A stretch of DNA of 64,000 nucleotides from Klebsormidium nitens. Its lineage: Eukaryota; Plantae; Klebsormidiophyceae. The DNA lies in assembly GCA_000708835.1 (NCBI GenBank), contig DF237220.1, forward strand, positions 52,507 to 116,506, given 5' to 3'. The notes beneath the pieces are model-generated. The model was not told where the DNA came from, made no database searches, and was given only the letters and a program-made list of their open reading frames with translations. Positions 1 through 64,000 of the stretch are shown here, piece by piece; within the stretch, counting starts at the first letter, position 1; every line of letters begins with the position of its first letter. The translations under genes and the position numbers were made by a program.

Positions 1-257
1 GTTATGCAGGAAAGGAACTCTGTCAGATGAGTGCGGATCAAACCTAAAAAAGCCAGGCATGGGTAGAAAGTGCTTCGTCCTGCTTTAAGTATTCATGTTC
101 TCTTGAAGTTGATATGGCAGTCTATACTGTCTGCATGAAACAGAAAGTGGAGAGCCAGCTGCCCTTGACAAAAGATGGACAGCTATGATGTCCGCGGTGC
201 TGCCTCAGTGACGTACTTCTGTGTATCCTCACATTGCCTCATGTATCTTCTTTGCAG

Positions 258-3200
258 CTCCCTCCGGTCTGCGCCACCTGATTGGTGCTTACAGTGAGGA
301 TGAAGAGGATGAGGCATCTCCCCAGGAAGAGGCAGCAGCGCCAGCTGGAGCACCAGGAGAAGACGTGGATGACAAGGTGACCCACAGCGGCAGCGGACTT
401 TTGCTTTCTCAGTGGGAAATATGCGCTAAAGTGTGGCACGGCTGGTGCTGAAGAAAGTCCGTCTGTCGAAAGGGTTGCCTGGCTCAGACTGGCGCAAAAA
501 GACTGGCTGTTTGAGTGGACGTTTAAAAATAAGGCAGCGTGTAGCTGTAAGAAGCCTTTGAAATGGATTCTTTCGTCAGTCTCCCTTTCGTTCTTTGCTC
601 TTTCAGGTCAAGAGCTTTCTGGCGGAGCTTGAGACGGACGGGCTTCTGGAAGAAGGCGAAGAAGCGGCTGTGGAGGAGGACCAACAACCGACAGAAACGG
701 GCGGTGTAACGTCAGACCATGATTCAGGGGCGGTGGCTCTTGGACACGAGGTGCAGAGAGCGGGGGGCGCTGGCGCAGGAGAGAGCGAACGTGATGATGG
801 GGAGGGGGAGGACGAGTTTGTGGAGGAGGGCTGGCAGGCCATCCTGGACCCGGGGAGCGGAGAGCACTACTACTGGAACACGCTGACGCTAGAAACGACC
901 TGGGACAAGCCCAGGACGATCAAGCGCAGGCGCGGGGGTGACCCGGCACTGGCCCCGCAGGATGAGGCGGGGGACGGCAGCGGAGTCGCTGCAAGTGTCG
1001 AGCCAGGGGAAGCCGGACAGGGGGGCCAAGTGGAGGAGCAGGAGCAGGGTGGGGAGACGCAGCCTGAAGGCCCTTCCGTACTAGAGACGGGCAGGGAGGA
1101 AGGCAGTGAGGGTGGGCTGAACACTGGTGAGAAGAAAGGACGGCTCTTGGAAGGAATCACTGCAGAAGGTTTGGGTGCGGACAGGGAGGAAGGGGACGCT
1201 GCTGGCCCTCTGCCATCGAAAGAGGATGTTCTCGAAAGTGTGCCCAGCACCGCAGAAACAGATGGTGCCGTGACACAAGGAAGGGTCTTGGACGACGAAG
1301 CGCTCCCTGCGGTCCAGAGAAAGGTCGTAGAAGTTGGGGCCACTTCTGATGAAGCCATCGATTCTGGGGATACCTCAGAAGCATCCGACAGCGAGGATCA
1401 AGTGGACGAAGATGGTCATGCAGCGGATGCTAGAGAGGCAGGGCCTCAGGCGAGGGGACAGGGGAGCACAGGGGAGCGCGAGCGGGTCCCTGGGAGTGTG
1501 GTTCGGGATGACGAGAAGACGAGGAGCGAACAGGAGGAGCTGGTCAGCGGTCTTCTGCAAGAAGGGGCGGCACTGGTGCGGCGCCTGCAAGAGCGAGCAG
1601 GGTAAGTGGCGACTGAAAGATTCTGCCTTTCTATGTGATGACAAAATTGAAGTAGAATTGTTTGCCAGAAGTTTCTCCTACTTGTGATAACGGTTGGCCG
1701 CTTCTGTGGCAATTGGTCTGTGGGCTCTTTGGACCTTACTAGTTTGTTTAGGACGGAAATATCTCTTTCCTTACCAAAGCCTGCACTCGTGGGTCTCGAG
1801 TCACTGGCAACTCAGGACCTCTCTCTGAAGGCAGGGATATGCCACTCTCCAGGAGCTGCCTCCTTGTGGATTTAAGCTCTGTCCGTTTGTTGTCTTTCTC
1901 CAAACACTCCACCCCGAATCGAGAACTGATATTATACTCGTATGGTGAAATCGAAGAATGTTCTGCGTGGCTCAAAAGACAGTTAATTAAGACTCGGGCC
2001 AGCCGCAGATGTCGTCACATTTGATGTCAAACACGAAGTCCTTGGTTTGGTTCCTCCCAGCAGGCCGTCTTTAGCGCATGTCTCCCCGTTGGCGCGCTTG
2101 GCCATCCAGGCGGAGACGGTGTCCTCTCTGGCGTTGAAACTGCAGACCGCCAACAGTGCAAACACGATTTGGGCCCGCATCTGTGAGCAGCTTTTGCTTC
2201 TCTCTGCGCGTGCCACCGAAATGGAGGGCATGGCAGAGGGCGGGCGTGGTACTGGCCGCACAGAAGGAGAGACGCAGGGAGGCTCTGATGGGCCGCACAC
2301 GGACGAAGAGATTGAGGCGCTGCTTGAAGACGTGGAACCAAACAGGGAAGAAAACTTCAGGGATCGAGAGACACGGCCAGAGAGCTCCGGAGCCACGGGC
2401 ATGAGGCTGTTTCCGATTCCTTATCGGGGCGTGCCACTCACGGGAAGTAGTGCTGGAGAGGGAAGTACAAGCGGGATGACTCCAGAGGTTGGGTCGGCCC
2501 AGCTTGGTGGGCAAGAGGAGAGAACGCCGTCAAAGGCTGAGCTGTTGCAGAGAAAGACGGCAGACCTGCAGAAGCGGATGGCTGCCATCCAAGCGTTCAA
2601 GACGCCCGCGAGCGAGCCCCCAGCCGAGGCCACCGCCTTGGTTGGGCTTGCCGGCTACGGGTCCGAGATGGAGGATGGGGAGATCGCACCCTCGGACGAG
2701 GCCCCCACCTCGGAAGGTGCCAGGCCCGCCAGCCGCAGCGGCCGGTCAGAAAAGCCGTCGGGGGAGGACGACATGGGGATTGATAACACCGAGGGGCGGC
2801 CAGAGGCCGGGGTGGGTGCGCCGGGGCAGCTCCGCAGCACGCTGCAGCAGCTGCTGGCGCTGGGGGCCTCTCTCCACGAGCAGTCGGGACAAGGGGCTAC
2901 CAGGGGGGTGGGGACTAGTCCTACCCCACCGCCAGGGGCTGCTGCCTACCCCGAAGCGAGTCTCTTCACGCCCCAAAATCCGTATCCGAACCCGCCCCCG
3001 ATGCCGTATAACGGGGCGGAAGCAGCGCCTGAGCCACCGTCGTACGACCCTTTTGCCGAGGCCCACCCCCCGCCGCCCCCAGCCAGCCCTCCACCCGAAG
3101 ACACGTGGCCAGCTCAGCCGCCCTTCCCTCCCGAAGAGGCGTTGCTTCTGGAGCCTCAGCCCCCTCTCAGCATAGTCGAAGCTGCGGTGGTCCCCGTAGT

Positions 3201-5443
3201 GGAGCCTCCACAGGTGCAAGGCCCCGTTCTATTCGCGCCTCCAGTGCGTGTGGCTCGGCCGTTGGAAGCGGTGCCGAAAGTAGAGCAACCCAAATCGGTC
3301 GCCGAAGCAGCCGCGGCAGCAGCAGGAGCAGCAGCGGGCTCGCGAAAGGGTGAGCGAATATCTCGAAGGGGCTAGCTACCGCTGGTGTTTCCATGCACGC
3401 ACCGTTCGGATGGGATCAGGAAGGCCGCTTCCCCATCATGGAGGCCTCCTAATGGAGGGGCTGCCATGCTGGTCCTGGTTGGTTCGGCCGTTTAGCTGGT
3501 TCGTCATTGCTCCCTTGAAGGGTCTATTGCAAACTGGCTGATGACAAGGGCCCGACTAGCTTCTGCTCTCTTGCCGAAGTGTTTCCTTATTCGACCTCGT
3601 GTTTACCGTGCAGCCAAGCCGAAGAAGCCCGCATCTGCTCCTGTCGGGCGGGGGCTGTCCTCCGCCAAGAAGGTGTCGTCGCTCATGGACAAGGTGGGCC
3701 GTACACCCTGCCACCACGGGGTGTTGAACAAGATTGCCGGCGTCAGCCGGAGATCTTGCTGCATTGCCGTTTCTTATGCTGGCAGGCTCTGAAGAGTTGT
3801 TTCGGCAGCTTTACCGAAAGACACTATCATTGCGATCCGAAGCCGTCTTAATATCGTCAGCAGCCTTCGCATCATACTTCCTGCTTTCAAACGAACTTAA
3901 GGCAGATTTGAAACTGTACATGTCAACCTTTGAAGGTGCTGAGGCAAAGGAGCTCCTCGCTTCAGTGTTTGGAGGCACAGTGACTGTCGTCATATGTCTG
4001 TAGACGATATTACGGGACCCCTCGTTCATTTCCCCCATGTTTCGGGTGCAGTGGAAGGCGGCGGCCCAGGATGCGCAGCCCCGCAAGGAGGGCCCTCTCT
4101 CTGCTGAGGAACTGGAGCGGCAAAAGGCCGCGGAGCTCGAGGTGAGGCCGCAGCCGGCACAAGGAAGGAAGCTAGCGCCTAGGTGCCAAGAGCATCACTG
4201 TGCATTGTGCCCTACTGACTGGCCGGATTTGGCAGCTGTCAAAGGAGGCGGTTGCTTTCCACGCGACGTTCGCCACGTTTATGTTCGATACGAGCCGTCT
4301 TTCCGACGGTTGTCGTTTGTTTGGCTTTGTTCCTCACTTCCACCAGTACGGTACGATCTTCTGTTTGGTCCTAAGCGACCCCGTTTGCGTCTGTCCTCCA
4401 TTGGCCTCTAAAGGCTGAAGAAACCGCTTTGGACACCTACGACGACAAGACTAAAACCGAGGAGGGAACAGGTAGTCACCTGGTTGCTCTGCCCGCAACC
4501 TTGCAGGAGTGGAGGCGGCAGCAGATTGCCAGCGGGGAAGCCGATAAGAACGCCAACTTTGCGCCAGTCGAAGGGGACTGGTGAGAAAGCACTCCGCGTG
4601 TAGCATCCGGCATCCTACTCCCTCCTGTGTTGGCGCGTGCTTTGAACGAAAGCCTTCACTTGTTACGCATCCGCTTTGTTCGTGATGCTTATAGCACTCA
4701 CGAAGCTACTGAAGGCAGCGAATCCAGTTTCCTGGGCCCGCGCGTTGGTGCAAAGTAAGCTGATCACACGTGTGCGATCACATTCAGAGTATTGCTGTGC
4801 TACATTTTTAGACAAAGAAGCATTTGTCCTTCTTCCTGGACCTTGTATAAGCTGGTAAAGTTCCTTGGTTGCAGGCGGAAGCGCGTGAAGAAGGCGCAGA
4901 AGCAGGCCGAGAGGGAGGCGCGCCAGGCTGCGGCTCCCAGCGTCAGTCCGCCGCACGCGGACAAGCCCGACCTGGCGGCTCTCGCGAAAGGGCTGCAACC
5001 GGGCTGGCAGGTGAGCAGTCCCGCCGTTGCCGGTGCTTGGCTACCGAACCGTATTCTGCTTCGCACTACACGTTCACTTCGTTGATTGAGGTAGCGCGAG
5101 GGTGATGGCGTGTCAAAGATGTGCAAGCTGTGGCGAGGGTGGGGAAGCTCGGCAGCACTTCAAGTGTGCAGCGAATCATCTGCTCAGGTTTGCGGGATAA
5201 GAACGGAAGCTTGCCTGGCGTTGCTCTTGCGACGTTGTCGGAAAGGGGAAGGCCAACGGAATCTGCCTCTTGGAGTTACGACTCAAGGGTTGATGTCTGA
5301 GTTCCTTTCACATCTTCGACGATTGCAACGGACTCAAGCGTCGCTTCTTCCTGCTGCAGCCGTTCTTGGATCCAGGCTCAGGTGACGTGTATTACGGTAA
5401 CCTGCGAACGTCCGAGACGACATGGACAAGGCCGGCCGGGTGA
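258..5443 (+). CDS. WW-domain protein, formin-binding protein 4-like (plant type); 5' end lies outside or upstream of the resolved region
   Basis: Approximate exons: 258-376, 607-1601, 2061-3349, ~3613-3693, ~4051-4141, ~4508-4581, ~4874-5010, 5360-5443, all GT-AG. WW1 is GWQAILDPGSGEHYYWNTLTLETTWDKP. WW2 is split by an intron: GWQ|PFLDPGSGDVYYGNLRTSETTWTRP. The blocks KKVSSLMDK|WKAA and EWRRQQIASGEADKNANFAPVEGDW match the C-terminus of plant FNBP4-like proteins as recalled. Confidence 0.8.
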
Positions 5444-5475
5444 CACGTGACTTGCGGGTAGCCGTCCTTGACATT

Positions 5476-5540
5476 AACTGTCGGTCCGACTCGGAACTGT
5501 CGGAATTGGAATTGTACGTCGGAACTGTCGGAAGTTGGAA
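5476..5540 (+). repeat. Short direct repeat in the 3' flank of the WW gene (TCGGAACTGTCGGAA x2)
   Basis: Exact 15-bp copies at 5491-5505 and 5519-5533, plus a partial AACTGTCGG at 5476. Confidence 0.7.
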
Positions 5541-6008
5541 CTCACGTCGCTGTAGCTGGCCGTACTTGCACGATGGGTGTGACGTCCAAAATCCTGTACT
5601 ACCTAGGCTGTAGAGCTAGGTCCTAGTCCTCGCTCAAATATGTACCTACAGTGATTTTATTGTCACTGTCAGTGTCAGTATTCGATGTCAACAGCACTAC
5701 TTCTGTTGGCTGGTTTCCGAGTTCGCGCACTATGTTACTATATACCATAAATAGAAGCGAACTTGTCTTACCTAGCGTCTTGCTTCGTCTTCTTGGTAGC
5801 TGTTGCTCAGCTCTTGTTGATGAGCTCGTGAATGTTGGTGAGACTGGGTCCTAGCAACTCGGAGGACTCGGGAGCCGCTTTCCCAGCTGCCCGGGTACAT
5901 TGCAATCACATTGCAGAGGGAAATCTCCCCCAAAGCCTCCTTCAACCTTGTCGAAAGAAGCAAGCCTGCGGCAACAAGTGACGGATTCATTCAGAGATTC
6001 TGTGCAAA

Positions 6009-9000
6009 ATGGGCAACTGCGCCTGTGGCGCAAATGGCGCCAACGAGCGTTTTCTCAAGGAGCAAGTTCCTAACACCATAGCAAGTCTTTTTGAGTCGTA
6101 TGCTGGCCGAAAGATAGCTCTTTCCGTGCAGGACTTGCAGCAGGTTTTGATAGACCAGGTATGCGACCTTTCCCAATTCTGAACACTTGCAGAGGTCTGC
6201 ATGTCTGCACATGACTTCTTGAGGAGGTCTGCATTTTACTATATGTGGTGCAACATCATTCTGCTCAGCCTTTCTATAAAGCTTTCTGCAGGTTTAAAAT
6301 ACGTTTAAAATGTATGCTAGTCGTAGCTAGTCGAATGGACTTTATTGGGAAAACGTCCTTGTTTCCTCAGCCTGCTAATGCAAGCCAACATGAAGCAATC
6401 TGGTCCATCTATACAAGGACAATGAGACTCTCAGGCCACAGAAAACCCCAGCCATGTTCTGCAGAGGATCAACAATTCAGAGGCCCATGCGCGGCAGCTG
6501 ATAGTAAAGCACCGGAAAGAAGTAGCATCGGGCGGGAAAGATGCCCTGGAACTGGAGCTACCAGGCTTTGCCTCTTTCCTTCTTGATGCAGACGTCAATG
6601 CACTCCAGGATTGTGACAAGGTTGGTCAACTGGCAAACAACTCAGCTTCTTTTCACAGTGTGTCAGGTCTCTTGCATTACACACCTCTCAGCAACTAGAT
6701 ACCTCTTGTGGCTGGGGGGGCTTATCATGCGGCTTCATAGCACTAAAAAGCTGTTCAGGTGGGCCTGCTTTTGTGCTTAAAGAATAGGATGCCATAAATA
6801 GTTGGACCAATTATCTACTGCTCATCAAACATGGGTCCAACTTAGTGCGACTGTGTCAAGCTCAAGCTCAGCACTTATATTTGATCTCACCAATTTGACA
6901 CCAACTTGACCAAGCAACCCTGACGTTCACGAGAAGATTGCAGAATCGTTTAAAAGACAAGAGCGCTGGTGCAGCACCTATGTGTCAATTGAACAACCCC
7001 CTACCTTGCAGTCTAGCTTTGACTTCCTTAAGCAAAATCTATGCCCTTAATTCCATTGAAATCTCAGGCCTTCTTTAAGCTGTGATGGTTTGTTCTCTGC
7101 GGTAATATCAAGCTGCTCAGCAATTGAGGAATGCCCCTTTCCCAACTTTCCGTCTTCTTCACAAGTTGAGTTAGGTAAGCTACTTCCCTGCATCCAAACA
7201 TTGCTTGATTATTTCTGTATCCTTTTTGCAGCTTACCGTACACTGCCTGCTGAGATTAGCAGTCATCAAAGCTTCAAGTCTGACAACAATTTGCTTTACC
7301 AAAGATCTTCAGTACAGTCCTTCCTGAAGCTTTCAGAACAGCTTACATGGCTTTTCGTACCCCTTCTACCAAAGCAGTTCTGGTAAGAAAGATGACATGT
7401 GCATTGCTTTCATTCACTGTCCTTGAGAGCCCTTTCCTTCAATTATGTACCCGATGTTCTCAAAAAATGTAGTGCAGAAGCCTTAAACTGCTGGCTCGTT
7501 GGACATGTGACACATGGGCCCATACAGGGAAGAGAGAGTCAAAACGTGGAGTCCTTGAGCCACCTCACCTCTGAGCGCTTGAATCATTATCTTAAGCCCA
7601 TCATCACATTCTCCAGGTTACGAACAACATGCACCAGCCCCTCCCACAATATTTCATTCAGTCTGCCAGCAGAGCAGTTGAGGCGGCTGGAGGTACCGTC
7701 GCCAGCACCCTTCTTGAGGCCTTGAAGGGAGGTGCCCGTGTGGTCGACTTGGAAGCGCGAGCAGATGGGGAGGAGATCAAGCTATCCACTGGTGGAATGT
7801 AAGCTCACCCATCGGTCATCTGTTTATTACAAGACATGGAAGGTGCCTTTCCAGGTCTCTTGGCATGTCAAACGTGTCAGAGGGCAAACAGGAGGATTGA
7901 CCGTGGCAATGACTGGTTGTGATGCAAATCCTGTTTATGGGCTCGAGAAACAGTATATGTCAAGGTGCTCCCCGAGTCCTCATGGGTATGTTTCGCCTTG
8001 ATCTGTAGAGTGTTCTTATTTTCCTTGAGTCAGCAAAGATACTTTGGCCAAGCGTCGCAAGACAAAAGCCAAAGCTAGATCAAAGGGTTCGCCCGTCTGC
8101 CAATTCGATTTCTTTGAAGCTTGTATCCTTGCATGCTTGCATGAGCTTGAATTTTGACAAAAGCTCCCGTTGGTGCTGCAATAACTTGCTCACAACACTC
8201 TCCGCAGCTCAGATATCTGTAGGCGATCACTCGGGACCAGCCCTCGCTTCTTGACTATGTCACTAGAGAATTGTCATCAACATCTCCTCAACCTTGCGAT
8301 TACAATTTCTGCAGCACTGCTCCCATACATGAGTTGCTGACTGCGGTCAAGGAGGGGGCGTTCTTGGCGTCAGACTTTCCTATCATCCTCGTGATCGAGA
8401 ACCGTCTCTCTGCACCGCTGCAGGATCTCTTAGCTCAGGTGTGTTTTGCTAAGGAGTCGAATGGGCGTGCTGGCACTTAATATTTGATCTTATTCAATGC
8501 TCTCAAGTGTCAATCTCTGATCCTCCATCTGGACCGAGCTCTTTACAGGCTGCTTAAAACCTTTTCTTATCTAGCAGGAACCTGATAATTTGTAAGTGGA
8601 TTGGACATGTCGCGGCATTAGTCAAGGACAGACTGTTTCTCAAACGTCAGCAGCAGGTATTGGTGCACATGAGATTTGATAGTCCTCCTGTAAGCAGCCT
8701 TTTCATTCTGTACAAGATTGTTGTATATGCACACGCAGCCAAGAGCGAAAGGGATCCCTTTCAAATTGCTGTTGATCGAAGCTGCAGTGGTACACCTGTT
8801 TGATTCAAGGTTCCCATTGCTTTCCTGCAGCAACTGAAGGACATTTTCGGCGAGTCGCTTTTCACACCCCCCAGTGGGACACCGGGCGCTGTTCTTCTCT
8901 CTCCGAGTGACCTAATACGGAAGGTCGTGATTGCCGAAGTGGCTACTGAATCACCGCCAAACGAGGCAGGCTCCGCAGCCGTCACCCCCAACAGCGTCCT

Positions 9001-12000
9001 TCCTCTGGCCGGCGCCTCTTTCATCGATCTGGACGACATGCAAATCAAGGGTAATAAGGGTGTTCCTCTATGAATGACATCATGAGGACACAACTCTGGG
9101 GCTGTACTTCATCATGAAGCCTCGACCGCATGCCTGGTTTCTGTGAGGCTCTTCCCTTGCTGCAATTTTCTGTCGCCTCCCTCTTCTGCATGAATTTGAG
9201 AGAGCGTCTGGGCTCTCCTGGATAATCCTACCGGACGTTGGCTGGCTGGATCCATTGTAGGACGATCCAAGAAGTGCTGCCCTCAGATGACTCTACTCCA
9301 AATTGAGCTCCACAGAGTTACGCTGGCGGTGGATCTCACCATCTAAATGACCAGCCGTGGTCTCTGGGAGCCTCTTGTTGTTGCCAGCTTGCCTGAGACA
9401 TTTCGCCGCCGCGTCTTCTGCAGCAGACAAGCGAGTCGGCACACAGAGACAAGCGGCAGCTTTGCTTGGTCAAGCTGATTCCAAGGAAGAAGGCAGCTTC
9501 TCACCGCTGGTCTACATCCGGGGCCTTAAGGCGTCGGAACCAACCCACTACGCTGAGAAAGTTGGCACCCTAGCGAGCCTGAGCGAGGCTTCTTTCTCCA
9601 AATTGGCGGGCTCGACTCCTTCGGTGCTAGCCAAGTAAGCAGGGGCTTTCGAGGTTGCGGCGGTGCCTGCAACTGTGGCAGATGTAGCAATCAAACACCT
9701 TGAAGCAGCTTGCATGGATCTGAATGTGTTCGTCCACTTATTTGGAGCTGAGTTCTGACCGTTTGAACGTCCTCAGTCACAGGCTTAGACGCTGCAGATG
9801 CAGACTCCCTTTATCACCGAAGTGAAGAGACCGCTGAGATGAATGTTCGTTCACTTTTCCTTGTAAACGGTGACGAAGAGCTGGTCCAAGCCATGCTTTT
9901 CTCGTTCTGTCCAAGTTTGGCATTGCAAAGGTTTCAAGCCCTGCTCATCTTCCTCTGACCTGACCTGACCTGCCCTCCCCAATCCGACAGGTACGCCGCA
10001 AACAATCTGATCCGCGTCTATGGTCCTAATGGAGAGACTGGCTTCTCTGGCCCCATGAAGGCCTGGTCCTACGGAGCCCAAATCGTGGCCAGCGATACCA
10101 AGGTGCCTGTCAATCAGTCCCCTTTCCTACGGTAGGAGTGGCCAGGTTACTAGAACTCGTTCAGCTCGTATCCACTGCCATGCCCTGTTCGTTTCGCATG
10201 CAGCAACTCTTTGGTCGTCTTCATCATTGCAAAGATTGGTTGAGTGACGCACATTACCAGCTTTCAGTCTGCCCCACCTGGACCAAATTCTGTATCAGAC
10301 CCAGCGCCTCTGACAAACAACCGTCTTCAGGCTGAGTCGAGGAGAAAGACAAGTGTGAGTCCGCCTCTATTAGTCTGAGACTGTGTTTTGACAGGCGCAC
10401 AAAACACATGCAGCTACGCCAGGAAACGCGGAGACAAGGAAGAAGTGGAGAAGACGTGTGGTTGAAAGGCGTTCATATCTTCATTACAGTGTGAATATAT
10501 CGTGTGATGGATAATCAACCATGTCATAAGTCATACTCCTCTTGCGCAGGCGGGCGGAAGGCAGCAAATGCTCCAGCAGGGCTTCTTCTCGGCCAACGGC
10601 GGTTGCGGCTACGTGCTGAAGCCTGATATGTTGAAGGCGGGCCCGAGCATGGGAGCCGCCGTCGATGGCGCTGCCTTTGATCCCAAAGCCAAAAATCGTG
10701 TCAAAACGACGCTCAAGGTGCATATCTTTCACACGTGATGCGCATTTTTCTGAGAGTGTCAGCAGCTTTCTCAGCCGCCCACGATACGATCTGCTTCTCA
10801 AAGAGCTCAAATTTGCTCGGGGATCGAAGAGGCACAATTTTCGCATCTGGTACATGGAAATGAGCCTTTCAACTTTCAGTGTGACGAGTACCCACGGTCA
10901 AAAATTGCCCTTCTCAATTCAGCGGCGGGACACCGTGAGGCAGTCTGCGAGGTTGAGGGCACGCTGAGTGTTTGCAAACTAGCTGCAGGCGCTCGAAAGA
11001 AGTGCTGGGAGTTCTCATGATCTGATGATCAGGTTACGAGATTACATGATCAGCCGCGTCGATTTCGTACGAAGAACTCAGAAGATCGACGTTGACAGCG
11101 CTCTAGACTGGTGATGTTCCATTTACACGGAAGTTTTCTCCCAAGACAAATCAGCGGACGCTCTTGCGATGCACCCTTTTATTTTTGCATATCAGCAATC
11201 TGAATTTGCAAGAAAAGTTCTTGAAACGCGCTTTTATTACCCAGCTATCATCTGAATTTTACGGCATCGAACCCCTCTAGCGGGAACTTGCTGACTGCCG
11301 TATACCCAAACTGTGAGCTCTGCCAATCATTTGATAAGTCTCATCTGACGTGGCGGCATTGGCGTTGCAGGTCATGATAGTTTGGAGCCAGTCCGACCAG
11401 ACTGCAGGGCGACCCGACACGTTCGTACGGGTGAGCCAGGATACCGCGGGCGTGCTTTGGATGCAGACAATTTCCATCTCCATGATCGCGGCAGCCGGTC
11501 TTCGAAAGACAATCTGTTTGGGATACATAGGATGAAGAAGTGTCGGAGAAGATGCATGCGGAGCACAAGGTTGCAACCACCTGACGGTTTCACAAGCACA
11601 CGGCGACAGCCCTAAGGGGATTGCCTCAACCCCCAATGCTTAATCTTTCACTGGACGCAGCGAATCTAGTTTCTCAAATTGGTCTGGCTTTGCTTCGCAA
11701 AGCGGGGATCCCACTCTGCAGCTACAGTACGTATTCTCTTTCCGGGTGATCGTTTCCATATCCTTCTCGCGCGGCGTTTGGAGATTCAATCGCCAGATGT
11801 GATGCAAAAAGCGATCGTCCCGTACCAAAGTTGAAAGAGAACGTGCCACTGTCATGGTCGCAGGTTACAACGCACGGAGTCCCTGCCGATCAAGGAACGT
11901 ACGACACCACGTCGTGGTCGGATGACGGCAAGCCCGCCGCTTGGGAAAGCGAAGAATTTCACTTTCCGCTGACCGTCCCAGAGCTGGCGCTTCTTGCAAT

Positions 12001-13289
12001 AGAGGTGGGAAAGTCCTAGAGCATCTTTCTTTAGCCGTGACACGAGATTTCCTTTCAAATTTCTGCCTGGGCTCCGTTTGAGATGGATGCGTCTCCTGGT
12101 CCGGAATGAAGAACCGGCCTTGGCGCAAACAGATTTACGTAAGTCGCATCCCAATTGTATGGGGTGCTTGACGTTTTCTTCGATTAAGTGCTGATTTGAC
12201 TTTACGGTGTCCAAGCGAGTGGCCCGGCGATGAGTGCATCAAGCTTGAAGACAGATCCAGCCTCTCGCGACCACCTTAATTGTTCTGCGAGTCTGTCGAG
12301 AAAAGTGAGTGTTGAGTCGAGAAAAGCGAGTGTCGTGTCTGTTAAGAAAAGCTTCACAGATTGCCTGTACAGCACCCGGTTCCATCGCAGGTGAAGACAC
12401 CAAAAGTTATGAGAGATTTTGAAGATTCCTTTACGGGAGCATTTGTTTTGGTCGGCATTATCCGAAGTTCTTTGCCAGTGCTCCTCTATCAAATGCCGTT
12501 CTTCAAACTTTCTTAAGCTCCCAATTCACTTGCTCGTATCTGGGGATTGTTTTGAAGGCTTCTTTCTCGCGGTATTGCAAAAAACTCTCCTGCTCGGAAG
12601 CTCCAGATCGCTCCATTCGGACCTTCCTTAAAGGAAAGCTCCTTTCCGGACAGGTCCGGCAGTACAACGCCCAGCAGCAGGACGTCTTAGCCTCCCAGGC
12701 CTGCCTCCCGGTCGCAGAGCTTAAGCCCGGTTTGCGCGCCGTCATGATGAACGACGCGAGCGGGTTCCCTCTCCCGGACGGCCGAGGCCGCCTACTGGTT
12801 CACGTGGAGCTTTCTCCTGCGGGCGACGGGTTTATTCCTCCGGGGAGCGCTGGCGTGGCCTTAGAAGTGCCCGCGGTTTCTACGTCTGGCGGAGCGCCAA
12901 CTTCTGGGGGGGCGCCGCAGGGTGCTACGGGAGCCTCTCAACAGGTGGTGCATACCCGGTACCAGGAGACGATTATCCACGAGCGACGCCGCTCCCCGGT
13001 GGTGCCGTTCTTGGGGGGCATGCTCGTGGGGCGTATGCTTGCACCGCGGCCACGTCAGCAGGTGATGGTGGTCAACAACAAGGCTCCCGCCCCGAACAGG
13101 GTCGTAAATACTAACGTGACTGTGAACAAGGGGTATCCAAGACCCGGGGGGTCCTCCTATGGCCGGCCCGCACCGGCCGTACGAGCAAGCGCGCGCCCAA
13201 GCGTGCGAGCGAGTGTGGCGTCCTACTCGAGCGCACGGCCGGCGAGGGCTGCAGGTGGAGGTGGGGGGCGAGTGAGAAGAAGGCGATGA
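6009..13289 (+). CDS. Phosphoinositide-specific phospholipase C-like protein (EF-hand-like, X, Y, C2 domains), probably catalytically inactive, ~719 aa
   Basis: Eleven in-phase exons: 6009-6158, 6465-6620, 7617-7798, 8315-8438, 8831-9050, 9424-9634, 9991-10102, 10550-10717, 11371-11430, 11864-12004, 12654-13289. PLC landmarks: MHQPLPQYFI, AFLASDFPIILVIEN, IFGESLFTP, SLSE, NNLIRVY, WSYGAQIVA, GFFSANGGCGYVLKPD, FHFPLTVPELALL, QACLPVAELKPGLRAV. Confidence 0.88.
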
Positions 13290-14450
13290 TGGAAACGAGG
13301 CTGGCTTGCTCAATGCGAAGAAGACGGCGTATACAACTTCAAATCGGGACACAGAGACGGGACAATATGACCTGAACTTGTTTGCTGATACATACATCGT
13401 GTCGTAGGATGAATTTGTAAATTACCAATTACCGAAAATGGAAGTGGTCGACCCGAGCTTGATAAGATTGTTCAGCTGCCTTGCGTCTTGTCGATCCAAT
13501 TACTGATCACCTAGTTTTGGAGGATTTTGTGGACACTCCTAGGCGCATTTTGAAAAGCGCTTTGTCTTAGTCAAACAACATAGACGGACTGATCCGATGC
13601 ATGATCGAGGAATAATGGACTAATCTATAGTATCACTCAAGAACAAAAGTAACACTCTAAAGTTGAAAAAAGTAGTTGATAATGGGCGCTGAGCGAGTGG
13701 CGCCTTGATTTATACGATAACATTGACAACGAATGCACCGTCTAGCCTTTGATGCAGATTGTGAATTGAATTGACGCTTTGCCTGGAAGCTGAGCTGCAA
13801 TATGCAACTCGCCATCGTGATCAGTCAGGGTGCGTATTTTGTCCGACAGTTATATAGAGCTAGTCACGCATGCGTGGCAATTCAACGCGTGCCTGAGAGC
13901 GCACGGCCGGGCACTTGTTTATATGGGTACGTGCATGACGGCGCGCGCGGTCGCATGGGTGTAGTCTTAATCCGCTGTTTTTACACGACGGTTGATTATA
14001 TGCATGCATGCATGTCGGAACTTACATATATATACGTGTACAGATGTCTTTATCTAGCTTGGCCCTGCCAGCCTATAGCGCCGCCATGATCCATGTGGCC
14101 GCCTAGTGAAGGTGCAGCTCAGTGAGCGCTTACGTCATTCAACGATCATGCACGAATTGCGTATATATATGCATGCGTACGTATATATGTATTGAGATCG
14201 GACACGCAAAGGCACTCTGCATGGCACATGCTGTATAAACGTCGCGCGGGCAGGATCGATCCGGCGATAAATTCACAAGTCCAACGATTAGCTACGCGGT
14301 GTAGCTTGTTCACATAGTGTACATCAAATTGAGTCGGATTCACGCATGATGATGCCAGGCATCATTCATTCAGAATCATTCTTACAACAATAATATCGCC
14401 GTGACGGTTAATTGCACAATCAAATACGATAAGCTGAGAAAGAGAGCTCT

Positions 14451-16566
14451 CTACTGAACTTCGAAAAAATCTTCGCTCATTAGGTCTTTGTCCTCTGGGT
14501 TAGCCATCTCCAGTTCTTGTTGGAGTTTTTGCACTCTTTTCGGTCTATCGATCTTTTTATACAACTCTATCATCGAGAGGTAAGCTACCTGATCGGGTGG
14601 ACAACCTGCTTTCCGCATCAACTTCCAATACTTGATCGCTTTGGCGACTTCCTCTGCCTTGCCGAACGCCGTGATGAGGGTGGTGTACATTTGGACACTA
14701 GGGTGCAGGCCAGCCGCTCTGACAAATTCGAGTATAGCCTCAGCATCATCGAAGCGCTTCTGCTGTACGTACGCCTCCATCATGCTGCTGAACGTGAACA
14801 AGTTTGGGGCACACCCCGCCTCTTGCATGACCTGCAGTATCTTCTCCGCCTTTTCTACATGCCCCCCTTTCGCATAAGCAGCAACCATCGCACTGTAAGT
14901 CACCACCGATGGTTCGTGCCCGGCTTGAAGCATAGCTCGGAAGGTCCTTTCCGCCTGCGCCACCAAGCCCTGCTTTGCATACGCATCTATCATGGCACTG
15001 AAAGCATAAATGTCAGGCGCGCACCCAACTTGCTGCATCCCCTCAAACGTCGCCTCCGCTTTTTCCACATCCCCGGCCCGGGCATAAGCTGCGATCAGGG
15101 CGGTGTATGCAAACACGTTGGGCAGCACCCCTTGTTCCAGCATGTCCTGCATCATCTGCTCTGCCCCCTCCGCCTGCCCCGACTTGGAGTGCACCACGAT
15201 CATGGCGCTGTACGACCAGGCATCCGGCTTCAAACCTGCCCCCTTCATGGCTGCCAGCACATTCTCCGCGTCTCGCATCAGGCCCCTCTTTGCATACCCC
15301 GTGATGAGAATGTTGTATGTCACCGTGTCTGGTGCTATTCCTGCCTCCTTCATCTCCGTAAACAGCGCTTCCGCTCTTGCCAGCCTCCCGGCGTCTGCCA
15401 AGGCTTTGATCGCCATGTTGAAAGTCCGGTCCAGCCTCGTGTAGCCAGGCTCTTTCACCATGAAGCGAAGCACCTGCCAGGACACCCAAAACGTCTCTAT
15501 AAGTCAGCAGCCATGGAAGCGATGCTCCTAGGTCTGACGCTGCACCTTTGAAGCCAGGTTCTGACGGCAGCAAGCACCACAGTATGCACAGCAGTAGGAA
15601 AGTGGAAAGAAAAGGCGAAGAGGAAGAAACAGTAGGATGACGCACAGGAAGGAGAGACAGGCGCGCTTATCGTTCTCCACATCTCTGTTCTATCACCTCA
15701 GGACAAAGAGCACTCGTTTGTGCTCAGGGAAGCGCAATAGCAGAGGATTATAAAAGCGACCACAAGGGCAGGAAAAAATCAGTATCAGGATCACAGCCGC
15801 CGAAAGAGATAGATAACGAACTGTCTAATTTTCATCTATCATGAAACATTGAAGTGAACCACTACAAGAGGTCAGGCAGCGAGCGCACCTGCAAGCAGTG
15901 GTTTACTTGCTTTTCTTTGACTAGGGTGTTGAACAGCGTGACCATCAATCCCTTTGCCGTCCGCGATAGAGTTTCGAGCATGTCGCGCACAGCCGCCTCA
16001 TCCTCCGCAGTCCTCAGCATCTCTATCGCCTTTCTGACATGCGCATCTGGCTCAAAACCAAACGGGCCAAAGCGTTCTCGGAAAAAGTCTCTCCTCCTGC
16101 CAACTTGCTTTGCACTGTTGGGCTTCTGACCAGCTGGGGCCTGCTGTGCTTCCCGTGTCCTTATCCAAGAATCCACAGCATTGTCAACCTCAAGTTGCCC
16201 GGGCTTTGTACTTCTTCTTAAGTCAGATTTTGGGGCTGCTTTTCTGATATTCGCAGTAGGCTGATCTGTGTCTCTTTTCACTCCTCTCCTTGATTCTTGC
16301 CGTTCCTTAGGTGGTGGTGCTGTCTCAACCACAGAGAAGTCCTCCTGATTAAGGCTTCTGATCTGATGAATGCTGTGCGTTCCTCGGTTTTGCAGGCTGA
16401 AAGGCGAGCTTTTTGGAAGCCACACATGATTCCTACAATTGGTGAAACCCCTGGATTGTGCAGTGTCACATTGCAGCTGTCCCCGCCGCTGGCGAGCCTG
16501 GTCCGAAGGTGGGGCAGAAGGAAGGCAGAAAGGGGCGCCCAGCGCACGCGCTTCGGCTCCAGCCAT
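14451..16566 (-). CDS. P-class pentatricopeptide repeat protein, probably organelle-targeted, ~566 aa
   Basis: Exons 16566-15889 and 15473-14451 (CLQ|VLRF, GT-AG). Eight full 35-aa repeats plus one partial, e.g. TYNILITGYAKRGLMRDAENVLAAMKGAGLKPD. The N-terminus is Ser/Arg/Ala-rich, like a transit peptide. Confidence 0.92.
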
Positions 16567-17445
16567 CGTCCTGCCTTCTAGTGCGGCAGCTAATACCTAT
16601 GCCATGGCGGCCCTAATAGGCTTAGGCTTGGCGGCCACCGAAGGCTAGGACTACTCCGCTTGCAAATCCTGAAGAACTCCGATACAGTACGGTACGACCG
16701 ATGGTGTGAAATGGCTCGATTTGTCCTGTGACTGTCTTTTAATGTAATGTTATAAGCGAGTACTGAACATTGCTTGCCTCCAAACCTGTCAAGAACCGGC
16801 TGCCGTTGCTTGTTGCGAGAACGTTGGCTCTTCTAAACGCTACAGGCTACAACAACAGCAGCGCTCGTACCGATTATTTTCCCGGTACGAAAGACGTTTA
16901 TCGAACCGTCATACTCACTGGTTCAACACACCGGCCAGATCTGTTCCCTGGTCGAAGAGTTCGCAGCGCTCTGACATCCGGCACGGGGGCATAAACCTGT
17001 CAGCGTCAGTGTGACACTGTCCTGGTGTGAGTACTACCACCTCGTGCCAGCATTTGGTAACTTCCTTGTGAAATTGTAGCTGTAACCTGCTGTCTCAAGC
17101 CAAACGAAACACAGCATTGTGCCACGGCGTAATCGCATAGAACGGTGGTGTGAGAGTCAGCCTCCAGCCGCAACGTATCACAAGCTATCCACATTATGCT
17201 TCATTCTCCTTCTCCAGTGCGCAACGCTTTCCACATTGATTGTTAGAAGTTGCCAGTATCTGATTTCAGTTGCCCATTGATAGACTCTGGTGCACCACCT
17301 GCTGCTCTTGATCATTTTAGAGTTGCAAACCTTTGTTCCAGCTTGTGACCAGGCATGGGGCTGGTATGATGGATGTCCAGAAGCTGGGACCCTGGCTCTT
17401 CGTGGATACCACCAGTGAGAGACACATCAGCATAGTTGCTGAAAC

Positions 17446-19214
17446 ATGAAAGTGTGAGACATGCTTTTCTCCTTTAAAGCTTGCTTGCACCTTTCTGCAT
17501 CTTTCCAACTATATGGTGGTGGTCCCGCTGCGTGTAGCTCTCCCGTCCTAAAAAAATGGATCATCAGGAGTGTTGATGGACATGTGGCACAGATCTACAA
17601 CCTCCTGGGGAGTGCTCACTACGTTCTCAAATTATCCGCAACATCATCTGCCGCGTGTAAAGTTGCACAATATCCTAGTTTTCCAAGCAGCTCTTCCCTT
17701 GGCTTCTTCACGCCCTTGTCGGTGCTCGCCGAGCCTGCTGCACCCTGACCCTTGGATGACTACAAAGATGTCTACTACATTAGTGTCCAAGTTTCCCTGC
17801 TGCTCTCCCAAACTTATGGCGTTGATCTCGTCCATGGCGTTGATCTTGTTTGGGAGCCATCTCTGATGTTGTCTGTCGTGCAGGCTGGATGCGAGTGCAG
17901 GTCTGCTGACCAATTTTGAAGTTCTGGAGGTGCTCAAGGAGAGGGGGACAAGAACAGAAGCGGACGAATCGGGGGTGCCTGGACCAGCCACGCCTTCGGA
18001 ACAAAAGGTCAGCTACTGCTCTATGCCCATTCTTCCACTTTTATCTGGTTTTGCTAAGAATTTGTAAAATATGTGAAACCAGATTCTCAATTCATCCGGT
18101 TGGTTGCTTCTTGAGGCATGGCAGTTTGCTTGCCAAAGTCCAGCTTTCATGTCAGCACCCCAAAGTCGTGCTGTCTCCTGACTCACTTGGGACTGGGTTT
18201 CTGTTACAGGACCTCAGCGAGGTACGAGAGTATAGGTAGCTACAAGGCTTGCTTTTCAGGTCGCGCTTTCCGTACGTTCTTGACCTGCCCTGCACTAGAA
18301 GGTTGCCAAGCAATGGAAACACCTTTTCGATGCAGCCTGAGGTGCAGTGTCCTCTTCTTCTGCAGGTCCATGACTACCTGGTCCACAGCCCCGCAGGCAC
18401 GCAGACGCGCAAGAGCATTCAGACATTCACGGAGGCCATCAAGGAGCTGGAGCTGCTGAAAGCGGAGAAGCTGCAGATGGTCAACCTGCGGCCCAGCATC
18501 CCTGTCGAGGTGCACCTGGTGAGCCGCGCCGCAGATCGCGCCAGCATGCATACTGGAGGCCTCAGTCCAGTGATAGAGATATGGAATATTGTTTCTTAGT
18601 ACCGCCTTGGCTAGCTCCCCTGCAATCGTCGATGAGTTTTCATTCTGCATGCAGTTCCGGGCAGTTGATTGGAGGGGTGATAACCAAGGCGGAGTTTGTC
18701 TCTTGGGGAAAGTCCATGTTATTGATCCTTGGGCGGGTGGATGGAGAAGCTCTGGACATAAAGGGAGCAGGAATTATTGACGGAGGAGCAACAGGGGCAA
18801 AAGAGGGACCTCCTGCGCAATACATCCACCCGCCCTTCCAGTCCTTTGTCATTCAAGAGACTGATCCTTTCTAGTACTCTAGGCCCATGGAATTGTTCAG
18901 GCCGGCGGTATGCCTTGCCAACTTTTGTGTTGGGTCACAGGGGAACCATCATTCAATTGGTCCACCCTGAAATACACCTGCAAGAGCGAGACGACGATGT
19001 CCAAGTTCTTCTTCACCATCTTTCGGAGTGTCTTGGTACTCCGCAAGACAAGTGGCTTGCGTCCGCTGTCACTCTGTGTGTTTATGTGCAGGTCGTAGAG
19101 GACTGCGATGAGCGGCTCACCACCGACGCAGTTGAGGCGCTCATTGCCACAGTCGACGAGACGCTGCCGCCCGCTCCAGAAGCTGCCGGACCGACAGAGG
19201 ACGAAGCAACCTGA
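17446..19214 (+). CDS. RPC9: RNA polymerase III subunit RPC9 (RPC17/CRCP, Rpb4 family)
   Basis: Exons 17446-17453 (ATGAAAGT), 17884-18007, 18366-18518, 19092-19214. Translation MKVLDASAGLLTNFEVLEVLK...LLKAEKLQMVNLRPSIPVEVHL|VVEDCDERLT matches the CRCP/RPC17 pattern (LLSNYEV, LTKAEKLQLLNHRP, VEESEERLT). Confidence 0.9.
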
Positions 19215-20516
19215 AAGTAATTGCCAGGGTCTTACGAACCCATTTAGTGGCAGACTAAGCTTGGAGGACGCCCGACCCAGTGCAATCATTGCCACACACA
19301 GATCAATGTGCGTGCCGTTGCATAGCAAGGCTGTTGCAACCGATAAACGCAATCCTATCAATGCCTTACGAACCGTCATGACATGCATACTTATCTGGCG
19401 GGACGGCCAGGTACAGCGACAAAATTTGCATGCGCACGTAAACCGAGTGCAAAGAATGCCTGCGGTGGCCTGAAAGCACCGCATGCTGATCTCTGAGCCG
19501 CCTCGTGAAAAACGGGTTTTTCAAAGCCTGATAACCGTCCGGTAAAGTGACAGGGCCGCGCACATCTAGCTAGGCATGCAATCCATGACGCTGTTATAAA
19601 TTCGACCCGTCATATGCACGTCTGTAGCGCGACCGCATCCAAAATGAGTGACTCAGCTTTATACTATACAGATTTATGCGTACAAGCTCCGGATCATATT
19701 TTATATAAGTACTAGCTAGGTCATAGAGGCACTTCATGAGGCACTACGTCATAAGTCATCGTGACCACGGGTTTGAATGGCCGATCTCTTACCATACGGT
19801 ACTAACCAAATCTTCCATATGCAAAGTATACCAATTCTCTGACAGACATGTAGGTGCTCAAAATCGGTCCAAATCCGCGTACATATATGCGGCTGCCGAC
19901 TCGACGTACAGATACTACTCTACGAAGTGACCCATGTGCACCCTAGCTCTGTTATACACCCGCGGCCATGTGCAGCAACGCTACTAAGTGGCGTATCTAT
20001 GCGCGGGCCCCGCATCGCGATCACCCGGTTCGGCTTGCGCGCACCGCGGGGCCCGATCAAGTGACTCAGTCATTCTTTAGATCCTCGGGACCTCGAGGCG
20101 TGTGAATACCAATAACAATCGATTTTCATTTTCGATCATGAGGATCCTGAGGTTCGGGCTCAGATTGGTCTAAATCTCATTGACAAGGCGTTGCAAATGA
20201 TGTCCGGATGAGTACACAGCAATCAACCGGCCTTTGATATGCAACGTCACTACATAACACGCGATGGTCCTTGCGGCACCGTCACCTGGTGCTTGAGTGT
20301 GGGTCACCAGTCTTGGTACAGGTCCGTCGAGCATAATCACATAAGTTCTTATGAGGCCTGTCGCAATATTTTTGCGAGGCATGAGCTTTTTTATCCAATG
20401 ATGCGAGAAGGTCCCCCGAATGAGCGCCCGGCGGCTGTTCAGTCCGACCACAGAAGATCGTTGCCAAACAGAAGTCTCATCAAACCCATCTGCCGAAAAT
20501 TTCTGCACACGTGTTC

Positions 20517-23500
20517 TCAGTAGGTTGGAAAACTCGGATCGATCTCGTCCGCCCATGCCACCACGCCACCCGTGAGGTTGAACGCATTGCCAATGCCCTT
20601 CTGCCGCAGCAGCCGTGTGCCGATCTTCGAGTCGTTTCCCCGTCTGCACACCACGTACACGTCGGGCGCCGCGCTCTCCGCCGGGCACCTGGCCGCGGCT
20701 TCTGCCACGGCAGCCTGCACCCCAACAGCCTCGTCAAGGAACAAACAACAACGGATCCTCATCATGAGCTCGCTTCCCTGCAGAATCTTAGTGCGTTCCG
20801 CTTCATACTCTCTGACACCTTCATGCTCCTGAGTGGTCCGACAAAGCAGCTTCCCAATAAGCAGAGCGGGTGATGATAAACAAGGAGCATGGTTGCTAAA
20901 AATCGATTTAAGGGTTCACTGAACGCCCCCTTGGCTTCAACCACCTGTGCTTCCACCATAGCAAAACCGGATCAAGAATAAGTCGTCGCCAAATATTTAC
21001 CTGCACGTCGGCAATGCGATTCACGAGGTGTTTGAGCGGGATGCTGATCGCCCCCGGCAGCGCCGCGATGGCGAACTGGTGCGCCTCCCGCACGTCCACC
21101 ACCACGTGCGGCCGCCCCGCGTCCACAACGCGCGCCTTGTACGCGGCGCACGACACGCTCTCCGCAGCTGACAGCACGGGCAACGGGGAGGGATCCTGAC
21201 AAAACAAGAGATGCGAAGTTTAGTCGTGATAAGAGTCGAGGGGGGGATTTTGTGGGCTTCTATGCGAGAGCGCGGTTAGCCAAGCCACTCTAGTCATCTA
21301 ACAAAAGGTACCTTGGCTTCACGGTCGGCTGACCCCTCTTGGTAGACAGCCATCCGTAGAAGCATCATGACGGAAATCTTGGACGACCGCTGCCTGCATT
21401 CAGCCAACTGGAACGAACCAGAAAAGGCGGTCATGCTCTCAAACGTTGCTGAACCGTGTTGCTGTTACGAGGTGTAGGTAGAGCGTTACAAGCCCGGCCA
21501 GTGCCCCGAGCCCTGAGACCAACGTCAGCATTGTGTTTTCCATCATCGAGCACGACAACCTGGCAATGGAAACCAGGCGCAGGGAGGGCCGTCGAAGACG
21601 CTCGAAGCAGTCAAGGGGCGGAGGGGAGGACGCACCGTATCTGCTGAAACAAAGTGTGCGTAGTCGAAGCTGGGCAGCGTCTCAGCGGTGATGGTGGGCT
21701 GGTCACCACAGGCGGCGCACGTGGCGGAACGCCCACGCAACTTGACCTGCACCGGAGCCGCAAGCACCGTTGAGATTACAGAGACGTGCTCGAGGGCGTC
21801 GAAGCCCTCCCATACAAGTCAATCGGTCGCAGTTGGACGTACGAAGCAGGAAAATCTGCGCTAGCTCAATTCCAGCAATTATACAGGGATGAGGGCCTAA
21901 TGACGAGACTATATCGAAACAGATTCCGCACAGCTGGCAAGCTCTATCCAACGGTCATAAAAGCTGCATAGACTAATCGGTCCGTCGCAGAGTCCTGTAG
22001 GGCAAGATACTCAGGGCGTCCCCGGTTGGTTGAGGGAAAATTGAAGCATAATCGATAACGAACACTGAAGCTAGTCACGGCAAAGGAGAGTTCGCATCGA
22101 CGCGAGTTGGGCGGTGCTCCCGAGAAGGAGCTGGCGAGTGACGGGCGAGGGGCGGCTCACCGTCTGCAGCCTGGTGGTGAGGGCGTCGAAGATGAGCATG
22201 CGCGCGCTCAGCGGCTCGCCGATCCCGGTGGCCACCTTGATGGCCTCCAGAGCCTGCAAGCTGCCGATGATGCCCGGCACTGCGACAAACGGGCCAACGT
22301 GTTAGTGGAAAAAGTAGTAAACCAGAAGCAACAACGTAGAAGGCTTGGTAAAGTACAACGTTGAAAGTCTCAACATGATGCCCAAACACTCCTCCAAACA
22401 CTCCTTCATTTTCTTCATCGCCGCCACCAAGAAACCACCTACGAAAAAGCCAGACAGGTCGGTGGAGCTTGCTTTCCACAAGAGGGCTCTCTACGGGCAA
22501 TAGTGCAAGGTTCTTCAGAGAAGACCACAGCAGGTGGTCTCACCGACGCCCAGCACTCCAGCATCTGCGCAGCGGCGCGCGCCCACTGGGGGAACCGGGA
22601 ACATGCAGCGGTAGCAGGGGGCGCCCGGCCGGTCGTGGTACACTGCCAGCTGGCCCTCCATGCCCAGCGCAGCGCCGGACACCAGGGGCTGCGGGGGGAG
22701 GAAAAGCGCAAGCAGGGGAGTCAGGGGACGCGGCGTGCCACTAAAGGAGATACGACCCAGTCGATTCAGGCCCACGTTACAATCAGACCTATTGCTTCTG
22801 GTAGAATCCTTCACGTCGAAGTGGCAGTTGATGCTCCTATTCAAGTTCGTAAAGACTGAACTAAGACCCTCGGGCCACCCTTGCATTCTTTGTCCTCAAC
22901 GAAAATCACTTCGACATGGTGACAAGCAAGCTCAAAAACAAGACAACTACAAGAAACATGATGTTTCCACTTCTTTCCAAAGAAAACTCTCGTACAATAA
23001 AAGCTAGGGCGCTTATTCTTTACCAGGAGAGGCCTCTCGTTTAGATGCCAAAAAAGAGATTGCATCGAGCTTTACCCCCCGACCGAGCTGAAGGTTCCAG
23101 ACAAGCCCAAAGTACCGGTTCCAACTCACCTTGCCAGCTACGACACAGGCATCATTCACAACGTAGCGCGTGGCAACATTGTCAGATGCGTCCACAATCA
23201 CGTCGTAAGGGCGCACCAGGTCGAGGGCATTGGCTGCCGTGAACCTCGTTCTATGCTCAACAACCTTAATCGACGAGTTGATTCTGCCACAAGCAGGGGG
23301 AATTGTCAACAACGAGCAACAGTTCGAGAAACATTGCTTGAATAGATCGCGGCCGCCCACTTCAAAAGGACATTGAGTCCGCAGGAGTGATTTACCAGAC
23401 TTGAAATGTTTCCAACTACAGCAGCAAATAAGATTACGGTAGCATAGTGCCCCACCCGGAATTGTGTGCAATTCGAGGCCTTCTCAGATACATATTGCGA

Positions 23501-24525
23501 TGTTCCAAACCAGGTCAAGAGCTCAGATTTTTTCAGGAGTGAGGAGCGGCCACTTTGTGGCGATCCAGAAAGGCCCTGGGCCGCACCTTTGGCATGCCTC
23601 CTTTGCAGAGGTCGTCTTTGGGTTGCCCGCCTCTGCGGCTGCCTCTGTGTGAATGACCTGGCCAGGCAAGCAGGCGCACAGTGGGGCTGCAGCACAGGGG
23701 GGAACTACCAGGAGGAAGCAAGCAAGTAGCCAAGGTTCAGCGTCACGATTGTGGTGCACATGGGCATGGGCAAGGGTATGGTAGTGCCGGAGCAGGGAGT
23801 GCCACCTGTGGGGGAGCCTAGATGCAACAAGGTGGGGATACTTCTTAACTTAACGAAGCTTGAGAGATTTGGGAGCCCCCCAGAGAAGTGGAGGCCTCAC
23901 CTGTCTGTGCAGGTTGCTCTGCTCCACCACGTCATCATCCGCAATGCCCAGCGTGCCCACCCCCGCTGCCGCCAGGTACAGCAGGACAGGGGAGCCCAAG
24001 CCACCTGCGCCTACAACTAGGATGGACGCACAGCACAGCGTGCCCTGCCCTGCACATGAGGACAATCAGTTGGCCCAAGCAAGAACTGAGTGGGCCCTTG
24101 GGGCTTTCAAGGAAGCAAGGCACCTTTGGCCCTGGAGAGCGATGATAGGTGCACGGAGGCTGACGGAGATCAGTCTGTTGGTCAGTGGCACGATGATTGA
24201 GATGGTGCATCATGATTGAGTGGTGGGGCAGCCTGGGAAGTGATGAATGTTGCGGTCGCTCTCATTTCGCTAAAGCCTCTGTACCATCTTATGAGGTGCT
24301 GTGCGATGTCAATTGAAACAGCCATGATGCCTGCTCTCAGCGGCATTGAGATGCGCCGTCACCTGCCACTCCAAATGCTGGCACCAGGAGCTGCCTGCTG
24401 TACCGCTCCACCTGCGGTTTGTCCAGCCCGTGACTCTCTGAACCAATCCAATTGAAGCGGGCACGTTTGGCAGGCCTCTCAGACTCTGCACCTGCTTCAT
24501 TTTTCGCATCACCCTCAACAGCCAT
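20517..24525 (-). CDS. MOCS3: Adenylyltransferase and sulfurtransferase MOCS3 (CNX5/UBA4): ThiF domain plus rhodanese domain, ~434 aa
   Basis: Exons 24525-24363, 24049-23901, 23657-23587, 23283-23130, 22688-22544, 22279-22161, 21746-21636, 21195-21001, 20714-20517. Motifs: [62 protein letters not shown], rhodanese CRRGND, and C-terminal IDPSFPTY. The start codon choice is less certain. Confidence 0.93.
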
Positions 24526-24772
24526 ACCAATCTCTCCTTTAGAACACCACTGCTGCTCAAGTACCTCCTTCGAGCTTCCGCTCTGGCACTGGCAGCGCGG
24601 CTCAAGTCTGACGAGCTTCAAACTTCAAAAGATGCAAGGAGCCAAAGCAGAACTTGAAGACTCGCAGAACTTTGCCATTGGTGAAAAGTCGATTTCTGAG
24701 TCGCTTGACACAGGACAAGACTCAAGAGACTGGACAGTGGAGTTTTAGGGTAGAGTCATTTTGTAAGTGGTA

Positions 24773-25251
24773 CCCCCCCATAATTCTATGGGGGTGGGGG
24801 GCCCTGGACCGAGATGCAGAACCATGGTCGGAGGGGGGGGGACCCAGCGTAGTTTTTGAGAGTGAGGGTCCCTGGGGGGTACCACCTAGGACCCCCAAGA
24901 GGCCAGGACCTTCAGTCTCTAAAGTTCCCATTTAGCCCCTTATAAACAGACTTTGTTCACATATCCTGATCATATTCGTACGAAGTTTGCCCCAAAATGG
25001 GCCGAATATGCTGAAAAGCGGCCCTGCGGGGCTCTACAGCGTGCAAGAACTTAGCGGAATCTGCGAATGTTTCCAGAAAAGCTCTATGAAAGCCCTTGCA
25101 AAAACTTGCGTTCACCTCTGGCCGGACGACCCCCTTATGCCGCCGGGTGAAAGGGGGGGGGGGGCTTGGGACCCCTCGGCGAAGCCGAGGCCCCCCTGGG
25201 CCTTAGGAAAACACCCCCTTGAAAAATGGTCGATAGAATTATGGGGGCCGG
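24773..25251. mobile_element. Non-autonomous TIR element (MITE) with TA flanks in the MOCS3/JMJ divergent promoter
   Basis: Left end GG-TA|CCCCCCCATAATTCTAT. Right end ATAGAATTATGGGGGCCGG|TA-CC. The shared core CCCCCATAATTCTAT is inverted and the reconstructed empty site is GGTACC. No internal coding capacity was recognised. Confidence 0.6.
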
Positions 25252-25418
25252 TACCAGTAACAAAATGACGGTACCCTTAGGAGAGTGTTTCTATTTATTA
25301 GTATTGCACATGCATGATGCAAGACTTGATCGTCCAAGTTCGATTGTGACGACGTCTCTCCCTCACTTCAGATTGTCTTGGCTAGTGTGAACGGCTGTTG
25401 CTCGCGTGTTGGTCCACC

Positions 25419-32618
<7,200 letters not shown>

Positions 32619-34290
32619 GCCTCTTTGCCATGATTCATGTTCCTGTAAAGGATGCTGTAACTGATTCGATATATCTAGAAATCTCAAAAGACAATTCGTA
32701 GAAAACAATTTGCTTTGTGTCTGTACTTGCGTCAGATCCAGTCTTTGCTCTATCACGAGCAAAGTACAGGAGTTGTTTAGCAGCATAATGTCGTGTCATG
32801 AGTAGGTTTTGGCGGGTGATGCACTTTTGAGCCGTCGAGAGAGGGTTCTTGCGATTGTTTGCCACGCTGGACTACCACACCATTATGTCAGAGGATACTA
32901 GGAGTGCGGTCGGAGAAGGAAAATAACCACGCGATGACATTCGGCAGGCCAGTGTCTAGAATTGAGAACCACTCAAATAACCATGCGATTCTGCAGACAT
33001 TGAATGTCATGTGCCATATATTGCCGGAGATTGCTGTTGCAGCTGAGCCGCCATATTCTGCTGTACAAGCCTGGCCGGGCTCATATTGACTACATCCGGC
33101 TGACTCATCTAGCACGTGCCTCCGACCGATGGCATGCGCTGCGCACTGAGCACGTTTCTGTCTACTACTAAGCGGCGGCCATATATGATGTAGAATCAAT
33201 ATTCGATCAGCATAATGATAGACGCGTCAGGATCATGGTAGACTATAATATACGATCATGCACATGGTAAGCCTGCGGCGCTTCACTGCAATGCGTTGGA
33301 TGAAATGGCAGAGATCCAATGGCCTCGCATTGGATCGAAGATCATATACATGCATGCATGTGATGGTACGCCAGCCCGGCGAGTCACAATTCATTGAACT
33401 TGTCTTTTGAGTGCGTCACGCAATATCCGATCATATGGGATCAAGTGCACATCATGTTGCATGATGCAATCAATTGAGTTACTACTAACAGACAATATAC
33501 AATTGCAGCATATGCATGAGTCAGAATTAACATACGATCGGATCAATGTGACAGCTGGCCCATGCCGGCTTCGACGCCTGATTAGTTAATTATGATAAAA
33601 CTGCATTAAGTTGTACATGATGTATCTCTTCATATGCAGGTTTCATTATTATGCTCGCGGTAAACAGCGTGCGATCATGCGACATGCAGTGCAATATACG
33701 GAGCATGGAGGTGCTACTTGAACATACGCGGGATCCGACGAGTCCGGACGCGATCCGATCCGGGCCCGGTGACGGCGGTATCCGGCCGCAAGATTGCATG
33801 TGCATGGGATTGAACTTCAGACTGAACCATTGACGCGTAATGACATGCCTAAAAAGGGTAATGATTAGCATCAACCTTTGACTTGAAGGTCTGCAAAAGT
33901 TAGCCTTTAAGGTTTTGCCTTACAGTGACGCGTAGCCTGCCCTTCTAATGTGAACGGCCACACCGATCTTGATCAAGGTTCTTCAAATTGAAGCTCAACA
34001 TCCCGGAATGCTTGACCACATGCGCAGTTGGCGCACTTTTCGAAGACAACGTCCTCTCCATCTTATACTCGAGATCAAAACTATCGTCTGTACAGTTAAA
34101 ATGAGTTTTTTGACGCGCTTGCAACACGTTTTCGTCTCTCATACTAGCTCTGTACCGTTATGTGTTGTAGCTTATACTTAACCTCGGGCAGTCAGCCGTA
34201 ATCACCTCTCACAAACAATTGCAATATCTCGTGGCGAAACGCCTCAAATCGAATCCGTCCGTATGTGCCCTGTATTAAGTTCTGCGCTCG

Positions 34291-37200
34291 TCAGCAGCCC
34301 AGCAGGTCCAGGCCTGCCACCAGGAACCCCGTTCCCTGCACCACGAGGAAGAGCGTATACCTCGTGTCGCCCACAGCCACGCCATACGCCGCTGCGCCCA
34401 GCATATAAGCGGCCATCCCCATCTCCGGCCCCTGCACCTTTCTCGCCGCCCAGAACCTTTTGCAGCTGGCCCACGTCACCCTCTGCCGCACCTGCTGCAT
34501 GGACGGCAGCCGCGAGAGCGTCCGCTCCAGCCGCTTCAGCGCCACCTCGCGGCCGCGGGGTGTCAGCAGCGACGCCGCGTCGCCCTTCCGCGGGGTGCCC
34601 CCCGGCCGTCTCCTGCTCGCGCTCGGACTCAGCAGAGCGCGCTCAGCAGCGCCCGACAGTTGCCGTTTCATCTGGGGGGGCAGGCTTGCGCTCCGGAACG
34701 CCCCCTTCTTGCCCCCCATCACGCTCGGCTCCCGCCCGGTCCTGACGGTCAGCCCCGCGGCGAGCGGCGGCAGGTCGTACGCCGCCAGCTGGTCGCTGCT
34801 CTCGCTGCCCGCGTGCACCACAAACGCGTCCACCGACTTGGCCGAGCACGGGCTGACCGAGTCCCCGTCGCGCGCCTCCCCGAGCGCGCCGTCTTCGACT
34901 TCGATACCCTCCGGCACGTCCTCCAGGCCGCCGTCCAGATCGTCGTCGAATTCGTCGGCCTCCTGCACGGCGCCCGTCTTGGCGGTGACCACCCAGTCGG
35001 AGGCGCCCTTGAAGCCGAGCACGCCGCTCACGATGGCCTGGAACTTGATGCGGTACAGCACGTTCTCAAACACCAGGAACGGCAGCAGCAGCGGCCACGA
35101 CCTGCCAGGGGGAGGGGATGGGTACTACGGTAAGTGACACTGGACATGAAAATGTGGATCCTCTTCCGTGATGTGCACATGATTAAAAATCGGGAGCGGG
35201 GACACTGAGACTCTACGAGGGTCTGCGAGGAGAGAGCAGCGACGAAAATCACTTTGAAGGCTAGCAAGGCTGAAGCGGACGTCGCTACGTTAGGCGACTT
35301 GCAACAGAGGAAGAAGTGCAAATATGTTAGGTGACTTAGAATCGAGGAAGGAGTGCAACTAAACCTTTGAAGTTTAGATGCGTAGCCAAAGAAAGCCAAA
35401 CGGCCGCCGGGGCGTAAGCGTTGGAAAGCTGATGTTGCGCCTCACCCGGGGTGCGGGAGCCAGTGCAGGAAGGCGAGGAGGAGGGGCATGGCGTAGACGA
35501 CGGCGGCGGGCACGGTGGCCTCGGGGACGAGCACGGTGGCGGGGAGCAGCAGGCAGAAGAGGGGGTACGCCGCGAGGGGGAGCACCAGGCGGCGCAGGCC
35601 GAAGAAGCACGCCAGCAGGTTGAACTTGTGCCACGCCGTCAGCGTGCGGGACGCCAGCGTGGAGCCGGCCGTCAGCAGGCACAGCCGCATGGGGCCTAGC
35701 AGGAGAGCGGGCGAAACAGGGGCTCAGAACGGGCTGGGGTATGGCAACTTCGAAATGTCATGAACAGGGTGTTTACAGAATGTCCGAAGCGGAGCCTGAC
35801 AGAAGCCTTTAGCCAAGGCCTTCCATTGTTGCGGATAAGACGCCCGCTCTTCTGTTCATACTTCCTACGTAGAATGAAGAACTGGAAGCTGACTTTCGGC
35901 TTGTCAGTTTTGCCATCGTAAGATCGTAAGACCAAAGACCAGAGTTTGCTGTCCAGGACTTTCCTATTCCCGGCCCATTTCCATGTCGGCTCTCTCACCT
36001 GCATACCAGCGGTGCTGCTGCTTGCAGAAGGCCACGTAGCTGGCGGGTAGCTCCGACGGCACCCGCACGTCGTTCAGGAACGTGAACTCCCAGCCGAGCA
36101 TGTGGGCGCGCACTGCCAGGTCCTGCACGGTGCACACGCAGAAGCGCTCAGTGACGAGGAACGGAGAGAACCATCGTACGTGGGGGTCCTTGTTGACGGT
36201 CCATGAGCAGATTGACGTTGCACAAGGAGAACCAAAGGTCCAAGTCTGAAGTTGTGCCCGAGGCCTGCTGCTGTTTCGCTTTCAGATTGGTCAATTCTGC
36301 AGGAAACGGCTCCTCCTGTGCCTGCCTTGCCTCTCCTCAAGCCCTCATCGACCAGAGCTGGGAGCCCGTGCTCCTTCCGTGTCCATACAGGGCCTTGTAA
36401 CTCGTTCGTCCAGACATCAAACCTTCCCCGCTGTCCTGTAAACTTTCCTCTTCTACCTGTCGTTGCTTTCCTGCCGTTTCCTTCTTCACACCACGAGACA
36501 TCCATCATCACCAAAAAGGTCCTCAGGTCCTTGCACGAACTGCTGAGCTCCTCCAGCGGGGCTGCAAAAAGTCTTGCAGCGCCAGCCAGCTCTTGCACTG
36601 CTCCTGAAGGCCTGTGTGCATGCTCACCATGTCCTCCACTGTGGTCCTGTCGTTCCAGCTGCCCGCGTCCTGCAGCGCCTGCACCCGCCAGACGCCGGCG
36701 GTGCCGTTGAAGCCAAAGAACTTGTTGAAGTGGCCCTGCACCTGCTGCTCCACCTCGAAGTGATACGCGAAGTGGATGTTCTGGAAGCGCGTCAGCAGGT
36801 TCTGCCGCGGGTTCACAAACGCCCACCGTGCCTGGCAAAAAGGGGCGACCTGGGGGTTCAACTGATGCCTGGGTGAGGTCCACTGAGGGCATCGGAGGTT
36901 TGTCTTTTGTTTTTTGTGCATATGATGCTTTCTGCTTCTCAGTGCTCGCACAGATTTGAAGGAGGATCAGAGCAACGTGAAGAGCACAGTGGTGCCGGCA
37001 ATTGGGTAACCCCATTACGGTGCGCTTGCTCCAACGGCCTATTGTGCAGCAACAGACCAGCACCTGGCTAGACACATCCGATAAGGACTGAGTTCCTGCG
37101 GCTCACCTGCACTAGCGCCAGCTTCGGCTGTCCCTCAAAGTGCGGAACTGTCCTCCGGAGGAAGTCGCTGGCTGGCACAAAGTCGGCATCCAGGATGGCC

Positions 37201-38740
37201 ACAAACTCGCAGTGCTTGGCGGAGGGGTCCTGCATGCCGTGTGCCAGATTGCCCGCCTTGTGCCCCGCCCGCACCGCGCGGTGCAGGTAGAAGATGGGGG
37301 CGCCCGTTGCGCGCCAGGCGTCTACCTCCTCGTGAATGAGCGCCTGCACGTCGTCCTGGTCGGAGTCGTCCAACACCTGGAGGAACAGGGCGAGGGCACT
37401 AGTTGGATATCAAAGGTGACGCTGACAATGTTACAGGTGTCAGATTGAAGTTGCCCAATCTGAAAATTTGCCAGATGTCAAAATAGGTAACAAACAAGAG
37501 GCGTTGCTGTCAACTGTACAGGTGTCAATGGCAAGTTGGACCAACCTGCAAATCTGACAGCTGTCAAAACCAGTTGACAATGACCGTCATACCATGACAG
37601 GTGTCGTTGGCAAATTGGTGTCTCTTGCCATCGACACCTGTGTTTTATTGCCATGACAGGTGTCTCTTACCACGATAAGAACACCAGCTTCTGTCGATGG
37701 AGAGTCACAATCCTTTGAATCTCAAAGACCAGCAAAAGCAAACCAGACGTGTTTTGTTCCAGACAGATTGCGTCCGTAATGACTATGAAGAGGAGGCCAG
37801 AAACATCAAGTCAGCTTTCATCAGGATCATTCTGGGTCTTGCCTGTATCACAAGCTTGTCTTGGGGCCAGTCCAGCCTGCACGCCGCGGTGATACTCTGA
37901 CGGTAGCACTCCCGCTCGTTGCACATGGGGATTTGCACCACCACAGCCGGCTCATACGCTGGCATGCCCACCACCGTCCCCTCGTCCTGAGTGGTGGCAG
38001 CTGCCACAGAAGGGGCACCCGCCTTCCCGGACCGCCGCAACCCGAGGTACACACCGGCCGCTACCAGCAACACCTTGTCAACACTCTGCAGCAAACAAAC
38101 AACTGTCAATGACGCGGCGAGGGCCTGTCTTGGATTATCAGGAGCTCTGTGGCTCATGTGACTCCGCGAAAACGATGGACAAGTCAGCCCCTCCCCGGGT
38201 CGCAATTGTTGAAAGAGTACAAGCTGACACCGCTTTTGTATGGGTCTGAACCGACTCTCTTAACCTGACATTCTCAGGGCACGTTGGAAAGCCTTCTTTC
38301 ACTGGAGAATCAGCTTCAAGTAGGATATTGCTGAAGCCAAGGAAGGAAGATACTTTGGTCCACCTGAGTCAAGTGCATCAGCATCAGAAAGCTGACCATG
38401 ACATAGAGTCGTCTACCAGAACAGTTCTTTCCCGATTGCCATGAGCCCCTTCATGTAAGACTCTTCGTACCTGGAGCAGGAACGCCCCCACCAGGAAGTT
38501 GAGCACTGGCTGCATCAGCGGCAGCACCCATCTCGTTCGGAACTCCTTCCAACCTCTCGATGCCGTGCCAGCATCAAGAGTACCGCCGTACACAAGGCGC
38601 GACAGGGCCCAACACAGCAACACAAAGAATCCCACTTGCAACCCTATGCTCTGAACTTTCCTAAAGTTCACGAGGTGTGCTCTCTTCTTGGGGGTTCCCT
38701 CTTCCTGTTGCAACCCAGCGTCAGTCTTCCTTTGCCCCAT
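34291..38740 (-). CDS. CSLC: Cellulose synthase-like C glycosyltransferase (GT2, putative xyloglucan backbone glucan synthase), ~723 aa
   Basis: Exons 38740-38471, 38085-37843, 37376-37107, 36831-36628, 36122-35999, 35695-35446, 35101-34291. Motifs: [76 protein letters not shown], and C-terminal [14 protein letters not shown], which is CSLC-typical. The start codon is uncertain. Confidence 0.88.
37377..37842 (-). other. GC-AG intron (CSLC intron 2)
   Basis: Minus strand reads KLVIQ (ATACAG)|GCAAGA...CTCCAG|GTGTTG (VLDDS). The junction falls at the expected IQ|VLDDS position and no GT donor gives this junction. Confidence 0.85.
37433..37664. repeat. Intronic cluster of ACAGGTGTC / TGACAG motifs
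   Basis: ACAGGTGTC at 37433, 37518, 37597 and 37656, with an inverted copy at 37633-37641. Perfect palindrome TGACAGCTGTCA at 37555-37566. The 14-mer CCATGACAGGTGTC occurs twice. Confidence 0.8.
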
Positions 38741-39804
38741 TTTAGCGGGCGAAGGTGTTCCCAGATGGCAACCACCAAGAAATTGCAGCACGTATCAAGT
38801 GGCCATATGCCCGGCCCTCAGATCGCAAATAGCGGGTGGATTGCAAGTGCACAGGTTGGACAGGTCCCTGCTCTCTGAAGACTAGAGCCAAAGGACACTC
38901 GCTCCTGATCTCAAGATCTGCCTCTCTTCAGAGTTATCTGATGGGGGCAGCAATGCAGGAGCGCTCCGTGCCGTATCCACCAAAGTTGATTTCTTCACGT
39001 CACAATGCCAGATGAAGCGAGCATTATCAAGAAGAAAGTGGACAATGCCCGCGGCTTTGGCAGTGCCCTCTGTGTCCCAACGCCAATGCTCGTCATTGCT
39101 ATGGCCCTGTGTCACAATTGCAACCTCAAAGACTTCATGAAGAATCGTGATTCTAATTTCTAGAAATGCACGGATCAAGCCGGCCCCGGGATCCCCGAGC
39201 ATTCAATGATTTGATGAGTCAGAGGAGTCACATCCTCGCTACGCCCGACGCGTTGACTTCGAAAAATGAGGTTCCAACTTCTCCGAGCAAGGTTTCGAGT
39301 CCTGATCTTTGAATCGTCCGATTGACGACAAGTAAAACTTCGAACGGCTTCGGTGGTTTCTTTCGATCAGGAACTAGGTATTCTCCAGAGAAGTTGGAAC
39401 CCATTGAGCAGTCACTCAAATTTAGAAGGATCTTGGCTGTCCATTATACGATATCAGGATCTATGGTTGTATGATGAGCTATCGGTAAATGTTCACTTGA
39501 CGAATCGTCCATTTGGAACAGGAGACTTTGGATGGGCGGCTGCGGCATCGTGGATTGTCACGTGCGCAGCAACTTCGAATTTATATTTCTTGGTTCACAA
39601 GGGCCGTTAGATCACTGTGTGAGACCTATCGGACGGTCAGATGAACATCACTTGCTCTCAAGGTTGAAGGAAAGTGAAGCTGAAGATCGCGCCTACGGCA
39701 ATGTGGATAAAGCTTGAAATAGGTAACGCAATTTAATATTACCTATCCTTTGTAAATGGTTTGATAGATAAGACACTCGCAGCATTTTCTGGCGCTCAGC
39801 AACC

Positions 39805-42800
39805 ATGGCGGCCAGCAATGTGGGTGTGCAGACACAGGGGACTACCTTTCGCGTCGCTGCTCCAAACTCTTCCTTCTCGCAGCATGTGCGGGGGACTGCG
39901 CTCGCTTTGCAGCCCCCATGCATCGCTGGCAGGCTGCGGAAATGGCCAAGTGGCAGTGTCAGCATTCAATGCAGCATGAAGCAGCGCAATCCAGCACCGG
40001 AGGGGAGACCGCTGGCCAGGAGGAGTCTCCTCGCAGCTGTGCTCCTCTCTTCTCAAGCTCTCGTGCTGGGGGCAGCTTCGGCCCGGGTCGTCCAAGAGGA
40101 AGAAGTGGCTGGTGCGTTCCATGGCCTAGCTGCCTGCTGTTTTGCAGCATTGGTCCTCTATACAAAGTGTGTCATATTGCTGCAATGCTGCACTGAAGCA
40201 GGGCCAGTGCACCATTGTAGCACTATTTTGGCCAGAAGCCCAGCTTTGCCAGCGAGCTTGGAGAGTTGGCATGACCATACTAGCGGGACCATGTGGTAAT
40301 ACCATTTGCGAAATGTTGTTTGATTTTGAACACACACAATGTTCAGAATATTGGTGGTATGAATGTGTGGTCCTGCGTTGAGCGGCAATGGCCACGAGAC
40401 CGACTCCATGAGGATGCAACACTGTTTTTTAAACTCACACTTGTTGCTCTGCCATATGGTAAGCTAAGATAAAACAGCATGTTGCTGACCACCACTTTTG
40501 AGGTTCGAGGACTTTTGGGTGCCCATTTAGGTCCAGTAATTTTGTCAAGTGCAAGTATCTATGAATTTCCGATTTTCCTGTTTGGAAGAGTGGCCGCCTA
40601 AACTCCTCTTCATTTACCGGGTCTGCCTGCAGCATCTGAGGAGACGAACCTGCAGATTGTCGCAGAGCAGTGCTGGTTGCGCATAATTGCCCTCTTCACA
40701 TGTAGTGGACTGACAGATAAGCTGTGTTTCAGGTTGCGGGGCGTTCACTGTGTGGGCTTCAGTCAACCCAATCATCGGGCCTCTATTTAGGATCCCCAGC
40801 CAGGTTTCCGCATATAGGTGTACTTTTATTGTCACATGTACACATGGCCTTCGGTGACAAGCCATAGTCGGCCCTCACGTTGTTCTCTTTTCTGTTTTCT
40901 CTACAGAATCTGAAAAAATGTATCGGGACTTTCTGCGAAGGATTGGGGAGCAGAAGAAAGCACACCCAACCCCGCCAGCCCCCTCAGTGGAGCCGCCTAT
41001 GGCCACAACAACTCCAACGTCCCCGTCACAGCCACTCCAAAGCGTGAAAGCTGAGGTGACCCGACCTGTAGAAACTCGGGAGAACCCAGAAAAGGCGGAA
41101 AAGGCAGCACCAAGCGAGGCGGCGGCGACAGAGGCGGACCCCAAGCCAGACTTCTTTGCGAAGGCCGCGTCGGCTGCTGCTGCAATGTTTGCCGGTGATA
41201 GCGCTGCGGACCAGGCCGCCGCTGCCCCCATAGCCGATGCAGTCTCAGATTCAGTGCCAGACACAGAGTCACTGGGGTCTCTGCTGTTGGACGCACTGTC
41301 AGCACCTGCTTCAGGAGGAGGACCCTCGCCGGAGGATGTGACACAGGGGGCAGCAGCGGCTGTCGGGGTGAGGGGGCCTTGGTGGACACAGCCTGGCCTG
41401 GACAGACGTTTGCCGCTGCAGCCAAACTTATTCTTACTAGAGGAATGTGCAGAAACAAGTATGCAAGGACACTGGCCAACGAAGACTGGTGATTGAACCA
41501 ATTTGATCTGCCGGTGTTCCTCTAGCAGCCCTATTCATGTTTTCATAAAGTTATGTTACCTGCCTCCAATTGTGATCATTAGTTGCAGGATGTCCTAATG
41601 CTTGACATGTGACCTGTGCCATATCTGCTTCTGTAAAACCAAGCGCCAAAGAGTGCAAACATTCGACCTTGCGCTTTTGCACCTGCAGGATACGGTAATC
41701 GGAAATGTCGGTGGCATCGCAGCAGCGGTGGCGGGCCTGGCGAGCGTAGTGTTGGGTTTCGCCCTCGTTTCTGAAAAGGCAGGCAGGAAGAAGGAGGCAG
41801 AGGAGGGAACCCAGGTGAGGCCGGCACAGCGAACTTCTGCCTGAAGTAAGGCTTTTTGGACACTCTAAGTTAGTGAAGACTCTCTCAGGCGAGTAAAGTA
41901 GTGAATTGGTCAATCTGGCAGGTCTTCCTATCATCAAGGATGTCCTGAGCCCTTGTCCCAACAAGGGTATGGCCGGGCTTCACATGTGCCTTACCCCTTT
42001 CGAGTTTAATCCTGAATCACAGTGTTGGTTGGAGTTCCTTCAGAGCGAGAAAGACGTTAGTCATAAGTAGGCACAAGAGGAAACCCTGGCTCTCTGTCAA
42101 TTGTTAAGTTGCTCCTCTCGAGCTCAAGTGGTTGCAGATAGAAAGCTGGGGTCTCAAAGCTTCTAATGCTTAGCAACTAATCCTGATCAATCAACACTAG
42201 AAGTCACTCCCCTACAGAAAGTGCTCCCAAAAGTAATGGTTGAAGAAATTTCCAAGTGGTTGGAGAACCAAACTAAAAGTCGCCTGCCAAGCTCAGCGTA
42301 AAAGGCTTCGGATCTTCACCAATTTCCACCGCGACTGATTCAGCCCGTCGCGACCAGACATTCTTTATGTCCTTGATCAAATATAAGCATTTCGTAGGTC
42401 CAATCCCGGCTGCAAGAGACCGAAGCGGCTGCAGCCGCAGAGAAGCAGCGGCTCGAAGGGGAACTCTCGTCGGCAAAGGCAGCAGCCGCTAAGGCTTCCG
42501 CACAAGCCTCCGAGAAGCAGACGGTGCTTTCGAAGGAGCTCGCGGACTTGCGCGCAGCGGAGGAGCAACTGCACAGGCAGCTGCGCAACGAGCAGGGCCG
42601 CGCTGCAGAATTGGAACAGGCCAAGGCTGCCCTCCAAGCGGATGTGAGGGAATCCTGCGAAGTGGTGCCGGCTCTCGCAATCCCGACGAAATTGAAGGGC
42701 ACGCATTTGATCGAGTACGAGTCCTGATGTGGCCTGGATGCAGAAAACAGACAAGAGTATTCTCGGCTGTTGCATGGAAGCGAGACAATGTAGTCCGCGC

Positions 42801-45800
42801 ACTTCCAATTTCTGAACAAGGATCGATATCTTGAGAGTCTGCTTGAAGGAGTCTATGTTGACTTGCCCCGTAGCGTCTCTTCGACAACGTTCCTTTCCAG
42901 TTTCCATGACAGTTTCCATGCGTTACTCCATAAACCGGGCCGACAATCTTCTGCGCTGCTGATAAAAAGAAGCAATACATCCACCGGTTTAGAGCACGTG
43001 TGACCAAAAGCCGTCAGAACGATGCTTGAATTGAGTGAGATGCTTCTATCCGCAGATTGAGGCCGGCTCTGCCAGAGAGAGCGACCTCCAGTCGCAGCTG
43101 GAGAGCGTGTCTGCGTCTCTGGCCGCGTCGAAGGAGGAAGGCGAGCAGGCGCGGCAGCAGATTGCGGAGCTGCGCTCCCAGATCAGCGACCTGGAGGTGC
43201 GCCTGAGCGCGGAGCAGGAGTCGTTGAAGTCGGTGTCGAACGACCTGGTCCAGAGCCACGCGCTGGTGGACAAGCGCGAAAAGGAGGTCGACTTTCTGCA
43301 GAGCGAGGTCGCGCAGACCACCGCCGCGCTCGAGAGCGCCCAGCAGCAGGCCGCCAGCCTGCGTACAGACGTCGCAGCGCGTGACAGCGCGCTCAACAAG
43401 GAGCGCAGCGTCTCATCCGCGGCCAAGTCGCAGGTGGGCGGGGTAGCTGCGCTTCAATCGCAGACTCTAGCTTCGGAGTAGCGCATGCAGCAGGATGTCG
43501 GCATGGCCTCTCTAAATCGTTTTACCATTTTGAACAAAAGGTCGGGTAATGAGCCAGCCGGCCGCTCGCAGCTGGTTGCGGAACACTTGCTCCAGTTTGC
43601 CAGAATAGCGGCAAGCTGTGCCGACGCTTGTATACCCATGCAGTGCAACCCTCAACTCATAGTCACCGCGTCGAGAGTCTGTTGGCAGTTGCAGGTCAGT
43701 TTAGTCCAGGACCGTCTGTTCCCGAGAAACACACCAGGAGCGACAATCTGGACGGTTGATATAGCCAGATACGACCAAGAGCTTCGCTAACGTGACCTGC
43801 GCGTTTCCGGCGCCAGGTGGAGGCGTCACAGCGTGCGCTGACGGCGGAGAAGGAGACGGTGGCGGGGCTGCGGGCGGGCGTGCAGCAGGCGTTGGCGGAG
43901 CTGGAGGGCCTGCAGGCGATGGTGACGGCGAAGCAGGAGGAGCTGCGGCGCGTGGTGGCGGCCGCGGAGGAGCAGGCGCAGGAGCTGCAGTTCCTGCAAC
44001 ACGCGCTCAGCGCGGAGAAGCAGGCCAGCGAGGGGCTCAGGTGACGCCCCGCGCACGCGCCGGCGAAAGCCCATCAAGAAATGGTTGCTTTTGAGAAGGG
44101 GTGCCGACTTGATCGGGACAATTGAGTCGGCAAGAGTGGCTAGTTTGGCTTTCGAAGGCACACAAAAGTCATCGAGTCTTTCATAGGCCTCAATTCAAGG
44201 TGTGAGCGTCCCCACATTCCATTTGCCAACATACCTGCCTGGATTCAATTCGAGGACGACTGAAGGGGCACATGGGTCGCTGGCTGGTCGCTGTCCACGG
44301 AGAAGTCAGCTTGTTGCTGCGTGGACCGATGCTATCAAAAGTCAATCTGCAGTTGTGGTCGCTCCTGCCGGTGGTCAGTGCACAGATTATGGAAATGAAA
44401 GCAGCCCGGCGTGTTTCTGGGTCGCCTTTCGCGCTCCCCTAGATTCCGCTCTGTTGTGTGACGCTCCGTCCCCCCTTTCTGTGCAGGTACGACGTGGTCA
44501 AGGCGGAATCCGCGCTTGCGGAGGAGCGTGCGAAAGTGTTCGAGCTGGAAGGCGATCTGGCGGCTGCGCGCGGCGAAGCAGGCAAGCTCAAGGGGCGGGT
44601 GACGGAGCTGTCGCGCGCGCTGGAGGCGGCCGAGGCCAAGGTGGAGAGCAACGCCAAGGTGCGCGCCGAGGCAGCGGGGCTGGTCAAGGCCGCGGAGGAC
44701 CAGCTCGCGCAGGCCAAGGCGCAAGTGCGGGCGCTGCGGGAAGAGGTGCGTGCGTGCAGAGTGGAGCTTTTCTTGGTTCGCTCGCCTAGGATGAACCCGC
44801 GTGGATTGCAAGTTTGCCGAGCGTCTCAGTTTCTATCTATCGCATTGGTGTGAGTGATCGTGGCTTTTATTCCTTGAAGACAACGACCCACCAGTTTATG
44901 CTGACTCGTGCTTCCCTGCTTCCTGCGGAGTTTCTAGGAATTGCAAGGGTCCTTGAAGGGGTCCGATACAAAGTTTTGGTGCCCCACTGGCTTGCGTGAC
45001 AGGACATTCTGGCGGCCGAGGTTGGGTAGATAGGACTCTGTAGCTTTTCCGGGGAAGCGACAGATTTGTGCAGCTGCGAAGACCTTGAGTCGGGACTGAC
45101 TAGTCATTTGATCAGACCAGCGTGTCTACTAGTCCTTGCTCTTCAAGTTCCGCCCCTCCGGGATTCTGTCTTTTCAGAACGGTGTGATCGAGGGCGCGCG
45201 GCAGCGGCTGGAGGATGGCCGCGCGCGCGACAAGCAGACGCAGGAGCTGCTGGCGGCGGAGCTGCAGGGCGAGACGAACGCCGCAGCCGCCGCGCGCAAG
45301 GAGCTGGGCGACGTGCGGCAACAGCTGGCCGCGGCGCTGGAGGCAAGCCGCGCTCCTAGACGGTCTTCTGTTACGTTGGATTGTGGAGGAGTAGAGCAGA
45401 CGATGTGCGATAAGAATATGGATGCGCCCCTTCTGTTGACCTCCTCGTTGGACAAGGGTCAACGTGAAGTAGCGTGTTCACCTTTTCAGAGAGGTCTCTC
45501 AATGTAGAAACGATGGTTCTGCAGCGCAGGCGTTGTCGCCGCATATGTGACTGGGTCAAAGCCTGGTGGCGGTAGGACTTTCAAGAAAATCAGCCTCCTT
45601 GGGACGGGCTTGTTGGTGGGATGATTTTTCTTCGTGGTCTTTAGGTGTGCTTGCGTTTTGACAGTTACCTGTTTGTGCGGATGCAGAAGCTGTNNNNNNN
45701 NNNNNNNNNNNNNNNNNNNNNNNNNNNNNNNNNNNNNNNNNNNNNNNNNNNNNNNNNNNNNNNNNNNNNNNNNNNNNNNNNNNNNNNNNNNNNNNNNNNN

Positions 45801-46555
45801 NNNNNNNNNNNNNNNNNNNNNNNNNNNNNNNNNNNNNNNNNNNNNNNNNNNNNNNNNNNNNNNNNNNNNNNNNNNNNNNNNNNNNNNNNNNNNNNNNNNN
45901 NNNNNNNNNNNNNNNNNNNNNNNNNNNNNNNNNNNNNNNNNNNNNNNNNNNNNNNNNNNNNNNNNNNNNNNNNNNNNNNNNNNNNNNNNNNNNNNNNNNN
46001 NNNNNNNNNNNNNNNNNNNNNNNNNNNNNNNNNNNNNNNNNNNNNNNNNNNNNNNNNNNNNNNNNNNNNNNNNNNNNNNNNNNNNNNNNNNNNNNNNNNN
46101 NNNNNNNNNNNNNNNNNNNNNNNNNNNNNNNNNNNNNNNNNNNNNNNNNNNNNNNNNNNNNNNNNNNNNNNNNNNNNNNNNNNNNNNNNNNNNNNNNNNN
46201 NNNNNNNNNNNNNNNNNNNNNNNNNNNNNNNNNNNNNNNNNNNNNNNNNNNNNNNNNNNNNNNNNNNNNNNNNNNNNNNNNNNNNNNNNNNNNGGAGGCA
46301 GCAGTGACGGCAGCCAAGAAAGTGTCGGCCGCCGAGAAGACCCAGGCCGACACTGAAGCAGCAGTGACGGCAGCCAAGAAACTGTCGGCCGCCGAGAAGA
46401 CCCAGGCCGACAGTGAGGCAGCATTGACACCAGCCAAGAAAGTCTCGGCTGCAAAAGCGGCCCCGCCCAGCAAGCCCCCCCCGCCGCAGCAGCAGAAGCC
46501 TGCTGAGAAGGTCCGGCCGAAGCAGGTCGTTTCGGCAACCAAGGCGGCTGAGTAA
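39805..46555 (+). CDS. Plastid thylakoid-anchored long coiled-coil protein, MFP1-like, with a C-terminal 20-aa tandem repeat; last exon spans an assembly gap
   Basis: Exons 39805-40111, 40907-41367, 41689-41814, 42398-42643, 43056-43433, 43817-44040, 44487-44745, 45178-45342, 45687-46555. Architecture: transit peptide, RR-hydrophobic-ASA signal (LARRSLLAAVLLSSQALVLGAASA), a TM segment (GGIAAAVAGLASVVLGFALV), then several hundred aa of A/E/Q/L heptads. The MFP1 identity rests on architecture only. Confidence 0.7.
45694..46293. other. Assembly gap (600 N)
   Basis: Run of N characters. Confidence 1.
46295..46460 (+). repeat. 60-bp coding tandem repeat (EAAVTAAKK[V/L]SAAEKTQAD[T/S]), about 2.7 visible copies
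   Basis: Unit GA(G/A)GCAGCAGTGACGGCAGCCAAGAAA(G/C)TGTCGGCCGCCGAGAAGACCCAGGCCGACA(C/G)T. The third copy degenerates into TPAKKVSAAK. Confidence 0.9.
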
Positions 46556-47481
46556 CACTATACGCCCAGTGTAAGCTAGTCATCCTCGGACCATACAAGG
46601 TGATTTATGGACAGCGCGTTGCACCTTAGACCTACTTTAGAAACTCTCTTGGAAGTCGGAAGTCTTAGGTGGAGTTGAACATAGAATGTTTCTCAGGGTT
46701 GATCTGATTTGTGGCGGGCGTAGGAGTCTTTCACAGACCTTTGAGCAGATAGTACGAATGGGCTCGCAACCGGGCAGTGGCGCTTGTGTGGTTGCGTAAT
46801 AAATTTACCGATTGACTGCAAAATTGAATCTTGGGTCTGCCCGTCTAGAACATTTGAAGCGTCCGCAATCAGATGCACTATATGGCAGCTAGTCTTTATC
46901 CAGAGTTAGGTTCGAGTCGGCATGGGAGCAATACGTACGGCTTTGTCACTTCGGTTAGCATGCATGGTTCGGCAGTGGATTGGTTAGCGGCATGGCAATA
47001 CAGCCTTGTTTGTAGCGCATGTGCGATCCTTATCTCCGTATAGTGGCCTGCGATGGTGAGGCTGTGCCTCAGATTACTAGTGCATGCGTTAGTACTTCAT
47101 TGCTCACACAGAATGCGCACCAGATTGCGTATTGTTTGGAGCCTCGAATTACTCAGAGAATGCCCGGATCGCATTGGTCACTGTATACTAGATACAGTGT
47201 TAAACGGACCACGAAAGGAGCATTATTTGAGCAGTTCTTAAATTTCCACTGCAACTTGGACGGTATAAGCTAGCAAAGAGAAGGCTCAGTGCTGCTGGTG
47301 AGCATCGCACCTCCGTGACTTCCAAGCTGCGGCATCCGATCGCAGCCAGGCTGCGGCATGCCTGCAGGCACGTAATGGACTAAACGTGGCCGCCCCGCGC
47401 CACTCATGCTGCACCCCGGGGCCCGCCAGGATCAAGTAACCGGCGCAGTTGCAGTTGACCCTGGACGGGATAAGAACCGGT

Positions 47482-48258
47482 GGCCGATCACTGATCATCA
47501 TACAACGATCACACATGCCGGAAAACCAACTTCCGGCCGGCGATTTTCGCCAGTTCTGGCCATTCTGGCCGTCGACGGCGGCCAGAAAATTTCTGCCATA
47601 CTTTTGTCGGTCGGCCACGGCCGGCGACGGTCGGTACTGCCGTCACTGTCGAGGAAGCCTACGTGGCAAACATGTTCCCCCGGGGCAAAACCTTGCCGTC
47701 GCGGGTTGTGTTTTACCGACATCATCATCAGGCTGAAGAGCATATGTGAATCTCATATAGGTGTTTATAATCACAAAACACAGAGTATACGGATATGGGA
47801 CGGATATAAAAAAATGACCGGTGTTCAGATAAGTTGAGTGGGGTTAAAATTGACATGATCACGGGGAACATGGGCATCATAGACCTGTCAGGACTTGGGT
47901 TATGGGTCTTGGATTCAATCTCCCGGGGATACAAACCTGTTAGGTGGTAATAAGCTGTGACACATATTCGGAGAGAAAAAATAACTTTTGGGCATACCAT
48001 AAGCACGGAGTCTTCATGCACTCTGGCAGGTTATATCAAGCAAAGTTGCTCGGTTCCTGGAAGACTTTCCTTGTTTAACGGTCATCGGACGTCCCAGATT
48101 TGGCCATCGCCAAAACAGCTCGACGGCTGTACCGACCAGAAGTTGATGGTCGCTATGTGTGATCGACCCGAGTCCGCAGCCGGCCAAACAGCCGTCGAAA
48201 TCTGTCACCGGCCAGAAAATTTCGCTTTCATGTGTGATCGCTGATCGCTGTGATCGCT
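47482..48258. mobile_element. Possible degenerate non-autonomous element with imperfect inverted ends
   Basis: CGATCACACATG at ~47506 is inverted as CATGTGTGATCG at ~48229, with tandem GATCAC/GTGATCGC words at both ends. GGCCAGAAAATTTC is repeated at ~47580 and ~48210. Arms are GC-rich and the centre is more AT-rich. No target-site duplication was found. Confidence 0.3.
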
Positions 48259-48271
48259 GACGGTCGCTCGC

Positions 48272-48342
48272 GAAGCCCAGACCAGCCGAAGCCCTGAAGC
48301 CCCGAAGCCCCAGGGCCCAGGCCCAGCCGAAGCCCAGACCAG
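48272..48342 (+). promoter_or_regulatory. Cluster of AGCCC/GGCCCA (site II-like) words upstream of the DUF3531 gene
   Basis: GAAGCCCAGACCAGC occurs twice, flanking GAAGCCC and GGCCCAGGCCCA words, ~250 bp upstream of ATG 48591. A function as a TCP-type site II element is inferred. Confidence 0.35.
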
Positions 48343-48590
48343 CGCGTGCGGTACCGTAAAAGCTTTGAATCAACACCGGTAGGTGTTGAAGGTTGCACTG
48401 CCTCTAGGGTGTCAATCCATGTTCACTAGTTTCAACAGGAACTGGCGGCCTGCTCCGAACGTCTGGCCCTGGGTACCGGTATTCACAGAATGCTGTGCAG
48501 GCTACAGTACAGGATGCTCGGATAGCTAGGCAGGCACTCTCCATACGTCTGCCACTGGTTGAGCTGAGGACTGCTCGTTTCTTTTGCGAC

Positions 48591-51500
48591 ATGGCGCTCT
48601 CCAAGGCTGCCTTTTCCTCGAAATTGAGAGCTCCTGTAATCGTGCAGACCGCTTCCAGTTCGTTGGAAAAACGGTGTTCTGCCACAGCACATGTGCCGCT
48701 GTGCAAAGCTTTTGTGCCGGAATCCTCTGTCTTAACAAAGGCAACATACAATGCTGGTCAGCCTTGGTCCGATATATTTGAGGTTGAGTGTCACACACTT
48801 TTTTGTCGAGGGAGGAGAAATAGAAAGAGTGGTAGAGGAGGGGCTGGCAGCATGGAAGCAGGGGGAGGCAGTTCCAATAGTGGCAAAGAAGGTCGGGAGA
48901 GACGGCGGCGCGAAGGCATCAAAAGAGTGGTGTTGAAGCGAGGAGAAGCATCGGATGCTGCAGGAAGTGAAGAACCAAGGCAAGGTTCTGTCGAACTGCT
49001 AGCTGTCAGGCGATCACTATTTACAGCACGTGCTTGCCTCTACCTGCAGTAGACTCTTTGTCCTGTAGCATAAGAAAGTTGCTCATAGAATGATGTTTGT
49101 TGGTAATGGTGCGGCCAATCTGCTTGACTGTTTTGAGTGCAGCAGAATCTGAAGGCCGCTTCCTTGATCACTTGGAGGCCGCTGAAAGATTTCCAGTGAA
49201 TGGTGGTGGGATTGGATTTTCTTTCAGTCAATAAATCGTGTAGAGTCCTGCACATGGTCAAGAAAAGTGACGTTCTTGCTTGCAAACAAAGGCAATTTGA
49301 GCTAGTGGGGCCCGATTAGTCTGCCTGCTATTGACACAGTGTGGGGCGAGTTGTTTGGCAGGCTGGGGACCGCTGAGAACCCAGAGATCTTGGAGGAGCC
49401 GATGAGCACGGTGGAGAAGCGGCTGCGAGAGCAGCTGGAAGCCCTGGGGGGGGAGGAGTTTCGGCAGCGGCGCACCGTGAGCTGGCGTGATGAGGACCAG
49501 CCGGAGAGGAACGTGGGTGAGTATCGAGTCCCAAGCCGACAGGACTTGAAGGACGGGGACGAGTACATGTACACACAGACGGAGTTCAAGGAAGGGGAGT
49601 TTCCACAATGGGCACAGTGAGCCATTCTGCCCTTGTGGGGCTTCCACGATGTCCTTCCATTGTGCCCGTGGCTATCGCTTCTGTTTCTGGGTGTTCATGG
49701 TCTGATGACCCAATATCTGCAGATCTATCTGTGTTTGGGCCTCAGAGGCAGACTGCCACAGACAGTGCAGACCCATCCTACGGTGAACGTGAGCTCCTTC
49801 GGTTGCTGTCAAAGTATTTGCTTGATTGCGAAGTCAGAGATTGTAATGAGGAGTCAGCGATCCCTTTGCATCCTTGTCTTTGTCCAAAGCTTTTGTTATA
49901 GATGCTTGGTTTTCTGCAGTAACGAAACTGTGTAGCCACCAGGCTAGACAGTGTGGCAGTTTAGTTCTGACAACTTGTCGTCAGGTTCTGAGTCTTGGTG
50001 CCATTGTTTGCAGAGCATATCGGGACGCAGCTAAGAATGACGACGAAATTGCGAAGTTACTCGATGGCGCGCTCGATGACCCAAAAGAGATGCAGGCCAG
50101 GGTAGGTGCAGACCCTGTGTGAAGCCTGCAATGCCGGTGGAACTTTTTCCAGTTTTTCCGTGAAAGCAACAGCGTATTGAGGAAGGCTGTCACTCCCAAG
50201 TCTTTCTGCATGGCAGGAGCACCATGCACGGCGCTTCGCATACAATTGCTGTCGCCTTGCTTGACCCTGCCACTTCCTCATACTCCTTTCGTGGCAAGGC
50301 CAGCCATTTGAAAGAGCATCTTTTGACCGGTCTGCAATTCTGGTGGATATGCAGATGGAGGAGCGGCTATCAAAGAACAAGTCCGAAATATTGCAAGAGA
50401 AGACAGGAGCTGCGGAGCCACCGCAGATTGTCTTCAAAAAGTGAGCTGGGGACCTCCTCGACCCGCACACCGCCAATGCAAGCGAACCTACGAGAGTGGT
50501 CTTGCTCCTGTCTCCCAGCCACTCTAGTGGCGCAGTGGTGATGCAGGATTCTTTCTCTTGCATTCCCGTCTGCGCTGAGCATCAGGTTCTGGCTTGTTTG
50601 CCAGGGCAGGTAGGTCGTAGCTGTGTTGATGATCGTGTTGTTGAAGTCCGGGAGGTATTTGTGCAATCACCGGAGGATGACAGTGGATCTTGTCGATTTA
50701 CTGGTGGAACTTCGTCTCGTAAGGTCTTGTTCTGAACGCGTTTATGTTGTCTGCAGTTTTGATCCGTTTGATTTGAATATCTGGATACAATTGTACAAGC
50801 AGCCCTCCGACGACGACGCCGACCTTCTCGCAGGGGTAGGATGAATGTCGAGCACTCTTCCAATGCAGTGCTGATAGCTTCTTGATGTTTGGAGACGTCA
50901 AGATGCTTAAGAATTGCAAACAATTTACAGCCTGCCGAAGCCTGTCCGAGTGCCGAGTGTCAATCTTGGAACTCGCGATTTTTCGCTCGCAGTTGCTGTC
51001 CACTGGTTCCTCTCCCCTCGCTTCTTTAGTTCGACGGTGCTGCCGAACCTGATTGAACATTGTTGCCTGCGGTGCAGATCCTCCGATCGTGGTACATGCT
51101 TGGCAAGATCGGCGCTTATAACTCTGCCAACCTTCAGGTGGGTTTCCTGTTGATCTTCTCTGCTGAGTATTTCCCAGCGCCCCGGCTGCGGTGCTTAGTT
51201 TTCTTTACTTCACGGATTGGACATCCCCAGTTGTCCAGTCTGGCTAGTTTGTGTGGAGCACGTAATGACTTCACCGACTTCGCAAGTAGGAGGAAACTTT
51301 ACATGCTTTCCATTCACCTCATGGCGAGCCGACACTTATCATCTGAGAAAAGGCCCCATATGGTTGCTTCGAGTGGTTGTCTGCACTTTGCAGCAGCTTT
51401 TAGAGAACAGTCAGTTTTGTACTTTTTTAGATTCTGATCAAGCGACGGTGTTTCTTACTGTCTCCCCTGAACCGTGAAGTTCTGATGCTCACCAGATTGG

Positions 51501-53816
51501 CCGCTTCACCCCCCGTCACAGTCCTCTCGTCCGTTGACGGGCTCGGCCCCCCACGGTGCGCAGGTGTCCGACCGCGAGGAGCTGCTGGACCTCCAGAAGG
51601 ACGAGAAGAACCAGGCCAGCGCCATCCGGTACGACACGCGGCCCGCACCGGGGGAGAGCAAGGTCATGCTCAAGACGTATCTGCACAACATCGGGGACCT
51701 CGAGTTCCAGAACGAGTGGGGAAAGCTCTGGTGAGCGGACCCGCGCCGCTGCTCTTGCGGATGATTGAGCAAGCATGGGTGGTTATTCATTTGTCCACAT
51801 CAGCACGCTCCTCGTCCCCGGTCGACTTGGTGAAGGCATCGATCTGCGACGAAGTCAACACGGGCATTTCGCAATCAGGTGTTTCTCTGGTTTGAGAAGG
51901 TCCCGTCTTGGGTGGAAAAATCCTGGCTTTCTGTTGTGCCTTTTTTTCGCAAGAATGATATTCTTTGACCATATCTACCGTTCCTGATTCCGAGCGCTAC
52001 GAGCATGGATCCCTTCGTAGTTCGTTTCGTTAACTGTATCTGTTTGAATGACTCTGCTGTCATAGTGGGTTCCGTGTCGGAAAGCTTGTCAAGAGACGCA
52101 CGCAGCAGATTGACTGCTTCGACTGGTGTGACCTGATGCTTGTGTGAAGCGGTGGGTGCCACTGGTTGCCGCTTCGAATGCGAAGTGCTCTGGAGGCTTT
52201 CGCGCCTCGTATTCCGACTTTATGTCCTCGCATTGCCTGTCCATGGAACCTGTCTCATCTGCAGATTGTTTTGGCGCAGACCTCTTTACAGTTGTTGCCT
52301 CGCATTGCGACATCGTCTACACCGCGCCTTTGTTGTTGGTAGCAAAACTGGGTTCGGTTGGCTTTGAAAGCCGTGTTTTGCCCCGGGGGAGATGATGTTT
52401 CGGTAAAAGGTCTGAGCGCAGCCTCACGGCTCCGCACCCGCTGCTCGCCCCTCGCTTGGCACGTGGGCTGTACCCCAGCGGTGCTCGTAAGCTATGGATC
52501 ACTGTCTTCGCAAGCAGCCCAACAGGACCCTAATTCTGCCCGCAGCCCAGTGGCTGCGGGCCACGGCCGATCTTTTTACCCCTCCAGCATAGCGTGTGCT
52601 GAGGAGACAGATGTCGGCTGGTCAGCGATGTGCCGAGGGAGGGCTGGGCACTCAGCGGTGGCCCCCGACTGCGCGCATGATTACGATCATTGTCCTGATC
52701 CCCTGGGCTCTTCTGATTGTCGTTTTTCATCGGCTTTGTTTTTATGGGAGGTCTGCTTTGCTTTGCTTTGCTTTGCTTTGCTTTACTCTAGGATTGCATT
52801 CTGGATAGGTGACTGTAAGTCTTTTCCTCGTGCAAAGCTGACGCACCGAGGCACTCTATCTATGCCTTTCAATCTGAGTTTCAAAATGTTGTGTCCTCAA
52901 CGTGGCCCCACTCGTCTTCTGAGAGCTTTGCACTAGAGACCTATTGAACGACCCCCGTTTAGTCGTTCCTCGGCATGTGTCTACCTTTGATTTAGTAAAG
53001 TAGCCGAATGTCCTTTTGCGACACAGTTAACCATGAGATGGAGGCGATGCCGGCCCTGGTCTCTCTCACTTGCCTTACCATCTTGCGCTTCTCAACAAGC
53101 CTTTTTCGCAGACTCTTATCTCCATCCTTTCTTTGCTGCTTGCTCAGCCTTGCGAGCAGTCGTTCCATCAGTAATCTCAATGACTTCATTGCCCTCGCCA
53201 CGTCTGTATTACCGTCAAATTCCGGAGCCTGGACTTTCGTTTAGGGTTTTAGGGTTTTATTGTTTTAGGGTTTCCCTCAAAAAGTCTTATCTTATAGGAG
53301 AGTCGAAGTGGCTATTCGCAAGTCCAGTCGAGCGTGGAGTCATGTCCTCACCGCTGATTTGGGTCACTTCGTTTGCAGGATCGATCTGGGCACGTCGGAC
53401 GCCCTAGCCCTGGACGTTCTGCTCAACGCGCTCTTGAAGTTTAGTGATGAGTGCGTGCCCTATCCCTTCTCGATGCGAGCCTGGCCGTTTTACCTGACAG
53501 CGTGCGCTGTGCGTGCAAGGTCTTCAAATGATTTGGGTAGCACTTCAGATCTTGTGCGTCTAATCTGGCACGTGGATCTTATGAAGGGCACTAGCCCGCT
53601 GGATCCTGCAACTGTGGATTGTCTGCTTCCTATTCGAGTTTCTGTCAATCTTCTCTCGAAGGAGCTTCCTTCTCTGTTTACTGATCCGCTGAAAAGACTT
53701 TGCCTCCTCCGTGCAGTTACGTGGGCATTAAGCAGATTATATTTGGTGGTCAACTAGAAACATGGGACGGTATGATGGACAAAGAAGACAAAGAATACAT
53801 GAAGATTGTAATCTAG
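48591..53816 (+). CDS. DUF3531-family plastid protein (cyanobacterial origin), ~440 aa
   Basis: In-phase exons: 48591-48984, 49340-49616, 50014-50101, 50355-50440, 50757-50835, 51078-51137, 51564-51730, 53379-53450, 53717-53816. The translation IVFKNFDPFDLNIWI...ILRSWYMLGKIGAYNSANLQ...YLHNIGDLEFQNEWGKLWIDLGTSDALALDVLLNALLKFSDDYVGIKQIIFGG matches the DUF3531 pattern as recalled. Confidence 0.82.
52754..52784 (+). repeat. (GCTTT)n microsatellite
   Basis: About six copies: CTGCTTTGCTTTGCTTTGCTTTGCTTTGCTTT. Confidence 0.9.
53240..53273 (+). repeat. Interstitial telomere-like repeats / telo-boxes
   Basis: TTTAGGG TTTTAGGG TTTTATTG TTTTAGGG TTT inside DUF3531 intron 7. Confidence 0.75.
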
Positions 53817-55137
53817 AAGAATACCCTCAGATCGGATCACGGTCACCTTTTCGTTAATATCTGGATGCATGAATGATGGTCACTTCCATATCAACGAAAT
53901 CCTGGCAATGCATGAATTTGATGGTATTTTCAGATTTATCAACCGTCGCCGCTACAGCCGCCATGGCCGTGGAGCACGCGGTTTTTTGATGGCCGGGGTC
54001 AACGGAATCCACATGCACCGCGTTGGGGCGAGGACCTTCTAGTTGGTTCACGCATGCAATTTAGCATAGTGACGCATGCTCTAGTTCAAGTTAGTATGTG
54101 CCATGGGAGTCCTTATACCGAGCTGTAGCCGCAGGCAATTCTGACAGTCACTAGCTTTCTGCTTTTCACATGGATCTCGAGCCCCGAATTCAAGTATACA
54201 CAGCTGAGTCCGGGCATGGCACGCAGAGGCCTGGCATGCCTTGCAGTCATGCACTCGCGCCGCCGCGGTTCGTTAGTACAATCCATGCAAATTAATTCGC
54301 TTCGATCCGATCGATTTAGTGAGCGCCATCACTGATATCAAACGTTTGTATGAGCCGCTCTAGCTGGCGTATGTGATATAGTAGTCAATTGAGATCTAGA
54401 AATCATTTGGGCTCTGTTTGTTGTTACATTGCGACGAGGTTGGGAAGCCTTGGAGCTCGCAAACCTAGTGAGGTGCATCACTCAGGGGGAAGATGTTCTC
54501 TTTCCAGCAACCAAGGAGTGAGTCAGCTCAATCGAGGAAGCTTTAATAAACATGACGCCTATGTGGCATGTGCCAATTGGAGCAGATCTATGCAAAGCTG
54601 AGCTAGTGGGTCAATGCTTATTGACTGCAAGACAGCAGACGAAGCCTGTGAATGCAAATACAAAGCACCTAAGTTGACACAATCTTGATAGATTTTCAAA
54701 CATCTGATTCGGACCTGTGACTGTCAATCCCAATTTCAGACTAGTAGCTCAAGTCAGTTTGCCCCTCAGGGCCCCTCAACATGCACTAAGCCTGCATTCA
54801 AACTCCGCTTACAACCCCTATACCTTGTCCTATGATGCAGCGACATGCACGAAACTGGCGTTCCAGTTGACCGTTTTCAAATAAGTTCTGCCACTGTTTC
54901 TTGCCTTGAGCCTTAGCAATGCATACAAAGCTGTTGCTGCCCAAACGCAACCAAGTCACGTTTGGTATGACGAGCTCATCACACCAAACGGACCGGGAAC
55001 TCTTCGCGCAGACTGCTAGCTGCACTCTGCGCTTTGTTCTAGGTTGCTAATGGAGATTAGCACAAGATTTTAACTCAACCCGCGGTATCGAAGCTATACA
55101 CTGTAAGCACACTCGTAAACCCCAGCCTAGGCTCGCT

Positions 55138-58100
55138 CTAATCCAACCTGCGCGTCAAGGGTGATGTAGGAGACACGAGACAGTCCACCTTGGCCGTCGC
55201 TAAATGACCTTCTATGGCTGCCCTGACGTCGTTCGGGCGGACCGGTTTCGACAGGAAGCTGTCCATCCCCGCTCTCAAACACTTTTGCGCGTCGTCCTCC
55301 AGGGCGGACGCAGTGAGGGCAATGATGAGGTGCCGCCGGCCGTGCGTCAGCTCGTCAATCCGTATCTGACGAGTGGCCTCATACCCGTCCTGCGAAGAGG
55401 AAGAACCGGCTTCAAAGGCAGCGCAACATGAGACTGGCATAAACAAGACCTGAGAACGGACTCCGATTCGTTACAGTTGTCTTGCCAAACCCTCGTGGCA
55501 TAGGTATGTGCCAGACAGAGCTTCCATAAGAAGGGGCGCTTGCCTTTCCTTCAAATCTCGATTCAGGACCTGTGTTTCGACGCCACGCTGACAAGCTTGT
55601 CAACCTGAATCTAATAAACGTCGTCCCTCGTAAGAGACAACCAAGCCCCGTGCATCCGATCCTGGCTGGTTCGTGCGCTCTCACCAATTCCGGCATGTGG
55701 CAGTCCATGAGGACCACGTCGAAGCGGCCCTCGCGGCACGCCGCCACCGCCTTTCGCCCGTTGTCCACCACCACGAACTCGCAGCCCAGGCTCCGCAGAA
55801 TGCGGCTGGCCACCATCTGGTTCACCGTGTTGTCCTGCAAGGCCAGCAGTCCACGTCAGCATGGCAAGCGGCACGTGGCACTTCTTGGCATTCACAATCC
55901 TCACAGACGAACGCACTTAGCAGCAAGCGCACCGGCCACAAGCCGACGGAACTCCTCGCACAGCCCTCAGCTGACGACAAATCAACCATACGCCTCTGCT
56001 CAAAGGGTTGTTCTCGAGAAAAGCGCAAGACTCGGGCCCTCGAAAGTCAGGATTGGGCAGCGTTCCAAGTGAGATTGAACAGAAAAGCAGCCAAGAACAC
56101 AGGGCATTCATCTTCGCTGACAAAACGATGGGGCCTCGTCTCGATTCCTCTTGGTGGGCGTGTTGTTGCAGTGTGCTCACCTCTGCTACCAGGACGTGCA
56201 GGCTGCGCAGTGTGTCCTTGGTCAGGATGCGCAGCGGGGACAGGCTGCCGGCCACAGTAGACGGGTCGGCAAGCAGCGGGGCGCTCCCGCTGGATGCGCT
56301 GGCGGCCTCTGCGGATGGGGCCTGGCACACCGAAAAAAAAACTCAGGTCAGACAGAATCGGCAAGAATCGGTGGCTCGCGTTTCTCGCTTCGAAACGGTC
56401 AGCTTAGCCATGAGTATGGAGCGTGAGTCAAGCGAGGGAAGGGAGAGAAAAGCCAGTCAACAGGACGACAGAGCACCCGGACACTGAGACACACGGCTTC
56501 CAGAATGTCCCATAGCCGGTGCTAATCACTTAGAGAAACGTCTACTAAAATCGACCGATGCCGCCTGCTGGTCGAAAACTCTTTTCCTTCTCAGGGTAAC
56601 CTTTTGGACGCAACACTTGCCTCGAGCAACCAGAGGAGCTACTCCGCCGGAGCATTTTACCTGAGCAGACAGTCATACCGCGCATCAGGTGATACTCTGC
56701 AAGTAGTAGCACGTTCCCCTCACCTGCGCCTCAGGCCCCCCGCGGGGGGCGGGCAGCCCCAGTCGGATGGTGAAGAAGAAGGACGTGCCCTGGTCGACCG
56801 CACTGCGCCACCAGATCCGCCCTCCCATCGCGTGCACCAGGCTCTGGCTGATGCACAGCCCCAGGCCGGTGCCCCCTGCAAAGAACGGGTCGGCAAGCCT
56901 TAGCAGGGCTTACTACGACGACGAGACAGACAGGATGCACGGCAGAAACGCCACCCGATGCGCAGGAGCAAACACGGGGCTTGACGACTACGTCGCAGAC
57001 TGCCATAAACCGCTCCTTGCCTTGAGGCACCGCTACGTTGTCGGATGCTGAAAACAGAACTTAAATTGTCGTTGCGTCCCGTTCTCTGTCCCCCAGCAAT
57101 CGACCAGCCATGATGCAACACAACAATTGACGCGCCCCGAAAACCCGCTGTTTGTCAGAGAACGCTCGACAGAGCAGCCATATCCGCTGCTCACCGTAGC
57201 GCCGCGAGGTGCTGCTGTCGGCCTGCATGAACGCCTTAAAGATGCGCTCCTGCGCCTCCTCCGGGATGCCCACCCCCGTGTCCCGCACCTCGAACTGCAG
57301 CGCCACGCCCGCCTCCTCCGGACCGGCCTCACCCAGCGGCCTGCTCGTCCCCACTCCATTCGCAACCCCTCCACTTCGCCGCGCTGCATCCGACTTCTGC
57401 CTCTCCAGTTTCAGGCCCCTCGAGCCTCCTTCAGCTTGGTTTGAGCTCTCAACCCCGGCTGCCCCTTCCCCGACCAGCCGCACGGCGACCTGGATCCCGC
57501 CGCTGTCCGTGAACTTGAGCGCGTTGCTGAGCAGGTTGAGCAGGATCTGGCGCAGCCGCATGGGGTCCCCCACCACTTCGTTCGGCACGTCGTCGCTGAC
57601 GTGGACGCCCAGCGCGAGGCCCTTGTCGCGCGCGCCGCGGTCCAGCAGCGCCAGCGTCTGGTGCACCTCCCCGCGCAGGCCGAACGGCAGCGTCTCCAGC
57701 TGCAGGTTGCGCCCCTCGATCTTGGCCAGGTCCAGGATGTCGTTGATCAGCTTGAGCAAGTGGTCCCCCGACCCCCGGATTGTCTCCACGAACCCGCGCT
57801 GCTCCGCGCTCAGCGGTGTGTCCAGTAGTAGCTCCGCGACACCGATCACGCCGTTCATGGGCGTCCGGATCTCGTGGCTGCAGTTGGACAGGAACTGGCT
57901 CTTGGCCGCGTACGCCGCCTCAGCCTCCTCCTTGGCCGCGCGCAGCGCCGCCTCGGCCGCCTTGCGCTCCCTGAGGTCGTGCCAGATGGCAATGAACACC
58001 TGGCGCCCCTCCAGGCTCAGCGCCTTGATGGACACCTCCGTCGGCAGCGGAACGCCGTCGGCGCGAATGTGGTCCCACTCGAAGCGCTCCACCTTGCCCG

Positions 58101-60465
58101 TCTCCTTGGTGGCCTTGAGCCGCGCCGCAGCCTTGTCCGCGGAGCGCTGCCCGTCGGACTGGAACTCGGGGCTGAACTCCAGGATGTAGCGCCCAACGAC
58201 GTCCGTCTTGCTCTCGTACCCCAGATACTCGACTGCCGCCGCGTTGCACTCCAGGAACCAGGAGTCGGAGAAGACGAGGTAGGGGTCGGTCGCAATGTTG
58301 AAGATGGTCTCGAACTTTTCGGTCGCGGAGTGGCGCTCTGTGATGTCGTGGATCACCCAGACCTCACCCTGGGGGTGGGTGCCGCCACCACACTCGAACA
58401 GCCGCTTGCTGCCGTCCTTCCGATACAGCTCGGTCAGTCGGACTGGGGGAGTGGTGATGGAGCTGTCCTGAAAAAGGGGGAAAAGCTTACGGTTCAGAAC
58501 CGAAGCAACGACAAAGCCAGAATAAAGTGTCCAAACGAAATGCTCCCTGGTGCTTTGCATGCAATGGGCACCTACTTGACTTAGCTCCTCAACAAAAGTA
58601 GACGCTTCCCGTCAGTCCCCCTGTCCAGAAAATGTCAGCATTCACCATTTCCAGATACTTGTGAATCAAGCAGTGTCTTGCCGGCGCCTCACCCTGAGCA
58701 GGCGCATGCGCTCCTGGTACGCCGCCAGCTGGCTGCCGTCGTGATCCTGGTGCAGCAGGCGGAACCAGGCGAACAGCGTGGGCACCTCCTCCTGGGAATA
58801 GCCCACCAGGCGCTCCATGGCCGAGTTGATGAACACGCGCGGGTCAGCAGCATCCCCCGAGCGGTCGACTTGGATGGCGCTCACGTTGATGTTGTCCACC
58901 ATGAGCTGCAGCCGCTGCTTCTCCAGCGCCTCCTCCTCCGCGATCTGTGCCTGCAGCAGCAGCTCCTTCAGCTCCGTGATGTCGGTCGCAAACCCAAACA
59001 CGCCCTGCCAAGGAGAGAAGAAGAGTTAGCACGACCACGAATAACACCAGTGTTTGCGCCTTGGGTCCCTACACTAGGCAGGTAGAGCACAGTTAAAGCG
59101 GTGGCCAGTCACTCAGCTTTTTAAACTGCTATCCTGTGGAAGTTCGATTGAACGGTTGAGTGAAACTGCCGGCAACTTGTTGAAGCAAGGTGCTGGCAAA
59201 TGGATGCAGTGCAGCTCTTCTCACTCTACTTTGGGGTTTGAAAAGCAGTTTTCAGATGTAAAAACCGGGATATACTGGCATAAAACCCCCAACATAAAAG
59301 CACAGTCAAGGAGTACAGGCGCATAAACCAATTGTACTACCAGGGTTGTGTCACCCATCCTGGGAGCCGCCCGCGTTGAGGCTACGTGAGGGGTGTCTGC
59401 CCCGTGCTTAGTCCCGTTTGGGTCTGCACCCCTGGCGTGCTCACCTGCTGGCCGTCCACTGTGGTGTATGGCTTCTTGACGTGGCGGAACCAGCGGCCGC
59501 CCTGGCTGTTGGTCGGCTGAAGGAAGAGGTCGGGAACATCAAGCGGCTGGCCCGTCTCCAGCACAACGTGGTCGTCGCGCTTCAGCGTCTCCACCAGCTC
59601 TGCGTCCTGCGTCCCCCCAACGACCTCAGCGAAGCTGCGCCCCAGCAGCGCCTCGCGCGGTTGGCCCAGCTGCTCGCACATGGCACGGTTCACCATCGTG
59701 TAGCAGCCCTGCACAAAAGGGGAAATGCATGAGACAAAGACAAGGGCGAGGAGCCGAGTCCCAACTAGTAGAGTCCGACGGTCATAAGGGGTCAACAGAG
59801 CTCTTCTCATCAGTGCTTTGACTCGGACTTAAACTTTGAGTCTCTCTGTCATTCCTCATTCCTCAGCATGTGTACTGTCTCAAATACTTGTAATGCCAAA
59901 ACCCATCGATTTTTCGCACCTGTGTAGCTAGGAGGGCCCCGACTTTTCTGGGGCCCAGCAAGGAACCATGAGCAGCCTCCTTAGGACCCATTCTTGGCCG
60001 CACAGCTGCAGTGGGCACACTTTCTATGTTGTTGCTCACCTGCGCGTCCTTTGTGCAGGCTACCCCTGGCAGCAGGTCCATCATGTACGTGTAATGCTCC
60101 TGCAACGCCAGCACCTGGGCCTCCAGCTGCGCTACCCGGTCGGGCTCTGCTCTGTCGGGCACAGGCGAGAAGTGCACAAGCACGAGACAGCGCTCCAGCT
60201 TCAGCCCTGCCACTCCGTTACATGCACCCACAGCACCCCTGGCAGGTGCCACTCGACAGAGCTCCATTTCTACCATGACTTGCAGCTGCGCTGCAGCTTC
60301 AGCCAAGGACGGTGCAGTAGGCGCGCCTCCTCTGCTGTCGTCTCCTCGCAAGGGCTCTGTGTGCGTTCCGGTCGAGTCAGTCAGGCTGCAGTTCCCCATG
60401 CTGGCATCCAGCTCCTCCTGGCCCACGTAGCCGTTCCTTGCGCGGGTCCCATTGAGGTTACCCAT
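55138..60465 (-). CDS. Soluble hybrid histidine kinase: 3 PAS/PAC domains, HisKA, HATPase_c and receiver, ~989 aa
   Basis: In-phase exons: 60465-60040, 59708-59445, 59004-58693, 58467-57195, 56875-56724, 56321-56181, 55834-55685, 55389-55138. H-box SHEIRTPMNG, N-box LLNLLSNALKFT, G1 DTGVGI, G2 GGTGLGL. Receiver: LVAEDN, MDCHMPELDG, FLSKP. PAC termini DITE, DITE and DLRE. No TM segment was seen. Confidence 0.92.
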
Positions 60466-61644
60466 TTTGGCGCAACTGAAACCCCCAGCCCGAAGCGTTG
60501 ACCAGAAGCGCACCACGCGCTGTTTGCCTGAACGCAGCTGCGCAACCAGGTCTGCATACTGCGTGGTAGAGAGAGACGGCAGCAGGCCGGCTGCCAGAGC
60601 GATCTGCAGAGAAGGAACACTTGAGCCGCTGTTGCCTCCCTTGACTCTTGCGTGTCTAATGTCTCATGGGCTTCAGCCAAGTCCTATTATTGAAACTGCC
60701 AGACTTTCATGTCCTCAAGTTTTGGAAGCTATCAAAAGTACCCAAAGGGACCAGGCAATGAATCATGTCCTGACCATCTACAAGCCCGTCTGTCACGGTC
60801 GAGACCAGCAGACAACAACCAAGCCAAATAGGCAACAATGTGCTTCACAGGCTTAGAGAATGCACTTCTCACAATGGCGAGATGTACAAGCTCTCTTCAC
60901 TAGATCACCAAAGCAACACAAAGAACAGTTTCAAGCATCAAAAAGCATCACGAAACGACTTCAGAGCTGACCACAAGTATTTAGCATACCAGAACTCCTC
61001 CTTCAGGAATTCATACTCAGCCCTGCGAGACACTCACCTCCGGCAGCTCTTGTGCTCCATTGCAATGCAGGGCATCCCTCAGGCCTGCACTGGCCACCCG
61101 GCACCTGCCCGAAGAGGCATCCACCAGGCATTGCAATGTTTGTGACTGCCCAACAAAATGCTCCATGCCCCTCAGCACAAGGACCCAGCTACTAGTAGAA
61201 GCTGCGGCTTATTTGTTTCTCCTAAGAAAAGCTAGTCAATGACTTGAAGTTCCTGAGTGTGAGGCAAATCTGAACAGATCATTGCATCATGTGCGGGACC
61301 CAACAAGCAGCTTCACTTTTGAAAAGGTTCAACCTAGACGACCACCACCATCTTCACCAACTTCCTAAAGAAAGTCCTTAGTCAGCTCGCCTTGCACGTC
61401 CATCGTGAAGCACACTGCTATGCACTTGTTTAGAAAGGACGCTAGAAAGAGCCAGCCACCCATGTAGCAAAACCTTGCCCACACAGTCTGCCCTTCCTAA
61501 ACCCCAAAACGGCTCCCTCTTCTGCTGGGTTTGCCTCTACACATCTCAGTCATCTGTACATCTTACCGAGCTGCAGAAACGAAAACGCAGCCAAGACACT
61601 ACGTTCAAGGAATGTGGTCCTGCCACCCGGCTGCAAACCTCCTA

Positions 61645-61970
61645 CCCGTACGACCAAGGTATGATTCCGAATAAATAAATAATTATTTGCATTCGGAAAG
61701 TTGGAAACTCCGGATAAGGAGTCGGATTCTGCTTTTTCGGAAACCGAAATTAATTGCTAAAATGCATTCGGAAAGTGATTTCTAAGCCGTCTGAGCATTC
61801 GGTACGTACCTTTTGCCACTGTTCACCTCTAACAATAGGGTACCGGGGTACCCTCTCAGCGATTCGGATTTAGGGTCGGAAAGTGGAAAATAATACATGA
61901 TTTGGCCTCGCATTCGCTAAAATAATTGCTCTTTTTGAGCATTCGGAATCATCATACCTTGGTCGTACGG
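61645..61970. mobile_element. MITE, Tc1/mariner-type (TA TSD), ~326 bp
   Basis: TA|C-CCGTACGACCAAGGTATGAT...ATCATACCTTGGTCGTACGG|TA, a 20-bp perfect TIR. Many internal GCATTCGG/TCGGAAAGT subterminal repeats. Confidence 0.85.
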
Positions 61971-62978
61971 TATTATGGTCGTTTCTCTGCGTTATTCCCC
62001 AAATCTTGGACCTAGAAAGTCCTAGCATGTTCTTGTCGAGTTATCAATATCAGATTCATAACTGGGTAGTCGAGAGGGGTCAATGTTCGGGCAGATTTCT
62101 GCTGCCACTGGTTAAATTGTGTGTGGTCCTGCAGCTCCTGTGACCACCCTGGCACCGTTACCGCTAATAGACTGGGGCCGCCGGGATTTGCGCCAACTTG
62201 AACTTTTGAGTATGGAATGCCGCCGCAGTTTGTGACCTTAACTGGCTTGGATTGCATGCAAGTTAGCAGCTTTTGGTTGACAAAAACCCACCAATATTCT
62301 TGAGTTTTACCCCAAAATCCGACGAAAAGTGCCGGGGGCGGTGAGATCTAGGATCCTAACACCCTAGTGGGACGCGACGATCCTGGGCAGCTGGGCCACG
62401 AGCAAATCCCCGGTGGCAATCGGATCCGATATCAATTTGCAGAAGGTAGGTACTCGATCTTCCCGTGCGCAGCGTTTGACAGGACCTGATCCGGCAGTAT
62501 TAAGGGGTACCCGACTTCAGTAGGGTACCTATGCCGGGTGATTCCGTCGTCCTTTCGCCCTATGCACGCCCCTCATTTGACTCGTCCGGTTGCCAGTTAT
62601 GTACGTTGTCTTTCCGCCGACGGCCCTCGGTTGAGTTGGCCAGGTGGCATCCCGTACGCTGACGGTCCTGTTGGGCGCGTGACGGCCCACGCCGCCACGG
62701 GTCATGTGTCGACTGCCTGGCAAACCCAAGCACTGATCATTACCGGTGGACGGGCCGGAGCAGCGACAACCGGTGGGTGCCAGTGACGCTGGCACTGGGC
62801 AGGGCCGTGCGGGGCCGCTTCGCACTGACTCTGAGATGGTCACGGTCGGGTGGGCTGGCACTGCGGCCGCAATGTCCCACACTGACATCGATAGGAATCT
62901 AGGAAACCGGTGATGACAACATCGTACGGATATACATACGACACCGTATTGATATCTGGGCCCTTCACATTGAGTCAA

Positions 62979-63212
62979 CCGTAGTGGCACGGGAATTCTC
63001 ACCTAAGATAATTTTGACGGACTTGGTTGCGAAAAGATCCGAAAACTTTCATGCAGCCCAAAAGCACCCCGTATTATAATAGTATATAGCTAGCTAGGGT
63101 TGTCAAGTATTAAATGTGAGCCTCAACCCGGGTTTGCGAACCGACAAACAATATTTACGTAATAATATACAATAAATATAATTCGCTGGTGCGAATTCCC
63201 CGTGCCACTACG
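62979..63212. mobile_element. MITE, related CCGTAG-ended family, slightly degenerate, ~234 bp
   Basis: Left CCGTAGTGGCACGGGAATTCTCACC versus right GGTGCGAATTCCCCGTGCCACTACG|TA. AT-rich core. Confidence 0.7.
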
Positions 63213-63242
63213 TACGGTAGCATTCACGAAACGGGAGAGTAC

Positions 63243-63284
63243 CAATCCAGGCCCGCACAATCCAGGCCCGACAATCCAGGCCCG
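63243..63284 (+). repeat. 3 x 13-bp direct repeat CAATCCAGGCCCG
   Basis: Exact copies at 63243, 63258 and 63272. Confidence 0.9.
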
Positions 63285-63425
63285 TCGATTTGACGGACGA
63301 TTTTGACCGTAGCTTTGGAACTTAAATAGATTCCCTGTGTCTCGTTTTCCGTCCGCGGCACCCCCGCGATTAAGAACCGAGCTCTGCATTGACGTAATGA
63401 ACCTCAACCTAGTAAGGTTAATGTA

Positions 63426-63705
63426 CCGTAGCGACATTGCCATTCGCACTAAATGAATTGATTTTAGGTCGTTGCGAAAAATTTGAAACTATGATTCGCA
63501 CTTGGTGCGAAAATGCGAAACTTCAGAGTCAAAATAAATTCGAATCAACCCTGTAAACACGCAAAAACAGGCCTAAAACAGTACAAATTCGGATCTTGCG
63601 AAAAACTAAAAACTATCTTTATTATTTAATGAGCTGGTGCGAAATCCAAAAAAGTTCGAAAATAAATATTCGCACCAAGGTGGTGCGAATGCAATGTCGC
63701 TACGG
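63426..63705. mobile_element. MITE, Tc1/mariner-type (TA TSD), 280 bp
   Basis: TA|CCGTAGCGACATTGCCATTCGCAC...GTGCGAATGCAATGTCGCTACGG|TA, a ~24-bp TIR with one indel. Internal TGCGAA/TTCGCA repeats. Confidence 0.88.
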
Positions 63706-63722
63706 TAAGCAGATTCGCAGAC

Positions 63723-63800
63723 AACTGTAACTGTATTACTGATTAACTGTAACTGTAAGTGTAATTGTAACTGTAACTGTTAAACTGTGACTTTTGATTG
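63723..63800 (+). repeat. Degenerate (TAACTG)n microsatellite
   Basis: AACTGTAACTGTATTACTGATTAACTGTAACTGTAAGTGTAATTGTAACTGTAACTGTTAAACTGTGACT. Confidence 0.8.
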
Positions 63801-64000
63801 AACTTGATCTCTGTAACTCTGTGTGTGGCCCCGGCCGTTTTAACCATGGCTGTACACTCTACTAGAGTTGCTACTTACCGTATCCAGAGTCATGTCGGAG
63901 TTTTGAGTGTGACAGTACCGGTATTACAGTAATCAGAACTGTATTAGTGTGACTGTATGCCGTGCGGTATCGTCTCCTCTGCCGGCTGGCATCGGGATTG

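Follow-up and report, generated by a model that had tools for sequence, protein, structure and literature searches.

A probable non-catalytic descendant of plant-type phosphoinositide phospholipase C in the alga Klebsormidium nitens

Enzymes kept dead as regulators are a recurring theme, and among phospholipases C (PLCs) animal PRIP alone is established as such a case. InsP3 binding by PRIP takes place through its N-terminal PH domain. PRIP (PRIP/PLCL) is a PLC-delta-like protein that has lost catalysis and is kept as a regulator, binding PI(4,5)P2/InsP3 as well as protein partners (PMC5511194, PMC4035314). Instead of a PH domain, the algal protein described here carries a basic tail and an N-terminus that is putatively acylated. 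Because the lineages differ, its resemblance to PRIP would be convergent.

In plants, PLC8 and PLC9 of Arabidopsis resemble the algal protein in several respects: the plant-type series of EF-like, X, Y and (in the alga, probable) C2 regions includes no PH domain, both catalytic histidines are absent, Lys440 is changed and the genes are retained. To our knowledge, their inactivity is still argued and no activity assay exists. The two form a plant PLC clade already described, whose inactivity is predicted from the substitutions H311L, H356P, E390K and K440R (numbering here and below as in PLC-delta1), and PLC9 shows heat and drought phenotypes (PMC11209554). For PLC9, where these two histidines are likewise missing, phenotypes on knock-out and over-expression and altered IP3 levels are reported, and residual or alternative activity is allowed for by the authors (PMC11209554). 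A preliminary description of the algal locus knew of no described equivalent; PLC8/9 and PRIP are precedents that it missed.

The Arabidopsis substitution set nevertheless differs from the algal one at every position. In the alga, a shorter, different sequence stands in place of the His311 loop, His356 gives way to Thr (Phe in an orthologue), Lys438/440 become Ala/Val, and Glu390 is kept where Arabidopsis has E390K. The E341D/D343E swap, an MGNC N-terminus and a basic tail of ~150 aa are algal features not reported for PLC8/9. Since the loss differs in detail from both the Arabidopsis and the animal cases, an independent origin in the alga is suggested, in line with the preliminary description.

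Canonical plant-type PI-PLCs, such as AtPLC2 and the single Chara braunii PLC (GBG82993), have the same domain order as the algal protein. Common motifs are PL..YFI, G.R..(E/D)L(D/E), AF..S..P.IL..EN, S.SE, R.Y, NGGCGYVLKP and FPLTVPELALL. His311, Asn312, His356 and the lysines are all present in the canonical enzymes, whereas the algal protein lacks this catalytic set.

Gene structure and family assignment

The window, a 64,000-nucleotide stretch of Klebsormidium nitens DNA, encodes an 11-exon plant-type PI-PLC homologue of 719 aa on the plus strand (6009-13289). GT-AG borders at every intron join 11/11 exons into a single open frame of 719 codons, from the ATG at 6009 to the TGA at 13287-13289, as expected from the earlier reading of eleven in-phase exons without a stop. 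From N to C, the protein comprises an EF-like region, the X-box, the Y-box, a probable C2 domain and a basic tail. Orthologues are present in two related uncultured algae: one copy lies on a metagenome contig (L001), and a sister copy was recovered from two SRA runs (L002/L003). The exons are as follows, with identities given to the metagenome copy.

6009..6158, plus strand: exon 1, start codon, MGNCAC N-terminus and beginning of the EF-hand-like region; 60% identity to exon 1 of the metagenome copy
6465..6620, plus strand: exon 2, remainder of the EF-like N-terminal region (RINNSEAHARQLIVK...FASFLLDADVN); 67% identity
7617..7798, plus strand: exon 3, X-box part 1, reading ...QPLPQYFIQSASRAVEAAGG...GARVVDLEARADGEEIKLSTGG; Pfam PI-PLC-X profile 1-51, 18.8 bits
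8315..8438, plus strand: exon 4, X-box part 2, reading ...FPIILVIENRLSAPLQ; Pfam PI-PLC-X profile 68-106, 23.6 bits; 69% identity
8831..9050, plus strand: exon 5, X-box end and start of the X-Y linker, reading ...LLSPSDLIRKVVIAEV; Pfam PI-PLC-X profile 108-141, 16.2 bits
9424..9634, plus strand: exon 6, linker end and Y-box start with SLSE; block GSFS.LVYI.GLKASEP.H.A.K.GTLASLSEA 73% identical
9991..10102, plus strand: exon 7, Y-box core with RVY; Pfam PI-PLC-Y profile 52-84, 13.4 bits
10550..10717, plus strand: exon 8, end of the Y-box (NGGCGYVLKP) and connection to the probable C2; Pfam PI-PLC-Y profile 91-113, 26.2 bits
11371..11430, plus strand: exon 9, initial strand(s) of the probable C2 (VMIVWSQSDQTAGRPDTFVR); kept in the metagenome copy in the same phase
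11864..12004, plus strand: exon 10, core of the probable C2 (KPAAWESEEFHFPLTVPELALLAIE); 72% identity
12654..13289, plus strand: exon 11, end of the probable C2 (CLPVAELKPGLRAV...LLVHVEL), Pro/Ala/Gly linker, conserved basic tail block, terminal RRRR and stop at 13287-13289

The X-box coincides exactly with exons 3-5 (7617-9050), where all motif strings quoted in the preliminary description were found in their places. X-box homology is evident from consecutive matches to Pfam PI-PLC-X (PF00388) over these exons, of which exon 4 alone exceeds the 23.1-bit cut-off by itself. Y-box homology is evident from matches to PI-PLC-Y (PF00387) on exons 7 and 8, each below the cut-off of 28.8 bits, the domain being split across exons. 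X and Y matches follow the correct order along the exons. Their per-exon scores (18.8, 23.6 and 16.2 bits for X; 13.4 and 26.2 for Y) are far below the expectation for a canonical PLC and mostly under the Pfam cut-offs.

Profile alignments to PDB chains agree with this assignment and, together with the Pfam matches, bear out the proposed identity: a homologue of PI-PLC whose catalytic centre is gutted. The exon 3 profile aligns to PLC-beta3 (YFINSShntyltagQLAG...CRCVELDVW), gamma and delta1, exon 4 to PLC-epsilon PIIISIENHCS, and exon 5 to PLC-gamma1 LKRKILIKHKK. The exon 7 profile matches PLC-gamma2 (E=6.5e-4; LTRVYPKG) and PLC-delta1 (E=3.6e-3), with RVYP on RVYP. Exon 6 alone gave no Pfam or PDB match. 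Exons 1-2 had no Pfam match either; they encode ~100 aa ahead of the X-box, the plant EF-like region by position. Searched exon by exon, the C2 region gave no Pfam match; with the exon 10 profile, the eight top-ranking PDB chains were PLC C2 regions throughout, as weak matches (delta1 E=0.13), and both the motif FPLTVPELALL and the location after the Y-box are consistent with C2.

The former catalytic centre

In PLC-delta1, Lys438 and Lys440 hold the 4/5-phosphates of the substrate, which is also contacted by His311, Asn312 and His356. According to PMC11209554, citing Ellis 1998, mutation of His311 or His356 in the rat enzyme caused losses of 6,000-fold and 20,000-fold, worded there as reduced PIP2 binding.

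The general acid/base pair His311 and His356, required in plant-type PI-PLC (EC 3.1.4.11), is absent from the algal protein. In exon 3, the loop with His311/Asn312 (SHNTY) is substituted and shortened to YFIQSASRA. The position of His356 reads KLSTGG (T in the window, F in the orthologue), an assignment made from spacing and from the absence of a conserved X-box His rather than from a tool alignment of the position. Between VDLE and the AF motif there is no His except the non-conserved H168, and the X-box as a whole contains none conserved between orthologues. The Ca2+ ligands Asn312, Glu341, Asp343 and Glu390 are not preserved as a set: Asn312 is lost, Glu341/Asp343 are swapped (VELD to VDLE, in 3/3 copies), and the Glu390 equivalent is retained in exon 4. 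Beside the latter, ENH has become ENR. This change, previously noted as IENR for LEDH, is present in the window but specific to it, the orthologues (the metagenome copy included) keeping ENH.

Among the substrate contacts, the Lys438/Lys440 equivalents are lost in exon 5 (RKVVIAEV), with Ala/Val in the window and Ala/Gly in the metagenome copy; against the PLC-gamma1 lysines, the window protein has A/E/V. The equivalents of Arg549/Tyr551 are kept (RVY, exon 7, by the PLC-gamma2 alignment), as is that of Ser522 (SLSE, exon 6), judged from the motif and its canonical spacing to RVY only. These results agree with the preliminary account of lost lysines (KVVIAEV) and a retained Y-box Ser, Arg and Tyr. 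Equivalents of Ser522, Arg549, Tyr551 and Glu390 are conserved across all copies.

That description had also named transcripts with an extra exon restoring HNSY or LHG as evidence against its reading. No intron stretch of the gene encodes HNxY, ELDxW or HGxT. Moreover, since exon 3 runs without interruption, no micro-exon can restore the His311 loop.

Orthologues and selection

The comparison covers three related lineages. Both orthologues share intron positions and catalytic losses with the gene in the window, their frames are open, and the exon set is identical in 3 independent assemblies. The metagenome copy matches the window in intron positions and phases and is 58% identical over 696 aa; exon lengths differ always by multiples of 3. 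Similarity between these two is restricted to exons, and tblastx similarity starts exactly at the ATG. Exon 3 of the orthologue reads YYIQTAQAA / VDLE / RVTFGG. Because the catalytic losses are common to orthologues in two related uncultured algae, they are old.

Between the metagenome and SRA copies (L001 and L002), introns are 78-91% identical and exons 93-99%. Their dN is 0.014-0.017 and dS 0.15-0.16, giving an omega of ~0.10 (Nd 10.5 vs Sd 29.5, p=3e-11), and the X-box alone yields 0.09-0.11. The window compared with the metagenome copy gives 0.14-0.21, with dS saturated. Purifying selection acts on the entire protein, the dead X-box included; the dN/dS comparison with algal orthologues proposed earlier thus returned values not near 1.

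That the gene is a relic without expression, or that the model is an artefact and the true transcript is different or nonexistent, is highly improbable on these data. Such a reading can point to the absence of any protein with the window's exon 3 from a public collection of 15 billion proteins. Against it speak the agreement of the assemblies on open exons, indels solely in multiples of 3, similarity confined to exons, the low omega and the uninterrupted exon 3, which leaves no room for a His311-restoring micro-exon. With its open frames, conserved orthologues and dN/dS of ~0.1-0.2, the gene is not a decaying pseudogene, in agreement with the original proposal.

Selection on the X-box, as strong as in the rest of the protein, could be expected if the protein were still an enzyme whose remodelled pocket uses another base/acid or another substrate (PI, PI4P, glycerophosphodiester or cyclic inositol phosphate). 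The pocket is only partly erased, since the acidic pair and the Glu390, Arg549 and Tyr551 equivalents remain, and the authors of the PLC9 study argue that activity may survive the loss of both histidines (PMC11209554). We nevertheless consider retained catalysis unlikely. The X-box has zero conserved His, and the Asn312 and Lys438/440 equivalents are gone as well. The former catalytic positions also vary between orthologues (S/A/S/R vs deletion, T vs F, V vs G), which is expected of relaxed constraint there and not of a new catalytic set.

Possible modes of action

On balance, the sequence comparisons lead us to favour, with reasonable confidence, a real, selection-maintained gene for a non-catalytic descendant of plant-type phosphoinositide phospholipase C, that is, a PLC pseudoenzyme with a binding role. 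This algal PLC look-alike probably works by binding and not by catalysis, a mode also proposed for a few "dead" PLCs from animals and Arabidopsis, and canonical hydrolysis of PI(4,5)P2 or PI4P would not be possible.

The MGNC start and the conserved, very basic tail are new features. MGNC is conserved in exon 1 of the window and of the metagenome copy and is a likely acylation site, with Gly2 a candidate for N-myristoylation and Cys4 for palmitoylation. The tail contains a conserved block (VVH.TR..ETI.HERRR..FLGG..VGRML...VVNNK.PAP) and ends in RRRR. The tail has a pI of 12 (R+K 22 vs D+E 3) and contains no hydrophobic stretch of TM length; it matched no Pfam family and no convincing Atlas neighbour. 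The protein is probably seated at the membrane through putative myristoyl/palmitoyl groups, the probable C2 domain and the tail. There, the remnant pocket (the Asp/Glu pair plus the Glu390, Ser522, Arg549 and Tyr551 equivalents) might bind or mask a lipid headgroup or Ca2+. The protein might also partner or compete with active PLCs or with PLC regulators.

A narrower proposal is that the dead site itself holds a phosphoinositide or inositol-phosphate headgroup and sequesters or senses it. This is one of several possibilities and rather doubtful. The equivalents of Lys438/Lys440, His311, Asn312 and His356, all substrate contacts, are lost, and with the lysines gone, the old pocket is less likely to bind polyphosphoinositides tightly. 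In PRIP, moreover, InsP3 is bound by the PH domain, for which exons 1-2 of the algal gene gave no Pfam match. The proposal draws on the conservation of Ser522, Arg549, Tyr551 and Glu390 equivalents in all copies and on the precedent of PRIP as a dead PLC that binds PI(4,5)P2/InsP3 as a regulator (PMC5511194, PMC4035314).

Returning to the broader reading of a PLC pseudoenzyme with a binding role, its value is moderate: the algal protein is a candidate for experiment and not a new principle. It offers a cleaner natural test of a catalysis-free plant-type PLC scaffold, given a catalytic centre far more thoroughly removed, a loss common to diverged lineages and clear purifying selection. It also draws attention to two conserved add-ons: the basic tail block and a putative dual-acylation start. 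Tentatively, the sequences may point to an old, so far undescribed family of lipid-anchored, PLC-derived pseudoenzymes in Klebsormidium-like streptophyte algae (MGNC acyl motif, dead X/Y barrel, C2 and polybasic tail), arisen independently of PRIP and PLC8/9. Its members would regulate membrane phosphoinositide/Ca2+ signalling by binding, for example through lipid shielding or competition with active PLC. If this is true, the family would represent a third, convergent invention of a "dead PLC" regulator.

Gene model and domain order

The PLC-like gene lies on the + strand of the window (6009-13289), where 11 exons together give a single uninterrupted reading frame of 719 codons. Each intron is bounded by GT...AG in good context. 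The open frame bears out the preliminary description of eleven in-phase exons without a stop, and the interval singled out there for the X-box, 7617-9050, corresponds exactly to exons 3 to 5.

Exons of the PLC-like gene in the window
6009-6158, + strand, PLC-like exon 1
6465-6620, + strand, PLC-like exon 2
7617-7798, + strand, PLC-like exon 3
8315-8438, + strand, PLC-like exon 4
8831-9050, + strand, PLC-like exon 5
9424-9634, + strand, PLC-like exon 6
9991-10102, + strand, PLC-like exon 7
10550-10717, + strand, PLC-like exon 8
11371-11430, + strand, PLC-like exon 9
11864-12004, + strand, PLC-like exon 10
12654-13289, + strand, PLC-like exon 11

Homology searches were run exon by exon, and the joined 719-aa protein was used for alignment and dN/dS estimation. 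Pfam PI-PLC-X was matched by exons 3, 4, and 5 (profile positions 1-51, 68-106, and 108-141, respectively), and PI-PLC-Y by exons 7 and 8 (52-84 and 91-113). Scores were low, at 13-26 bits per exon, in domains that are split by introns and in a protein that has strongly diverged. For the search against solved structures (PDB), each exon was aligned with its orthologue to form a profile. The exon 3 profile recovered PLC-beta3, gamma, and delta1, that of exon 4 PLC-epsilon and beta, that of exon 5 PLC-gamma1, and that of exon 7 PLC-gamma2 and delta1. Exon 10 gave a weak match to the C2 region of PLC-delta1. Exon 3 alone, as a single-exon query of the PDB, yielded no PLC match, and exon 6 had no match at all in the PDB search. 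The resulting order comprises an EF-like N-terminus, X, linker, Y, and a probable C2, with no PH domain, which is the plant-type PLC build.

A search inside the window found no second PLC copy or active paralogue, and the literature search on Klebsormidium PI-PLC returned nothing relevant. The PLC-like protein of the window was itself not found in the public protein collection, as judged from the lack of a self match in the exon 3 search and from an exon 11 word search. Its gene may lack an annotation or may have been modelled wrongly.

Other open reading frames were noted in the window. Upstream of the PLC-like gene, a frame within GC-rich sequence at 595-1605 (+) carries a WW domain (Pfam E=2.6e-10). 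Just downstream, a pentatricopeptide-repeat frame occupies 14451-15485 (-; PPR_2, E=2e-87) and has an equal-length, probably non-coding mirror on the + strand at 14517-15551. A 499-aa frame at 57061-58560 (-), with PAS, HisKA, and HATPase_c domains, encodes a histidine kinase and probably belongs, as one exon, to a larger gene. The window's most GC-rich part (66% GC) holds a 769-aa frame with an ATG start at 30309-32618 (+), for which no Pfam family was found and an exact look-up gave no called gene on record.

Relatives in metagenome and SRA contigs

An exhaustive protein search with exon 3, covering 1.84 billion representatives, identified a single true relative. This sequence (P0001) is a 53-aa exon fragment, 56% identical, and likewise without the histidines. 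Two further matches (P0002 and P0003) were dismissed as chance low-complexity similarity. The fragment sits on a 30-kb JGI metagenome contig carrying the orthologous gene (loci L001 and L004), and a sister sequence of about 87% DNA identity is present in two SRA runs (L002 and L003). The metagenome scan with exon 3 returned no loci, and the sole locus from the exon 10 scan (L005) was rejected as a chance match of 21 residues. Word searches with exon 11 and the exon 4 region gave no members under a length filter that left out full-length PLCs.

A gene model for L001 was built from the contig DNA. It shares ten intron positions and phases with the window, and all differences in exon length are multiples of three. 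The frame is open over 734 aa, and across 696 positions its product and the window protein share 58% identity. Both proteins have the MGNC start, the C2 motifs, the terminal RRRR, and the active-site losses. The orthologue carries an extra intron (L001:9464-9758) that splits the C-terminal tail where exon 11 of the window is continuous, which marks an intron gained or lost between these lineages. Intron 10 of the orthologue starts with four tandem copies of TTTTAGGG (L001:8261-8292; also in L004), an interstitial telomere-type repeat. The window holds one imperfect dimer of TTTTAGGG at 53239-53254. The interstitial (TTTTAGGG)4 array is only a loose fit to a Klebsormidium-like alga.

A conserved PLC scaffold without the catalytic set

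In PLCs, His311 and His356 (PLC-delta1 numbering throughout) form the general base/acid pair. Mutation of either carries a several-thousand-fold cost (Ellis 1998, as cited in PMC11209554). In the algal proteins, both are gone. Around His311 and Asn312, where canonical PLCs read YFINSSHNTYLTAGQ, the window has YFIQSASRAVEAAGG and is shorter by four residues; the L001 orthologue, with YYIQTA----QAASG, is shorter than canonical by eight. The loop is replaced in both proteins, and His311 and Asn312 are absent, as had been proposed. The stretch from VDLE to the AF..S..P.IL..EN block is free of His in the orthologue and has a single one in the window, H168, which is not conserved. Because no His position anywhere in the X-box is common to the two proteins, the second catalytic His is lost under any alignment.

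The remaining positions show a mixed pattern. All copies have VDLE in place of VELD, which leaves the acidic pair Glu341/Asp343 present but swapped. The Glu390 equivalent is retained. The change of ENH to ENR holds for the window; the orthologues still read ENH, which makes it recent and local. Both Lys438 and Lys440 equivalents are lost, with KILIKHKK replaced by RKVVIAEV in the window and RRFVIAEGK in L001. RVY (Arg549, Tyr551) is retained in all copies, as is SLSE (Ser522), the latter assigned from its motif and its identical spacing to RVY, since exon 6 aligned to no solved structure. Overall, the preliminary account of the active site was accurate.

A hidden catalytic exon could restore the missing residues. 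Exon 3 is a single unbroken block from upstream of PL..YFI to past the His356 position, and since it spans both His positions, the loss is not a splicing artefact. An all-frame scan of the introns found no HNxY, ELDxW, or HGxT stretch, and similarity to the orthologous locus is confined to the eleven exons. On these two results, such an exon was rejected.

Selection was estimated from two pairs. Between the window and L001, dN is 0.33 and omega 0.14-0.21 (X-box about 0.23-0.25), with a dS of 1.6-2.3 that is therefore saturated. L001 and L002 form a close, unsaturated pair over exons 1-5 (278 codons), with dN 0.014-0.017, dS 0.15-0.16, and omega about 0.10 (X-box alone, 0.09-0.11). Changes in this pair amount to 10.5 over 629 non-synonymous sites versus 29.5 over 205 synonymous sites (p=3e-11), and identity is 78-91% in introns versus 93-99% in exons. 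The omega values and the intron/exon contrast therefore indicate purifying selection on the gene, dead X-box included. With omega well below 1 in both pairs and an open orthologous frame, the earlier view that this is not a decaying pseudogene stands. Where the catalytic residues once stood, the orthologues carry different residues, which fits function lost there within a conserved scaffold. The protein conserves the PLC scaffold and lacks the catalytic set.

Putative mode of action and known inactive PLCs

In plant CDPKs and CBLs, an MGNC-type start is N-myristoylated at Gly2 and palmitoylated at Cys4. By analogy, the algal start is a putative site for both modifications. The tail has a pI of 12, with 22 Arg/Lys versus 3 Asp/Glu, and no hydrophobic stretch of transmembrane length. 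A transmembrane helix was rejected, as the hydrophobic run spans only about 15 residues and contains an Arg. Within exon 11 (window ~12969-13130), a block of about 55 aa is conserved (VVH..TR..ETI.HERRR..FLGG..VGRML.PR.RQQV.VVNNK.PAP), with no Pfam or ESM Atlas match. The ESM Atlas matches to the tail, bacterial hypothetical proteins scoring <0.9, were not taken as meaningful.

The protein would probably not cut phosphoinositides. The MGNC motif, basic tail, and probable C2 domain may instead hold it at the inner face of an acidic membrane. There it could bind a headgroup or Ca2+ in what is left of the pocket, or it could associate with other proteins. With Lys438/440 lost, the case for PIP2 or InsP3 binding in the pocket, as first envisaged, is weaker.

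Such a protein had been thought to lack a described equivalent, but two exist. Arabidopsis PLC8/PLC9 form a plant PLC clade long predicted inactive (H311L, H356P, E390K, K440R), and PLC9 shows phenotypes in heat and drought. Ahead of any assay, the PLC9 authors consider that it might shield lipids or serve as a silent partner (PMC11209554). In animals, PRIP/PLCL is well established as an inactive PLC, and it binds partner proteins as well as PI(4,5)P2/InsP3 (PMC5511194, PMC4035314). The single PLC of Chara braunii is described as an ordinary AtPLC2 homologue. Unlike PLC8/9 and PRIP, the algal protein has different residues in place of the catalytic set, and the E/D swap, the N-terminal motif, and the tail further set it apart; PRIP also has a PH domain, which the algal protein lacks. 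The algal protein may be taken as an independent and more thorough case of a known kind of dead PLC.
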